This document shows positions 1-64,000 of a stretch of DNA of 64,000 bases, in pieces (positions within the stretch are counted from its first letter, which is position 1; every line of letters starts with the position of its first letter). Under the pieces are notes generated by a model. The model had not been told where the DNA came from. It did no database searches and worked only from the letters and a program-made list of their open reading frames with translations. Location of the stretch: positions 248,001 to 312,000 of the forward strand of contig CAXBME010000006.1 in NCBI GenBank assembly GCA_963976765.1. The letters are read 5' to 3'. This DNA is from an uncultured Planctomycetaceae bacterium. Its GTDB lineage: Bacteria > Planctomycetota > Planctomycetia > Planctomycetales > Planctomycetaceae. Position numbers and translations under genes: made by a program.

Positions 1-1
1 T

Positions 2-2074
2 CGCAAGTCCTGGGAAAAAATTCTGGGCATGTTGGAAATCGGAGCGATGCCTCCGGCAGATATGGAACAGCCGCCGGAAGAACTTCGAAACGAACTGACC
101 GCTTGGCTGGAAGACAAGCTCTTCAATCTGGACTGCGAACTTATCGACGACCCTGGCCGAGTGACCGTACGGCGTCTGAACCGCGTCGAGTATCGCAACA
201 CAATTCGAGATCTGCTGGCTGTCGACTTTGATCCGACTCAGAACTTTCCGTCGGACGACGTCGGCTACGGATTTGACAACATCGGAGACGTGCTGTCGTT
301 GTCGCCGTTGCTGATGGAAAAATACCTTGACGCCGCCGAGACGATTACCGCCCAGGCGATTCCAGTTGTGACCGCAGACGATCTTCGCACGACGATTGAT
401 TCTCGACGACTGAAGTCAAAACCGCAGGTTGGACAGCAAGGCGGGTTTATGACCGTCGCCAGCCGAGCCGATATCTGGACGGACTACGATGCTCCGCTGG
501 ACGGTGAATATGAAATCGATATCCGTGCGAAGGCGAATCAGTTCGGCAAAGAACTTGCGAAGATGGAACTTCGAGTTGACGGCAAGGTGGTGCGCACGTT
601 CGACGTGAAGGGCGAAATGAAGGCAGACGACTATGTTCACAAAATGCGGTTGAACGCCGGTCAGCACAAAATTCTGGTGACGTTTACCAACGACGAATAC
701 GTCGCGAAGAAAGGCGACCGAAATCTGTTTGTCGGGCGGTTTGCAATCACGCGACCGGCAAATAAGTCGAAACTGAACAAAGTCATCCAGCATTGGCCAG
801 GGCAGGGCAAGGGGATTCGTGACGCAGCAACGGCGACCTTGACGCCGCTGATCAAGCGAGCGTTCCGCGGCCCGATCACCGATGACGAAGTCAGCCCGTT
901 TGTCGACATCGTGGAAATGGCGACAGGCGATGGCGAACTCTTCGAGCAGGGAATTCAGTATGCTCTTCAGGCGGTGCTGGTGTCGCCGAGGTTTCTTTTC
1001 CGCATCGAAACTGACGGTCGCCCCAACGACCCGATGGCCGAGAGACCGGTCACTGACTACGAACTCGCCTCGCGGCTATCGTACTTTCTGTGGAGCAGCA
1101 TGCCGGACGAAGAACTTTCTGGTCTGGCCGAACGTGGCAAACTTCGCGACGCCAATGTGTTGAAGAGTCAGGTCACGCGGATGCTCAATGATTCGAAGTC
1201 GCGAGCACTGGTCGACAACTTTGCGGGGCAGTGGCTGAACCTGGCCATGCTTGACGAGCTGGTTCCCGACCCGAACGTCTTTCCGGATTTCGACTCTGCT
1301 CTTCGAAACGCCATGAAGCAGGAATCTCTGCTGCTTTTCGAAACGGTCATGCGGGAAAACCGCAGCGTGTTGGATTTTCTCGACGCCGATTTCACGTATA
1401 TGAACGGTCGCCTCGCAAAGCATTACGGTCGTGACGGAGTCAAAGGCGATCAGTTTCAGAAGGTCTCACTGGAAAAAGGCCGTCGCGCGGGCATCCTGAC
1501 TCACGCCAGCATTCTGACGCTGACCAGCAACCCGGAACGAACATCACCGGTCAAACGTGGTAAGTGGATCATGGAGAACATCCTGGGGGAAACTCCACCA
1601 CCTCCGCCGCCGGGAGTGCCCGAGCTGGAAGAAACGGCGAAGAACAATCCGAACTTCACGCTGCGTGAGCAACTGAAAATCCACCGAGCCGATCCTGGCT
1701 GCGCCTCGTGCCACAGGACGATGGACGTTCTGGGATTCGGATTCGAGAACTTCGACGCGACTGGCCGCTGGCGAGACAAAGACGGCAACCACGAAATTGA
1801 TCCGGCGGGCGAACTGCCGACCGGCGATTCGTTTTCCAGTCCAACCGAACTCGTCGCGATTCTGAAGAACCGCCAAGTGGATTTTGCCCGTTGCCTGTCG
1901 GAAAAAATGCTGACCTACGCACTGGGGAGGGGTCTTGAGTATTATGACCGCTGTGCGACCGACGAAATTCTTCAGCGACTCAGTGCTAACAACTATCACT
2001 TTTCGGAACTCGTGCTGGGAATTGTCACCAGCAAGCCGTTCCAGAAACGCCGCGGAGATGGAGAACGAGAATGA
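2..2074 (+). CDS. DUF1592/DUF1588/DUF1587/DUF1595/DUF1585 planctomycete cytochrome c domain protein (5' truncated by window)
   Basis: RRLNRVEYRNTIRDLL, YELASRLSYFLWSSMPD, TSPVKRGKWI, heme motif CASCH, YALGRGL. The insert FTNDEY..DRNLFV resembles a CBM60-like module. The frame is open back to position 2. Confidence 0.9.
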   Translation, partial: RKSWEKILGMLEIGAMPPADMEQPPEELRNELTAWLEDKLFNLDCELIDDPGRVTVRRLNRVEYRNTIRDLLAVDFDPTQNFPSDDVGYGFDNIGDVLSLSPLLMEKYLDAAETITAQAIPVVTADDLRTTIDSRRLKSKPQVGQQGGFMTVASRADIWTDYDAPLDGEYEIDIRAKANQFGKELAKMELRVDGKVVRTFDVKGEMKADDYVHKMRLNAGQHKILVTFTNDEYVAKKGDRNLFVGRFAITRPANKSKLNKVIQHWPGQGKGIRDAATATLTPLIKRAFRGPITDDEVSPFVDIVEMATGDGELFEQGIQYALQAVLVSPRFLFRIETDGRPNDPMAERPVTDYELASRLSYFLWSSMPDEELSGLAERGKLRDANVLKSQVTRMLNDSKSRALVDNFAGQWLNLAMLDELVPDPNVFPDFDSALRNAMKQESLLLFETVMRENRSVLDFLDADFTYMNGRLAKHYGRDGVKGDQFQKVSLEKGRRAGILTHASILTLTSNPERTSPVKRGKWIMENILGETPPPPPPGVPELEETAKNNPNFTLREQLKIHRADPGCASCHRTMDVLGFGFENFDATGRWRDKDGNHEIDPAGELPTGDSFSSPTELVAILKNRQVDFARCLSEKMLTYALGRGLEYYDRCATDEILQRLSANNYHFSELVLGIVTSKPFQKRRGDGERE

Positions 2075-3426
2075 CAGCCCACATTCGCAAACTGAATCAA
2101 CTTTCCCGCCGAACGATCCTGCGAGGCGTCGGCGCGACGATGAGCCTTCCCCTTCTGGAAGCCATGCTTTCGAACAATGGCCTTGCGGCTGGAGCGTCCA
2201 GCGAGGCACCGCTACGAACGGCGTACGTCTTCTTCCCCAACGGCGCTATCATGCCGGATTGGACTCCGAAGAGCGAAGGAGAGAACTTCGAATTCTCGAA
2301 AACGCTGAAACCTCTGGAGCCGTTCAAAAGCAGCCTGAACGTGATCAGTGGGCTGGCTCAGGACAATGGTCGCGCAAAGGGCGACGGCGCTGGCGACCAC
2401 GCCCGGTCGGCATCGACATTCCTGACCGGAGCACACCCGGTTAAGACAGCCGGATCGGACATTAAGGTAGGCATCTCGGTCGACCAGTTCGCGGCTCAGC
2501 AGGTCGGGAAAGAAACACGGCTGCCGTCACTGGAAGTTGGCCTCGAATCCGGTCGAACCGCTGGCAGTTGCGACTCCGGTTACAGTTGCGCGTACTCATC
2601 GACGATCAGCTGGAAGACCGAGCGCACGCCGATGCCGGTTGAAATCAACCCGAAACTGGTCTTTGATCGCCTCTTCAGTTCTTCGAATGGTTCGCCGCAG
2701 GAACGCGCCAAACGAGCAAAGTATCGCCGCAGTATTCTCGACGTCGTCGCAGGCGATGCTCAGCGTTTGAGCAGGAACCTTGGCAAGACTGACCAGCACA
2801 AGATCGACGAATACTTCACCAGCGTCCGTGAGATTGAACAGCGCATCGGTCAGGCAGAACAGTCAGCGAAGCTGGAAACGCCTGACTTTGAAATTCCGGA
2901 TGGAATTCCCAAAGATCTCGCCGAGCATTCGCGGCTGATGTACGACCTGATGCTTCTGGCCTTTCGAACGGACAGCACCCGCATCGCGACGATGATGCTG
3001 GCAACCGAGGGCAGCAACCGCAGCTATCCCTGGGTCGGCGTCAACAGTGGTCACCATTCGCTGTCGCACCATCGTGATGATAAGCAGAAGGTTGCCGACC
3101 TGCAGAAGATCGACAACTTCCACGTCACGCAGTTTGCTTACTTCCTGAAGCGGCTCAGCGAGACGAAAGACGGCAACGGCAGCCTGCTGGACCATTCAAT
3201 GATCGTGCTTGGCAGCGGCCTGGGAGACGGCAATCGTCATCGTCACGATGAGCTGCCGATCGTTGTTGCCGGCGGTGGTTCGGGAACGGTCAAAAACGGT
3301 CGCCATATCCGCCTTAAGAAGGAAACGCCGTTGAACAACCTGTTCCTGTCGATGCTCCAGCGGATGGACGTCAAAACGAACTCCTTCGGCGACAGCGACG
3401 GTCCGCTGAAAGAGATTGATGCCTGA
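2071..3426 (+). CDS. DUF1552 (HXXSHH) domain protein
   Basis: Tat-like SRRTILRGVG, CDSGYSCAY, GHHSLSHH; ATGA overlap with the upstream DUF1592 gene, its usual partner. Confidence 0.9.
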   Translation: MTAHIRKLNQLSRRTILRGVGATMSLPLLEAMLSNNGLAAGASSEAPLRTAYVFFPNGAIMPDWTPKSEGENFEFSKTLKPLEPFKSSLNVISGLAQDNGRAKGDGAGDHARSASTFLTGAHPVKTAGSDIKVGISVDQFAAQQVGKETRLPSLEVGLESGRTAGSCDSGYSCAYSSTISWKTERTPMPVEINPKLVFDRLFSSSNGSPQERAKRAKYRRSILDVVAGDAQRLSRNLGKTDQHKIDEYFTSVREIEQRIGQAEQSAKLETPDFEIPDGIPKDLAEHSRLMYDLMLLAFRTDSTRIATMMLATEGSNRSYPWVGVNSGHHSLSHHRDDKQKVADLQKIDNFHVTQFAYFLKRLSETKDGNGSLLDHSMIVLGSGLGDGNRHRHDELPIVVAGGGSGTVKNGRHIRLKKETPLNNLFLSMLQRMDVKTNSFGDSDGPLKEIDA

Positions 3427-3666
3427 CCAGATGAGGGACTGCGACTCTCTCGTGTTTTGATCCACATAGCTGGCAGGGTCGTGACCCGGCAACAGTCTGT
3501 TCCCATTTGCTGATGTAGCGTTGTTGCTTTTGTAGTTTCTGGTCGGCTCAGATTCGTGTCAGATAGCATGAGTGAGCTTGCCGGATCGCGCCCCGGCCTG
3601 CACCTCTGCTTCTCAGTCTTTACTCCTCGAACGTCGATTTACGACCACGGTACCATAGATTCAATC

Positions 3667-4863
3667 ATGAAATACGTCCTTGTTATCCCCGACGGAGCTG
3701 CCGATGAGCCTCAGGAATCGCTCGGAGGACTGACTCCGTTTCAGGCGGCGAAGACTCCCAACATGGATGCCGTCGCGAAGGCGGGTGTCGTCGGGCGAGC
3801 GAATCACGTTCCGGATTCCATGCCGTCAGGAAGCGACGTCGGCACGATGAGCCTCTTCGGATATGACCCGTTGAAGTTTCACACCGGTCGCGCTCCACTG
3901 GAAGCCGCCGCGCAGGGAATTGAACTCGGAGCCGATGACTGGGCGATCCGCTGCAACCTGGTGACGATCCTCGACGGAGTGATGAAGAGTTTCACCGCCG
4001 GTCAGATGCCCAACGACATCGGCGCGAACCTCATTCAACTTCTGCAGAAGGATCAATGCGGCAGCGAGAACTGGAAGTTCTACACCGGTGTCAGCTATCG
4101 AAATCTGCTGCTGTACCGCTCACGAAACGGCGAGGCTCCGTTTTCGTCAGAGACTCAGTCGACCCCGCCGCACGACATCACCGACCAGAATGTCGCTCCG
4201 TATCTTCCGACCGGCCCCGGCGCCGATCAGCTTCTCGATCTGATGCAGAGAAGTGTTTCGCTGTTCGCCTCCGACGAAGCCAACACAGCCCGCGGCAGAA
4301 GCGCTGCCACGCAGACCTGGTTGTGGGGGATTGGAAAGCGTCCGGCGCTGACGCCGTTCAAGGAACGTTTCGGCGTTCACAGTGCCGTCATCACCGCCGT
4401 CGACCTGTTGCGGGGGATCGGTCGACTCCTTGGTTGGGATGTGATCGAGGTCGAAGGCGCGACGGGATATCTCGACACCGACTACGCCGCTAAAGGCCGA
4501 GCAGGTATTGAGACCTTAAAAGACCACGACTTCGTTGTCGTGCATATCGAGGCGTCTGATGAAGCGTCTCACGAAGGTGAGGCGGATGCGAAAATCGAAG
4601 CTCTGGAAAGAATCGACGCCGACATCGTCGGGCCGATTCACGAGTACCTGAAATCTCAGGGTGACTATCGGATGCTGCTCTCGCCCGATCATCCGACGTT
4701 TTTGCGGACAAAGACCCACGCTCACGGTTATGTCCCCGTGGCTGCTTGCGGAACAGGCATTGCTGTAGATTCTGCGTCGACCTACGACGATGTCACCGGC
4801 GCCGCGTCGAGTCTGGTCTTTGAACAAGGCTGTGACCTGATGCCGTGGTTCCTCAAGAGCTGA
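3667..4863 (+). CDS. Cofactor-independent phosphoglycerate mutase (ApgM family)
   Basis: MKYVLVIPDGAADEP, PSGSDVGTMS, GRAPLEAAA, DEASHEG, SPDHPT; start set at ATG 3667. Confidence 0.85.
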   Translation: MKYVLVIPDGAADEPQESLGGLTPFQAAKTPNMDAVAKAGVVGRANHVPDSMPSGSDVGTMSLFGYDPLKFHTGRAPLEAAAQGIELGADDWAIRCNLVTILDGVMKSFTAGQMPNDIGANLIQLLQKDQCGSENWKFYTGVSYRNLLLYRSRNGEAPFSSETQSTPPHDITDQNVAPYLPTGPGADQLLDLMQRSVSLFASDEANTARGRSAATQTWLWGIGKRPALTPFKERFGVHSAVITAVDLLRGIGRLLGWDVIEVEGATGYLDTDYAAKGRAGIETLKDHDFVVVHIEASDEASHEGEADAKIEALERIDADIVGPIHEYLKSQGDYRMLLSPDHPTFLRTKTHAHGYVPVAACGTGIAVDSASTYDDVTGAASSLVFEQGCDLMPWFLKS

Positions 4864-4994
4864 GCGACGCGGTTGATGATCCGGGCCGACCGACAGGTTC
4901 GGAATCACTGACAAGCCGTCGGACCGAGTGTTATCGTTCCGCTCAGGTTCTGATCGTAAACTGAGCAATCTCAGAAATAAGAAAGTCCGTATCG

Positions 4995-5825
4995 ATGAAA
5001 TTTGCCATCTGCCAGGAACTCTACGAAGGCTGGGAATGGGAACGTCAGTGTGAGTTCTCTGCGAGCCTTGGTTACACAGGGTTGGAACTGGCACCGTTCA
5101 CGCTCGGCGATCGGATTTCGGCCGTCAGTGCCGAGCAGCGGGCGACTCTTAAGAAGCAGGCTGAAGATCACGGAATGGAGATCATCGGCCTTCACTGGCT
5201 GCTTGCCAAAACCGAAGGGCTGCATCTCACAACTTCGGATCCCGCTGTCCGGAAGGCGACCAGTGACTACTTGACTGAACTCGGTCAGGCGTGCGCAGAC
5301 TTCGGCGGTTCAATCATGGTCTTCGGCTCGCCGTTCCAGAGGAACCTGGAAGACGGCATGTCGACCGAACAGGCGATGGCCAACGCTGCCGACGTCTTCA
5401 AGAGCTGCCTGCCGAGTTTCGCGGATCGAGGTGTTTCGATCTGCATGGAGCCGTTAACGCCAAAAGAAACTGATTTCATCAACACCTGTCAGCAGGCGAT
5501 GGACCTGATTGAGATGATCGATGAGCCGAACATCGTTCTGCATCAGGACGTCAAAGCAATGCTCGGTGCCGAAGAGAAGTCTGTGGCAGAACTCATTCAC
5601 GAATTCAAAGACGCCGTTGGCCACTTCCACGTCAACGATACAAACCTTCTGGGACCGGGCATGGGCAAGACCGACTATCGCCCGATCGTCAAGGCACTGC
5701 TTGAGTCGAAGTACAACGGGTGGGTCTCTGTTGAAGTCTTTGACTACAGCCCGGGTGCAGAGAACATCGCGCGACAAAGCATCGACTACATGAAACGCAT
5801 CATTGATGAAGTGAGTGAGTCTTAA
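4995..5825 (+). CDS. Sugar phosphate isomerase/epimerase (D-tagatose 3-epimerase-like TIM barrel)
   Basis: Metal-ligand motifs MEPL, HQDVKAM, HFHVND, SVEVF. Confidence 0.85.
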   Translation: MKFAICQELYEGWEWERQCEFSASLGYTGLELAPFTLGDRISAVSAEQRATLKKQAEDHGMEIIGLHWLLAKTEGLHLTTSDPAVRKATSDYLTELGQACADFGGSIMVFGSPFQRNLEDGMSTEQAMANAADVFKSCLPSFADRGVSICMEPLTPKETDFINTCQQAMDLIEMIDEPNIVLHQDVKAMLGAEEKSVAELIHEFKDAVGHFHVNDTNLLGPGMGKTDYRPIVKALLESKYNGWVSVEVFDYSPGAENIARQSIDYMKRIIDEVSES

Positions 5826-6160
5826 TCATGCTCACGTCATGAGGTTGGTCTGTCTTCAAAATGCGAAGCAGGATGTCCCTGGCTCGCAATGAATGTTTAA
5901 GTCGAAGAATGTTGAAGCCGATAAGCGATCGAATGAATCTAAAAGTCGAAAGAAAACCCTTGCCAAAAGAATCAGAATTGATAAGTATTGCCCGCGAATC
6001 GAGTGTAAGCCCTTGAGTATTCATCACTTCAAAGCTTACGCGAGACCACTCAAGGTTGATTGGTCGGTTCAAAATCGAATGGGAATGACTGACTGTCGAC
6101 ACCAGGCCCGGTTAACCAGCGGCATCAGTCACCCAGGGTTCCCGTTAAGGAGGATCGAAG

Positions 6161-6364
6161 GTGGCTAAGAAGAAGGCTGTGAAGAAGAAGGCTGCTCCTA
6201 AGAAGAAAGCAGCTGCCAAGAAGAAGGCTGCTCCTAAGAAGAAGGCTGCTGCCAAGAAGAAGGCTGCTACTAAAAAGAAGGCTACTAAAAAGAAGGCTGC
6301 TGCTAAGAAAAAAGCTGCAACCAAAAAGAAAGCAACGAAAAAGAAGGCTACCAGGAAGAAGTAA
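6161..6364 (+). CDS. Small Lys/Ala-rich histone H1-like DNA-binding protein
   Basis: 67 aa made of 11 KKK-A(A)x units, no acidic residues; strong SD AAGGAGG before GTG; terminator downstream. Confidence 0.8.
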   Translation: MAKKKAVKKKAAPKKKAAAKKKAAPKKKAAAKKKAATKKKATKKKAAAKKKAATKKKATKKKATRKK

Positions 6365-6430
6365 TTTTGCTGGCAACTGGCAGTGTTCCACAGTCAGTCT
6401 GGCCGCTGAATACAACTGGCAACAACGAGG

Positions 6431-6458
6431 AAAGGCGGTCGAACACGACCGCCTTTTC
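6431..6458 (+). terminator. Intrinsic terminator, probably bidirectional
   Basis: AAAGGCGGTCG-AACA-CGACCGCCTTT-T between convergent genes. Confidence 0.8.
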
Positions 6459-6613
6459 TATTGGTTTCAGGCCTTTTTCGTTACTGAAATGCGAAACAAC
6501 GCCTCGACCGCAGTTCTGAATTGCAGCTGTTTCGCATCACTCCGTCAGGCTGCCAGAATAAGAGACGATCGGAAGTCGAAGCCCTCAAAACAACCGTTTT
6601 AGATCAGCGATTG

Positions 6614-7519
6614 TTACTTCCGCCGGGCAGTGCTGACACGATTTCGGCCGCCCTCTTTCGACGCATAAAGCGCTCGGTCTGCGGACTCGATCATCCACCT
6701 TGAGGACAGGTCGCACGGGTTCATGCAGAGCGTCGATGAAACGACGCCAAAGCTTGCGGTGACGGGTACCAGCTGAGCTTTGTTGCGCAACTGCAGACTC
6801 TCGATCTCTTTGCGAACGCGCTCAGCCATGATGACAGCACCGTCGAGATCTGTCTCTCGGAGGATCAGTCCGAACTCTTCACCACCGTACCGACACGGCC
6901 AATCGGATGTTCGTGCTGAGTCCTGCAGAACATCACCGACGGCCTGGAGAACTTCATCGCCGAACGGGTGACCGTGATTGTCATTCAGATTTTTGAACTT
7001 ATCAACGTCCATCATGATGAGCGACATCGGACGATCATAACGAGCTGCTGCTGCGACTTCTTCGTGCATACGTTGATCAAAATGGGCTCGGTTCCAGAGT
7101 CCGGTCAGACCATCGATCATCGCACGCTGAGCCAGCATGTCCTGAAATCGTTTTGTTCGAAGTGCCGCCCTGACGCGAGCATTTAACTCCGCTGAATCGA
7201 AAGGCTTCTGAATGTAGTCGACGGCTCCCACATCAAAGCCGAGCACTTTCTGGTCGACGTCAGACGCTCCCGTCAGAAAGATCACTGGAATATTTCGCGT
7301 TTCTGTCGTTGCTTTCAACTTACGACAGATATCAAAGCCGCTGGCGTCCGGCATCATTACGTCGAGCAGAATCAAATCTGGATTACTGGCAATCGCTTGT
7401 TCGAAACCGTCAAATCCACAGTTGGCATGTGCCAGTTCGACGTCAAGATTCTTGAGACGAACCTTGAGCAACTGATGAATCTCAGGCGAATCGTCGATGG
7501 CAAGAACTGTTTGCGTCAT
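6614..7519 (-). CDS. Response regulator diguanylate cyclase (REC-GGDEF)
   Basis: REC motifs VLAIDD, LLDVMMP, KPF; GGEEF active site with RxxD I-site (RTSD) five residues upstream. Confidence 0.92.
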   Translation of the reverse strand: MTQTVLAIDDSPEIHQLLKVRLKNLDVELAHANCGFDGFEQAIASNPDLILLDVMMPDASGFDICRKLKATTETRNIPVIFLTGASDVDQKVLGFDVGAVDYIQKPFDSAELNARVRAALRTKRFQDMLAQRAMIDGLTGLWNRAHFDQRMHEEVAAAARYDRPMSLIMMDVDKFKNLNDNHGHPFGDEVLQAVGDVLQDSARTSDWPCRYGGEEFGLILRETDLDGAVIMAERVRKEIESLQLRNKAQLVPVTASFGVVSSTLCMNPCDLSSRWMIESADRALYASKEGGRNRVSTARRK

Positions 7520-7628
7520 GGCCGTGTCTCCCGACTGAGACTGTCAATAATCAGGCGTCGAAACTTCCTCGACGAGAATCGAGGTGACCGCCACTTAATC
7601 TGTGTTTGCAGAACATTCTTAAGAACCC

Positions 7629-10600
7629 TTAGCTGACGGATTCAGTCATCGAAGAATTCGATTTTGACGCAGTGCTAAGAACCTGAGCCAGCGACATCAG
7701 TGTGGCGGATAGTTGCTGACTGTCGATGGTCGGATCGTTCAGGTTTGCGAATTGAGCAGCAATTTCCCTCAACGGATTGCCGACAGCCGACCCCGCAGCG
7801 TTTGAGGAGTGAACGATCTCAGGGACATTCTGATGAATCGATTCCAGCATGGCATTTTGCCTGTCGCTTGTTGCCGGTTCTTCGGGCGGAACCTGATTTC
7901 CAGCTGCAGCTACAATTGCGGCATCAACTGGGCCCACAGTTTCCTTCAACGATTCCAGACCTCGGACCCCTGCAATCGCACCACGGCACTGATCAACCAG
8001 TAAAGTCAGAGCCTTTTCGATCTGAACATCCTCAGCATTCTGTTTCGCAAGCTGCTCAACATCGAAAGCAAGCTCACTGAGAGTCGGGTAGCCGTACCCG
8101 CCGGCCGCTCCTTTGAGCTGATGAGCGATTCCTGACACGGTCGTGAAATTTCTATCGTCGAAAGCGGTGAGGATCGAGTCAATTCGCTCAGAAAGGCCAT
8201 CGACAAACATCTCGATGATTTCAAGCATGTCCGGGTCGTCTGCAAAGTCACTGATCAGTGGTTCGATGCAGGCTCGTGATCTTTGCGGAACAGATGCCTC
8301 ATTGTCAGTGGTCAATAACGTGCCGGCACGGTCAGTTGACGTCGATGAAAGACTCTTTGAGCCGTCGTCGGGAAGCTTGATTTCCGAAATGACCTCGGGA
8401 TCGTTCATCGTTTCGGAGGGTACAACAACTTCGGCTTCGAGTTTTCGCGTGGATGACGTATCAAGCGAGGCGGGTGCTGTCTCCAGGCTCCGTGGTTCTA
8501 TAACAATTCTGTCCTGGTCCTCGACACTGGCGGCGTTCCACGATTGTCGCACCGTGGAAACCAGCTTGTCGACGTCGATCGGCTTTGTGAGATAGTTGTC
8601 GCAACCCGCGTTGATGCATTTTTCCCGGTCACCGTTCATCGCGTGAGCCGTCAGTGCGCAGATCGGACCTTTGTAACCAGTTTCGCGTAATTTGGAGGCC
8701 GCCTGGTAACCATCCATGACGGGCATCTGCATGTCCATGAAAATAAGGTCGAATGGCTCGTTCCGCTTTTCAGCTGCCGTGGCTTCGTCGAAGGCGATCT
8801 TGCCGTTTTCCGCCGTCGTTACATGACAGCCGGCCTTCTTCAGATGGAAGGAAATCAGACGACGATTATCAACACCGTCTTCCGCCAGCAGCACTCGTGC
8901 ATTTACCGGGCCGGACGCAGCAACGGTTTTCTCCTGGTCCATGGACTCCGAGACGTTAATTTCGGATGGGTCAGTGATGATTTCGACATTCTCCAGTGAG
9001 CCGGTTGGGAGACTGAATTCGAAACACGATCCCAGACCAGGCACACTCGACACAGTTATTTCGCCACCCATCATGTTGACCAGAGTCTTGCTGATCGTCA
9101 GTCCGAGTCCCGTTCCGCCAAACTTGCGGGTTGTCGAGTAGTCTGCCTGCGTAAACGGTCGGAACAGTCTCGATTTCTGATCTTCCGTCATGCCGATGCC
9201 AGAATCGACGACACGAAAGTTGATTGTTGGATTATCACCGTCAAGTCCTTCGCTCCAGACATGAACTTTCACGGCTCCGTCTTTGGTGAACTTGATCGCG
9301 TTCCCCACCAGGTTAATGAGAACCTGTCGGATTCGTACAGGATCACTCTTGATCGATGCCGGAACGGCGCTGTCGTATTTGATGTGGAAATCAATATCGC
9401 TTTCAGCCGCCCGAACTCTCATCAACGACGCTACGTCGCTGACAAGTTGACATGGTGAGCACTGAATTGACTCGACGGTCATCCGGTCGGCTTCGATTTT
9501 TGAAAGGTCCAGGATGTCGTTGATCAATGTCAGCAGATGATCCGCATTTCGACGAATCGTCGACACGCAGTTCACTCGATCATCCGCCGTTTGTGCCGGA
9601 TCAAGCAGCAGGTCCGAGTAACCGATGATCGCTGACATTGGAGTTCGAATCTCATGACTCATGTTGGCCAGGAACTGACTTTTTGCCGCTGTCGCTGATT
9701 CTGCGGCCAGTCGTGCTTCGTGAAGCTGCTCTTCAACAGCCTTCTGTTCGGTAATGTCTGTCAGGATTCCGGTAATGACGCTGTGATCGTTGAACTTCAC
9801 TTCCGCTGCTGAAAACTGAACGTAGAACTTTGTCCCGCACGGTCGATATGCGACCAGAACCTGTTTGGTTCCGATCAGCGAATTGATATCCAGAATTCGA
9901 GCGTGGTTACTTTCGTCATCGTCGCCGACCATTACCCGTTCGACCAATGTGTTGAGTTGCGCGCCGATCAGCTCTGATTCTTCGCACTGGAACAGATTCA
10001 GCGTTGCTTCGTTGCATGCTTCGATCGCTCCCTGGCCGCTAATCGTGATGATGCCTTCGGATGCGGTGTTAAAGATGGTACGAAGTCGTGCCTGCTGATC
10101 GGCCAGCTCTGCGGCCTGCCGGCTGCTGGTGTCTATTGAAGCATGAACAGCCCGCGACAGTTTATGCCCGTACCAGGACCCCAGAACGATCATCATCAAG
10201 ACACCGGCTCCGAACCATGATTGATAGCCGCGAACGGTTTCGGCATCCGCAAGCTGTAGCTCAAAACGTGTGTCATGGATGCCACGAATGAACTGGTTCA
10301 GCTTGCTCATTTCCTTTCCGCTTTCGCCGCTGGCGTGGTTCACCAGGGCAAGATGATGAACTGCGGCTTCGTAATCGCCTTTGCGCGCGAGCTGAAGAAT
10401 TTCGCGGGACTGAGTAATGACTTCTTCGACATGTTCGCCAAACCGCGACAAGCCGCGAACGATGTCGTCGACCTGGTCCGGTGGAACGTTCTGGCGAGCT
10501 TCAGCTCTGGCCAGTTCGAGTTGTTCTTCGAAACGTGACTCAGCGGTGTTAAGCCGCAGTTCTTCGCGATCGACATTCTTCGATTCAAAGACGTCGGTAC

Positions 10601-10850
10601 CCGGCATCGTCAGCTCATTAGCCAGTTCCTCAAGGTCTGAGTAGTGCCCCTGACGCTGTACCCAGAGGTGATTGACCTGAACGGCGTCGGAAAAATCAAC
10701 GATAATCTCGCGGCTGAAACTGAGGCTCGCGCTGATCGCCGCGATATCGAGTGCGGCGACGACGAAGTACATGTAATGCCATTTCGCGCGGCGGGGACTT
10801 CCAGTAGCGGATGAAGCATCTGAAGGAACCGTAGCATTGTGGGAAATCAT
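7629..10850 (-). CDS. Hybrid sensor histidine kinase (TM sensor, PAS, HisKA, HATPase, REC, Hpt)
   Basis: FLANMSHEIRTP, NLVGNAIKFT, DSGIG, GGTGLGL, REC LAED/FMDMQMP, Hpt AHQLKGAAG. Confidence 0.92.
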   Translation of the reverse strand: MISHNATVPSDASSATGSPRRAKWHYMYFVVAALDIAAISASLSFSREIIVDFSDAVQVNHLWVQRQGHYSDLEELANELTMPGTDVFESKNVDREELRLNTAESRFEEQLELARAEARQNVPPDQVDDIVRGLSRFGEHVEEVITQSREILQLARKGDYEAAVHHLALVNHASGESGKEMSKLNQFIRGIHDTRFELQLADAETVRGYQSWFGAGVLMMIVLGSWYGHKLSRAVHASIDTSSRQAAELADQQARLRTIFNTASEGIITISGQGAIEACNEATLNLFQCEESELIGAQLNTLVERVMVGDDDESNHARILDINSLIGTKQVLVAYRPCGTKFYVQFSAAEVKFNDHSVITGILTDITEQKAVEEQLHEARLAAESATAAKSQFLANMSHEIRTPMSAIIGYSDLLLDPAQTADDRVNCVSTIRRNADHLLTLINDILDLSKIEADRMTVESIQCSPCQLVSDVASLMRVRAAESDIDFHIKYDSAVPASIKSDPVRIRQVLINLVGNAIKFTKDGAVKVHVWSEGLDGDNPTINFRVVDSGIGMTEDQKSRLFRPFTQADYSTTRKFGGTGLGLTISKTLVNMMGGEITVSSVPGLGSCFEFSLPTGSLENVEIITDPSEINVSESMDQEKTVAASGPVNARVLLAEDGVDNRRLISFHLKKAGCHVTTAENGKIAFDEATAAEKRNEPFDLIFMDMQMPVMDGYQAASKLRETGYKGPICALTAHAMNGDREKCINAGCDNYLTKPIDVDKLVSTVRQSWNAASVEDQDRIVIEPRSLETAPASLDTSSTRKLEAEVVVPSETMNDPEVISEIKLPDDGSKSLSSTSTDRAGTLLTTDNEASVPQRSRACIEPLISDFADDPDMLEIIEMFVDGLSERIDSILTAFDDRNFTTVSGIAHQLKGAAGGYGYPTLSELAFDVEQLAKQNAEDVQIEKALTLLVDQCRGAIAGVRGLESLKETVGPVDAAIVAAAGNQVPPEEPATSDRQNAMLESIHQNVPEIVHSSNAAGSAVGNPLREIAAQFANLNDPTIDSQQLSATLMSLAQVLSTASKSNSSMTESVS

Positions 10851-11186
10851 TGTTTATCCGATGTTTAGAAGGGATGGCGCCCCTGACCGTTGGCCACGGT
10901 GCTGCGGCAAAAAACAAGCTGCCAGACCAGAAGTCACTTGCTCTTGCTTGCGAAAGTGATGCCCGGGTTGAGTGAATTCCTGCATGCATCTCAGAGAAAC
11001 ATAGAACGCGGGTGAACCCTCAATAGACGGCATTTGCGGTGAACACCACATTGCAGCGCGATGCCGTGACAGATGAGGCGAATCTCTCACGCGGGAAAGA
11101 AAGAAGGCTCGGAATCGATGATCGATCCCGAGCCTTTCCGCATGTTTGAACGGCAGTTTTCTGCTGATCCAGCTTTGCTTTTTCAG

Positions 11187-13154
11187 CTACTTCGCAGCGG
11201 TGGCGTCAGCTGGCTTGTAACCAGGAGCGGCGATGATCTTCAGCGTCTCTTTCGCATCATCAATGTTCCAGATACGGACCTCACCGTTGTAAGAACCCGC
11301 AGCAACTCGCTTTGTGCCAGCATGAACCGCCACTGAGTACACCCAATCGGTATGTCCGGCGAAGGTTTTCAGCACCTTGCCGTCTGACACCTGATGCGAA
11401 CGGGCATTCTTGTCGGCGCTGCAACTGAAAACGTGGCCTTCTGGAGTGACAATGATGCCGAACACTTCATTGCCAAATCCACCAATCGCTTTCACCTGTT
11501 TTGCATCGGCGACGTTCCAGGTGCGGATCTGTTTGTCGCTCCCGCTGGAAACAACAATCTTGCCGTCCGCCTGAAAGCCAACTCCGTAAACCGGCTGACC
11601 ATGCCCGTTGAAGGTGACCAGCGAATCGCCTGACACTGCGTCGAAAAGTTTCGACGTCTTATCCCGGCTTGCCGATGCCAAACGAGTTCCATCGGCTGAC
11701 CAGGCGACGTCCATCACCCAGTCGGCGTGATCTTCGATCAGCAACTGTTGCTGCTGAGTCGCGAAATCGAAAATTCGAATCGCCCGATCAGCTCCGGCGG
11801 TGGCAAGTCGTTTTTCATCTGGACTGAGCGAAACAGCAAAAACGGAATCGTCTGTTCGAACCAGATCTCCCAGCAGCTTGCCGTCAGCAACCTGGAAGAT
11901 CTTGGCTTCGCCAATCTGAGCGGGAGTTCCCGATGCCACGACAATCTTCTGACCATCCTTTGTGAACTCGATGTCGTAAACCCGCTCGGCAATGTTTGTG
12001 ATGCGTCTCAGCAGCGAGCCGTCTTCGACTTTCCAAAGAACAACTTCGTGGTATCCCGATGTTGCCAGTGTGGCACCGTCCGGACTGAACGCAACGGACG
12101 TAACCGGAACGGGTACTGGATAGGCTTCCGGCGGATTGGGCTGAGTTTCCTTTGGCATGATCTGAATCAACGGTGCCGAGGGACTCAATCCGGCGTCCAG
12201 AACAGCTCCGGTATTGATCCAGTTTTTGACCGCTGCAATCTGCTCAGGAGTCAGCGGGTCAGCATCCTTGGGCATCGAGCCATCTTCGATCATTGCGAAC
12301 AGAGTCGACGAATCAGCATCGCCAGTTTCGATTGCATCGCCCGACTCTCCGCCTTTGAGGATCGCGGCGAAGGTCTCCATGTTGTACCGGCCTTTGGCGG
12401 TGCGAGCGTTGTGGCAGGCCAGGCAGCGCTTCGAGAAAATCGGCGCAACGGTTTCCGCAAACGAGACCAGCTTCCCGATGCCGATCATATGCTTTTCCGC
12501 CGCTCGTCGTTTATCGACATGTTCCTTACTGATCGCCGCGAACTCGGTCGATGCTTTCTCAAGTTGAGGCTTGAATGAGGCGAACTGTCCGTCAGCCTGC
12601 TTCAGCCCTTCCTGCGAATCAGTCAGTGCCTTTTTTGTCGTTGCGATTGTCGTTTCAACGGCCTTTGCAGCGGCTTGAGCATCGGTCAGAGCTTTTGCTG
12701 CTGCCGCTGCTTTCGTTTCTTCTGCTTTCGCCTTCGCGTCTGCCTCGGCGGCTTTCTTCTTCAGATCCTCAGCGACCGCCCGAGCGGTCTTTGCAGCGGC
12801 ATCTGCCGCTTTCTGTGCGGCGTCGGCTTTGGCGACTTTCTCCTGCTCAGGTTTCAACCTGGCTTCTGCATCGGCAATGGCTTTCTCGGCGTTGCGAATT
12901 TCGGCCTTCAGCTTCGTCAGAACACCCTGCAACTCCGTTGCTTTTAGTTGAGCTGCTTTCAAAGCTGCTTCGGACTGTGCCGCGCGAGCCTTTGCCTCAT
13001 CAGCGACTTTGACCAGCTCGGCCGCTTTCTGCTCCTCTTCGGGCGTTGCCGCCAGAACCGGAACAGACACCAGCTCCAGGCTGATGACCATTGCAAGCAA
13101 CGAGGCACGAACACTCAGAGAAATAACGTTTCGAATCCAGGGCGAGTTTGTCAT
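11187..13154 (-). CDS. Secreted WD40-repeat protein with planctomycete cytochrome c domain and Ala/Lys coiled coil
   Basis: Signal-like N-terminus, CLACH heme motif with MPK...W.xGA, repeated GH..WV/VAFSPDG units; start set at ATG 13154. Confidence 0.85.
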   Translation of the reverse strand: MTNSPWIRNVISLSVRASLLAMVISLELVSVPVLAATPEEEQKAAELVKVADEAKARAAQSEAALKAAQLKATELQGVLTKLKAEIRNAEKAIADAEARLKPEQEKVAKADAAQKAADAAAKTARAVAEDLKKKAAEADAKAKAEETKAAAAAKALTDAQAAAKAVETTIATTKKALTDSQEGLKQADGQFASFKPQLEKASTEFAAISKEHVDKRRAAEKHMIGIGKLVSFAETVAPIFSKRCLACHNARTAKGRYNMETFAAILKGGESGDAIETGDADSSTLFAMIEDGSMPKDADPLTPEQIAAVKNWINTGAVLDAGLSPSAPLIQIMPKETQPNPPEAYPVPVPVTSVAFSPDGATLATSGYHEVVLWKVEDGSLLRRITNIAERVYDIEFTKDGQKIVVASGTPAQIGEAKIFQVADGKLLGDLVRTDDSVFAVSLSPDEKRLATAGADRAIRIFDFATQQQQLLIEDHADWVMDVAWSADGTRLASASRDKTSKLFDAVSGDSLVTFNGHGQPVYGVGFQADGKIVVSSGSDKQIRTWNVADAKQVKAIGGFGNEVFGIIVTPEGHVFSCSADKNARSHQVSDGKVLKTFAGHTDWVYSVAVHAGTKRVAAGSYNGEVRIWNIDDAKETLKIIAAPGYKPADATAAK

Positions 13155-13527
13155 GAATGTCCTCGTGGGAAACCGTCGAGCGGTCAGGACTGTTGGCGTG
13201 AAGTAAAGGTGGGAGCCTGCGATTGTCAGCACAACAACAACGCCGATCGAGACAGCAAGTGGTCGACTGTCTTTCGCGAACGCCGCGGGAAGGTGTGACC
13301 TATCAAAGGATACCGATAGCATCCGGGGCTCCTTCAAAGGTGTCAAGCGGGGCACGAAGAATCATCTCAGGCAATTTCTGCTGACAATTTTCGAACGTCC
13401 GCACCACGACTGAAATTAAAGAGTCAGCGACTGGCGTCAGCATGTCCGATTAACAAAGCTGCTCGCGTTCTCCGTTCGGAGTTCACCAGCGGCACGTCTG
13501 AAAGAAATTGAGGTAGAAGTCAGGACC

Positions 13528-15138
13528 ATGACGGACTCGTCACGTGACACAGCTGGTCAACAGCCAAAGCAAAGCGATCTGCTTCCCCTCTTGTGCCTGT
13601 GGATTGGATTTCTGAGCTTCTCGTTCTGCCACGCGCCGATTCCGGGGGTAAACGAGCCTCATTATCTGACGAAATCTCTACACGCCTGGGACGACACCTG
13701 GGCCGCCGGCGATTTCTTTCTGGAGTCATCCAACGCTCACCTGGTCTTTTACCGGACGGTCGGCGCGCTCACGCTCGTAACGTCCTTCGCGACTTCGGCA
13801 TTGATCGGTCGAATTCTGGCTTACGGATTGCTGGCGCTGGCGTGGCAGCAACTCTGCAAGCAACTGGCCAACGATCGATGGAGCGGCTGTCTCTCTGGAG
13901 CGGTGTTTCTGCTGATGGCTTCGATCGGAAACTTTTCCGGAGAATGGTTGATCGGCGGTGTCGAGGCAAAAGTCTTCTCTTACGGATTTGTCTTCTGGGG
14001 AATCGCGTCTTTGCTGCGCGGCGGATTCTGGCAGGCAGGGCTGATGCTCGGCGCCGGAGTCGCCATGCATCCTCTGGTCGGGTTGTGGTCCGTTATTGCG
14101 ATGACGATGGCGGGCGTCTGGTCGTTGGTCGGCGATACTCGACGCCAGGGTATCGCGGTCGCGCTGGCAGCAGGCCGGAACTTCGCCAGCCAGCGTGCGA
14201 TGATCCTCGCGATGGTTCTTTTCGCTGGAACCGCCGCGTGGGGTATCTTTCCGGCGCTGATGTCCGTGCTGTCCGCCGACTCAAAACTGGCGTTCCAGGC
14301 GAACTACATCCAGGTGTTTTACCGACTGCCTCACCACCTCGACCCGATGAAGTTTAAAACGAGCGCGTATGTTGGCTACGCGATCCTTGGCGGCGTTGCC
14401 TGGCTCCTGAACAGTCTGGTGCAAGATCAATCAAAAAAAGATTGGCCCCTGAGATTTCTGTCGAGAACCATCGTTTGCTCGGGCATCATTGCAGCGACGG
14501 GCGTGCTGATTGGACTGGGACCTCGCCCGCCGGTCGAAATGCCTTATTACGAATTCCGCATGAACCTGCTGAAGTTTTACCCTTTCCGCCTGTTCGACGT
14601 TGCGCTTCCTGTTCTCGTTTCGATCCAGCTATCGATTCTTTTCAGCGAACGTCGGCTGCTGAGCGTGCTCCTGCCGACCAGATCGCGATCGATCATCGTC
14701 GCTGCCTGTTTCGGAGCCGCGTTGTTTCTTAACGCCGGTCGAGGCTCGATTGACAGAATGACCGATATCCAGCGTGCTGACTGGAGCAAACTCTGTGCAT
14801 GGGTCAAAGAGAATACCCCGCGCGACTCACTGATTCTGACGCCGAAAGAAAGTCGTTCGTTCAAGTGGTTCGCTGAACGTGCTGAGTACGTCGCCTTCAA
14901 AGACTGCCCGCAGGACGCCGCCGGAATCGTTGAGTGGAACAATCGGCTGAAGTTTCTGAAGAAGTGGGGCGAAGAAAACTGGAACGGAACGTCGTACTCA
15001 GCCATCGTCACGAATCAACTTCACGAAGCCACCGGAATCACGCATCTGGTTTCGAACCGCTGGGGCCCGTTTGACGCACCAGTCGTCTACGAGAATGACA
15101 CGTACCGCGTCTACCAGATTGACGAACTGCGTCAGTAG
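13528..15138 (+). CDS. Multi-pass membrane protein (DUF6798-like)
   Basis: Many hydrophobic segments; VNEPHYL, HPLVG, RLPHHLDP, FKDCPQ motifs; family assignment from memory. Confidence 0.6.
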   Translation: MTDSSRDTAGQQPKQSDLLPLLCLWIGFLSFSFCHAPIPGVNEPHYLTKSLHAWDDTWAAGDFFLESSNAHLVFYRTVGALTLVTSFATSALIGRILAYGLLALAWQQLCKQLANDRWSGCLSGAVFLLMASIGNFSGEWLIGGVEAKVFSYGFVFWGIASLLRGGFWQAGLMLGAGVAMHPLVGLWSVIAMTMAGVWSLVGDTRRQGIAVALAAGRNFASQRAMILAMVLFAGTAAWGIFPALMSVLSADSKLAFQANYIQVFYRLPHHLDPMKFKTSAYVGYAILGGVAWLLNSLVQDQSKKDWPLRFLSRTIVCSGIIAATGVLIGLGPRPPVEMPYYEFRMNLLKFYPFRLFDVALPVLVSIQLSILFSERRLLSVLLPTRSRSIIVAACFGAALFLNAGRGSIDRMTDIQRADWSKLCAWVKENTPRDSLILTPKESRSFKWFAERAEYVAFKDCPQDAAGIVEWNNRLKFLKKWGEENWNGTSYSAIVTNQLHEATGITHLVSNRWGPFDAPVVYENDTYRVYQIDELRQ

Positions 15139-15144
15139 ACCTGA

Positions 15145-16914
15145 TCAGCGTTGTCCGGCGGCCTGAGGAGGTGGAACGCTGGCCGCTTCGGCAGCGCGTC
15201 GCTCGTTCAGTCGTTCGAGAACCTCTTTAACGGCGTCTCCGACTGGAACCAGTTCCGGACCATCACCGGTTCGCCACTTCAATTCGACGTTTCCGTCTTT
15301 CAAACCTTTGCCACCGATCACCAGCCGCAACGGAATTCCGATCAGGTCGGCGTCTTTGAATTTGAAACCCGGTCGAGCGTTTCGGTCGTCCATCAGAACA
15401 TCCACGCCCGCCGCTTTCAGCTCATCGTAAGAACGATTCGCAACGGCCATGACTTCTTCGTCGTCGACGTTCAGCGGAACGATGAGCAATTCATACGGAG
15501 CGATCGACAGTGGCCAGACCAGCCCGTTGTCATCAAATTTTGTTTCACAGAGCGAGGCGATGATTCGGTTAACCCCGATTCCGTAGCAGCCCATGATGAT
15601 CGGATGCTTCTTTTCCTTTTCGTCGACGTAGTTGGCGTCGAGCGATGTCGAATATTTTGTTCCCAGTTTGAAGACGTGTCCGATTTCAATGCCGTTCACG
15701 ATTTCGAGAGTCCCGTCGCACTTCGGGCAGGCGTCGCCGCTGCCTGCATTTCGCAGGTCGAATGTCGTCGACAGTTCATAATCACGACCGACGTTGACGC
15801 CGGTGTAATGTTTGTCGACTTCGTTGCCGCCGGTGACCGCGTCGACAATCTGCGCGACGTCGTGGTCAGCGATGATGTCACATTTGATTCCAACCGGTCC
15901 GGCAAATCCCGTCGGGGCACCGGTCACCGCGAGGACCGTTGCGTCGTCAGCTAATTCAACGCTGCTCGCGCCGAGGGCTCGTCGAATCTTACCTTCATTG
16001 GCTTCGTGATCGCCTCGAATCAGCACGGCGACGGGTTTGTTGTCGGCCTGGTAGATGAGCGTCTTGATCATCTGCTGCGGTTTGCTGCCGAGCATTCTGC
16101 TGACCTGTTCGATCGTCGTCACGTCTGGTGTGTCGACCTTCGTCAGCTCAGCGCACGTTTCCGGTTGAGCGATTGTGGCAACTTCGCGACCCGTGTCGGC
16201 TCGTTCAAGATTCGCCGCGTAGGCACACTCTGGACACCGCACGATTTCGTCTTCGCCGTTGCCGGCCGGACACATGAACTCGTGCGACGCATCGCCGCCA
16301 ATCGGACCGCTTTCCGCTTCGACTGGAAGATATTCAAGTCCGCACCGCGCAAAAATGCGGCAGTATGCGGCGTACATCGCGTCGTAGGCTGCGTCGAGTT
16401 GTTCGACGCTCGAACTGAAGCTGTAAGCATCCTTCATGAGAAATTCGCTGGTCCGCAGAACTCCGAACCGCGGTCGCTCTTCGTTGCGGAACTTGGTCTG
16501 AATCTGAAACAGCGTGAAAGGCAGCTGCTTGTAGGTGGTCACGATTTTCGACACCAGGTCGGTGATCACCTCTTCGTGAGTTGGCCCGAGAGCCATGTGA
16601 ACCTTGCGGTCTCCGCGCTTCACTTCGAAGTTAATCAGCACGTTGCCGAATGCTTCCTTTCGTCCGGTTCGCTCGAACAGGTCGATCGGCTGCAGAGCCG
16701 GCATGTGGATCTCGATGGCTCCGGCGCGTTCCATTTCTTCCCGAACGATCGCTTCTGCCTTACGGAGCGCTCGATAGCCGAGCGGCAGGTACGAGTACGC
16801 TCCGGCCATCAACTGCTTGATCAGACCGGCTCGAAGCATCAACTGGTGCGACGGCACTTCGGCGTCTGACGGAATTTCCTTGAGAGTGGGGATGAGGGTT
16901 TGGCTCCAGCGCAC
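15145..16914 (-). CDS. proS: Proline--tRNA ligase
   Basis: GTG start [47 protein letters not shown] editing domain present. Confidence 0.97.
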
Positions 16915-17307
16915 GGCGGATTCCTGACGTCGTCTGAATGAAAATGAGAACCGCTCGAACGCGTGTCGAACGGATGGTTGATCACGAGGCCGGGATTCTA
17001 GGACGGCGGCTTCATTGCCGGAAGCATGACTCGCTGTCTTCGAACCGGGTGGCACAGGCTGACTGCAATCTGTACATGCGACACCAAACTGTTCTGCTTG
17101 GGCCACTCTGTCGAAACATCCCTGGTCCACACACTCGCCCGACTCCCCATCCCCCAGGAACTCACCTGTACGATTCCGGGGATGAGGCTAAATTGATTTG
17201 ATTCTCCCTGCTACCTTGGGACTGCTGAAGTATTCCCCACCGACGCAGGCCCGGTGGGGCAAGAATGCGAATACCTCGACAGTCCCTTTACTATCGACAG
17301 GAAATTC

Positions 17308-18138
17308 ATGCACAAAACATACCTCTCCCTGCTCGTTGCTCTGGTTCTGACAACACTCTGTGCGTTGCCGGTACGCGCTGAGCATGAAGGTAAGATTCAG
17401 GTTTTACTTCTTGGCGACAGCACGACTGAGGGAAGTATTCCTCGAATCATTAAGCCACAGGGACCGCATCTCGAAAAAGTCATCGAACTGCTGCTGGCAG
17501 CCGAGGGTGATCTGCCACCTGCAAACGTCATCCAGTCGGGAGTAAGTGGTGAGTACATCCGACGGCTGATCGATTCGGGACGCTATGACAAAGCAGCTTC
17601 GAAACTTCCGGGGCTCGACTACATCTTTGTTCGTTACGGGATTAACGACCGCGCGCGAGTCAAGAATTTCGAAGCCGATTTCCCTCAACATTACCACGAA
17701 CTGATTGCCATACTCCGGCGGGATCATCCACAAGCTTTGATCATCCCCACCACCAATATTCCATTCTCCGGTGAGGAAGAAACCGCGCTGATGAACCGTC
17801 TTGTTCGCGAGGTTGCCGAGAAAGAGAAACTGGATGTTTTCGACGTGAACCCTCGCTATGCCGAGGAATTGAAGAAAGGGCCGAACATGCTGAATTACCG
17901 GCGATATCCCCTTTCAAAGATTCCTGAGAAATTTCACGAACTCGTCAAGCCTTATGCCCACGGCACCAGCGTGCTCGTCATGAGCAATGAACTGGACGGA
18001 ATTCTCGGTCATCTGCCCGGCTGGTCCGGTGACCGTCACCCGAACCTCGCTGGCTACAACGTCATCGCCGACGAAACAGCGAAGTACCTCGCGAACTTGC
18101 TACGGAAACGAAACGCCGCACAGTCCTCGACCCCATAG
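17308..18138 (+). CDS. SGNH/GDSL hydrolase with signal peptide
   Basis: LLGDSTT, YGIND, DRHPNLAGY. Confidence 0.8.
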   Translation: MHKTYLSLLVALVLTTLCALPVRAEHEGKIQVLLLGDSTTEGSIPRIIKPQGPHLEKVIELLLAAEGDLPPANVIQSGVSGEYIRRLIDSGRYDKAASKLPGLDYIFVRYGINDRARVKNFEADFPQHYHELIAILRRDHPQALIIPTTNIPFSGEEETALMNRLVREVAEKEKLDVFDVNPRYAEELKKGPNMLNYRRYPLSKIPEKFHELVKPYAHGTSVLVMSNELDGILGHLPGWSGDRHPNLAGYNVIADETAKYLANLLRKRNAAQSSTP

Positions 18139-18247
18139 GGGCGGCTGGCAACAGTCTGCCGAGTAATGTGACAGGTCGACTGTTCGTCTCGCGAAGTTTT
18201 TCAAAAAGAAAACCGTCGCTCATTCGAGTCAACGTCATCAATGCAGA

Positions 18248-18277
18248 AAGCCCGACCTCCCGGTAGAGGTCGGGCTT
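18248..18277. terminator. Hairpin/terminator between convergent genes
   Basis: AAGCCCGACCTC-N6-GAGGTCGGGCTT, a perfect 12-bp stem. Confidence 0.65.
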
Positions 18278-18416
18278 CGAAACACTTCGCGGGGAAAGGC
18301 GACGAAGTTTTCAGTTGACTGGTTCGGGCAGTATCACCGGCAGACCGGTGCGACCTCACCCTGACCCCGAACTCTTGAGTGAAATCTTTCGGCCAGGGTC
18401 GTCGGGTCGGGAATGT

Positions 18417-18593
18417 TTACTTCTGGATTTCCTGGAGTGACGTTGTGTAAAGGCCGAGCGTGGTCGTTCCAAGCTCTCCGATCGCAACGACACAAACCAG
18501 GAATACGAAGGCCAGCATGACGCAGTACTCGACTGATGTCGGGCCGTCATCTGATTTCAGAAATGTCTTCACGCTATGCAGAAACTGGCGCAT
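18417..18593 (-). CDS. Flp family type IVb pilin
   Basis: FLKSDDG|PTSVEY prepilin cleavage motif followed by a hydrophobic helix; SD GGAGG upstream. Confidence 0.88.
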   Translation of the reverse strand: MRQFLHSVKTFLKSDDGPTSVEYCVMLAFVFLVCVVAIGELGTTTLGLYTTSLQEIQK

Positions 18594-19127
18594 TACTGAG
18601 CCTCCGATCAACTTCAGGTACGGGCTTCAATGACTCGTTCCTGGCCCGGTGTGGGGTATCTGGTCCGCTGGACGGAACTCTGTCCGGCGGCAACCGACAA
18701 GTTCGATCCCAATTTCCACAACCGTAGTTCAAACTTGTCGGCCACGACGTTCGCGGAGGTGTTTACTGCGTAACCTGTTCATAGATGTTGTGTTTACCAA
18801 GTGAATTGTCGCAAGACCCGCGACAGGCATGACTGTCATGCAGCACATGCTAAACACAACGTGCGTACAAAAACCCTCACCGAACGGGCGTTAAAGTCGC
18901 CCCAGCCTGCTGCACCTGCATACTCGGCAACAATTAAAAGTCCGACGTCATTTGCCGCGAGCTTCCCAGCAGGATCATGTGGTTCAGGATTTCGTGGTTG
19001 ATTCGATCCTGCGGGTTGTCGGCTGTAGCTCAAACCGGAGCCGGTCGATACCGATGTCTGACCAGAGATCCTGGAAACACGTTCCCGACGGAAGCGGGAT
19101 GCGTTGCCAGGCCACTCTGAAATCAAC

Positions 19128-19142
19128 TGGCACGATGCTTGA
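19128..19142 (+). promoter_or_regulatory. Possible sigma-54 -24/-12 promoter
   Basis: TGGCACG-ATGC-TTGA versus consensus TGGCACG-N4-TTGC; the conserved -12 C is missing. Confidence 0.35.
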
Positions 19143-19150
19143 CTACAGGA

Positions 19151-19948
19151 ATGGACACTCCGATGCGCTCACACGACGAACACACTCAACAGCTCGAATC
19201 TCTGCAGCAGCAGATCGCCGTTCTGCAGGAGCAACTGATGCGTGCTCAGAAGATGAGTTCTGTCGGTGAAATGGCTGCGTCGATCACGCACGAGTTCAAC
19301 AATATTCTCACGACGACGATCAACTACGCGAAGATGGGGCTGCGCCACAAAGATGACGCGACGCGGGAAAAAGCGTTCAATCGAATTCTCTCGGCCGGAC
19401 AGCGAGCCGCCCGAATCACGACAGGCATGCTGGGATATGCCCGGTCGAAAGGTGTTCGCAAAGAAGAAATCGATCTGGCGCAGATCGTCTCTGACGTACT
19501 GATTCTCTGCGAAAAAGATCTGCAGATGAATCGTGTTAAACTTCAGACGGACGTTCTCGGGCACCCGGTCTGCGAAGTGAACATCTCGCATCTTCAGCAG
19601 GTGTTGCTCAACCTGATCGTCAACGCCCGACAGGCGATGGATGGCGGCGGCATGTTGTACGTTACGGTCCGCACCAGCGACGACGGCAGCATGGGCGAAC
19701 TTGAGGTTCGCGATACCGGAGCCGGCATTCCGTCGGAAGAACTCCCGAATATCTTCAAGCCATTCTTCACGACCAAAGAAGCGGACGATAACGGCCAGGG
19801 CGGTACAGGCCTGGGTCTGGCGTTCTGCCGGGAAGTTATCGAAGCTCACAAAGGCAAAATGCGGGTTGCCAGTACCGTCGGACAGGGGACTTCATTCACG
19901 CTGATGCTGCCTCTCGCCAGGGCCGCCGAAAGTCGCAAGTCGGCCTGA
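19151..19948 (+). CDS. Cytoplasmic histidine kinase without a sensor domain
   Basis: Short coiled coil, ITHEFNN H-box, NLIVNARQA, DTGAGI, FFTTK, GTGLGL; start 19151 or 19163. Confidence 0.88.
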   Translation: MDTPMRSHDEHTQQLESLQQQIAVLQEQLMRAQKMSSVGEMAASITHEFNNILTTTINYAKMGLRHKDDATREKAFNRILSAGQRAARITTGMLGYARSKGVRKEEIDLAQIVSDVLILCEKDLQMNRVKLQTDVLGHPVCEVNISHLQQVLLNLIVNARQAMDGGGMLYVTVRTSDDGSMGELEVRDTGAGIPSEELPNIFKPFFTTKEADDNGQGGTGLGLAFCREVIEAHKGKMRVASTVGQGTSFTLMLPLARAAESRKSA

Positions 19949-20134
19949 CCGGAAAATGTGAGCCACGGTCGAGAAGTTTCGAACTCGCGCGATAAACTGA
20001 CGCTCAGAGCCTGTGACTTGTTTCAAGCCGCGGGCTCTTTTTGCAGGGTGAGCACCGCTCACCAAAGTTCAATTTGCTGGTGGGCCGTATCCACCCTGCC
20101 TCCTGCGACCTGTCCTCAACTGAGGAATCTCACT

Positions 20135-21448
20135 TTGTCGATCGAATCTCCACCGCCCGACGGCGCTCCCAATCCGATCCAGCGAGCGCTCAACCGGTTT
20201 CCAACCCGCTATCGACCAGCCTTGTTCTTCGACGCGGTGTCGAACGTTGGCAACGGCGTGCATCTCGTGCTGTTTCCGATCGCTCTGGTTGTTCTGGAGA
20301 CACTGCTTGATGCCGAAGTCTGGCATCAGGCCGTGCTGGCTTCGTTCTTCTTCGGAAGCTGCCTGTTCGGTTTGCTCGTCACAAGAATCGGCAGTGTTGT
20401 TCCGATGCGGCTGCTGGTCACGGTCCCTAACTGCGTTATTGGCCTGCTGTTGTTCGGGACGATGATCCCGTCTGACGGAGCGACATGGTTCACGCTGCTG
20501 ATCGGCGCGACGTTTCTGCTGAAAGTGTTCCAGCAGGTTGCCGAGATGAACATGTTCCGCATGCTCTATCCGGATTCACATCGCAGCGCCGCTGTCGGAC
20601 TTTTACGAGCGGTCTCGGCGATCTCCGGCCTCACCGTCACGATTACCAGTTGGTGGTGGTTTGCCTTGTGGCCGAACTGGTACTCCAGCCTGTTCTGCAT
20701 CATGGGCCTGATGCTGTTTTCTTCGGCCTGGTACTACTCAAAAATTCCCGTTCCGAAGAAGAACATCTTCGCGCTGGAGAAACGCGAAGGGCTTCTCAAA
20801 GCCTTCATGACAGGGTGCCGGATTTTTTTCAGTGATCGACGGTTTGTCCTCTATCAGTTCGGCTTCGCTCTGGCAGGCATCGCGAACCACATCGGCCTGT
20901 ATCTGGTTCCGCGAGTCATGCGCGAAGAAGCCGGAGCGTCCGACTCGACAATCCGTTTCGTCGCCGCCGTGATGCCGGTGCTTCTGCTGGTGATGACCGC
21001 TCCGCTGTGGGGGCGCTATATGGACAAGAAAAGCCCGATGACCGCGCGTGGCATTTTCAACGTCCTGCAGATCTTCGCGTTTGCCTTCTACGCCCTCGGA
21101 GGCATCATCGGCGAAGTGTGGCCGCTCTTCCTGGGAGGGGCGATTCATGCGCTGAGCAACGGCGGTGGAGCCATCAACTGGATCACCGGCAGCATGTACT
21201 TTGCGAAGCCGGAACACGTTTCGCTTTACAACGGCATCCATGTTTTTCTGACGGGAGTTCGAGGCTTCATCGGACCGCCGCTGGCGATGTTCCTCTTCGT
21301 CGAAACCGAAACCATCGGCAGCCTGAAAATCGAGGGCCTCGGCATGGGCCCGTGGGTGTTTCTGGTGTCCGCCGTTCTTTCGCTGCTCGGCGCGATCATG
21401 ATGTTCACACAGGCAAAATTCGACACCGGCCCGAAAAGCACGGCGTAG
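20135..21448 (+). CDS. MFS transporter
   Basis: About 12 hydrophobic segments, WGRYMDK loop motif; start uncertain (TTG 20135 follows GAGGA). Confidence 0.75.
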   Translation: MSIESPPPDGAPNPIQRALNRFPTRYRPALFFDAVSNVGNGVHLVLFPIALVVLETLLDAEVWHQAVLASFFFGSCLFGLLVTRIGSVVPMRLLVTVPNCVIGLLLFGTMIPSDGATWFTLLIGATFLLKVFQQVAEMNMFRMLYPDSHRSAAVGLLRAVSAISGLTVTITSWWWFALWPNWYSSLFCIMGLMLFSSAWYYSKIPVPKKNIFALEKREGLLKAFMTGCRIFFSDRRFVLYQFGFALAGIANHIGLYLVPRVMREEAGASDSTIRFVAAVMPVLLLVMTAPLWGRYMDKKSPMTARGIFNVLQIFAFAFYALGGIIGEVWPLFLGGAIHALSNGGGAINWITGSMYFAKPEHVSLYNGIHVFLTGVRGFIGPPLAMFLFVETETIGSLKIEGLGMGPWVFLVSAVLSLLGAIMMFTQAKFDTGPKSTA

Positions 21449-21470
21449 GGTGGACAGTGTCCACCTTACG
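21444..21470. repeat. REP-like palindrome (GTAG type)
   Basis: CGTAGGGTGGAC-AGT-GTCCACCTTACG; related copies at 43871-43887 and 47856-47878. Confidence 0.55.
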
Positions 21471-22659
21471 ATTTGTCGGCATCCTCACTGCAAAACCTGA
21501 TGCCGGACGCAATTTCGGATTGAACATCCAGAGCCGCCTCACCTGGCAACGCGTTTCGCAAAGCGTCGAGTGCAACTTCGCCACCGAGTTTTCCCAGTGC
21601 CCACGCAGCGGCGCCTCGAACAAGTGGGTCTTCATCGGCCAGACACTGATCGAGCGACGGGATCAGTGAAGCGTCGCCAGAATTACCCGCCGCGATGGCA
21701 GCGTTCCTCAGCAGGCCCGATCGACCCGGTCGATCGAACGGTGTTTTGCGAAATCGTTGTCGAAACTTTTCGTCGTTCAAAGAGAGCAGCCAGCGCAGAT
21801 CGAGCGGCGACAGATCTGCTGCCGGTTGAAACTCGGGCACGGAAGTATCGCTCGCTTTGCGGTTCCACGGGCAGACGTCCTGGCAAACGTCGCAGCCAAA
21901 AACCCAGTCCTGCATATCGGCGCGAAGTTCGAGCGGAATCGGCTGATCACGCAGTTCAATTGTCAGATAAGAAATGCACTTTCTCGCGTCGAGCACGTAC
22001 GGAGCAGCAAATGCGTCGGTCGGGCAGGCATCCAGGCAACGCGTGCAGGTTCCGCAGTGGGATGTGTCGTGCGGCGAATCCGGCTCCAGCTCAACGTCCG
22101 TCAGCAATGCACCGAGAAACAGCCAGCTTCCGGCGTGCTTATTGATCAGCATCGTGTTTTTGCCAAACCAGCCGAGTCCGGCGATCTTTGCGAAGTCGCG
22201 TTCCAGCAGCGGAGCCGTGTCGACGACCGAGCGTGTCCGACATCCAGGCACAGCTTCGTGCAACTCGGCAGCGAGCTGTTTCAGCATTTTTCGAATCACG
22301 TCGTGATAGTCGGCGGCTCCGTTGGCATAGCTGGCCACTCGTCCCTTCGCCGAGTTGACCGGTGGCGCGTCATTCGGCTCGTTGCTGTTCGTCGCGGAGT
22401 GATAGTTCAGAGCCGTCACGATGACACTTTTCGAGCCTGGTAAAACGCCGTCGGGATGCTGGTACGCATCCTCGCGCCGCCGCATGTACTGCATTTCGCC
22501 TTCGTAATTCTGACCAAGCCAGCTCTGAAGATACTCGAACCCTGCCGGAGCAACCGCCGCCGAGATTCCCACCAGATCGAAACCAATCTGCAATGCCGCA
22601 TTCCGAACATGAGTCGCAAGCGCCGTCGGGGTTCGATCGGTTTCTGGAAGATCGTTCAT
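21466..22659 (-). CDS. queG: Epoxyqueuosine reductase
   Basis: VDTAPLLER, GWFGKNT, CGTCTRCLDACPT, CISYLTIE, FGCDVCQDVCPWN; C-terminal HEAT repeats. Confidence 0.95.
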   Translation of the reverse strand: MNDLPETDRTPTALATHVRNAALQIGFDLVGISAAVAPAGFEYLQSWLGQNYEGEMQYMRRREDAYQHPDGVLPGSKSVIVTALNYHSATNSNEPNDAPPVNSAKGRVASYANGAADYHDVIRKMLKQLAAELHEAVPGCRTRSVVDTAPLLERDFAKIAGLGWFGKNTMLINKHAGSWLFLGALLTDVELEPDSPHDTSHCGTCTRCLDACPTDAFAAPYVLDARKCISYLTIELRDQPIPLELRADMQDWVFGCDVCQDVCPWNRKASDTSVPEFQPAADLSPLDLRWLLSLNDEKFRQRFRKTPFDRPGRSGLLRNAAIAAGNSGDASLIPSLDQCLADEDPLVRGAAAWALGKLGGEVALDALRNALPGEAALDVQSEIASGIRFCSEDADKS

Positions 22660-22839
22660 AAATCAAAGCTGAGCTGACTTGCGGTGCGAAGAGGGTGAAC
22701 GCAGAAACGGTGACGAAGGCGGAACGGGTGACTGGCGAAGCGATCCGCAGTAACTTGCGGCTCGATTTTCTGGAATTCTGTCTTGCAGGAATCCGTCACC
22801 TGTCGAAACGCACCTTTGCAGCACACAGCGAGATTGTCG

Positions 22840-23619
22840 ATGCAGCCTAACTCCGTCAAGCAGAACTTACTGGCCGGCGGTTCCTCAATTGGAACCTTCA
22901 TGTTCGAATTTCACTCAGCCGGCGTCGCCCGCGCCGCTGCGGCGACTGGTGCCGAGTTTGCTATCTTCGACATGGAGCATACCGGCTGGAGCGTCGAAAC
23001 AATCCGCATGTTGTGCGCGACGACTCACGGAACAGACATGCTGCCGCTCGTTCGCGTGCCGGCGACCGAGTACCACTTCATCGCCCGAGCACTCGACATG
23101 GGCGCTCAGGGCGTGATGGTTCCGATGGTCGAGTCTGTTGAACAGGCCGAGAAGATTGTGAACTCGGCAAAGTACCCACCAGTCGGTCGACGCGGCTGCG
23201 CGTTCGGGATCGGCCACGATGATTACCAGGGCGGCGACGTTGTCGAGAAAATGAACAGCGCCAACGAGCACCAGCTTCTGATCGCTCAGATTGAAACTGC
23301 TGACGGCCTGGAAAATGTCGAAGCCATCGCCGCCGTCGACGGAATCGATGTCCTGTGGATCGGGCAGTCGGACCTGTCAGCGTCGATCGGAATCCCCGGC
23401 CAGTTTCAGCATCCTGACTTTCTCGCCGCGATGGACCGAGTCATCAAAGCCTGCAACGACAACGGGAAGATTGGTGGCCTGATGCCCACAACGCTCGACT
23501 TCGCCGAAGTCGTTGTCGAGAAAGGTTTCCGCATGCTCGCCTGGAGCGGCGACATCTGGATCTACCAGGCAGGTCTGAAATCAGGAATGAACTCTCTGCG
23601 GGAATTCGTCAACGGGTAG
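22840..23619 (+). CDS. HpcH/HpaI aldolase family protein
   Basis: DMEH, VRVP, ALDMGAQGVMVP, KYPPVGRRG, QIET, GQSDLS. Confidence 0.9.
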   Translation: MQPNSVKQNLLAGGSSIGTFMFEFHSAGVARAAAATGAEFAIFDMEHTGWSVETIRMLCATTHGTDMLPLVRVPATEYHFIARALDMGAQGVMVPMVESVEQAEKIVNSAKYPPVGRRGCAFGIGHDDYQGGDVVEKMNSANEHQLLIAQIETADGLENVEAIAAVDGIDVLWIGQSDLSASIGIPGQFQHPDFLAAMDRVIKACNDNGKIGGLMPTTLDFAEVVVEKGFRMLAWSGDIWIYQAGLKSGMNSLREFVNG

Positions 23620-23620
23620 G

Positions 23621-24103
23621 TTACGCACCCGTGGTCTTCGGCACGAACTCCAGGATCAGCCGGTCTTCGTGAGGGCGGTAGTAGCCGTCGATTCGTTCTC
23701 GCGTTCGAAAGCCAAATTGTTCGTACAGCGAAACCGCTGCGGCATTTTCCGGATCGACCGTCAGCAGGACCGGTGTCCTTGCTCCTGAGAGTGCCGCTTT
23801 CATCAGAGATGTTCCGACGCCTCGCCCACGGCAGACGGGATGCACCATGATCTTGTGCAGAAACAGATCGCCATTCTGAGAAGGAAACATCACGAGCGCT
23901 CCGGCGATTTCGTGAGTCTCGCTGAATGGCTCGCGGTCGGTCACCTTCGCGACGAGCAGCGTTGCATGGTCGCACCAGACCCGCCAGATGTGCTCTCCGT
24001 CTGGTATGAACGTGTCGTTCATGTTCGGCCAGGCGATGCGGTCTAACGCCGCCACATCAAGGAATTCGTCTGGTTGAGCCGATGCAATTTCAAACTTCAT
24101 CAT
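23621..24103 (-). CDS. GNAT N-acetyltransferase
   Basis: VHPVCRGRGVG acetyl-CoA motif, N..AVSLYEQFGF. Confidence 0.88.
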   Translation of the reverse strand: MMKFEIASAQPDEFLDVAALDRIAWPNMNDTFIPDGEHIWRVWCDHATLLVAKVTDREPFSETHEIAGALVMFPSQNGDLFLHKIMVHPVCRGRGVGTSLMKAALSGARTPVLLTVDPENAAAVSLYEQFGFRTRERIDGYYRPHEDRLILEFVPKTTGA

Positions 24104-24290
24104 GTTCTCGTCTGTTTTCTTCAACGGAACGCAGAGAAGAGTCTCTGAAACCTCTGCGTTTTTCTCCTCGGCGATCTCTGCATTAAAACGTCTGCCTGGT
24201 CAGCCCCGATGACAGGCTCGCCCGTGCGAATCGTCATCTATCGTGGTAAAAGACTTTCTGCCTGCCACAGACTGAAATTGGCACAGCGGT

Positions 24291-24601
24291 ATGAGTAACG
24301 ACTTTGACACAAATCCGGAACCGCCGAAGCCGCTCGTCGAGCACGACGTGCCGGAAGACCTGCGCGTCTACGTACCGTATCCCGATGGCTGGTCGGTTCA
24401 CGTGAAGAAGGACGGAATCCGCGAATACTGCTATTTCAAAAATCCTGGCCAGGACTGGTATCACCTGATTCTGCCGGGCGAGATTCATCTGCAATATGGT
24501 GAGAGCCGCTTCTGTCTCAATTGTGCCATGCGGTACGGCCATCTCACGAAGGAGCGGCTGTTCTGGCAGAACGGTCCCCGACGGAAGCAGGACCCGATTG
24601 C

Positions 24602-24605
<4 letters not shown>
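24291..24605 (+). CDS. Hypothetical protein, translationally coupled to priA
   Basis: 104 aa ORF with CLNC; its stop overlaps the priA GTG (GTGA). Confidence 0.65.
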
Positions 24606-26968
<2,363 letters not shown>

Positions 26969-27167
26969 CCTTTCGTCGTTCGGCAGGCATAGGACGTCCC
27001 ACCGCACGAAACGGTGATGGACTTAATGAATGGTCGCGTCATTCCAACTCGACTCTATGCCGGAACAACTGCCCGGAATGAGCGAGCTTCAGACGGTGCA
27101 ATGAACGACGCTTCGGGCTATCATCAACAGATACTGATCTGTTTCCTTCCCGGCGGAGCAACTGTCG

Positions 27168-29885
27168 ATGCGCGTTTGGATTACCTGTTTTGTTCAAATA
27201 TCAGTCACTGCCGTGGCGCTGTCCGTCCACGGTGCCGCTCCCGAGACCGCCGAATTTTCCCCCGAGGCTCTGGATTTCTTTGAGAAGAAGATTCGGCCAG
27301 TTCTGATTGAAAAGTGCTATGAGTGTCACTCCGCGCAGGCGAAGGCGGTCGGGAAGCTCAAGGGCGGGCTACTGCTGGACAGTCGGCAGGCGGCGCAGGC
27401 TGGCGGAGACTCCGGACCGTCGGTCGTTCCTCGGAAGCTGGACGAGAGTCTGCTGATTGAGGCGATTCGGTACGGCGAGGACTCGTACAAAATGCCGCCA
27501 GAGGGCAAGCTTCCAGACAAAGTGATTGCGGATTTCGAAAAGTGGATTTCGATGGGCGCTGCTGATCCGCGGGATGCTCCGACGGATGCGACGTCGCGGA
27601 AAGAAATTGACTGGAAACTCGCTCGGCAGCACTGGTCGTTGCAGCCGCCTGAACGGCACACCGCCCCCCCCGTCAAAGACGCGGAGTGGATTCAGAAGCC
27701 GATCGATGCCTTCGTCCTGGCGAAGCTCGAACATACCGGCCTGACGCACGCCGAGCGGGCAGAACGTCACACGCTGTTGCGACGAGCGTGCTTCGACCTC
27801 ACCGGCCTGCCGCCGACGAGTGAGCAGCTCGATGAGTTTCTGAGCGATACTTCTCCCGACGCGTTCGCACAACTGGTTGATCGACTGCTGGATTCGCCGA
27901 GCTATGGTGAAAGGTGGGCGCGGCACTGGCTCGACGTCGCCCGCTACTCGGAAGACAACACGAACATGGGTCCGCACAACGGACCGTATCCTCACGCCTG
28001 GCGGTATCGAGACTGGGTGGTCCAGGCGTTGAACAACGACGTGCCCTACGACGAGTTCATCGTGCGGCAGCTCGCGACAGACTTCCTCGACGAGACCGGT
28101 CCGGAAGATCACGCGGCGCTTGGCTTTCAGGGACTCGCCCCGTCGTATCACAAGGAGGTCGCACTGGCGAAACTCGTTCTGGAAAACCGCTACGCCGACG
28201 AGTGGGAAGACCGAGTCGATGCCATCGGGCGAGGACTGCTCGGCCTGACACTGGCCTGCGCACGCTGCCACGACCACAAGTACGACCCCGTCACGGTCGA
28301 AGACTATTACTCGCTGGCAAGTATTTTCGCTTCGTGCCGACAAACGACCCGGCCAGTCATCTCCGACAAAGAAATCGCGAAAACACAGCCGGTGCGTGAC
28401 CAGGTCACGAAACTCGAAGAGCAGGTCGCCGAATGGGCGAAGCAGCTCAAAGAACTGCCCAAAGAGATCGCCGAGCTGGAGAAGAAACTCAAAGAACACT
28501 CCACATCGACAGCAGCCGGAGTGGAACCATCCGCTCCGGAAACGCCGACCGAAAACAAGTCTGACAGCACGACCCAAAAAGTGGAGCCGGAAGTTTTTGA
28601 CGTCGACAAGACTCAACAACGAATCACCGAAGCGAAGGCACTGATCGAGAAGGCCAAAGCCAGCACGAAAGAAACGAAAGCGGAAATCGCCGAACTCAGG
28701 AAGACCCCCGGCTTCGAAATTCCCGTCGCCAACGCGTTGACCGAAGAGCAGGTTCGAGTCGAAGAGATCACCAAAGAAAAAATGAAGATCGTCTATTACC
28801 CGAGCGAGCCGCGAGACTTGAACGTCTTCATTCGCGGTGACGCCGGGCGGCTCGGTCAGCCAGTGCAGCGAGGCTTTCTGCGGGTGCTCTCGCCAGAGAA
28901 ACGTGAGACTTACACCAACGGCAGCGGTCGTCTGGAACTCGCCCGTGCAATCACCAGTCGAGATAACCCGCTCACGGCTCGCGTGATTGTCAACCGCGTC
29001 TGGATGCACCACTTCGGGGTTGGACTGGTCGACTCGCCCAGCAACTTTGGCCTCACCGGTTCGAAGCCTTCTCACCCGAAACTGCTCGACGATCTGGCCG
29101 TTCGGTTTATGGAAAACGGCTGGTCGCTGAAATGGCTGCACCGCGAAATCATACTTTCAGCCACCTACCAGCAGTCTTCCGTGCCGTCGCCGATTTCCGC
29201 GAACCAGCTCAAGTCGGTCGACCCGGACAACCGGCTGTTGTCTCATTTCAATCGTCAGCGTCTGAGCGCCGAAGCGTTTCGAGACTCGGTGCTGGCTGTC
29301 AGCGGGCAACTCGACAACAAAGTCGGCGGGCCATCGGGAGACGCTGATCAAGCAGACTTCAAACGCCGAACACTGTACGCAGCCGTCTCGCGACACAAAC
29401 TCAGCGACACGTTGCAGACATTCGATTTTCCCGACCCGGCCATTCACTGTGCCAAACGATCGGACACGACGACTCCGCTGCAGCAGATGTTTGTGCTGAA
29501 TTCACCCTTCATGCGGGAACAGGCAACGGCTCTGGCAACACGAGTGGCCAGGAGCGACAACGAAACCGTCGAACAGAAAATTCAGTTCGCCCATCGGCTG
29601 CTCTTCTCGCGCGACGCCTCGGTCGCGGAAGCAACGATCGCTCGCGAGTTTCTGCCAACCGACGAAGCACTTTCGGCAACCACTGCGGGCTTGCCCGGCA
29701 GTGCAACAAGTCGAGCTGCAAATCCTGCCGGGGAAGCCGGCAGTGACACACCAGTGGTCGGATCAGAAGTAGACGATTCCAGCGACAATCCTATGGCGAT
29801 CGAAGCTGGCAACGATTCGCAAATCAGGTGGAACCGCTACGCTCACGCTTTACTCAGCAGCAACGAATTCCTGTACATCGACTGA
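27168..29885 (+). CDS. Planctomycete cytochrome c + DUF1549/DUF1553 domain protein
   Basis: CYECH, DLTGLPP, YGERWARHWLDVARY, CARCHDHKYDP, NPLTARVIVNRVW, HPKLLDDLA. Confidence 0.92.
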   Translation: MRVWITCFVQISVTAVALSVHGAAPETAEFSPEALDFFEKKIRPVLIEKCYECHSAQAKAVGKLKGGLLLDSRQAAQAGGDSGPSVVPRKLDESLLIEAIRYGEDSYKMPPEGKLPDKVIADFEKWISMGAADPRDAPTDATSRKEIDWKLARQHWSLQPPERHTAPPVKDAEWIQKPIDAFVLAKLEHTGLTHAERAERHTLLRRACFDLTGLPPTSEQLDEFLSDTSPDAFAQLVDRLLDSPSYGERWARHWLDVARYSEDNTNMGPHNGPYPHAWRYRDWVVQALNNDVPYDEFIVRQLATDFLDETGPEDHAALGFQGLAPSYHKEVALAKLVLENRYADEWEDRVDAIGRGLLGLTLACARCHDHKYDPVTVEDYYSLASIFASCRQTTRPVISDKEIAKTQPVRDQVTKLEEQVAEWAKQLKELPKEIAELEKKLKEHSTSTAAGVEPSAPETPTENKSDSTTQKVEPEVFDVDKTQQRITEAKALIEKAKASTKETKAEIAELRKTPGFEIPVANALTEEQVRVEEITKEKMKIVYYPSEPRDLNVFIRGDAGRLGQPVQRGFLRVLSPEKRETYTNGSGRLELARAITSRDNPLTARVIVNRVWMHHFGVGLVDSPSNFGLTGSKPSHPKLLDDLAVRFMENGWSLKWLHREIILSATYQQSSVPSPISANQLKSVDPDNRLLSHFNRQRLSAEAFRDSVLAVSGQLDNKVGGPSGDADQADFKRRTLYAAVSRHKLSDTLQTFDFPDPAIHCAKRSDTTTPLQQMFVLNSPFMREQATALATRVARSDNETVEQKIQFAHRLLFSRDASVAEATIAREFLPTDEALSATTAGLPGSATSRAANPAGEAGSDTPVVGSEVDDSSDNPMAIEAGNDSQIRWNRYAHALLSSNEFLYID

Positions 29886-29890
29886 CCGTT

Positions 29891-31273
29891 ATGAGCCAAC
29901 CACAAAACACTTCTCCGCAACAGGTCTCACGCCGCCACATGCTCAGCACTGTCGGAGGCGGCTTTGGTGCGCTGGGCCTGGCGGGTCTGCTGCAGAATTC
30001 TGCCTCGGCAGCGCCGCAGCTTCCGCACTTTGCTCCGCGAGCGAAGCGGGCAATCTTCCTCTTCATGAGCGGAGGACCATCGCAGGTCGACACGTTCGAT
30101 CCGAAGCCGCTGCTCAAGAAACTGGAAGGCCAGAAGCCGCCGGGTGCCGACATTCGCACCGCCTCGCCCACAGCGGGATTGATGCCGTCGACCGTTCGAT
30201 TCATTCCCTCCGGGCAGTCGGGAATTCCGGTTTCCGAACATCTCCAGAAAACCGCCCGACACATCGACGACATGGCGATCATCCGGTCGATGCACACCGA
30301 CTTTCCGAATCACGCGCCTGCGCTGTGCATGATGAATCTCGGCGTGCTGACTCCGACGCGGCCGAGTCTCGGGGCGTGGATGTCGTACGGGCTGGGAACG
30401 GAAAACGACAACCTGCCTGGTTACATCGCACTTTGCCCTGGCAAGCCGGTGGTCGGTCCGAAGCTGTGGGGCGCTGCCTTTCTACCGGGGCGCCATCAGG
30501 CGACGCATATCAACAATTCAGACCTGACTCCCGCAAAGATGATCCCGCATCTGAAGAACGACTTCCTCGCCAGAGACCAGCAGCGAGAACAGCTCGACCT
30601 GATCAAAAGGCTCAACCGCGAACATCAGAAACTACGACCCGGTGATGACTCACTGGAAACTCGGATTCGATCGATGGAACTGGCTTATCGAATGCAGTTC
30701 GAAGCGCTCGACACGTTCGACATCGCTGACGAGACTAAGGAAACGCAGGCGGCGTACGGAGAAAGTCAGTTCTCAAAGGCGTGTCTTCTGGCCCGACGGC
30801 TGAGTGAAAAAGGCGTTCGCTTTGTCCAGGTCTACTACGGAAACCGCCAGCCCTGGGACACTCACAGCAAACACAACGCACAGAACGAAAAGCTCTGCAA
30901 AGACATTGACCAACCAGTCGCTCAGTTACTGACCGACCTGAAACAACGAGGGCTGCTCGACGAGACGCTGGTGATCTGGGGCGGAGAATTCGGCAGAACG
31001 CCAACGTCGCAAAGCGGCGACGGTCGCGACCACAACCCCAACGGATTCACGATGTGGGTAGCCGGAGGCGGTATTAAAGGTGGGACAATCCATGGAGCCT
31101 CCGACGACTTCGGCTTCACTGCTGTCGAGGACAAGGTCCACGTCCACGATCTGCACGCCACGATCCTGCACCAGTTCGGCCTGGACCACGAAAAGCTGAC
31201 CTACCCCTACAGCGGTCGCAACTTCCGGCTGACCGACGTCGAAGGGCGAGTCGTCCACAACATCCTGACGTAG
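29891..31273 (+). CDS. DUF1501 domain protein
   Basis: SRRHML Tat-like motif, FMSGGPSQVDTFDPKP, WDTH, GEFGRTP, GRDH, HVHDLHATIL. Confidence 0.92.
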   Translation: MSQPQNTSPQQVSRRHMLSTVGGGFGALGLAGLLQNSASAAPQLPHFAPRAKRAIFLFMSGGPSQVDTFDPKPLLKKLEGQKPPGADIRTASPTAGLMPSTVRFIPSGQSGIPVSEHLQKTARHIDDMAIIRSMHTDFPNHAPALCMMNLGVLTPTRPSLGAWMSYGLGTENDNLPGYIALCPGKPVVGPKLWGAAFLPGRHQATHINNSDLTPAKMIPHLKNDFLARDQQREQLDLIKRLNREHQKLRPGDDSLETRIRSMELAYRMQFEALDTFDIADETKETQAAYGESQFSKACLLARRLSEKGVRFVQVYYGNRQPWDTHSKHNAQNEKLCKDIDQPVAQLLTDLKQRGLLDETLVIWGGEFGRTPTSQSGDGRDHNPNGFTMWVAGGGIKGGTIHGASDDFGFTAVEDKVHVHDLHATILHQFGLDHEKLTYPYSGRNFRLTDVEGRVVHNILT

Positions 31274-31310
31274 CCACACTGCGCCCACCCATCGCAACAT
31301 GGCGACAGGT

Positions 31311-32699
31311 TTAGAATTCCGCGCTCTTCGGAACGCGAGGGAACGGGATGCAATCACGGATGTTCTGCATACCGGTCATCAGTTGAATCAGCCGTTCGAA
31401 GCCGAGTCCGAAGCCGGAGTGTGGCACTGTTCCGTAACGTCGAAGATCGACGTACCACCAGTACTCCTGTGGTTCGAGGCCGCATTCTTTCATGCGTGAC
31501 TCCAGAACGTCGAGCCGTTCTTCACGCTGACTGCCGCCGATAATTTCGCCAATGCGAGGAACGAGGACGTCCATAGCCCGGACGGTTTTGCCGTCGTCGT
31601 TGCACCGCATGTAGAACGGTTTAATCGTTCGCGGATAGTCGAACAGGATGACTGGCTGCTTGAAGTGCTGCTCGGTAAGAAATCGTTCGTGCTCGGACTG
31701 AAGATCGTGTCCCCACTCGACCGGGTACTCGAACGTCTGCCCACTTTTCAGCAGAATCTCGACAGCCTCGGTGTACGGCAACCGGATGAACCTGTTCTCA
31801 GTGATGTTGCGGAGCGTTTCCAGCACGGTCTTGTCGATTCGCTGGTTGAAGAACTCCATGTCTTCGGCGCATCGTTCGAGAACTCGATTGATGACGTGCT
31901 GAACAAACTGCTCGGCCAGCTCCATGTTGTCCGTCAGTTCGTAAAACGGCATCTCCGGCTCGATCATCCAGAACTCTGCCAGGTGTCGAGTCGTGTTGGA
32001 ATTTTCAGCACGAAACGTTGGGCCGAACGTGTAACAATCGCCCATCCCGCAAGCGAAGATCTCCGCTTCAAGCTGACCGCTGACCGTCAGAGCGGCTCGT
32101 TTACCGAAGAAATCCTGCGCGTAGTCGAGCTTTGTCTGCACTTCGGCGATGCGTTCCAGATTCAACGTTGTCACCGTAAACATCTGCCCGGCGCCTTCGC
32201 AGTCGCTGGTTGTGATGACCGGTGTCTGGATGTAATAAAAACCTCGATCCTGAAAAAATTCGTGCACTGCCGCCGACGCCGCATTGCGAACGCGAGTGAT
32301 CGCGCCGAACGTGTTCGTCCGAGGGCGAAGGTGAGCGATCTCGCGGAGAAATTCGAAGCTGTGCCCCTTCTTCTGCAACGGGTAGGTGTCACCCGGTGCA
32401 GTGCCGTGCAGAGTCAATTCCTGAGCATGAAGTTCGACTCGCTGTCCCTTACCGGGCGAATCTTTCACTTCGCCCGTGACCGAGACGCAGCTTCCTGTGG
32501 TCACATCTTTGATGCAGTCATAGCCGGGCGTGTCCGCGTCGACAACGATCTGGATGCTGCTGAAACAGCTTCCGTCGTTCAGTTCGACAAACGAAAAGCC
32601 CTGTTTCGAATCACGGCGAGTTCGAACCCAGCCTCCAACTTTGACTGTCTCGCCCGGCTGGGCCTCTTTCAGGACTCTGGCGACGTGAGTTCGCACCAT
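31311..32699 (-). CDS. asnS: Asparagine--tRNA ligase
   Basis: [58 protein letters not shown]. Confidence 0.97.
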
Positions 32700-32775
32700 A
32701 ACTTCGCTCCGTCGGTTGGTGATGCGCCGACCGGTGATCCGCAACTTCCGCTTGCGATCAAACTGCCATCGGCCT

Positions 32776-33147
32776 TCAGGATTTCAGCGATTCGACAGCC
32801 GCTTCTCGTGTTTCATGCAGATCCCACAAACGATTGACCTGCGTGATCTCCAGCACTTCTGCACATGGGCCTGTCGCACAGCAGACGCACATCTTTCCGC
32901 CCCGGCTGGTCAATCGTCGCCATACTCGGAACAGTGTGCCTAGAAACGCCGAACCGAAAAACTTTGTTCGGCCCATGTCTACGACGATCAACGGTGGATC
33001 GGTCGTCTGCGCGATTTCCAGTAATTTTTCCGCAGCTGCCTGAAGAGCCGGCTCATCCAGATTGTCGTACTGCTCGCCCAGGATGATGACTGTAACGCCA
33101 TTGCGTTCCTGCGTTTCCAAAGCTGACTGAGACATAGTTTTGCCCAT
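32776..33147 (-). CDS. STAS domain anti-sigma factor antagonist
   Basis: [19 protein letters not shown] with the phospho-Ser motif; start may be 33135. Confidence 0.85.
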
Positions 33148-33315
33148 CCACTCGGTTGCTGCCCACTACCGTTGTGTACGTCTCATTAAGAGTAGCAACG
33201 TGCGTTGTCAATACAGCGCGAACTTCGAAACCACCGCTGGCCATGACGCATCAGCGCCACGAAAGATGTCACCGAGCGTCGTCGCCGTTTCGCTACTGAC
33301 GAGTTGTGGCCTGTT

Positions 33316-34638
33316 TCAAATCGTTGATGCCAGATTAAACGCGTCAGACAGTAGCTGGCCCAGTCGAACGATGAATCGCGCTGCGTCTGCCCCATTGATG
33401 ACCCGATGGTCGTACGACATCGACAGTGGCAACATGAGTCGCTCTTCGATCTCGCCATCGATGATCTGCAACTCTTTGCGGCCGCGGGACATTCCCAGAA
33501 TCGCGACTTCGGGGTAGTTCACGATTGGAGTGAAAGCCGTTCCGCCGATGCCGCCAAGATTCGTGATGGTGAAACAGGCTCCCTGCATTTCGTCCATCGA
33601 GACCTTACGCTCGCGAGCCCGGCCAGCAACATCGGCCAGTTCTGTACCGATTTCCGCGACGCTCTTACGATCACAATCTTTGATCACGGGAACGAGCAGC
33701 CCGTTCGGAGTATCCACCGCGCACCCGATGTTGAAATACTTGCGGTAAACGATTTCGTTAGTCTGCGGATCGAGGCTGGAATTGAACTTCGGAAACTCTT
33801 TCAGACAAACAACCGACGCCTTCATCGCGATGGCAGTCATGGTGACTTTCGGAGCACCGGTCTTCTTGGCGATTTCCGAATAGCGACGCCGTGCGGCTTC
33901 GAGATCGGTAATGTCGACCAGATCGTGCTGCGTGACGTGCGGAATCACGTTCCAGCACATGCTGAGGTTGGCCGCGGCCGATCTTGCGATCTTGTTCATC
34001 GGCTCGCGTTCGACGTCGCCCCACTTGCTGAAGTCAGGCAGCGGTGGTGGTGCATAACTGCCGCCTCCACCTGAAGCGGCGCCGCCACCTTCCATGACTC
34101 GTTTGACGTGTGACTTAACATCTTCCTGCGTGATTCGACCGCCAGCGGCTGAGCCGGTGACATCGTGAAGGTCGACTCCCAACTGACGAGCCAATCGGCG
34201 AGTGGCCGGTCCGGCCGGAGCAGGAGCGCGATCGTCTGCCGGACCATCGCTAGCCACAGGAGCGGGTGACGCAGTTGCCGGGGCCGCAGCAGGTGACGCA
34301 GGCTGAGGAGCTTCAGCGGCTGGAGCAGGTGTTGGTGCTGAAGCTGGTTCGGCTGCGGCGGGAGCCGCTGGTGCTTTTTCAACCGGGGCAGCCGGTGCAG
34401 CATCCGCGGCTTCGATCGTTAGCAGGACCGCTCCGACTGCCAGCGTGTCACCAGGATTGGCGTGAATCTTCACGACCTTACCACCGATCGGACAGTCAAT
34501 ATCTGTGGCCGCTTTGTCGGTCTCAACCTCGGCGACGACGGCACCTGGTTCAATGACGTCCCCCACCGAAACGGTGAGCGCTGCAAGATCGACTTCTGAG
34601 ATGCCTTCCGCGATGTTCGGAATTTTGAACTCGGCCAT
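33316..34638 (-). CDS. aceF: Pyruvate dehydrogenase E2, dihydrolipoamide acetyltransferase
   Basis: Single lipoyl domain ETDKA, Ala/Pro linker, PATRRLARQLGVDL, DHRVINGADAARF. Confidence 0.92.
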   Translation of the reverse strand: MAEFKIPNIAEGISEVDLAALTVSVGDVIEPGAVVAEVETDKAATDIDCPIGGKVVKIHANPGDTLAVGAVLLTIEAADAAPAAPVEKAPAAPAAAEPASAPTPAPAAEAPQPASPAAAPATASPAPVASDGPADDRAPAPAGPATRRLARQLGVDLHDVTGSAAGGRITQEDVKSHVKRVMEGGGAASGGGGSYAPPPLPDFSKWGDVEREPMNKIARSAAANLSMCWNVIPHVTQHDLVDITDLEAARRRYSEIAKKTGAPKVTMTAIAMKASVVCLKEFPKFNSSLDPQTNEIVYRKYFNIGCAVDTPNGLLVPVIKDCDRKSVAEIGTELADVAGRARERKVSMDEMQGACFTITNLGGIGGTAFTPIVNYPEVAILGMSRGRKELQIIDGEIEERLMLPLSMSYDHRVINGADAARFIVRLGQLLSDAFNLASTI

Positions 34639-34717
34639 GGTTGTCTCTTCTGGTCGTGAGTTGTGATCGATTGGGGTCGAAGCAGGAACCGCAGGGTGCG
34701 TCTCGACGCATTCCTCA

Positions 34718-37417
34718 TTAAGCGTAGAGCGGATCGACTTTTTCAGGGTCGATCTTCAGATCGGCAAGCACCTGCGGCAGTCGGTTTTTGTCAAAGTTTC
34801 CGTTCTTCGCGAGTGTGGCCAGTGTCGTGTAGGTGACGCATTCGGCGTCGATTTCAAAGTGGCGACGCAGCTGTGGTCGTGTGTCCGAACGCCCAAAACC
34901 GTCAGTTCCCAGAATGACATAGTTGCCAGGCACCCATTCGCGAATCTGATCGGCGACCAGTCGAACATTATCGCTCGACGAAATGAATGGACCGTCGATG
35001 CCTTTCAGCGTTTTTTCCAGATAGCTGATTTTCGGAGCTTCCGTCGGGTGCAGACGATTCCAGCGCTGAGCCTGCATGGCTTCCCGGCAAAGTTCCGAGT
35101 AGCTGGTAACGCTCCAGACGTCGGTGCCGATTCCGTACTGTGAAGCCAGCATATCCTGAGCACGCAGGACTTCATTAAGGATCGTTCCGCTGCCAAACAG
35201 TTGCGGACGCTGCTTCGCTTTGGCGTTGGAAGACTCGGTACTTCGCAGTTTGTACATGCCGCTGAGAATGCCGTCGTGGCATCCCTTAGGCATCGCCATC
35301 ATCTGGTAGTCTTCGTTGTAAACACTGAGGTAGTAAATCAGCGATTCGTCGTCCTGGTACATCCTTCTCATGCCGTCACGAATGATGGCAATGACTTCGT
35401 ACCCGTAGGCGGGGTCGTACGCGACGCAGTTAGGAACGGTCGTCGCGATCAGATGACTGTGTCCGTCCTCGTGCTGCAGACCTTCACCGTTGAGCGTTGT
35501 TCGACCAGAAGTACCGCCGAGCAGGAAGCCTTTCGCTCGCGAATCAGCCGCACACCAGATCAGATCGCCAACTCGCTGAAAGCCGAACATCGAATAGAAA
35601 ATGTACATCGGAATCATGTTGACGCCGAGATTCGAGTACGCCGTGCCGGCCGCGATGAACGACGACAACGCTCCGGCTTCGTTGATCCCTTCTTCGAGAA
35701 TCTGTCCGTCTTTGGCCTCGCGATAGTACATCGTCTGATCGCGGTCGACCGGTTCGTAAAGCTGGCCCTTACTGGAGTAGATCCCGCATTGCCGGAAGAG
35801 ACCTTCCATACCGAAAGTGCGCGCTTCGTCAGGGATGATCGGAACCAGCCGCTTGCCGATCGACTTATCCTTCAGCAGGAAGCTGAGAAACTGCCCGAAG
35901 ACACCGGTCGTCGATCCAGTTTTGTCGACCAGCCGTTTGTCGTGAAATCCAATGCAGTCTTCGAATGATGGAATCTCGATCTTCTCGTCTGTCGGCCGGC
36001 GAGCGGGCAGGAAGCCGCCCAGCGATTTACGCCGCTCATGCAGATACTTCGCTTCACTGCTTTCCGGAGGTGGCTGATAAAAGTCGATGTCCTCGACGTC
36101 TTCGTCGCTGACCGGAATACCGAACCGATTGCGGAATTCCATCAGCTCCTGCTCGTTCGCTTTCTTCACGTTGTGAGCGACGTTGCGGCCTTCGCCCGCT
36201 TCACCCAGACCATACCCTTTGATCGTTTTCGCGAGGATGACCGTCGGGGATCCCTGATGGTCTACTGCGGCCTTATACGCGGCGTAGACTTTTTCAGGGT
36301 CGTGACCGCCGCGGTTCAGTTTCTCCAACTGGCTGTCCGACATGTGCTCGACCATTTTCTTCAGCTCAGGCGAGTTGAAGAAGTGCTCGCGAATGTAAGC
36401 CCCCGTCTCGACAGAATACTTCTGGTATTGCCCGTCGACGACTTCGCCCATGCGCCGCACGAGAATGCCATCGTCATCGGCAGCTAACAGTTGCTCCCAC
36501 AGGCCGCCCCAGATGACTTTGATTACGTTCCAGCCGGCACCTCGGAAGGCGGCTTCAAGTTCCTGGATGATCTTGCCGTTGCCTCGAACCGGTCCGTCAA
36601 GACGCTGCAGGTTGCAGTTGACGACAAAGATCAAATTGTCGAGGTTCTCGCGCGAAGCGAGCGTGATTGCCCCCAGCGATTCCGGCTCGTCAATTTCACC
36701 ATCGCCCAGGAAAGCCCAGACATTCGACTTCGAAGTGTCCCGCAGACCTCGATGCTCCAGGTAACGCAAAAACCGGGCATGATAAATTGCGGTAATTGGC
36801 CCAAGCCCCATCGACACGGTCGGGAACTGCCAGAAATCCGGCATCAGCCACGGATGAGGATAAGAAGACAGCCCGCCGCCTCGCGGAATCTCACGTCGAA
36901 AACGCAGCAGGTTTTCTTCGGTCAGGCGACCTTCCATGAACGCTCGCGAGTAAACACCCGGCGAAGAATGCCCCTGGAAGTAGACCATGTCGCCAGTGTG
37001 ATCTTCCGTCCGAGCGTGAAAGAAATGGTTAAAGCCGACTTCGTACAGAGTCGCACAGGAAGCGAATGTAGAAATGTGCCCGCCGACTCCCGCAAAGTCT
37101 CGATTCGCTCGGACGACCATCGCCATCGCGTTCCAGCGAATAATGCTTTTGATACGTCTTTCAAGGTCGCGTTTGCCCGGATAGTGCGGCTGGTCCTGCG
37201 TGGAAATCGTGTTGATGTAGGGTGTGTTCGCAGTGAACGGCAGATGCACGCCGCATTGGTAAGCTCGCTCCTGGAGCAGCGTCAGCATTTGCTGAACCCG
37301 CTCGCGCCCATATCGATTCAGCAGGTCGTCGAGGGAATCGAACCATTCATCAAGCTCTGCAGGGTCGAAACTCGCGGCTGGATCAGTCGATACACCTGGC
37401 GTGACGTTTGCACTCAT
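34718..37417 (-). CDS. aceE: Pyruvate dehydrogenase E1, homodimeric type
   Basis: GGHISTF, SSYPHPWLMP, GDGEIDEPES, NCNLQRLDGPVRGN, DEARTFGMEG, GEGLQHEDG. Confidence 0.97.
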   Translation of the reverse strand: MSANVTPGVSTDPAASFDPAELDEWFDSLDDLLNRYGRERVQQMLTLLQERAYQCGVHLPFTANTPYINTISTQDQPHYPGKRDLERRIKSIIRWNAMAMVVRANRDFAGVGGHISTFASCATLYEVGFNHFFHARTEDHTGDMVYFQGHSSPGVYSRAFMEGRLTEENLLRFRREIPRGGGLSSYPHPWLMPDFWQFPTVSMGLGPITAIYHARFLRYLEHRGLRDTSKSNVWAFLGDGEIDEPESLGAITLASRENLDNLIFVVNCNLQRLDGPVRGNGKIIQELEAAFRGAGWNVIKVIWGGLWEQLLAADDDGILVRRMGEVVDGQYQKYSVETGAYIREHFFNSPELKKMVEHMSDSQLEKLNRGGHDPEKVYAAYKAAVDHQGSPTVILAKTIKGYGLGEAGEGRNVAHNVKKANEQELMEFRNRFGIPVSDEDVEDIDFYQPPPESSEAKYLHERRKSLGGFLPARRPTDEKIEIPSFEDCIGFHDKRLVDKTGSTTGVFGQFLSFLLKDKSIGKRLVPIIPDEARTFGMEGLFRQCGIYSSKGQLYEPVDRDQTMYYREAKDGQILEEGINEAGALSSFIAAGTAYSNLGVNMIPMYIFYSMFGFQRVGDLIWCAADSRAKGFLLGGTSGRTTLNGEGLQHEDGHSHLIATTVPNCVAYDPAYGYEVIAIIRDGMRRMYQDDESLIYYLSVYNEDYQMMAMPKGCHDGILSGMYKLRSTESSNAKAKQRPQLFGSGTILNEVLRAQDMLASQYGIGTDVWSVTSYSELCREAMQAQRWNRLHPTEAPKISYLEKTLKGIDGPFISSSDNVRLVADQIREWVPGNYVILGTDGFGRSDTRPQLRRHFEIDAECVTYTTLATLAKNGNFDKNRLPQVLADLKIDPEKVDPLYA

Positions 37418-37780
37418 AAAAGGGCTCGGAAAACTGTTGGGAGTAATCTGAAAGCCGGAAGCGGGACCGGCAAAATAGTTCGGCCGATCTGTTCCGTGGC
37501 CGATTTTCGCTGAATGACTTGAGCGACTGTGCCGCCGCCGGGTTCGATCACCTCTGCCGAATCATTCCATCGCGCAGCGCGGAAAATCGCCGGAAGCTCC
37601 TGAAGGGTTGGAGATTATGCCAGTCCGCTCGAACACCGGCAACCAAGGCAGAGAGACTGGGCAGTTGTGGCGTTCTGGTCGCAGATTCTGCTGAAGTGTA
37701 AACGTCCGCATCTCTGACTCATTCGTTCGAATTCGCCTACTCATTTCACTTTCAAACAATAGGTATTGTCATCCAGTCGC

Positions 37781-37821
37781 TTGCCAACCGGTCACGACAG
37801 CGATATTTTGATCAATCAAAA
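37781..37821 (+). promoter_or_regulatory. Sigma70-like promoter with overlapping dyad operator
   Basis: TTGCCA-N17-TATTTT; perfect dyad TTTTGAT-CA-ATCAAAA (37806-37821) overlaps the -10 element. Confidence 0.6.
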
Positions 37822-37927
37822 AAAATTCCTCGGACCACGGGATGACCGGGATCTTCGCAAAGCTGGTTCAGCCAGACCGGACGATTCTTCAGTTGATCGA
37901 CAAGTACCACGCACACGGAGCCCTGCC

Positions 37928-39007
37928 ATGCTGCATCAACACCCGGAATTCCTGACATCGACCGCCCGGCTCGCCGCGCTGAGCGTAATTGTCGTCGCAG
38001 CGGGACTCGTCTGCGGGTGCTCTGGCTCGAACGGTCCAGCAGGGACCAACGGCTCTTCCGAAGGAACCGGAACAGTTGGGTCAGCTTCCGGAGCCCGCGA
38101 CGCCAACCCGGTCGGGAAGCTCAACATCGTCACAACAACGGCGATGGTCACCGATGTCGTTACAGCCGTCGCTGGCGACCGAGCAATCGTTACCGGCCTG
38201 ATCACCGGCAATCAGGATCCGCACATGTTCACAGCGGGAAGCAACGACGTAAAAAAGATGCTCGGAGCCGACGCTGTCTTTTACACCGGCCTGATGCTCG
38301 AAGGGCGTATGGCTGACGACTTTGCCCTTGTCGGTCGAAAAGGCAAACCAGTCTTTCCAGTGACCGAAGGCCTGGACCGTGAGAAGCTGCGAGAACCGCC
38401 CGAGTTCGAAGGTCACTGGGATCCGCACGTCTGGATGGACGTCAAACTGTGGAGCGAGTGCGTTGGGCACGTTTCCAAAGAACTCGGCACACTGGATGCC
38501 GGATCGGCCGACGAGTACCAGTCCCGCGCCGATGAGTACCGAAAGCAGCTGTCAGAACTCGATGCCTACATCCGAAAAGTCATCGCCACGATCCCGAAGG
38601 AACAACGCTACCTGGTCACTGCTCACGACGCGTTCGGCTATTTCGCTCAGGCTTACGGAATCGAAGTGAAGGCGATCCAGGGAATTTCGACAGACTCGCA
38701 GGCCGCGATCTCGGACATCAACTCGCTCGTCGATTTTATCGTCGAGAACAAAGTCCCCGCGATCTTCATTGAGTCGAGCGTTTCTCAAAAGAACATAGAA
38801 GCCGTCATCGAAGGTTGCGGCTCGCGCGGCTGGACATTGAAAATCGGAGCCGAACTTTACTCCGACGCGATGGGAGCATCTGGAACTTACGAAGGCACCT
38901 ACATCGGCATGATGGATCACAACGCGACAAAAATCGCAAGAGCCCTCGGCGGCAAAGCCCCGGAACAAGGATGGCAGGGAAAGCTCAGCAACAAGACTGA
39001 ACACTAA
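37928..39007 (+). CDS. Mn/Zn/Fe ABC transporter substrate-binding lipoprotein (TroA/MntA-like)
   Basis: Lipobox-like VCGC; DPH, DPHVW, TAHDAFGYF, SDAMG ligand motifs. Confidence 0.92.
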   Translation: MLHQHPEFLTSTARLAALSVIVVAAGLVCGCSGSNGPAGTNGSSEGTGTVGSASGARDANPVGKLNIVTTTAMVTDVVTAVAGDRAIVTGLITGNQDPHMFTAGSNDVKKMLGADAVFYTGLMLEGRMADDFALVGRKGKPVFPVTEGLDREKLREPPEFEGHWDPHVWMDVKLWSECVGHVSKELGTLDAGSADEYQSRADEYRKQLSELDAYIRKVIATIPKEQRYLVTAHDAFGYFAQAYGIEVKAIQGISTDSQAAISDINSLVDFIVENKVPAIFIESSVSQKNIEAVIEGCGSRGWTLKIGAELYSDAMGASGTYEGTYIGMMDHNATKIARALGGKAPEQGWQGKLSNKTEH

Positions 39008-39008
39008 C

Positions 39009-39820
39009 ATGAAACCAGCCACCGGCCACCAGCCACCAGCCACCAGCGAAGTCATTCATCCTGAGTGGTCACCGCTTTCGATCCACGACATGACCGTGGC
39101 CTACCATCGGCAGCCGGTCTTGTGGGATATCGACTACGACGCTCCTCCCGGCAAGCTGATCGCGATCGTCGGACCAAACGGAGCAGGCAAGAGCACGCTC
39201 ATCAAAGCGGCTTTGAATCTCGTTCCGACAATTTCCGGCAGCGTGGCGGTGTTCGGAGGTCCGTATCGAAAACAACGAGGGCGTGTTGGCTACGTTCCGC
39301 AGCGGAGTTCCGTCGACTGGGACTTTCCGGTCAACGCTCTGGAAGCCGTTACCATGGGGCTGTACCGAAAAATCGGCTGGTTCCGGCCTGTGCGAAAACA
39401 ACATCGTCAGCGAGCAATGAAAGCGCTCGTTCGAGTCGGCATGCAGGACTTCGCGATGCGGCAGATCAGCCAGCTTTCCGGCGGCCAGCAGCAGCGAGTT
39501 TTTCTGGCACGAGCGCTTGCCCAGGAAGCCGACCTGTACCTCATGGACGAACCGTTCGCCGGAGTCGACGCCGCCACCGAACGAGCCATTGTCGACGTGC
39601 TGCGGGATCTTCAGCAGGCCGGCAAGACGGCCCTCGTCGTGCATCACGATCTGCAGACGGTCGAGGAATACTTCGACGAAGTCATCCTGCTGAATCTGCG
39701 CCTCGTCGCCAGCGGCCCGGTCGAAGAAGTCTTCACCACTGAAAACCTGCGATCGACCTACGGCGGCAAACTGGCACTCCTCGACCAGGTGGGTCATCGA
39801 ATGACGATGCGAGGCGAAAG

Positions 39821-39824
<4 letters not shown>
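39009..39824 (+). CDS. Metal ABC transporter ATP-binding protein (TroB/MntB-like)
   Basis: GPNGAGKST, YVPQR, LSGGQQQRVFLARAL, MDEPF, VHHDL. Confidence 0.95.
39014..39047 (+). repeat. Heptamer tandem repeat (ACCAGCC) x5
   Basis: accagcc accggcc accagcc accagcc accagc at the 5' end of the ATPase gene. Confidence 0.85.
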
Positions 39825-41371
<1,547 letters not shown>

Positions 41372-41521
41372 ACACGTCTGCAGATCCCTGTCCAGGAAAG
41401 CCTGGCGGGAGGTGTGACGCGAAATCGCAAAGCGGTTAAGAATCGCCAATCGTTCGTCATCGTGACTTTGCGTAAAACAACTTCACCGCTCGAATTATTC
41501 AAACTGCCCTGGAACATCCCC

Positions 41522-42280
41522 ATGAAACGCGCCTGCCTTCTTTCGTTTACTTTCTGCTTTGTCGCAAGTTCCATTGTTTATTCCGGCGAGCTGGATCCGC
41601 GGCAGGAAGCGTGGATCAGGAAATACGAGAAGCAGGAGAACGTACCAGAACCAGAGAACCAGCTGCTCAACACGGATGACGAACCGAATCTGAAGGACGG
41701 TTTCGTTTCGTTGTTCAACGGCAAAGACCTGACCGGCTGGACGCCGAAGGGCGGAACCTGTGAGTTCTCTGCGAAAGATGGAATGATCGTCGGCAAGTGT
41801 GTCCCCGGTTCGAACAGCACTTATCTGTCGACCGAGAATGCCGGCTTCACCGATTTCGTTTTCAGTTGCGACATGAAGTGGAAAGTCGACTGCAATACGG
41901 GAATCATGTTCCGAGCCCAGTCCAAACCTGGTAAAGGCGACACAGAAACCGTCTTCGGTCCTCAGGCCGAAATGGAAGGATTTTCCACAGACCGACACTG
42001 GTCCGGCGGAATCTATGGTCAAAGCTGCGGCGGCTACTTTTATCCACTGTGGCTGAAAGAGCACGAAGCAGCTCGTGCGGCCGCGAAAGAAGGCGAGTGG
42101 AACCGCGTGACGATCTCCGCCAAAGGCAACGTCATGAAAACGTGGGTGAACGGAGTCCCCGCCGCTCACTGGGTCGACGACGGCACTTACTCAAAAGGTT
42201 TCTTCGGCCTGCAGATTCACAAAGGCGCCAAAGGCGAAGTCCTGTTCCGAAACATCCGCGTCAAAGAACTGAAGAAGTAA
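41522..42280 (+). CDS. DUF1080 (3-keto-disaccharide hydrolase family) secreted protein
   Basis: SLFNGKDLTGW, NTGIMFR, EWNRVTI, WVNG, GFFGLQIH, FRNIRVKEL. Confidence 0.9.
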   Translation: MKRACLLSFTFCFVASSIVYSGELDPRQEAWIRKYEKQENVPEPENQLLNTDDEPNLKDGFVSLFNGKDLTGWTPKGGTCEFSAKDGMIVGKCVPGSNSTYLSTENAGFTDFVFSCDMKWKVDCNTGIMFRAQSKPGKGDTETVFGPQAEMEGFSTDRHWSGGIYGQSCGGYFYPLWLKEHEAARAAAKEGEWNRVTISAKGNVMKTWVNGVPAAHWVDDGTYSKGFFGLQIHKGAKGEVLFRNIRVKELKK

Positions 42281-42332
42281 TTCTGCCGCGTGCCCCATTG
42301 TCGCTACCAGGAAGCATCCCGACAGGAATGAC

Positions 42333-43847
42333 ATGAACGATCCAACAAGAATTGCTGCTCTCAATAAGCTGGTGCTGCTTGCTCTGCTGAGTGTGATTGC
42401 CGGTCCCGCTTCAGGAGCCGAACCGCCCAACATCATTCTCCTGATGGGCGACGATCATGGCTGGGACGAAACGGGCTACAACGGCCATCCGCATCTGAAG
42501 ACGCCGGTGCTGGATGAAATGGCGGCTTCCGGGCTGCGGCTGGATCGGTTTTATTCGGCTCATCCATCGTGCTCGCCGACTCGTGGAAGCGTCATGACCG
42601 GGCGGCATCCCAACCGCTACGGGACGTTCTCGCCGGGTTATTCAATTCGTCCGGAAGAAGTCACCATCGCACATCTGTTGAGCAAGGCCGGATACACCTG
42701 CGGGCATTTCGGCAAATGGCATCTTGGCCCGGTCAAAGCTGCGTCGCCAACAAACCCTGGAGCGATGGGCTTCGACGAGTGGTTGTCGCACGACAACTTC
42801 TTCGAACTGAATCCTGTTTTCTCTCGCAACGGCGAGCCGCCAAGGACATTCGAGGGTGAAAGTTCAGAGATCGTCATCGCTGAAACGATCCAGTTCCTGT
42901 CGAGGACTCAGCAGACGAAGCAGCCGTTCTTTGCTGTCGTCTGGTTCGGATCGCCTCACGAACCCTACAGCGGACTGAAAAAAGACCTGGAACTGTACGA
43001 CGACCTGCCCGCGGAGTACGCAGCAAAACAAGTCAAGCTAACGTCGAATGAAACCGGTCGCCCGACAAAGCGTCCTCTTCGAGACGTCCTGCGGGAGCGC
43101 TATGCCGAAATCACCGCGATGGACCGTTCGATCGGTCAGCTGCGCGACTGGCTGAAGCAGTCAGGCCTCCGAGACAACACACTCGTCTGGTACTGCGGCG
43201 ACAATGGCACACCGGGCGACGGCATCGTCACGTCCCCGTATCGAGGGCAGAAAGGAAACATGTACGAAGGCGGCATCCGAGTGCCTGGGGTCATTGAATG
43301 GCCCGCTGGAATCGACAGACCAACCACCTCGAATGTGAACTCGGTCACCAGCGACATGCTGCCGACGCTTTGCCAACTCACCGGGACGTCGCTGCCGGAC
43401 CGACCGCTCGACGGGATCGACCTCTCACCAGTCATCAACGGAACAATGACGGAGCGTCCCAACCCGATCGGTTTCTGGGAGTTCGATGCAGGAGCAGACT
43501 CAAAGAATGAACCGTATATTGAGACCGAACTTCAGCGTGGCACGACACCCCTCGTCAAAATGATGGGTGACCTCTTCACCCGCAACTTCAAGAACTTTCA
43601 CCACCCGACCATCGTCGACGATGACTTCGCCGGCTCAAGAGTTCTCCTGGACAATCGGTTCAAACTGATCGTCAACAGCAAGCGAGGCGGGAAAGCCGAA
43701 AGCGAACTGTTCGACCTGCACGACGACCCAGCCGAGACAAAGAACCTCGTCGACATTCAACCCGAAGTCGCAGCCTCCATGCAGAAAGAACTCAGAACCT
43801 GGCAACAGTCAGTCCTCAGAAGTTTGACGACTGCTGACTACGAATGA
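42333..43847 (+). CDS. Sulfatase (formylglycine-dependent)
   Basis: PNIILLMGDD, CSPTR, GKWHLG, GDNG, KGNMYEGGIRVP, ELFDLHDDPAE. Confidence 0.95.
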   Translation: MNDPTRIAALNKLVLLALLSVIAGPASGAEPPNIILLMGDDHGWDETGYNGHPHLKTPVLDEMAASGLRLDRFYSAHPSCSPTRGSVMTGRHPNRYGTFSPGYSIRPEEVTIAHLLSKAGYTCGHFGKWHLGPVKAASPTNPGAMGFDEWLSHDNFFELNPVFSRNGEPPRTFEGESSEIVIAETIQFLSRTQQTKQPFFAVVWFGSPHEPYSGLKKDLELYDDLPAEYAAKQVKLTSNETGRPTKRPLRDVLRERYAEITAMDRSIGQLRDWLKQSGLRDNTLVWYCGDNGTPGDGIVTSPYRGQKGNMYEGGIRVPGVIEWPAGIDRPTTSNVNSVTSDMLPTLCQLTGTSLPDRPLDGIDLSPVINGTMTERPNPIGFWEFDAGADSKNEPYIETELQRGTTPLVKMMGDLFTRNFKNFHHPTIVDDDFAGSRVLLDNRFKLIVNSKRGGKAESELFDLHDDPAETKNLVDIQPEVAASMQKELRTWQQSVLRSLTTADYE

Positions 43848-43938
43848 ACTGAGCGAATTGGAAGAGACAGGGTGGGCACCACCCACCATTCGGTTGGAAA
43901 TCAGACGTGGAACTTGCAGGCAGTGCCCCCCTGCTCAG

Positions 43939-46803
43939 TCACTGATTCTGGTTGCGGATGATCTCGACGCCGCTGATCAGTGATTTTCCCCGAGTCGCCC
44001 GAAGGTTGATCGTCAGCATGCCATCGACGGAGACGTCGTCTAATTCTTCGACGATACCGGTCATCATTTCGCCGGCTCTTGAGCGAATGTCAAAGTCGCT
44101 GAGGACAGTCTTGCCCTGCAAATTGACTGATTGAATTCGGGCATCGGAGGCATCCTCTGAGAGTTCTGCGAAGTAAAGCTTCACCGTGTATCGACCGGGC
44201 TTCAGGTCGTGCAGAGCCAACTCTTCCAGGCCTTCGACGGCTGATGCCACAACCCACGGCCAGGCTTCACCGCCCTTGATCCAGTTGCTGTGCCGGTAGA
44301 TGATCGTTGCGTTTGCGGGCTTTGTCACCACTTTGATCTGTGGAGACGGGCCGCCGACGGATGGATAATCCAGCCAGAGCGTTCCGTCGCGAGTCTTGCG
44401 GTCACCCGGCGCTCCGAAGTTCAAACCGATCCGTTCGATCGATGCCGGCTTGACAGGTTCATTCCCCCACGAAGACCACTGTTCGTGAGTTTCGGGCATG
44501 GCCACCATCGACAGCGCTGTTGGAAGCGGGTAACTGCAAGTGCAGCCTTCGTAGAAGTACGGAACGTTCAAGAGCCCGCCCGACGGAATGATGCTGTTCG
44601 TACAGCCGCTGCGGGGGCCGCTGATGAAGACCGTTCCGCTCTCCAATGTCTTGTCATAGAACGCCGCCGTGCCGCTGCGCAGCGTGTAGAACATTCCGTA
44701 ATCCACTCCGCCATCGCAGCCGTAAGTTTTGGGAATGACTCGCGGCTCTTTCAGTCCGGTCATCGGATTAACGCGTTCGCCAGCGAGTGCTGGATCAGGC
44801 GGATTCGGCAGCAGTGCCGTCTTCTGATCCGGCGCGTGGTAGTAACTCTGTTGAGGAGTCGTCAGGTCAGGCGCCGGCAACGACTTCCTCAGCACCGGCT
44901 GTTCCGAGTCATCGAAGACTCGCCCGGTGTAGATATCAGAAAGAACGGGCCGCATCAGCGGGTAATCGACGGACCAATTGCCTTTGATTCTCGGCGCATG
45001 CCAATCCTTGGGTCGAGACACCATGACACCGTTTGTAAACAGCGGCTGAGGCGACCTCTTAAAGTGGGCGAGCGTGTCGTCAAACCAGAGCACTCCCAGC
45101 GGAAACCGCACCAGCGTGTCTTCGCAGTGAGCGTAACCACCCTGGTAATCAGCGGTGCCGGGCAACGCTCCAATTCGGCGGACCAGAGCACGGCCGTTGA
45201 ACTCTGCAGCCAGAAATCGGCCCGGCTTCTGAGCGGTCAGGCTCTTTGTTGAAACGAAATCGTCGTCTACCTTGATCCCCAGCACGGCGACACCGCCAAA
45301 CGGTCGGAGCGTCTGGAGCAATTCAGGCGACGCATTCTGAAGCCCGCCAGGCGTCTCCGTCGTAATGAGGTTTGCCAGGTACGCGGGCAGCAACACGTTG
45401 TTCGGCGAGCCTTCGATCACCGCCGCACGAGTTCCGTACAGGCCGGCAGACTGCAACTCAATCCGAAGCCGACCAACTCGATCTCTGTCATCATCGACGG
45501 CGATGACATGATGCTTCGATTCCTGAAGCAACGCTTTGACGAGGGCTCCGTCGTCCAGACCGAGCACGACCGCAACGCCGTGCCGGCCAGTCGTCTCACC
45601 GATCAGACCTGCGGCCAGCTTCGACGCCTGCGGTGTTGTAACGAGCGGCGAAGCCGGAGCTGACCATTCAGTCGGTGCAGCCGGTTCCGCACCAGGCTCG
45701 GCGAAACAGTAGACCTTCCCGGTCTGCGTCGAGACGAACAACTTCGAGTCAGCAACGATCAGCGAGTGAACGTTCCCCTCGACACCGCTGATTCCGAGTT
45801 CGGCCAGTGCACTGTCGAAGCTAAATGCTCGACTTCCAACTTGAATCGTGCGACTGACGCCGGTTTCGCCCTCGCCCGTACGCATCGTGTCTTCGTGGAG
45901 TTGCCGATTCACGACGTCGTCGAAAGTGAGTTTTCCTCGACGGACAGCCCTGGCCGATTCCGGATCCAGCGCGGCGAACCAGCCTCCGGGCAACCGACCG
46001 GGAGAAGGCAGTTTGAAGTCAATCAACTCGCCGGTTTCACGATTCAAGCGAGCGGGGTACGCCGTCGAGCATGGCACGACGATTTCATCCTCATTGACAA
46101 TCAGGTAGCCCTGCGGAGCCAGTCCGCCGATGGCCTGCGTGTCGTGCGGCTGCTGGCCAAACAGGTAACCCAGACGTTCATTCCGCCAGACAACGTCGCC
46201 CGTTGCGATGTCCATCGACAGAACGAAGACACCTTCAAACGGCCAGACGCCCGCCGCGAAATAAACCTGCCCGTCGGCAACGACCGGGCCGCCTCGAACC
46301 GGCCAGACAGAAATCAACCGCCGGTTGCCCAGCAGTCGGCGATCGTTGGGAGTTACCTGGTGCTTCCACCGCAACCTGCCCGTCGCCAGCTCGACGCAGT
46401 AGAAAAAGCCATCGTCCGAGCCAAAGCAGACCGACTCTTCCCACACAGCCGGAGCAAATCGAACCGGACCATTCGTGCGATAATTCCAAAGTTCCCGTCC
46501 TGTCGATGCGTCGTACGCTGTGACCGAATCGTTGCGGGACGAGGCGATTAACAATCGCCCCTTCGCGACAACAGGTTCGTAGCCGGCATCAAACTGGAGT
46601 CTCGGACTGTGGAATGCCGGAGTGATCGTCGGCAGCTGCCGGCTCCATTTCAGTTTCGGATTCGCCGGCAGAGAATCCGTCGTCACGCCGGTTCGCCCGG
46701 CATCGCATCGCCACATCGGCCAGTCATTCGCCGAGCTGACCGCTGATGTCAGTGACATCGTGAGGAAGAGAATTCCGAACAACCATCGTCGTCGCAGATT
46801 CAT
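43939..46803 (-). CDS. PQQ-like beta-propeller secreted protein with methyltransferase-like insert and C-terminal malectin-like domain
   Basis: DWPMWRCDAGRTG, TGRELW/TGRLRW repeats, SVWPVRGGP, central VVLGLDDG..VIAVDDD, C-terminal YTVKLYFAE. Confidence 0.75.
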   Translation of the reverse strand: MNLRRRWLFGILFLTMSLTSAVSSANDWPMWRCDAGRTGVTTDSLPANPKLKWSRQLPTITPAFHSPRLQFDAGYEPVVAKGRLLIASSRNDSVTAYDASTGRELWNYRTNGPVRFAPAVWEESVCFGSDDGFFYCVELATGRLRWKHQVTPNDRRLLGNRRLISVWPVRGGPVVADGQVYFAAGVWPFEGVFVLSMDIATGDVVWRNERLGYLFGQQPHDTQAIGGLAPQGYLIVNEDEIVVPCSTAYPARLNRETGELIDFKLPSPGRLPGGWFAALDPESARAVRRGKLTFDDVVNRQLHEDTMRTGEGETGVSRTIQVGSRAFSFDSALAELGISGVEGNVHSLIVADSKLFVSTQTGKVYCFAEPGAEPAAPTEWSAPASPLVTTPQASKLAAGLIGETTGRHGVAVVLGLDDGALVKALLQESKHHVIAVDDDRDRVGRLRIELQSAGLYGTRAAVIEGSPNNVLLPAYLANLITTETPGGLQNASPELLQTLRPFGGVAVLGIKVDDDFVSTKSLTAQKPGRFLAAEFNGRALVRRIGALPGTADYQGGYAHCEDTLVRFPLGVLWFDDTLAHFKRSPQPLFTNGVMVSRPKDWHAPRIKGNWSVDYPLMRPVLSDIYTGRVFDDSEQPVLRKSLPAPDLTTPQQSYYHAPDQKTALLPNPPDPALAGERVNPMTGLKEPRVIPKTYGCDGGVDYGMFYTLRSGTAAFYDKTLESGTVFISGPRSGCTNSIIPSGGLLNVPYFYEGCTCSYPLPTALSMVAMPETHEQWSSWGNEPVKPASIERIGLNFGAPGDRKTRDGTLWLDYPSVGGPSPQIKVVTKPANATIIYRHSNWIKGGEAWPWVVASAVEGLEELALHDLKPGRYTVKLYFAELSEDASDARIQSVNLQGKTVLSDFDIRSRAGEMMTGIVEELDDVSVDGMLTINLRATRGKSLISGVEIIRNQNQ

Positions 46804-47026
46804 AAGCGTCATCCCGATTCCGTTAACGTTGTCTGCCGAAACCCAGCTCTGCCTCAAGCCGTCCAGCTCGAACAGTCAACAGGCTACATGATCAGGACCG
46901 GCCAGGATACTTTCACGATTTGATGTGCTATCGTGACGTGTAACAATCGCCGAACGACTGAACTGTATTCGGATGCTCAACCACCGATTCAACGTCCCGA
47001 CAACTTCTTTCCATTGAGGTCTCACC

Positions 47027-47788
47027 ATGAAACCAAACCAGCTCAACCGACGCCAACTGCTTCAGACATCCGCCCTCGCCGCCGGCGCTGCGATTACTTT
47101 AAGCACAACCTCGACCGAAGCACGTGCTGCGGAATCAAAAGTGACTTTGAAGGACGGCGACGTCGTTCTGTTTCAGGGCGATTCGATCACCGATGCCGGG
47201 CGTGATCGGAAGTCGGAAGGCAACGCCAACCATTCACGGGGACTCGGGACAGGCTACCCGTTTCTGATCGCTGGCGGGTTGCTTCAGGCTCATGCGAAAC
47301 TCGGCCTGAAGGTTTTCAACCGAGGCATCAGCGGTCACAAGGTTCCCGATCTGCAAGGCCGCTGGCAGAAGGACACGCTCGATCTGAAACCAGCAGTGCT
47401 GAGCATCCTTGTCGGCGTAAACGACATCTGGCATAAGTTTGCTGGACGGTACGACGGGACGGTCGAAGACTACGGCACCGGCTTTGCGGCGCTGCTCAAG
47501 CAGACCAAAGAGGCTCTTCCCGAAACAACCATCGTCGTCTGCGAACCTTTCGCTCTGCGATGCGGAGCCGTCAAGGACGAATGGTTCCCGGAATTCGACG
47601 AGCGCCGCGCAGTCGCTCAAGAAGTCGCCAAAGAGGCAGGCACGTTGTGGGTGCCGTTCCAGACGATGTTCGACGAAGCCATTGCCGCAGGAACGACTCC
47701 CAACTACTGGGCCGGCGACGGCGTCCATCCATCCCTCGCCGGTCACGCACTGATGGCAAAAACCTGGCGCGAGGTCGTCGGAATCTGA
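47027..47788 (+). CDS. SGNH/GDSL hydrolase with Tat signal
   Basis: NRRQLL, FQGDSITD, NRGISG, GVND, DGVHP. Confidence 0.92.
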   Translation: MKPNQLNRRQLLQTSALAAGAAITLSTTSTEARAAESKVTLKDGDVVLFQGDSITDAGRDRKSEGNANHSRGLGTGYPFLIAGGLLQAHAKLGLKVFNRGISGHKVPDLQGRWQKDTLDLKPAVLSILVGVNDIWHKFAGRYDGTVEDYGTGFAALLKQTKEALPETTIVVCEPFALRCGAVKDEWFPEFDERRAVAQEVAKEAGTLWVPFQTMFDEAIAAGTTPNYWAGDGVHPSLAGHALMAKTWREVVGI

Positions 47789-47907
47789 CAGACGGATTAT
47801 CCATCGCGTGAAAACGTCGAAGTACCAATCGAACGCTGCCGCCTGGTAAGCCGTTCATGGTAGGCAACGCCCACCATGCCACCTGACCTTGAGTTGATGG
47901 ATCGGCG

Positions 47908-48747
47908 TCAAACCAGTTCGTGGTATTCGACGATTTCGCGCGAGCGGTCGATCTTTGTGACCAGACTGGATGCGACGGAGTTGACCAGGGCTCCGTCGAT
48001 CCGGTCTTTGTCAGCAGCCATGCCAGCGATCATTGACAGCTCGCACAGACGGTTGATCAGTCGCGGGCAGCCTTGAGCGTGAGCATGAATCTGCAGTGTG
48101 GCGTCGTTCGTGAAGATCTCGCGATCGCTGCCCGCCTGCTTGAGCATGTCCGCGATGAACTCGTCGGTCTCGTCCAGTTGAAACGAGTGAAGCTCGACAC
48201 GCAGGTCTGCGAGTTCACTGAGGATGCCGCTCAGTCGAGGCAGTTCTTTGGAGCGGACGGCGGTAATGAATGTCGACAGTCCGGCTGATTCCTCGGCAGC
48301 ACAGAACAGACGTTCGAGCAACGACAGGCACGTCGTGTCGGCACGTTCGAGGTGGTCGAACACGAAAATCGTCTGAGTCATAGTCAGCTGCAAAGAGTGC
48401 ATCTGGTCGGTGATTTTCCGCCAGAGGTTCCAGCGGGATTCCGACTCGCTGGGGGCGAGACCGAGCGACAACGCGAGGTTCCACAGCATCTCGTGTGCGT
48501 CGACGCCGAGCAGGTTCGTATACGCGACATGCCGCTGGGATCTCTTCACCTGCTCGCACAACACCTTCAGTGTCAACGACTTGCCGGTCCCCTCAGAGCC
48601 GCTAAGCAACCCGAATCCGCGTTTCTGCTCGATCAGATAGAACAGCCGGGCAAGCGCTTCTTCGTGGATGCCGCTTTCGTGGAACCATTTTGTGCTGAGT
48701 CGGTTGGTAAACGGAGAAGCCGACAGGCCCCAGTAGGATTCGTACAT
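47908..48747 (-). CDS. ExeA/GspA-family AAA ATPase
   Basis: MYESYWGL..SPF, HEEALARL, Walker A GSEGTGKS, GCPRLINRLC; Walker B is atypical (FVFDH). Confidence 0.85.
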   Translation of the reverse strand: MYESYWGLSASPFTNRLSTKWFHESGIHEEALARLFYLIEQKRGFGLLSGSEGTGKSLTLKVLCEQVKRSQRHVAYTNLLGVDAHEMLWNLALSLGLAPSESESRWNLWRKITDQMHSLQLTMTQTIFVFDHLERADTTCLSLLERLFCAAEESAGLSTFITAVRSKELPRLSGILSELADLRVELHSFQLDETDEFIADMLKQAGSDREIFTNDATLQIHAHAQGCPRLINRLCELSMIAGMAADKDRIDGALVNSVASSLVTKIDRSREIVEYHELV

Positions 48748-49217
48748 TTCCAGTCGCCTCTTGCTGCATCTGGACTGTTGATCGAGAAAGCGGGCGCACG
48801 CCAAACACTCGGCGCAACCCGCTCAATCGTCACTATCGGCACACCGAGGGCAGAATGATGACCGGAAAGTTGGGAACGCACCTCTAATTCCAGCCAGATC
48901 ACCGCTTCGTTGCCTGACCACCCTGCCGTCCGCGAGCAAATAAATACGGGCAAGGCGACGGCTCAGTGAAACATGCAGGTTAGCGGCAATTCTCACCACC
49001 AGTCCCGCACGCACTCTCCGATGAATGACCAGTAGAGGTCATGGCAAAGCAAAAACGCCGTAAAGCCGAACATGAAGCCCGAGAAGAAGTTTCCGGACGT
49101 AATTTCATCGGCTGAACGAAGCCACGACGTCACGGGTGGTGACCACCGCGCCCCGAAAGACAGGGGCCTTCCGTCGTTCGGGGAACCAGTTCGACCGAAA
49201 CCAGCGAAAACCCTACG

Positions 49218-49255
49218 AAAAAAGCCTCATTACCGGTTTTCGGCAATGAGGCTTT
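49218..49255 (-). terminator. Intrinsic terminator downstream of the tRNA-Asp 3' fragment
   Basis: Minus strand AAAGCCTCATTGCCG-AAAAC-CGGTAATGAGGC-TTTTTT. Confidence 0.85.
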
Positions 49256-49259
49256 GAAG

Positions 49260-49306
49260 CGACCCCGACGGGACTTGAACCCGCAACCTCCGGATCGACA
49301 GTCCGG
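49260..49306 (-). pseudogene. 3' fragment of tRNA-Asp(GTC), probable att site
   Basis: Minus strand CCGGA-CTGTCGA-TCCGG AGGTT GCGGG-TTCAAGT-CCCGT CGGGGTC G gives the anticodon arm, T arm, 3' acceptor strand and G73; no D arm or 5' acceptor strand upstream. Confidence 0.88.
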
Positions 49307-49945
49307 AAACAGACTATGAGCACCGGAGAATGGTTCCGGGCGTCAACGCTTTCAGCAAGTGCGGTGCCATTCCCATCCGCGGGAATCTGAGCCACTCAAC
49401 AGCCACTGTCCAGCATGTTCCGGGATTTCAGAATTGACGACCTGTTTAGGGTCGCTAAGTTCGCCGTCACGAGAAAAGTCGACGAGCCACGAGACACAAC
49501 GCTGAGACCCGGTTGCTTCCGGGAGAGTTGACCAGGCATGGTCGCTCGATCTTCAGTCGCGGTTGACCGGTTCGTCAAGCAGATGAATCGAGTCCCGCTG
49601 ACGTCCTGCTGTTGAATCCATGAAGCTGTCGGTTGCAGTGATTCTGTGGCCACCGTTTTGTGAATTTCAGCCCGCTGTCGTTTGCTCGACTCACACGAAT
49701 TGCGTCCCTCACTTCAGATTCCGCCAGGGATCACTCGTGAGGTATTTGCTGGCCGACATCGTGGAAGTGTGACAGGTCTTGCACTCAGGATCTGCGTGCC
49801 TTCACTGCATGGTTGCCCGCACAGTTATCACGTGATCAGGAGCGGCGACGCATGTTCGCTAATCGGATGGAGTTTCCAGGTATTCACAGGTCGACGTTGA
49901 TGGGGGATTTTCCCACGGCGTTTATCTACACCAATGGAGGCTCAA

Positions 49946-51103
49946 ATGACGGCACTGAAGATCTTTTCCGGCGACGACGAAAGTCAGTCCTGGCGTCGAT
50001 TGTTGAATCTGCCGCCCAATGCGTATCTGCGGCTGCGGGAATACTACGAACGATTCATGGAGCCGGCTCCGCAACGTCGCAAGTTCAGCAGGTCAACACC
50101 GCAGGCGTACCTGACGTCAATCGGTCGCTGGGAACAGTTCGGGACCTCCGAGTTGAAGCTCTGGGAGACGGATCAGTTTGGCCGAATGATGTGGAAGCCA
50201 CTGAATTCACAGACTCCGCAATCAGTGAACGATCCACCGATCGGGATTGTCATCGACGACGATCTGGTCGCATTCCAGAACGCGATGCTGGACGCCGGGT
50301 TTCCTGTGTCGACGGTCAACACCACACGCCGCCACCTGCTGCCGATCTTCAATCTGGCGGCGCCTCGCAGCGAGCGCGGTGCTGGCCGTGGAGATTTGCT
50401 GGTCCGTCCATTCTGTCCAATACTCGACGAAGAAGTTGTGCAGAAGCTGATTCCCACCGAGGAAGAAATGACGGCCTTCTTCAAAGCGACTTCTCAGGCG
50501 AAGTGGCCGATTTCGAACGACTGGCCAGCGTCTCACTGGTGGCAGGCGTTGATTGTGCTGCTGTGCAACTACGGGCTGGGTTGTGCGGACTGGAAGCGTC
50601 TCGAATGGGACGAACACGTCATCGAGAACTGCTCACTGCTCAAGTATGTCCGCTACAAGACTCGAAGAAAGCGGAAGCACCCGGTGCTGTTCGAGATCAA
50701 TGCGACGACCAGGTGGTATCTGAATCGGATTCGATCAGAAACGATGATTCGAAATGGCAAGTCCCGGATCTTCTGTTCGGCACAGTCGAAGACCTGCTTC
50801 AAAAACGAGTGGAATCGTCTCGTCGAACTGGCGGGAGTCTCCTGCAAGGAGAAGAAGTCAGACGGCAAAACGTACGAAGAGTTCAGCCGCCATGCGATTC
50901 GTCGATTCTGCAATCAGTACATGAACGATCATGCTCCCGGCAAGCCGGGAGAGTGGCTGCTGAACCATGCCTTCACGACAGACAACGTTGTGAATCATCG
51001 CAGTTACAGTCGCATCTATCAGCCGCCTCAGAGCGTGACGGATGCACTGCACTCGGTCGAGCAGCTGCCGATCTTCCTTCAGACGATGCAGGAGGCGGCG
51101 TAG
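49946..51103 (+). CDS. Tyrosine recombinase/integrase-family protein with atypical box I
   Basis: SD GGAGG; core-binding STVNTTRRHL, box I YGLGCAD..L.W, HAIR (HxxR), LLNH, candidate nucleophile Tyr in HRSY. Confidence 0.8.
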   Translation: MTALKIFSGDDESQSWRRLLNLPPNAYLRLREYYERFMEPAPQRRKFSRSTPQAYLTSIGRWEQFGTSELKLWETDQFGRMMWKPLNSQTPQSVNDPPIGIVIDDDLVAFQNAMLDAGFPVSTVNTTRRHLLPIFNLAAPRSERGAGRGDLLVRPFCPILDEEVVQKLIPTEEEMTAFFKATSQAKWPISNDWPASHWWQALIVLLCNYGLGCADWKRLEWDEHVIENCSLLKYVRYKTRRKRKHPVLFEINATTRWYLNRIRSETMIRNGKSRIFCSAQSKTCFKNEWNRLVELAGVSCKEKKSDGKTYEEFSRHAIRRFCNQYMNDHAPGKPGEWLLNHAFTTDNVVNHRSYSRIYQPPQSVTDALHSVEQLPIFLQTMQEAA

Positions 51104-51237
51104 GCGGCTCACGTGTGAATCCAATGGAAGCGTCGGAACCGCGAGCGTCGGCCCACGCTCGCAGCGACAGAGCAGGTCAGGGTTCATCCTCTTCATGCCT
51201 CCGGCCTGCTCTGTCTTCGTTTTCCCGGAGTAGTGTC

Positions 51238-51396
51238 ATGCAGAAGTTCATGCGTCACGCGAGGCTCTGGCTGTCACTGCCCGTGCATCTGATAGCGTTG
51301 ATTTTCTTTGCCATCGCCACGGGAGTGATGGCCTTATCGGAACTGATCGCCGCATCCAAGCCGCCACCTTCCAGGAAGCAGGTACAGGCGGAATGA
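51238..51396 (+). CDS. Small membrane protein
   Basis: GGAG upstream of ATG; hydrophobic segment LSLPVHLIALIFFAIATGVMAL; also forms the 3' end of the long 49852-51396 frame. Confidence 0.5.
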   Translation: MQKFMRHARLWLSLPVHLIALIFFAIATGVMALSELIAASKPPPSRKQVQAE

Positions 51397-51504
51397 CCGA
51401 CCACTGATCCGCCGCTTTCAGTTTTCTCAAGAAATCAATGACCTTCTGCGTGGAACGTACGCGCACAGTCAATCTTCTTTTCCAGGTATCAGGAGTGCTT
51501 TCTG

Positions 51505-51687
51505 ATGTCTTCTGCGTTTGAACTTGGCGACTGGCTGCGGATTCATGAGAGGCGAATCAGTCTGGCCAAGGACTTGATTCTGGCCAAAGAGACGGGAACG
51601 CCATCGCAATTGAGAACCAGTTTTCAGGGGTTGCTGACTCGCTGTTCGAATCGATCGGCGATGGATGTGCGCTTCAGGCGGAACTGA
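51505..51687 (+). CDS. Hypothetical phage protein
   Basis: AGGAG SD, 60 aa, co-directional with the early operon. Confidence 0.55.
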   Translation: MSSAFELGDWLRIHERRISLAKDLILAKETGTPSQLRTSFQGLLTRCSNRSAMDVRFRRN

Positions 51688-51810
51688 GTAGCGAGGGCGA
51701 AGTAACGGAGTGAGTCGCGACGGCTGGGACGGAGCCCGGCGAGGGCAAGCCGTCGCGACATGGAGAGAGTCTGGTTTGGGAGAGCCGGACGCAGCGAAAT
51801 GGAGTGAAGC

Positions 51811-52092
51811 ATGCTGGTGGTCACTCGATCGGAAAACGAGACGATCCATATCGGAGAACTGATCGACATCACGATCGTCGCGGTACGTGGCAACAAGGTT
51901 CGAATCGGAATCGATGCGCCAAGGCTGTTGGCGATTTTGCGAGGCGAGCATCTGACTGACGAATCGCTTCTGTCCCGCAAAAAGCTGATTCAGCAAATGA
52001 CATCAGCCGTCGACGTTGAGACCGGTCGACTGGTCGAACTACTCGCCGCAAGTCCGGTCGGTCAGGCCGCCGGAATGGAGGCGACCGCATGA
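51811..52092 (+). CDS. csrA: Carbon storage regulator CsrA homolog (element-encoded)
   Basis: MLVVTRSENETIHIG..I.ITIVAVRGNKVRIGIDAP...ILRGE; RNA-binding Arg6 and the Arg44-equivalent are retained. Confidence 0.88.
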   Translation: MLVVTRSENETIHIGELIDITIVAVRGNKVRIGIDAPRLLAILRGEHLTDESLLSRKKLIQQMTSAVDVETGRLVELLAASPVGQAAGMEATA

Positions 52093-54053
52093 TTTCCGTC
52101 GGCACCGAAATCTACATCCGTCCCGAACACGGTATAGACGGCGCTAGCGGAGCAATCTGGGGCAGACTGACTGTCTCCGAAATGGGCGAGGTCAGTCCTG
52201 GCCAGTGGATGGTCGACTTGAGCCGTCGTTGCCAGGACGGTGTGATCCGCCGAGTCGTCAGCGGACTGCCATTTCCATTCACGGCTTCAGCAAACGGCAG
52301 ACGCAGTGACGGCACCTCGAATGTTGCCGCCGCGAATGCGGAGTTGCAGCGGAATAATCCGCAGTTGAGCATTCAGCTGCAGCGGTTCCGCGAACTGGCC
52401 AAAGATCGAAAGGAACTGCGACATGCAGCTGCCGACGCTGAATCATCTGATGCACACGATCGGCAACACTCAGCTCCAGGCGACCTGGTGGTGTCTCGAA
52501 CACAAGGTCTGGCAACGAATGGATGCAGCCGAGTTCCTGTTGGGCCATCCACCGAATCGGACGATTCCGCAGGCCACGTACGACCTGTGGCTGAACGGGA
52601 TTTACAAGGAGTACGTGGCGACGATCAAAGCTCAGTCGCAACTCTGGCAGCCGGGCACGTCGTCATCGTTGACCTGATGAACGTGCTGGTGGCGGCGTAT
52701 CACGTCGGGCAGAAAAACCAGGTTCATGCGGTGCGGAGCTTACTGGGAACTGTGCGGCAACTGATCGAAAAGCTGAAGCCGGAAACGCTGCTGTTTGCGG
52801 CGGAAGGCGGCCATGGTTTTCGGCGAAACATCTTCCCGGAATACAAGGCGACTCGACCGGAAACCGAGCCGCTGCTGAAAGATCAGATCAAGCTGGCTCA
52901 CGACGCACTGACGGCAATCGGCTGGCCGGTCCTGTCGTCAGCCGGTTACGAAGACGACGACGTACTGGCGACAGTTGCCGAGCGGTGCAAGGCGAACGGT
53001 GTGCCATGCACTGTAGTGACCACTGACAAGGACATGCTTCAGCTGCTGCCCATCTGCCGGATTTATCACCAGCAGAAAAAGCGACTCGTCACCAGCGACG
53101 ACGTTCAGAAAAAATACAACATCGGTGCCGGCCAGATGGGCGACCTGCTGTCACTGTGGGGCGACAGGATCGACAACGTACCTGGCGTGCCTGGGATCGG
53201 GAAGGTCAAGGCGGCTGAACTACTGAACGAGTTTGAGAATCTCGACGCCATACTCGTTTCAGCCATCGCCCACGATCACGGCAAATCGTCGATGTGGGCC
53301 AAACTGAAAGAGCATCGCAAACAAGCCCTGCTCAGCCGACGGCTGGTTGACCTGCAACACAACGTTCCACTTGCGGACGGCTGGCAGGTTGCGCGAGCCA
53401 TGCAGCCGCGAGGCACATGGGTCGACTCGCTGCGAGCGATGAGTCTGGGTGCCGTCGTCAACGGTCTTAGTGACGCGTTTCAATCGGCTGGCCAGTTGCC
53501 AGCATCACAGCAAGAACCTCAAAGGAGTGACGGCCATGCCGACTTATTTTCCCGACGACCTGCAACGTCGAGCCGAACTGGCAACGAGACGCGATCAGAT
53601 CAAACGCACGCTGCTGATTCTGGGCGTGTGGCAGACGTGGATGATCGATCCGAAAACGGCGTGCAGGCATCTGGGATTGCCGGTCAAGTCGGACCAGAAA
53701 CCAGAGCAGCTTCACAACCTGTTGAGCGAGTTTCAGCGGGAGGTGAGAGGCCAGATCCAACTGACACAGTCCGTCCAGCTTTCATTGGAGCTTGTGTCGA
53801 TCTGGGTTTCGAACTGACCGGCGGTCCGGATCAATTCAACAACTGGACAGCCACATATGCCGGCCAGCGATTCATCCTGCATGGGCATCCGAAGTGCCAG
53901 CAGATCACAGCCATTGACACGGGAAACAGTCACCCCCTGGCGGAGTTCAAGGAGCGAGCCAATGCGACGACGTCCGAGACCAGACCCACATGGTCGCCCA
54001 GCGGCGAGCTGGCTGAGGATCCAGCCCAACCACTGGCACACTCAAATTGCTGA
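52089..54053 (+). CDS. Long ORF containing a central 5'-3' exonuclease (PolA-N/FEN, PIN + H3TH) domain
   Basis: VIVD, FRRNIFPEYKATR, GYEDDD, TDKD, GDRIDNVPGVPGIGKVKAAELL; nuclease domain about 52650-53380; true extent of the gene uncertain. Confidence 0.8.
   Translation: MISVGTEIYIRPEHGIDGASGAIWGRLTVSEMGEVSPGQWMVDLSRRCQDGVIRRVVSGLPFPFTASANGRRSDGTSNVAAANAELQRNNPQLSIQLQRFRELAKDRKELRHAAADAESSDAHDRQHSAPGDLVVSRTQGLATNGCSRVPVGPSTESDDSAGHVRPVAERDLQGVRGDDQSSVATLAAGHVVIVDLMNVLVAAYHVGQKNQVHAVRSLLGTVRQLIEKLKPETLLFAAEGGHGFRRNIFPEYKATRPETEPLLKDQIKLAHDALTAIGWPVLSSAGYEDDDVLATVAERCKANGVPCTVVTTDKDMLQLLPICRIYHQQKKRLVTSDDVQKKYNIGAGQMGDLLSLWGDRIDNVPGVPGIGKVKAAELLNEFENLDAILVSAIAHDHGKSSMWAKLKEHRKQALLSRRLVDLQHNVPLADGWQVARAMQPRGTWVDSLRAMSLGAVVNGLSDAFQSAGQLPASQQEPQRSDGHADLFSRRPATSSRTGNETRSDQTHAADSGRVADVDDRSENGVQASGIAGQVGPETRAASQPVERVSAGGERPDPTDTVRPAFIGACVDLGFELTGGPDQFNNWTATYAGQRFILHGHPKCQQITAIDTGNSHPLAEFKERANATTSETRPTWSPSGELAEDPAQPLAHSNC
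52423..52677 (+). CDS. Hypothetical protein nested (+1 frame) in the exonuclease ORF
   Basis: GAAAGGAA SD 7 nt before ATG; globular-looking composition where the host frame is low-complexity. Confidence 0.5.
   Translation: MQLPTLNHLMHTIGNTQLQATWWCLEHKVWQRMDAAEFLLGHPPNRTIPQATYDLWLNGIYKEYVATIKAQSQLWQPGTSSSLT
53536..53817 (+). CDS. Hypothetical protein nested (+1 frame) in the exonuclease ORF
   Basis: Strong SD AAAGGAG 8 nt before ATG; resembles the 52423 ORF by eye. Confidence 0.55.
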   Translation: MPTYFPDDLQRRAELATRRDQIKRTLLILGVWQTWMIDPKTACRHLGLPVKSDQKPEQLHNLLSEFQREVRGQIQLTQSVQLSLELVSIWVSN

Positions 54054-54264
54054 CGCCGGGAATGGTCTGCTGATTGACTGCCCAACGCATCACTGCGACG
54101 GGCAGATTTTTACGCTGGCCAGACCGGGACACGATGGCGCGATGATCGTGAGTTGCAGCACCTGTTGCCGGAAGATGGCGGTGATTCTGGTCGGCTGGGA
54201 ATCACCGGCCCCCGCATCACGCGGAGTGAAGCCACCGACTGAAGACGAAACGCTAGGGACTTAA
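53962..54264 (+). CDS. Small putative zinc-ribbon protein
   Basis: AAGGAG SD; CPTHHC...CSTC; overlaps the exonuclease ORF tail by 92 nt. Confidence 0.55.
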   Translation: MRRRPRPDPHGRPAASWLRIQPNHWHTQIADAGNGLLIDCPTHHCDGQIFTLARPGHDGAMIVSCSTCCRKMAVILVGWESPAPASRGVKPPTEDETLGT

Positions 54265-54266
54265 CC

Positions 54267-54866
54267 ATGCCTCGAAATATGAGCTTTGCATTGACCACCG
54301 ATCAGTTCCGCGCTCGGTCGAAGACGGTCACACGACGGATCGGCTGGGCATTCCTGCAGCCGGGCGATCAGGTCATGGGCTGCGTCAAGTGCATGGGCCT
54401 GAAGCCGGGAGAGAAAATCGAAAGGCTCGGCCTGATCGAGATAGTTTCAGTCCGCCGCGAGCCACTCCGCCTGATGCAGGTCGACGAGCATTACGGCAAA
54501 GCAGAAGCCGTCAAGGAAGGCTTTCCGGAAATGAACGGAGCCGACTTCGTTTCCATGCTCTGCAACCATTCGAGCAAACCCGCCGACACTGAGTTTAACC
54601 GCATTGAATTTCAGTACCTCGCTCCGAACGGCGAGCCAGTCTCCGACGAGATTCCTTGCCGCCTGCTCCGATTCAATCCTCGCCGGGCCGCACGCGGCGC
54701 GGAGGCGGCTGAGGTTGAGATCGGCAGCGACGTGCTGTGGATGAGTCGTCGGGATATCAGCCGCAACATCACCGAGTTCGGCCCATTGCCAGGCCTGCTC
54801 GCTGCGCAGTCGGCGTACAACGCCGGAGTGGATTACCCACCCCGGAACACCATGAACCAACCATGA
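54267..54866 (+). CDS. ASCH domain protein with C-terminal extension
   Basis: MSFALT, KTVTRR.GW, SVRREPL, EGFP, RIEFQY resemble phage ASCH/PUA-like proteins. Confidence 0.7.
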   Translation: MPRNMSFALTTDQFRARSKTVTRRIGWAFLQPGDQVMGCVKCMGLKPGEKIERLGLIEIVSVRREPLRLMQVDEHYGKAEAVKEGFPEMNGADFVSMLCNHSSKPADTEFNRIEFQYLAPNGEPVSDEIPCRLLRFNPRRAARGAEAAEVEIGSDVLWMSRRDISRNITEFGPLPGLLAAQSAYNAGVDYPPRNTMNQP

Positions 54867-54877
54867 GGACTGAGACT

Positions 54878-55225
54878 ATGAAAGACACGGCAACGTTTGA
54901 GACATGGGCGATCGTGGACGTGATGGGCCATCAGCGGTTTGCTGGCTATCTCACGGAGCGGACAATCGGCGGGAAGGCGTTTCTGCAGATCGATGTGCCG
55001 GAAGTATTCGGCAAACAGGCAGCGTTTTCACGAATTCTTGGCCCGGATTCGATCTACGCCATCCAACCGGTCACCGAGGAAGTCGCTCGCGACATCGCAC
55101 GCGAACTCAAAAAGAGTCCACTCACCGAATGGGACTTCACGCCAGAGCTGCGTGAGACGATCAAAGCCGGACGGCGGCTGCTGAGTTCCTCACCGCCGCA
55201 AAGCGTCAGGGATAATGATTCTTGA
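54878..55225 (+). CDS. Conserved phage-type hypothetical protein
   Basis: WAIVDVMGH.RFAG...E...G..FLQIDVP...SIYAI.P.TEE pattern, recalled from phage proteins; GAGG SD. Confidence 0.7.
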   Translation: MKDTATFETWAIVDVMGHQRFAGYLTERTIGGKAFLQIDVPEVFGKQAAFSRILGPDSIYAIQPVTEEVARDIARELKKSPLTEWDFTPELRETIKAGRRLLSSSPPQSVRDNDS

Positions 55226-55248
55226 TTGACTCTGAGAGTGAGGCGAGT

Positions 55249-55273
55249 GACGCATTCGTGCGTCGTTTTTTTT
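55249..55273 (+). terminator. Intrinsic terminator before the replication gene
   Basis: GACGCA-TTCG-TGCGTC-G-T8. Confidence 0.8.
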
Positions 55274-55318
55274 GAGTCATCAGTGATGTTCAAAACTTGT
55301 TGAACACGGAAGTGCAAC

Positions 55319-56635
55319 ATGAGTCATCCGGCGAGTAGTTACCCGACAGAGCGACGGAACTGGACCGTTGACGGGCGGAGAAAAATCTTTGCTCTGACGT
55401 TTCAGCGACTGCTGATCAATTCGCAGGCCATCAAGGATCTCGGATTCGAAGGCATTCACCTGCTCACCAGAATTGTTCTGATCGAAGACGAGTTGCGGCA
55501 CAGCCAGCCTGTGAAGATGTGGAACACGGAGGTCGAGCACCTGCTGGGGCTGAAAGTCGATGCTATGCGTCGAGTCCGCCAAGCCTGCATTGATCACGGC
55601 TGGCTGCACTACGTCCCCGGCCGGAAGCGAAAGATCGGTCAGTATTGGGTCACCATTCCCGACGAAGCCGTGCGTGACGAGTGGTTGAATGACGACGCAG
55701 GCGAAGAAATACCCCCGCCCGTCAGCGGGGTAAAGCCGACGGAAAGCCAACACAAAGCTGACGGAAAGCCAACACAAAGCCGCACACCTTCTATTCCTGT
55801 ACCTGATCCAGAAAACTCCTCCTCCACCGTTTCCGATTTCGAAAGCGGTGGAGGAGGAATTTTTGAAGATGATGCCAACGAATCAGCCGTGTCTGAGATG
55901 CTGGCAACGAAACCGGTCGAGTCCGGTTCCGGATCGACAGCCGTGTCTGTTGATTCATCGCGGGATGCGTCTGCCGAGTCGGACGCATCCACAATGGTTC
56001 CGCCCGTGTGCGGAACTGACGAGGTGGCGATCGCCGCCACCATCGAGCGTGTGAAGTCCGAGCACTTCACGAACAGTCTGGCGGCGGACAGGTTCGGCAA
56101 CCGTAAGTTCGGCCTGGCTGACCAGGCAGTCAGAACAGCGATCGCCAGAGGTCACACGACGGCATCCGTCGATGCCATCTGTGATTTCGTGGAATCGCGA
56201 CCCGGCTTCTATGGGGCCGGTGCGGTGTATGTGCGTCTCACGACTGAGGCGTACGTGACTGACGAGCCGCAAGATTCCTGGGCAACGCCAGATCCGGTGG
56301 CGTTCGCAAAATGGAAGCATCGACGGGAGCAGGAAGCCCGCCGAAAACAAGACGCAGCGGCGACAGTCCTGTACCAGCAACGAAAAGAGAAAGAGACAGC
56401 ACCGCTGGTGCAACTCGAAATTCACTGGCCGGCCATCGAGAAGATGAGCACCGATGAAATTCTTGTGATGCTGGCTGGCGAATCGCAAACGCGGAGATAT
56501 TTCACCCGATCAAACTACGATCGGAACGCACCGATGATTCGGACTCGGCTTTTGAAACTCTATGCGGCACAGCAGGAAGTTGTTCACGCGAAGTCCCGAA
56601 GTCCCGAAGAGCAGACTCAAGAGGCAGTCACATGA
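55319..56635 (+). CDS. Putative phage replication initiator (N-terminal winged HTH)
   Basis: LLGL...MRRVRQACIDHGWLHY.PG....GQYWV wHTH-like N-terminus, then a low-complexity linker carrying direct repeats. Confidence 0.6.
   Translation: MSHPASSYPTERRNWTVDGRRKIFALTFQRLLINSQAIKDLGFEGIHLLTRIVLIEDELRHSQPVKMWNTEVEHLLGLKVDAMRRVRQACIDHGWLHYVPGRKRKIGQYWVTIPDEAVRDEWLNDDAGEEIPPPVSGVKPTESQHKADGKPTQSRTPSIPVPDPENSSSTVSDFESGGGGIFEDDANESAVSEMLATKPVESGSGSTAVSVDSSRDASAESDASTMVPPVCGTDEVAIAATIERVKSEHFTNSLAADRFGNRKFGLADQAVRTAIARGHTTASVDAICDFVESRPGFYGAGAVYVRLTTEAYVTDEPQDSWATPDPVAFAKWKHRREQEARRKQDAAATVLYQQRKEKETAPLVQLEIHWPAIEKMSTDEILVMLAGESQTRRYFTRSNYDRNAPMIRTRLLKLYAAQQEVVHAKSRSPEEQTQEAVT
55732..55786 (+). repeat. 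Five tandem 11-bp iteron-like repeats
   Basis: AAAGCCGACGG AAAGCCAACAC AAAGCTGACGG AAAGCCAACAC AAAGCCGCACA. Confidence 0.8.
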
Positions 56636-58206
56636 CGAAAAAGTCGCACGCTGTCGGCGACAGGCAATTCATCGGGCTCGAGAGGATCAAACCGAGCCCG
56701 TACCAGCCTCGCACTTATTTCGACGCAGACAAGCTGGCCGAACTGGCAGCCAGCATGAAATCGTCGACACAACTAACGGACTGCCTGGTCCGCGTCTCGC
56801 CGGGATACCGGGGAGCGGGAACGCCTGAGTCCTTCGAACTGATCGGCGGTGAACGCCGGTGGCGAGCCGCAAAGACCGCCGGCATCCGGGGCGTCTGGTG
56901 CCGGGTGATCGAGGCCGATAATCAGCTCGCTCAACGACTGGCCACGTTTGACAATCTGGACCGTGAGAACCTGACGGAAGTTGAGAAGCTTTGGGCATTC
57001 CGTAAGTTGATCGATCGCGGGGCTTGTACTCAGAAGGAGCTGGCGGCGGAACTGAAACTCACACCGGCGGCGTTGAGCAATCGTCTGAGAATTCTGACGG
57101 TGCCTGCCGAGTGGCTGGATCGGATTTCTCAAGAAACTTACGGGCTGTCGACAACTCATCTTCGCAGTCTGGTGCCGTGGATCAAACGCGAGAACGTGCT
57201 GGCGATGGTGTGGGCGGACCTGCAGGCCGAAGCGAGTAAACACGGCTCGGATTGGAAATGCACAGTCGCCGAGTTCGCGGGCATCGTGCTGTACGCGGTG
57301 AAGAAACTCAGTCGGCCACTGAAGGACGGCGAACACATCGTCCGACTGCCGGGCGTGAAGGTTCATGGTGATGTCGATGTCGCTCTGACTCCTGCACAGC
57401 GATGTGACAACGAACTGGACTGCGTCTCGGTGAAGCTGGATCCCGATGGAGGGAAAGAGAAGCGAGCCTTCAATGTCGAGTTATGGGAGACGTTCCAGCT
57501 TGAAAGCGAGCAGGCACAGAGAGCGGAATCGAAACCGTCTCCAGCGAAGAAATCGGAAGTCGCCGAAGAAAGACGGGATGAGTTCCAGCGAAAGCTCTAT
57601 CGCTGGAAGCTGACGCAACTGCAACGCATGATTGTGGAGAGATTCGAATCCGTGTCAGGGCCGATCGATCAGCAGAATGTTCCGTTTCCGGAAATCGTCC
57701 AGCTGCACCTGCTGTGGTTCGCCTGCCACGGTGATTCAAGACAAACCAACGCGAGAAGCGAAGACCTGGCCGATCCTGTCAGCGAGGCCGGCGGCAGAGC
57801 TATCCGTCACGGAGGCCAGATTTTCAATCCAGTGAGTGTCTTTGAGACACTCGACACGATCGCCGCCGGCAGGGAGCATCGCAACAAAGTGTTCCGTGCC
57901 GTGGGTCTCTGCCTGGCGAACTGGTGGTCTGCCGATTTCGAAGGTCCACGCCGTGGCGTGACGCCGGCAGCGATCGAATGGGCCGCCGGCCAGTTTGGCT
58001 TCGATGTCTGCTCTCCGTGGCGACTGACTCGCGATTTCCTCTCACTGTATTCGGTAGCTGGCCTGAAGACTCTGGCGGATGAATGGGCGCACGCCTTCGA
58101 CGCAAAGACTGCCGGGAAAGAGTCGATGATCAATGAACTACTGGATTGGTGCGACGAAAAGCCTGCCCCGCAATCACTCGCAAAACTGAAGGCGATGGAG
58201 CTGTGA
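56632..58206 (+). CDS. ParB/RepB/Spo0J family protein with long C-terminal region
   Basis: PSPYQPR..F, GGERRWRA, NLDRENL, HTH TQKELAAELKLTPAALSNRLR. Confidence 0.88.
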   Translation: MTKKSHAVGDRQFIGLERIKPSPYQPRTYFDADKLAELAASMKSSTQLTDCLVRVSPGYRGAGTPESFELIGGERRWRAAKTAGIRGVWCRVIEADNQLAQRLATFDNLDRENLTEVEKLWAFRKLIDRGACTQKELAAELKLTPAALSNRLRILTVPAEWLDRISQETYGLSTTHLRSLVPWIKRENVLAMVWADLQAEASKHGSDWKCTVAEFAGIVLYAVKKLSRPLKDGEHIVRLPGVKVHGDVDVALTPAQRCDNELDCVSVKLDPDGGKEKRAFNVELWETFQLESEQAQRAESKPSPAKKSEVAEERRDEFQRKLYRWKLTQLQRMIVERFESVSGPIDQQNVPFPEIVQLHLLWFACHGDSRQTNARSEDLADPVSEAGGRAIRHGGQIFNPVSVFETLDTIAAGREHRNKVFRAVGLCLANWWSADFEGPRRGVTPAAIEWAAGQFGFDVCSPWRLTRDFLSLYSVAGLKTLADEWAHAFDAKTAGKESMINELLDWCDEKPAPQSLAKLKAMEL

Positions 58207-58295
58207 CCGCTACGTGACAAACAGCCACCTTTGATCGATTGAATGGATTATCTACCACTCGCGCCGTTCTGATTTCATTCAAAGGATAGACAACC

Positions 58296-59072
58296 ATGGT
58301 GTGTGCTGCGAAAACGCTTCCTGAGCCTTACTACGAACGCGACGGAATCCGGATTTATCACGGAGAGTCGTTTTACATTCTCGACGCCCTGCAGGGCCTG
58401 TCGGCAATCGTCACCGATCCGCCGTACTCGTCCGGCGGAACATTCAGCGGTGCTCGTGTGCAGAGTACTGTCTCGAAATATGTGCAGAGCGGCACTGTCC
58501 GTCGCCTGCCCAACTTCAGCGGAGACAATCGAGACCAGCGGAGCTTTCGGTTCTGGTCGACTCTCTGGCTGACGGCAGCGTTTCACGCCACGGTGCCCGG
58601 TGCCGTAATCTGTTCGTTCATTGACTGGCGGCAGCTGCCGACGCTGACTGATGCCATTCAGGCCGGCGGCTGGACTTGGCGAGGTGTCGGCGTCTGGTCG
58701 AAGGGATTCGGACGCCCGGGCCCGAATCGATTCAGTTCAGCGTGTGAATATCTGGTATGGGGTTCCAACGGTCCCATGCCGAACGAAAAACAAGACGCGG
58801 TTTACCCGTCCGGGATCGTCGAATGTTCTGTGGCTTGCGGGAAAACGAAGCTGCACATTGCTCAGAAGCCCGACAAGGTGGCGGAATGGTCTTTGTCGAT
58901 CGTGCCACCTGGCGGAACGATCTGCGATCCGTTCATGGGTTCCGGTTCAACGCTGGTCGCCGCTCGCAAGCGTGGCATCAAGGCCATCGGAATCGAATGC
59001 GACGAACAGTCGTGCGAGGTCGCGGCAAAACGAATCGACGATCAGATCACCAGCGAATGCGCTGATTGTTGA
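58296..59072 (+). CDS. Orphan DNA methyltransferase (N6-A/N4-C, beta class)
   Basis: TDPPY precedes H.AQKP and DPFMGSGST, GIE. Confidence 0.92.
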   Translation: MVCAAKTLPEPYYERDGIRIYHGESFYILDALQGLSAIVTDPPYSSGGTFSGARVQSTVSKYVQSGTVRRLPNFSGDNRDQRSFRFWSTLWLTAAFHATVPGAVICSFIDWRQLPTLTDAIQAGGWTWRGVGVWSKGFGRPGPNRFSSACEYLVWGSNGPMPNEKQDAVYPSGIVECSVACGKTKLHIAQKPDKVAEWSLSIVPPGGTICDPFMGSGSTLVAARKRGIKAIGIECDEQSCEVAAKRIDDQITSECADC

Positions 59073-59126
59073 CCAGAACGAACTCTCTAATGAAGTGTCC
59101 ACAAATGATGGATTACCCGGAGAGGC

Positions 59127-59888
59127 TTATTCAGTGTACAGCTCGTCTTGCAGATAGTTGCGATGTTCGTACAGCGCGTAGCGAAGAGCGTCTTCAGGCA
59201 CGCCTTCCCCCAGAAGCCGGGCGTAGGCATCGCTTTTTCGAGGATGGAGACAAAGGAAACTGAGCGTATCGTAGAACGTGCCGATCGCGATGTGACCGCC
59301 AAAGTGGTCTGAGTTCGCAAAGGCTACATATGGGAATCGAGCCGGAATCAGGCGGTTGGAAAGGTCGCAGGAGTTGTCTCGTGTTCGGGATGCAGTCACT
59401 CGCCCGCCGCGCTGATCAAATTCACGACCGTGAAACAGGTCTGAGAATACTGCTGTCAGTTGTCTCAATTCGTATTCGCACATCCCGAAGAACAGTCGAG
59501 TCAGTGGTTCGTGAACCTCATCATTCTTCCGATCAAGAACCCGGAATCCAACATCAGAGCCACCATCAGGCAAGAGCACGCTGAACTGCTCCATGATCTT
59601 GACCGGCTTATCTGTGTCAAAAGTCCGCTCAAATGAAGAAGTTCGAAACAGGCGGCCACCGGAGAGTTGAATGTACGATTGGCAATCATCGAGCCGCTGC
59701 GACGACCTTCTGTACCTTCGCCGAATAAACTGATCATCATCACCGTCGTAAATCTGGTCGTGAAAGAAGCAGATGCGATCGTCGGCGTAGATGACCGGGT
59801 GGAATCGAATCCCGTCCAGATCCAGATCACGCTCAGCTATTGCCGATCCATCAATGTCATCAAACTTAATTCCTTCGAGACTCGCCAT
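59127..59888 (-). CDS. Hypothetical protein (accessory cargo)
   Basis: 253 aa ORF downstream of the HTH gene; no motif recognised. Confidence 0.65.
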   Translation of the reverse strand: MASLEGIKFDDIDGSAIAERDLDLDGIRFHPVIYADDRICFFHDQIYDGDDDQFIRRRYRRSSQRLDDCQSYIQLSGGRLFRTSSFERTFDTDKPVKIMEQFSVLLPDGGSDVGFRVLDRKNDEVHEPLTRLFFGMCEYELRQLTAVFSDLFHGREFDQRGGRVTASRTRDNSCDLSNRLIPARFPYVAFANSDHFGGHIAIGTFYDTLSFLCLHPRKSDAYARLLGEGVPEDALRYALYEHRNYLQDELYTE

Positions 59889-59966
59889 GGCTGTGCTGTT
59901 CCCCCGGATGGTGTCACGTATTTTCCAAACCAGATCATAGATGGTTTGTTCAGAGGCTCCCTGTGT

Positions 59967-60155
59967 TCAATCGACCTTCAGTGATTTCAGGCCGACGGCG
60001 GCGGCGAGTCTGGCCAGGTCGGCCATGCGTGGCTCGCGAGTTTTATTCAACCACGTCCAGACGGTCCTCTGATCGCGTTCAATCAGCAGCGCGACATCTG
60101 AGACCGTCAGTTTTTTCTGCTCACGACGGGCGTTGATCTGGTCGACGAAATCCAT
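59967..60155 (-). CDS. XRE/Cro-family HTH regulator
   Basis: RREQKKLTVSDVA..I....RTV..W....REPR...L..LA..VG; SD GGGAG lies inside the end of hicB. Confidence 0.85.
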   Translation of the reverse strand: MDFVDQINARREQKKLTVSDVALLIERDQRTVWTWLNKTREPRMADLARLAAAVGLKSLKVD

Positions 60156-60158
60156 CGG

Positions 60159-60386
60159 TCACGCTCCCTGTCCCTGTGGAGCGTACAGGTCATAAGCGGC
60201 AGCTGGTGACGGGATTGACTCCCCATCTTCACGCATGCCGGACAGGTGCAACTCGATCGCCTCGCGGATCAGCGAGGCCGCTTCTTCCCGCGTTTTCCCG
60301 ACGGCGACACAGCCGGGCAGGTCAGGGACGTAAGCGCCCCAGTCACTGTCTTCCGACTTTTCGATCACGATCAGATACTGACTCAT
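60159..60386 (-). CDS. hicB: HicB-family antitoxin (short, no DNA-binding domain)
   Basis: Y.IVIEK...WGAYVPDLPGCVAVGKTREEA...IREAIELHL.GM..DGE.IP.P. Confidence 0.92.
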   Translation of the reverse strand: MSQYLIVIEKSEDSDWGAYVPDLPGCVAVGKTREEAASLIREAIELHLSGMREDGESIPSPAAAYDLYAPQGQGA

Positions 60387-60407
60387 TTCTACCAACTCCC
60401 CGCCGGC

Positions 60408-60599
60408 CTACTTGAGGCCGGCCTGTTTCAGAATACTGTTGAGTGTTCCGGGCGGCAGAACACTGTTTGGCTTGCCGGCCACGGTGACACGCCCCGACTT
60501 CGTCGCGTGTTTGAACTGACGGTGACTGCCTTTCTGAGCCACCAGCATCCAACCGTCATTGTCGAGCTGTTTCAGAATGTCCCGCACTGTCGTCGCCAT
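60408..60599 (-). CDS. hicA: HicA-family toxin (mRNA interferase)
   Basis: DGW....KGSHRQFKH....GRVTV.......PGTL.SILKQAGL; catalytic His in GSH. Confidence 0.93.
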   Translation of the reverse strand: MATTVRDILKQLDNDGWMLVAQKGSHRQFKHATKSGRVTVAGKPNSVLPPGTLNSILKQAGLK

Positions 60600-60628
60600 G
60601 TCTGTCGCTCCTGCCTTGTGATATCGTC

Positions 60629-60690
60629 ATTCTACAAATTGTAGAATCGGACACAATACAGACCGCCGGGATATTCTACAAATTGTAGAA
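60629..60690 (-). promoter_or_regulatory. Twin palindromic operators and promoter of the hicA-hicB-HTH operon
   Basis: ATTCTACAAATTGTAGAA at 60629-60646 and 60673-60690; minus-strand TTGTGT-N16-TAGAAT overlaps the proximal copy. Confidence 0.7.
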
Positions 60691-60725
60691 AATCATAAGA
60701 TTGATCAGCAACGGGTGCTGTCGGG

Positions 60726-61007
60726 TCAGTGGCTGAGGTCATCGCACATCGCGCAGGATTCCACGCCGGAGTCGGCAGGCTGGCCGGACTCAATACAGAG
60801 AGTGGCGAGCAGGTTGCAGTGCCAGGCGGTGACTGGCTCACTCGCTTGTTGCCCGCAACAGCGACGGAGTCTGCATGTGCCGGACTCGGCGCCACGATGG
60901 ATGCAGGGGACATGACTGTCCGCGCGCGGAACCGGCGGTGTTGTCGGTCGAGCTACCGGCGACCATGGCGTGCCGGAATCGGACGGCTCAAATGGCGATA
61001 CGATCAT
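60726..61007 (-). CDS. Small Cys-rich hypothetical protein
   Basis: CIHRG...C...CC...C.....C.....C..C; ATGA overlap with the upstream gene. Confidence 0.6.
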   Translation of the reverse strand: MIVSPFEPSDSGTPWSPVARPTTPPVPRADSHVPCIHRGAESGTCRLRRCCGQQASEPVTAWHCNLLATLCIESGQPADSGVESCAMCDDLSH

Positions 61008-62878
61008 CTCATCCAGACCCTGAAATCACTGAGTCTGCCGCCGCAAAGCCCGACCAGTCCCAGACGCATCTGCTGATCAGACGCCACTGTCCAGTGCCGC
61101 CCCAGCAGGCCACTGCCTGCTGCCAGTGGTAGGACGGCGTTCGTGACCAGCCGGCCATTGATCCAGATCCCGTAACTCATCATCCACTCACGCCAGACTC
61201 GCTGGATGGCAACACAATCGAAATTTTCGAGAATGCCCTGGACGACTGCCTGATTGATCAGCACGTCGGCGTCGCTTACCGACCGCCGAATCACGACTCG
61301 CACGCGGTCGCCCGACAGCGGACGTTGCACGCCAGACCAACTGCTCGCGCCGCAGTCCGGGTTTCCGCTGCCGCTACTCGCCGCGCCGGTGGCTCCGGTG
61401 TAGTTACATTCGATGTTGGAGTTTCCAGCGTAGGACGGCAGCGGTTGCGTGTGCCGGTTGCTCGCAGTGTCTCGCTGACAATGGAGTTTCAGGTGAACAC
61501 CCGCCGGACCGCAATCGTGATCCTGATGCCAGCTTTCTCGACGTAGCGTCAGCCGGATGAAGCTGTCGATCCAGATGCCCGCGTCGACTTCACGCTCATG
61601 GTATGGCTGCGAGCCATCGATATGATCGGCCTCGTCAATGGTGTGCCACGTGAAATCGATCTGAAGCCGAAAGTCTTCGGGAAAGGTCAGACTCGGCAGC
61701 GAAATCATCGGCGGACTCAGCCTCATGGCGTGATATTTCTCCGCCGCGAACAGCGTGTCGATTCCGTCCTGTCCTACCAGGCCATCAACCAGCACTGTCG
61801 GCCTGATGCCGCTGCATGAAAGCAGCTGCTGCTGGCCAATTGGCGCGTCCCAATCCTGGAGAATTTCCAGCGGATACCCATCGTCCCAGCCAGACGGAAT
61901 GGCCGTCAGCGGCTCGTCGATCAGCAGCGTGCCAGCATTGACCACCGCACCAATCTCGTCATTCATTTTCGGCACGCCGTGCGTTTCGATAGACAGCCAG
62001 AGATGATCGACGACGACATCCAGCAGATACTCGCCTTCAGATGTGCCAGGGTCCGTGTCCTGCATGTCCGGATCATGGCCGCTCAACAAAAATGCGATGC
62101 CGAATTTTGTGATCGGCCTGGAAACGACGTCGAAACTCAAATCGGGTCTCTGATCAGTATCCCAGACTCCGTCAGTGTCGATCACGGAGAAGAACGATTC
62201 GCATCGGCCAAGGTACGGATCGGGCATACCTGCTTGCCTGCGTCCCTCCGAGTAATACGGCGAGCGAAAGAAGTCGGAAAGGCCGAAGCCGAAATCGGCG
62301 GTGTCGGCGACTGTGCCGGTGAATGGCGACCAGCAACCCTTGAGGAATTGATTCCCGCTCGAACCGATCCACCACGAAAAGTATTTGACGCCGGCCTGTT
62401 CAATTACGATGGCTACGCGTACTCGTGGGCGAGCGTTTTCGTCCAGAGTCAGCGGCGACCGTTTGTTGTGCAGCCGCCAGGCACCACGGGCTCGCATGTT
62501 CTTGATCGAGCCCTGCACGCTCGGATCATAGGTCGCGCCGGAGTCGTCCCACAAAATAGTGCCAGCCACCCACGGATCAGCACTGGCACTGGTCGCGGCA
62601 ATTGTCACCCGACGACTGCCGCCACTGTCGGCGCCTGGGGCCGTGCGGCTGTCTGCCGCAACGCTGACAGTCGCTGCAACGCTGCCGAACGTGACTGTCT
62701 CAGTGGTCAGCGACTGCTCTCCGTCTCGCTCGTCAATAATCAGGATGCCAGCCGCGTCACCGGCATCAGCTCCGGCAAAGGTGATCGGCACCGGCAACGC
62801 TAATGGCGGACACTCAAAACAGTGGCACATACATTCCGCGTCGGAATTACCGACTGGAGTTCCGATTTTCATCATCAA
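61004..62878 (-). CDS. Hypothetical protein, possibly virion/tail-associated
   Basis: 624 aa, Cys-rich N-terminus (CMCHCFEC), beta-rich composition, coupled to both neighbours. Confidence 0.6.
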   Translation of the reverse strand: MMMKIGTPVGNSDAECMCHCFECPPLALPVPITFAGADAGDAAGILIIDERDGEQSLTTETVTFGSVAATVSVAADSRTAPGADSGGSRRVTIAATSASADPWVAGTILWDDSGATYDPSVQGSIKNMRARGAWRLHNKRSPLTLDENARPRVRVAIVIEQAGVKYFSWWIGSSGNQFLKGCWSPFTGTVADTADFGFGLSDFFRSPYYSEGRRQAGMPDPYLGRCESFFSVIDTDGVWDTDQRPDLSFDVVSRPITKFGIAFLLSGHDPDMQDTDPGTSEGEYLLDVVVDHLWLSIETHGVPKMNDEIGAVVNAGTLLIDEPLTAIPSGWDDGYPLEILQDWDAPIGQQQLLSCSGIRPTVLVDGLVGQDGIDTLFAAEKYHAMRLSPPMISLPSLTFPEDFRLQIDFTWHTIDEADHIDGSQPYHEREVDAGIWIDSFIRLTLRRESWHQDHDCGPAGVHLKLHCQRDTASNRHTQPLPSYAGNSNIECNYTGATGAASSGSGNPDCGASSWSGVQRPLSGDRVRVVIRRSVSDADVLINQAVVQGILENFDCVAIQRVWREWMMSYGIWINGRLVTNAVLPLAAGSGLLGRHWTVASDQQMRLGLVGLCGGRLSDFRVWMR

Positions 62879-63669
62879 TCAAATTCCAGTTCGGACGACT
62901 GGCAACCCAACGCGACGAGACGCCATTTGCTGCCCTGGAGTCTTGCCAACGCCAACGTGCTCTCGTCGGCTGAGACGTTTTCCCACATGCTGTTCAATTC
63001 AATATCGTCATCCGTGCTCGACCATACGCCGGAACTGTCAAAGTCATAGATTCTCGCATTGACGGTCGATGGCGTCAGGACGGGCGGCGAACCGCTGACG
63101 GTTGGCGGCTGAAGGTCTGTGACCAGGTAGCAGAACGCTTCGGCGGTGAACGGCGTCAGGTCGACCGTTGCCCATTGCTCGCCCGTGGCTGTGAACGGTC
63201 TCGGCCAGCGAATCAGACCGCCGCCGGCTCCGCACGTCTCCAGAAGGCCGAGCGTGTTGTGTTGCGGCCTGACATATTGATGCTCGACGTTAAGGACGTT
63301 GACCCTGCAGTTCAGGCGCCCCTCGAGGCGAGCAAGGCCGACTCGGCCATCAGGAATAGCATGCAGGCTGACGGCAAAACGATCCAGATGGTCGGCATGT
63401 GTCGGCTTGATGCTGTTCCAGATTTCGCCATCCCGAAAACTCGATTCAAAGTCGGCAGGGTCGTTCTTTACTGCGTCAAGTCCGACGGCCTGGAACTGCT
63501 CGACCGTGACACCGGTGTTGTTGAAGATCGGAAACTGATCTCCGTGGGCAGCGGAGAACAGCGGGCGGTTGCCAAACTGATCGCGATCATTCGCGGCATC
63601 TATCGCCGCATTCATCTTCTGGACAGGGATGCGGCGTACCCGCTGGCCACGCTTGAAATTGTGCGGCAT
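62875..63669 (-). CDS. Hypothetical protein, possibly virion structural
   Basis: 264 aa in a coupled minus-strand operon; function inferred from context only. Confidence 0.6.
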   Translation of the reverse strand: MPHNFKRGQRVRRIPVQKMNAAIDAANDRDQFGNRPLFSAAHGDQFPIFNNTGVTVEQFQAVGLDAVKNDPADFESSFRDGEIWNSIKPTHADHLDRFAVSLHAIPDGRVGLARLEGRLNCRVNVLNVEHQYVRPQHNTLGLLETCGAGGGLIRWPRPFTATGEQWATVDLTPFTAEAFCYLVTDLQPPTVSGSPPVLTPSTVNARIYDFDSSGVWSSTDDDIELNSMWENVSADESTLALARLQGSKWRLVALGCQSSELEFD

Positions 63670-63680
63670 TTAGACCTCAA

Positions 63681-63998
63681 TCAGCAAATCGGCTCTGCAC
63701 GGGTAACAGTGATCTGTTCCTGTTTTTTGCCGACTCGGCCATTTGTAAACCAGGTAACCGTTCCGCCGCCATTGGCTGTTGCGGTGGCGACCTTCCTCGC
63801 CTCAACAGTCAGCGTGTCAGCGTCGACAACTTCAGTGATCCGTTGCGAACCGCTGACGCACACGCCGCCGACCTCTTCATCAGGGACCAGGAAAATATGG
63901 TGCGGGCCAGTCGATTGCGTCAGGCCGTGGCCAGGGATTGTCAGTGTGACCGTCGCTGAATCTTCTGTCGTGCTGATCGGATTATTTGCTGTACCAGT
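63681..63998 (-). CDS. 3' part of a putative tail/structural protein (truncated by window)
   Basis: Frame open to the window edge: NPISTTEDSATVTLTIPGHGL...ITEVVDADTLTV...ATATANGGGTVT, a Thr/Gly-rich pattern recalled from phage tail proteins. Confidence 0.55.
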   Translation of the reverse strand, partial: TGTANNPISTTEDSATVTLTIPGHGLTQSTGPHHIFLVPDEEVGGVCVSGSQRITEVVDADTLTVEARKVATATANGGGTVTWFTNGRVGKKQEQITVTRAEPIC

Positions 63999-64000
63999 GT

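Follow-up and report, generated by a model that had tools for sequence, protein, structure and literature searches.

A second reading frame kept open across a family of Planctomycetaceae prophage integrase genes is probably translated for the sake of translation

In an uncultured Planctomycetaceae bacterium, the integrase gene of a prophage lies entirely within a second ORF on the same strand, and the absence of stop codons from this second frame is shared by many related integrases. The frame is real and conserved, and it is probably translated for translation's sake. We consider it reasonably probable that it represents a translation-only bridging or escort ORF of a temperate phage, which would carry ribosomes across the integrase gene to the genes downstream; its translation, termination and coupling we infer from sequence. 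All positions given without a contig refer to the window, i.e. the whole stretch of 64,000 nucleotides that was analyzed.

The bridging ORF extends on the forward strand from an ATG at 49852 to the first in-frame stop, a TGA at 51394–51396 (49852–51396, 514 codons), and an AGGAG motif at 49838–49842 precedes the ATG with a 9-nt spacer (duplex energy –7.0 kcal/mol). Relative to the recombinase/integrase gene (49934/49946–51103), the ORF is in the –1 frame; it encloses the whole gene, as described in the original prediction. Across the recombinase coding sequence, the –1 frame contains no stop, the +1 frame 17, and the three frames of the reverse strand 7, 16 and 12. Codon permutation yielded an expectation of 15.7 stops in the –1 frame and synonymous permutation one of 15.4, and not a single sequence without any –1 stop was obtained by either procedure (0/200,000 shuffles each). 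The hand counts of the original prediction for the first 50 recombinase codons should have read 9 codons ending in T and 12 beginning with GA, AA or AG instead of 8 and 13. T|A junctions are depleted genome-wide in the host, and adjusting for this avoidance lowers the expectation at the window locus to 10.2 stops (P0 = 3.6e-5). Among non-overlapping windows of 389 codons each from host genes, 3 of 3,467 were free of –1 stops. The earlier statement that off-frame ORFs in host genes reach at most about 250 codons has to be corrected, since –1 runs of at least 250 codons occur in 51 of 4,748 called host genes, and six genes, including the one in the window, reach at least 389 codons. Taken alone, the window locus is rare but not unique and only suggestive, and the case is carried by the homologs. 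A repeat search of 49250–51600 returned only short repeats at chance level. As a separate observation, a recombinase-like gene at G000:C42:7007-8500, judged from its N-terminus to be a serine recombinase, has an open –1 run of 408 codons, with a few stops at the ends of the gene.

To place the locus in its family, a profile from 39 proteins was used, which matched in 96 of 301 genomes of the host's family and, at a stricter cut-off, in 11 of 401 genomes of the phylum, all but one of them in the host's family. The family-genome matches retained were mostly those at about E 1e-44 or stronger, L085 lay outside the frame scoring, and 76 distinct cores covering at least 250 model positions, from 83 loci, were scored. 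Including the window, 41 of the 76 cores have no –1 stop and are called open here, compared with 1.0 expected after junction correction. Pooled over the open cores, 0 stops were found against 304 expected, whereas the 35 closed cores contain 252 against 275 expected. The +1 frame was open in none of the 76 cores, and none of 28 other tyrosine recombinases of the same genome (of 33 matches, those with at least 250 codons) had an open –1 frame. At 50% identity, 28 of 44 clusters were open versus 0.9 expected, with no mixed clusters, and on a quick tree the open or closed label changed 6 times compared to 25 times when shuffled, with the open state found across deep branches. The closest relatives, L003 (42% identity) and L004 (38%), carry 10 and 12 stops in their cores, and L066 is closed as well; stops that would refute the original prediction are thus present in the two nearest homologs but not in the family as a whole. 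The L003 element has ParB and methylase in common with the window prophage, indicating together with the other closed relatives that some phages can do without the frame. Around G284, a search at the genus level produced no further open locus.

These data also decide on the reading that the open frame arose by chance or as a side effect of biased codons and codon junctions in a GC-rich genome. The genome-wide depletion of T|A junctions and the six host genes with runs of at least 389 codons are in its favor, as is the open locus L034, which expects only 0.5 stops. On the other side stand the excess of open cores over expectation, the 22 of 41 open cores that expect at least 7 stops, L020, which at a GC3 of 0.40 expects 17.8 stops and has none, and the frame-specific start and stop signals described below. 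For the family, chance was rejected on the count of open cores, and with the low P0 of the window locus we regard this reading as hardly credible.

Two groups among the closed loci deserve a separate description. The 11 recombinase-like proteins of L070, L071, L074, L075 and L077–L083 cluster tightly in one clade, with short branches, and this clade has lost the open frame; in these proteins the first catalytic Arg is replaced by Asp and the His by Glu (11 of 76 in that column), and they are possibly domesticated recombinases, either non-catalytic or altered. L044, L045, L050, L055, L056 and L031 are closed-frame recombinases in tandem pairs, several of them coupled by a stop/start overlap.

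The second frame was maintained over more than one substitution per site, which raises the question whether a protein is being preserved. A true overprinted protein could be a low-constraint, Arg/Ser-rich or membrane-tethered polypeptide, or a long linker between short functional ends. Besides the persistence of the frame, omega values of 0.5–0.6 at some non-overlapping ends (L035/L036, L041/L057, L042/L060) and a few alignment columns above simulation (top z 4.6 among 252 columns) agree with such a protein, as does the small gene to which the second ORF is fused in frame in the window and in L035, L036 and L054. However, at the other ends omega was 0.9–1.1 (mostly 0.5–1.1 in well-aligned pairs overall), and change was roughly equal at all three codon positions; the short ends may be under weak constraint. 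Among pairs below 40% integrase identity, the –1 products of open pairs were about 1 point more identical than in a simulation by synonymous shuffling; the excess in mixed (0.4–0.8) and closed pairs (0.3–1.6) was similar. Synonymous sites of the integrase drift freely in close open pairs, with pS ranging from 0.32 (L035/L036) to 0.72 (L018/L020), and neither purifying selection on a second protein nor a reduction of synonymous change in the integrase was detected in these comparisons. The second-ORF product matched no Pfam and no PHROG family, and an Atlas search with the 514-aa product returned no score above 0.80; its matches were mostly integrase SAM-like clusters, which are a shadow of the main frame, and gave no usable lead.

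The original prediction of a hydrophobic, TM-like segment at the end of the ORF was accurate as far as the segment itself is concerned (Kyte-Doolittle mean 2.26 over 19 residues). Yet a TM-like tail occurs in only 3 of the 41 open loci, and in the window it has an SD and ATG (51238) of its own, which, with the lack of constraint on the product, makes a membrane-anchored protein unlikely. As query, the 52-aa membrane peptide was not found among 200 other genomes of the host's family. Exchanges between elements give a similar picture of frame without fixed content: L009 and L020 have both flanks in common while their integrases belong to different clades at different tRNAs, and the frame is open throughout; L042 and L060 have the 3' flank in common with distant integrases, and the frame is open across the exchanged part. 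Overall, the comparisons showed no apparent constraint on the product beyond that forced by the integrase, and the absence of stops alone appears conserved. Of the proposed overprinted gene, the notion of a frame under selection that looks like a translated overlapping ORF is retained, whereas a conserved, disordered and membrane-anchored protein is not supported; in any of its forms we consider an overprinted protein unlikely.

Start signals in front of the integrase are specific for the –1 frame. In a fixed stretch of 300 nt upstream of the integrase start, 27 open representatives contain SD-led ATGs 21 times in the –1 frame, 6 times in the integrase frame and 3 times in the +1 frame (p = 4e-5), while the corresponding numbers in 14 closed representatives are 2, 2 and 7. 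The second ORF started a median of 53 codons upstream of the integrase (about 30–65) with a slightly stronger SD (p = 0.046). In a survey of all loci with usable N-terminus (40 open and 26 closed), 29 of the 40 open loci had a good SD for the integrase itself. In the window, the integrase SD, GGAGG at 49936–49940 (–9.3 kcal/mol), lies within the bridging ORF, and the database protein P0001 begins at the same ATG at 49946. Occlusion of the integrase start was no higher in open than in closed loci (p = 0.86) and was not supported as a trait of open loci; no marked C-over-G skew was found within the integrase (median 0.013).

The upstream start with its slightly stronger SD and the enrichment of SD-led ATGs in the –1 frame would also suit a second ORF that is translated chiefly to tune integrase output, in the manner of an overlapping upstream ORF, with downstream coupling being secondary. 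Repression of this kind requires just a short overlap at the integrase start, though, and leaves the avoidance of stops over the whole gene and for 28–265 codons beyond it unexplained; we therefore judge it improbable as the chief function. Programmed frameshifting that joins the two frames, either from the upstream start into the integrase or from the integrase by a –1 shift to the next gene, appears very unlikely, as each frame has an SD and ATG of its own. The integrases of L003 and L004 begin 85–100 codons upstream of the core (L003: 100), at about the position of the second-ORF start in open loci, which would fit a fixed frame fusion in these two sister taxa only.

Past the integrase stop, the –1 frame continues for 28–265 codons with a median of 86 in 37 open loci, compared with 16 for the +1 frame and 24 for host genes, and among 26 representatives it stays open longer than the +1 frame in 25 (medians 91.5 versus 17.5 codons). 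This survey covers 37 of the 41 open loci; L048 and L058 were left out as contig ends, and so were L057 and L063, in which the –1 frame closes ahead of the integrase-frame stop, by 49 and 14 codons, respectively. The –1 stop overlaps the ATG of an ORF of at least 40 codons in 14 of 37 open loci, versus 2 of 37 for the +1 frame and 356 of 4,711 host genes, but this overlap alone is a modest signal because the first –1 stop overlaps such an ATG in 7 of 33 closed loci too. In open loci, the next SD-led gene begins a median of 256 nt after the integrase stop, and a gap of at most 30 nt was found in 1 of 37 open versus 12 of 29 closed loci (of 35 closed loci, 29 were kept for this comparison). Where this gap exceeds 60 nt, the –1 frame spans it in 25 of 35 open but only 3 of 16 closed loci. 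In 27 of 37 open loci the –1 frame comes as close as 40 nt to the following start or passes it, and in the remaining 10 more than 40 nt separate its stop from the called next gene. Lineages without the frame tend to have short gaps behind the integrase, and in L003 the integrase stop overlaps the next ATG.

In the window, the –1 frame crosses a spacer of 134 nt behind the integrase stop (51104–51237, forward strand) and then runs in frame into a probable small membrane-protein gene of 52 aa (51238–51396, forward strand), which has its own SD, GGAG at 51227–51230; the ATGA at its end starts merely a 4-codon ORF. Behind the membrane peptide, a short ORF without Pfam match is located at 51505–51687, and the 108 nt preceding it lie outside the bridging ORF.

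Across 39 leaders (650 nt each) upstream of the second ORF, a promoter-like pattern built in this analysis matched 11 times between –337 and –457 and 5 times at other positions. In the window, the candidate site (TTGACG...TAAGTT, 49434–49461, forward strand) is situated 418 nt upstream of the ATG at 49852, while a scan with a stricter promoter consensus found no match in the window leader. The putative untranslated leader of about 390 nt (49462–49851, forward strand), positioned by comparison with relatives, folds unremarkably (z = –1.37) and contains one terminator-like hairpin (49631–49651, forward strand), where 2.9 would be expected by chance. In four loci of genus g58 (L009, L011, L018, L020), a promoter-like site precedes the second ATG by about 370 nt, and the leader is non-coding and conserved among them. 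Eleven other loci share another conserved leader, in which a 5' hairpin covaries and which is described by model R1 (for example L024:971-1151 and L053:1445-1633). Model R1 matches 13 open loci, 11 of which are the training set, has no strong match at closed loci, and among 151 genomes matches strongly at these integrase loci only. It has no match in the window leader, where only the promoter-like site is found at a like distance.

An Rfam search of 20 loci at gathering score returned only tRNA matches and no IsrK, CI or C4 family, and the same was true for tRNA as sole match type in the window region at E values up to 1. Pairing of the leader with the ribosome-binding site of the ORF was seen in one consensus fold of four sequences, but the family as a whole does not share a pairing with the second-ORF start (17 of 38, p = 0.84 versus swapped-leader controls), and leader-to-RBS pairing as a general rule was not supported since it did not exceed these controls in the 38 loci. 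Clustering of upstream ORFs revealed XRE-like ORFs, labeled so from reading their sequence, on the same strand in L033, L054, L059 and L068; in the window, no XRE-like divergent repressor was found upstream by this approach.

The enclosed integrase (49946–51103, forward strand, 385 aa) matches the integrase family phrog_1 (E 4.9e-5), and its structure model (pLDDT 90.8) has the λ-Int core-binding and catalytic fold, with λ Int (PDB 1z1b) as best Foldseek match (E 2.3e-6). It shares about 15% identity with the λ-type enzyme and has no Pfam match. The complete catalytic set of tyrosine recombinases is R-K-H-R-H/W-Y. In the window integrase, the K, H-x-x-R, H and Y are present, but the first catalytic Arg is Gly, so the set is incomplete. 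Among the 76 cores, this position is Arg in 64, Asp in 11 and Gly in the window copy alone. Because of this exchange the prophage may be unable to excise and may thus be grounded, although its structural genes look intact. No relatives of the integrase were found in viral contigs, and metagenome contigs contained a single identical copy (L095), which leaves no relative close enough for a direct dN/dS comparison at the window locus.

The left end of the prophage in the window is marked by an att core at 49257–49306 (reverse strand), which repeats 50 bp from the 3' part of tRNA-Asp(GTC) and has an Rfam tRNA match below gathering score. An identical copy (50/50) at G000:C22:24649-24698 lies inside an intact tRNA-Asp (c24651-24725), and upstream of this tRNA contig C22 carries terminase, portal, protease-capsid and tape-measure genes. 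The att repeat at tRNA-Asp and the structural genes on C22 indicate that the element is most likely a single tailed prophage, at least 43 kb long, whose sequence is divided between two contigs, with the join itself deduced. Insertion at a tRNA 3' end with duplicated core is again λ-like, and a tRNA gene lies within the fetched flank in 22 of 41 open loci. In contrast to the λ-type integrase, the gene in the window is nested in a second ORF and heads the early-gene strand, being the first large gene in front of putative early or replication genes recognized by Pfam and PHROGs (CsrA-like, 5'–3' exonuclease, ParB-like and DNA methylase; 51811–59072, forward strand). A phage CsrA-like gene follows closely behind the integrase (51811–52092) and has homologs in L112, L113, L116, L117 and L118; a translational regulator of this type, encoded in the operon, might influence the two competing starts. 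Where the early region ends, a small XRE-type HTH gene with a HicA/HicB pair occupies 59967–60599 (reverse strand), and this HTH gene is the only repressor-like gene in the window part of the prophage.

Three known arrangements invite comparison, Gifsy-1 and P4 as the closest in logic and Thermus rnpA as the closest in geometry. In the Salmonella prophage Gifsy-1, the isrK-orf45-anrP operon begins with a 5' leader RNA followed by an upstream ORF, orf45, the DNA of which is conserved while the protein varies (PMC4825925). The stop of orf45 overlaps the next start (AUGA), translation of orf45 is required for the next gene, and in one species both are fused (PMC4825925). Here, too, the stop of the upstream ORF overlaps or abuts the next gene in the family, and in the window the ORF continues in frame into the small gene that follows. 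However, orf45 as described there is short and encloses no gene, whereas the ORFs found here span about 390–700 codons from stop to stop and enclose a whole integrase gene, and no Rfam family except tRNA matched the 20 loci searched.

In satellite phage P4, translation of kil plays a role in leader control. The P4 immunity leader (seqA, CI RNA, seqC) keeps the early operon under premature termination (PMC4825925). In the present loci, early-operon expression may likewise be governed in the leader by premature termination tied to translation, but no CI-like RNA was found by Rfam in 20 loci, pairing of the seqA/seqC type was not above controls in 38 loci, the element is a full tailed prophage, and the nested gene is an integrase. 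The bridging logic would resemble Gifsy-1 orf45 and the P4 leaders at about ten times the length and would work like their leader-ORF control, outside the same class for want of a homologous RNA family and with different scale and nested cargo. A fully nested gene on the same strand is found in Thermus, where rnpA starts upstream of rpmH and encloses it out of frame (PMC9841429). In that case, a single SD serves two start codons separated by 4 nt, the enclosed gene is small, and the product of the outer ORF is a known protein. In the loci described here, the starts lie about 30–65 codons from each other, each with its own SD, and the product of the outer ORF appears unconstrained.

Under the bridging reading that we prefer, ribosomes starting at the upstream ATG would cover the stretch of about 1.5 kb and then reach the next gene, so that the early operon would be expressed independently of integrase translation, which we assume to be poor in open loci. 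The integrase region would thereby be spared Rho-dependent polarity or decay, the principle of Rho polarity being outlined in PMC12360218; rho is present in the host genome. Passing ribosomes would compete with initiation at the integrase, and the ratio of the two starts would set integrase versus early-gene expression. More speculatively, the conserved leader of about 350 nt might gate initiation of the ORF and act as an RNA-level lysogeny switch. It is conceivable, if doubtful, that a dummy ORF of 400–700 codons is selected only for openness and that a single RBS behind a leader RNA chooses between the integrase and the lytic early operon, which would amount to a lysis–lysogeny switch without a classical divergent repressor.

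To our knowledge, bacteria and their phages offer few cases of long nested ORFs on the same strand that have real evolutionary support. A literature search that mostly covered sources other than subscription journals found no description of an integrase nested in a long bridging ORF. The frame described here is conserved open over 28 independent integrase clusters, and its losses serve as natural controls. Stops were purged while residues remained free, a signature that tells selection on translating as such apart from selection on the encoded protein and offers a clean test whether an ORF of kilobase scale can be selected for its translation alone. The case is a warning, too, that conservation of a frame is by itself no proof of an overprinted protein. 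For the prophages of this poorly known bacterial family, the finding points to an unstudied regulation of integrase versus early-gene expression.

Follow-up and report, generated by a model that had tools for sequence, protein, structure and literature searches.

Small genes apparently nested out of frame in the linkers of a Planctomycetaceae prophage exonuclease

In a 64,000-nucleotide stretch of DNA from an uncultured Planctomycetaceae bacterium (positions 248001-312000 of contig C6; hereafter the window), a prophage exonuclease gene carries a small gene, B or D, out of frame within each of its two linkers, and comparison with relatives indicates that both linkers are likely dual-coding. We consider probable the full model, in which the exonuclease belongs to a prophage, B and D are translated internally and the small genes persist in the linkers; dual coding becomes highly probable if an origin by gene fusion is counted in as well. 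The architecture, the codon signature, the variety of linker genes ("passengers") and the free-standing passenger copies come from comparison, and from the sequences compared we infer that both frames may be translated and how the small genes may have arrived.

The exonuclease gene and its nested frames

The host gene (52089..54053, plus strand, as are all of its parts) begins with an ATG, has GGAGG at 7 nt and is coupled, by an ATGA overlap at its start, to a CsrA-like gene on its 5' side (51811..52092, plus strand). It encodes a 654-aa prophage 5'-3' exonuclease or flap endonuclease (FEN) which comprises, all in one frame, a beta-rich N-domain with two helices (aa 1-119, 52089..52445), a linker, a nuclease core with a FEN/PolI-type fold (aa 189-470, 52653..53498), a second linker and a folded C-domain (aa 561-627, 53769..53969) that lacks a start codon of its own and is common to the related proteins P0002-P0004, P0006 and P0015. 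This is the layout that the initial annotation had read. Structure prediction, which had been proposed as a check, returned a folded N-domain, core and C-domain and predicted disordered linkers: an AlphaFold2 model built on an 89-row family alignment has folded blocks at about aa 1-119, 189-470 and 561-627, and because pLDDT falls below 50 at aa 63-71, 122-183, 474-559 and 629-654, the three long stretches of predicted disorder coincide with B, D and a downstream gene, F.

By domain scores, predicted fold and carboxylates, the host protein is a PolI-type 5'-3' exonuclease. Pfam domains PF02739 (residues 191-343) and PF01367 (residues 348-435) score 112 and 74.7 bits against gathering thresholds of 34.3 and 40, the PHROG match is phrog_107, and the best Foldseek matches of the model are ExoIX (E 2.6e-20, rmsd 2.1), M. 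smegmatis FEN and T5 FEN; the matches in whole-model structure searches were filled by the nuclease. Residues E288, D290, D291, D313, D315, D359 and D362 are invariant in the family alignment and D195 is nearly so, and all are present in the window protein; we take these carboxylates to be the metal-binding or catalytic residues of PolI-type FENs. Assignment as an Xni or DNA polymerase I equivalog was rejected on missed NCBIfam cut-offs (133 vs 261 and 191 vs 720 bits), and the protein also falls under the NCBIfam cut-off of PRK14976. The N-domain matched no Pfam or PHROG family. From what is known of the family, the nuclease is predicted to act in primer or flap processing during phage replication or recombination.

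Wholly inside the host ORF, on the same strand and with an SD-like sequence and start of their own, lie the two +1-frame genes that the initial annotation had placed in the linkers, and both are present as described. B (52423..52677, plus strand; 84 aa, an orphan) has AAGGA (52410..52414, plus strand) 8 nt before its ATG, and D (53536..53817, plus strand; 93 aa, predicted helical) has AAGGAG (53522..53527, plus strand) at the same distance. The earlier statement that the nuclease has no ATG directly before its first catalytic motif also stands: no in-frame ATG occurs between M41 and the catalytic Asp195, and the only start codons up to 60 codons before Asp195 are two SD-less GTGs, 28 and 60 codons away. 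The TGA of B overlaps the ATG of Met197, two codons past Asp195, and one may speculate that re-initiation at Met197 could yield a form of the nuclease lacking Asp195. The third +1 ORF, F (53962..54264, plus strand; 100 aa, Cys/His-rich, AAGGAG at 7 nt), is likewise SD-led, but it overlaps the host tail by just 92 nt, beyond the point where the homologues P0002-P0004 end; F is an ordinary downstream gene with a run-on overlap, not a nested one.

Searches with B returned only itself, with no homologue in 250 other genomes and no Pfam, PHROG or database match; D likewise found only itself in database, Pfam and PHROG searches, as did F in its homologue search. Locus L360, considered as a D homologue, was rejected because it is antisense to another gene. 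A single-sequence fold prediction gives D three helices (pLDDT 72), and structure searches with it produced no clear match (best Z 6.8; no E <0.001). Judged by position alone, B and D are most likely small accessory proteins of the prophage early region.

An assembly frameshift artefact is an extremely improbable source of this layout. The genome is a 95-contig assembly, possibly built from the very data sets that match it, but the X1/X2 contigs are gapless over 52407-52879 and 53073-53627, L030 is letter-identical over 49700-54300, and relatives from other genomes share the layout.

Linkers among relatives

The protein family was drawn from the best 150 matches among 50%-identity representatives, of whose first 97 we picked 89 by eye, with the window protein (P0001) among them and PolA-like and atypical rows set aside. 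Within this family (P0001-P0097), the 654-codon frame represents the complete version of the Planctomycetaceae prophage exonuclease. P0002 (646 aa, 52% identity) has the same three blocks in one frame with diverged linkers. At least 100 residues precede the nuclease in 63 of the 89 proteins and fewer than 30 in 20 of them (boundaries set by regular expression, a few of which are wrong). Several N-domain types are used across the family; that of the window is fused to the nuclease by a short extension in P0015 and P0020 (about 111-117 aa in total), leaving no room for a gene, and its C-domain type is joined in P0006, again without such room. A C-terminal LF followed by at most four residues occurs in 68 of the 89 proteins, the window protein being without it, and the tail resembles what we take to be a sliding-clamp-binding motif; several passengers of the family found at locus L173 end in a similar LF tail.

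All genome matches of the nuclease family fall in the window's own bacterial family, the named relatives being Schlesneria. Eight database entries (P0004, P0006, P0008, P0010, P0012, P0035, P0070, P0086) begin at or just past the first catalytic motif. P0010 and P0012, the latter a 5'-3' exonuclease entry from the cultured species Schlesneria paludicola with a 634-aa cluster mate, P0155, correspond to nested loci, and the other shortened entries may therefore hide nested genes too. A classifier of nested linkers that used proteins only was rejected, as the empty loci L174 and L175 scored 0.22 and 0.18 and the nested L173 scored 0.01.

At the DNA level, a family profile search that scored three candidates per genome found at least 13 loci, spread over 10 of the order's 398 genomes, our own included, and three distinct viral contigs bring the set to 16 distinct loci (L091 duplicates L090, L058 duplicates L178 and L059 duplicates L177); most loci from the wider searches were distant exonucleases and were set aside, L030, L090-L092 and L182 being the ones used. 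The N-domain is present at 14 of the 16 loci, the window included, and in all 14 it is in frame with the nuclease with no stop between them, while L177 and L178 have no N-domain and a nuclease with its own SD-led ATG. Homologues with separate genes and stops in the linkers, which the initial annotation had named as speaking against its reading, did not appear, the N-domain being cut off by a stop at none of the 16 distinct nuclease loci.

Linker 1 holds an SD-led ORF of 79-117 codons at eight of the 14 N-domain loci and none at the other six. The nested ORFs are in the +1 frame at the window, L170, L179, L180, L173, L176 and L092, and in +2 at L171. Only the passengers of L170, L179 and L180 are homologous to one another (E <1e-7), and the eight nested loci therefore hold six dissimilar families. 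Candidates in linker 2 of L170 and L172 are weak (codon log-odds about 0) and were excluded from these counts. Within 60 codons of the catalytic Asp, an in-frame start led by an SD is absent from all eight nested loci and present at one of the six without a passenger and at both loci without an N-domain. In the unrooted nuclease tree, single starred clades contain nested as well as empty loci (L171/L181; L173 and L092 with L174, L175 and L182; L176 with L172 and L090).

These loci bear on the reading that the stretch comprises five separate genes, with the nuclease and C-domain made from weak starts or by -1 frameshifting out of B and D and the long frame incidental. The two SD-less GTGs before Asp195 would serve it, and gene callers often pick it, as in the 20 of 89 family proteins with fewer than 30 residues before the nuclease; however, at least two of these shortened calls, P0010 and P0012, match nested loci, the N-domain is unbroken and in frame at 14 of 14 N-domain nuclease loci, and a slippery heptamer is absent from the final 120 nt of B, the single match near the end of D (53804) lying past the start of the C-domain. 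We judge five separate genes to be very unlikely.

Codon log-odds per codon in the +1 frame are 0.34 for B and 0.29 for D, compared with 0.33 for the nuclease core and -0.06 for the long frame over the nested genes, and G+C by codon position switches to the +1 frame within both linkers. Under genome codon usage, the chance of an open long frame given the nested proteins is 0.064 at B and 0.025 at D (joint 0.0016), and a more cautious shuffle of each gene's own codons gives 0.21 and 0.089 (joint 0.019); as genome background, windows of 80, 90 and 100 codons are open in the -1 frame in 9.7, 7.3 and 5.6% of cases. For dual coding of B and D the 64-kb window alone is suggestive, and the case is carried by the relatives. 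Multiplied over seven passenger families, the open-frame chances come to 1e-9 (genome usage) or 8e-7 (own-codon shuffle), values that are inflated because the nested ORFs were chosen within host frames already open. Four of the 11 nested candidates (L170b, L172b, L092a, L171a) are weak, with log-odds of at most 0.05 or below the host frame.

In a +1 decoding analysis, the residues possible in the +1 linker frame of relatives were scored against B or D, with 100 shuffles each. D gave z values of 6.7 (P0002), 8.2 (P0003) and 3.8 (P0004), with crossed controls at -0.6 and 0.0, although host-frame identity there is 17-24%; this shows common DNA descent with an open host frame and says nothing on which frame is selected. 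For B the scores were weak in P0002 (1.5) and P0003 (2.4), both in matching register, and were 0.2 in P0009 and -1.2 in P0007, so that frame retention by protein-only decoding is seen for D in three of three relatives and for B weakly in two of four and not in the other two. Host codon positions 1 and 2 in linker 2 gave similar counts (67 vs 61 of 119, p 0.52), and the L170/L179/L180 trio is too diverged for a codon-position comparison.

Taken together, the codon and register data weigh on a further reading, in which the long protein alone is made and B and D are remnants in decay or side effects of how the linkers are composed. In recodings that preserve the host protein, the +1 frame stays open in 64-69% of cases, and B and D have no library or database matches, as this reading would predict; against it, an SD and ATG head each linker, +1 codon usage is on a par with that of the nuclease core, the D register is retained in three relatives despite the low host-frame identity, and the passengers of relatives are members of real gene families. 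We regard it as distinctly unlikely.

Prophage context and the integrase frame

The early region of the prophage comprises, in order, a tRNA-Asp copy, the integrase-like gene, csrA, the exonuclease, ParB and a DNA methyltransferase. An att-like 50-bp repeat that copies the 3' part of tRNA-Asp lies at 49257..49306 (minus strand), with its counterpart at 24649-24698 of contig C22, where the full tRNA is found, and by eye 1-24.7 kb of C22 include tape-measure-, portal- and capsid-like ORFs; the prophage may therefore span the end of contig C6 and the start of C22. The region contains no promoter-like site, Rfam family or full tRNA. CsrA-like genes recur in prophage early regions (the window, L175, L357), twice directly 5' of the nuclease, and a translational regulator adjoining nested starts may be relevant. 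Between the early and structural regions, at 59127-59888 and 60159-60395 (minus strand), are an orphan 253-aa gene and a small gene that by eye is HicB-like.

A second long overlap covers the integrase-like gene (49934..51103, plus strand; weak phrog_1 match, SD-led ATG probably at 49946), over which the -1 frame is stop-free from 49813 to 51396 (plus strand; 527 codons from a TTG). Within the gene this frame has no stop in 389 codons, where 15-18 are expected, and none of 5000 recodings scored as low. The integrase at L357, in the same element as nested locus L171, also has no -1 stop in 434 codons (14.7 expected), and its -1 frame extends for 627 codons from stop to stop (1028-2908, minus strand), ending inside a csrA-like start. 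Over 342 codons, the -1 frame is interrupted by 10 stops at L354 and by 12 at L355, so that the frame is open in one of three close relatives; no further integrase relatives were found in viral contigs or 125 more genomes. The -1 products of the window and L357 share no blastp similarity, and the window's -1 ORF ends in a hydrophobic, gene-like segment of 50 residues past the integrase stop.

Runs of at least 330 codons in the -1 frame occur in eight of 2219 long ORFs of the genome (330-457 codons; contigs C2, C8, C21, C22 and C42). They include a recombinase-like gene (C42) and a tape-measure-like gene (C22), and some may be wrong-frame calls. Elsewhere in the element, -1 stops number 16 in ParB, 7 in the nuclease core and 18 in a replication-initiator-like ORF (55319-56635; named by eye, with no family match), which has a long low-complexity middle. 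The open -1 frame is gene-specific, since stop counts are normal in the remaining genes of the element, and the systematic overprinting that the initial annotation had suggested for this element narrows to the nuclease and the integrase.

Origin of the linker frame and comparison with known systems

No passenger matched a Pfam or PHROG family at cut-off, and none was found in the 'phages' set. Four further copies of the L173 passenger occur among 398 genomes, all four with stops in the -1 frame, and viral contigs gave no match to it; the L171 passenger has seven viral copies, five of them distinct, and all seven have a stop in the host-equivalent frame. At L353 (1272-1734), an N-domain gene of the same kind precedes a relative of the passenger shared by L170, L179 and L180, but no nuclease follows, and the host-type frame runs for 103 codons before it meets a stop about 49 codons inside the passenger. 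On this one control locus, the linker frame appears open where a nuclease depends on it and closed where none follows. Free-standing copies thus exist for three passenger families of relatives, and none were found for B and D. Because the inner codons are gene-like and three families occur free-standing with stops, the small genes would be the older and the linker frame derived; classical overprinting, in which a new inner frame arises within an outer gene that is older, was rejected on the gene-like inner codons and the free-standing copies. The true dual coding that had been proposed is supported by comparison at both linkers, with its direction reversed, as the linker is the overprint and the small genes are older.

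The linkers may instead have formed by fusion around neighbours, whereby an N-domain gene, a small gene and a nuclease gene, distinct at first, became joined through the -1 frame of the small gene once a stop and a start had been lost. L353, where the N-domain is a gene of its own ending within the passenger, fits fusion as well as insertion, but may equally represent loss of the nuclease; L177 and L178, whose nuclease has its own SD-ATG and no N-domain, and the multiple N-domain types within the family also point to fusion. Between the two routes, the mixing of nested and empty loci within clades stands on one side and L353 on the other. One and the same N-domain type is found beside differing passengers or beside no passenger at all (L173 and L092 vs L174, L175 and L182), and gene-free joins exist both of N-domain to nuclease (P0015, P0020) and of the C-domain (P0006), all of which argues against fusion, a route that we consider unlikely.

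Under the insertion model that we prefer, one early-region mRNA of the tRNA-Asp-integrated prophage would give three proteins from the stretch that holds the host gene, B and D. Ribosomes starting at 52089, coupled from csrA, would produce the complete exonuclease with its three domains, passing through B and D in the -1 frame as disordered filler, and ribosomes starting at the internal SD-ATG sites would make B and D. The linkers would accept nearly any sequence, length and disorder being what matters; small phage genes arriving by recombination would stay if the frame is kept and stop-free, and selection for a joined nuclease would keep the linker frame open. Given that the -1 frame of this genome lacks stops in 6-10% of stretches of 80-100 codons, an appreciable fraction of small genes could land with no harm to the host gene. 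We lean towards the broader view that the disordered linkers of this exonuclease family are recurrent landing pads: unrelated small genes would be taken up there in another frame, translation would proceed in both frames, and lineages would swap passengers with one another. By similar reasoning, a protein in the -1 frame may span the whole integrase.

Such loci constitute an annotation blind spot, as gene callers retain the inner gene and place the nuclease start at the first catalytic motif or beyond it, hiding the host gene. The member from a cultured species (P0012, Schlesneria paludicola) makes bench work feasible. To our knowledge, proven nested same-strand bacterial genes are few and fixed; the exonuclease family offers many independent nested cases at one site, occupied and empty, together with the L353 control, and makes the origin of gene overlaps directly testable.

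The host protein has its fold, PF02739 and PF01367 and its carboxylates in common with ExoIX, T5 FEN and M. smegmatis FEN, and differs from PolI-type FENs in its extra N- and C-domains on long linkers. Phage genes nested out of frame, as in lambda Rz/Rz1 and phiX174, have fixed partners and an inner frame usually born by overprinting, whereas in the exonuclease family the outer linker would be the derived frame.

According to the accessible part of 10.1101/520783, rnpA/rpmH of Thermus thermophilus and comS in srfAB of Bacillus subtilis were the only bacterial examples known before that study, and there too a whole gene with its own start lies out of frame on the same strand. Those are fixed pairs, whereas here six passenger families occupy one site, with two sites per gene, between folded domains. 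Proteins of the E. coli pangenome with segments from another gene's alternative frame, more often disordered, are described in the portion of PMC8788219 consulted, where 53 such families are phage-associated and full-size out-of-frame integration is put forward as theory; that portion describes no intact SD-led inner gene bridging conserved domains and no passenger exchange. A literature search of mostly non-subscription papers returned no report of this exonuclease family or of exchangeable nested linker genes.

A further parallel is synthetic. In overlapping alternate-frame insertion (OAFI), as outlined in the part of 10.1101/2024.11.07.622342 available, the same layout is engineered and recoded by hand; the exonuclease family loci likewise have a pre-existing gene, its own RBS, a flexible region and a stop-free outer frame, and would be a natural, recurrent case, known here from sequence. 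If this is true, alternate-frame insertion has occurred naturally and repeatedly, a precedent for the engineering method, and the nested genes in these linkers, with unrelated passengers in relatives, look like a natural form of laboratory gene nesting.
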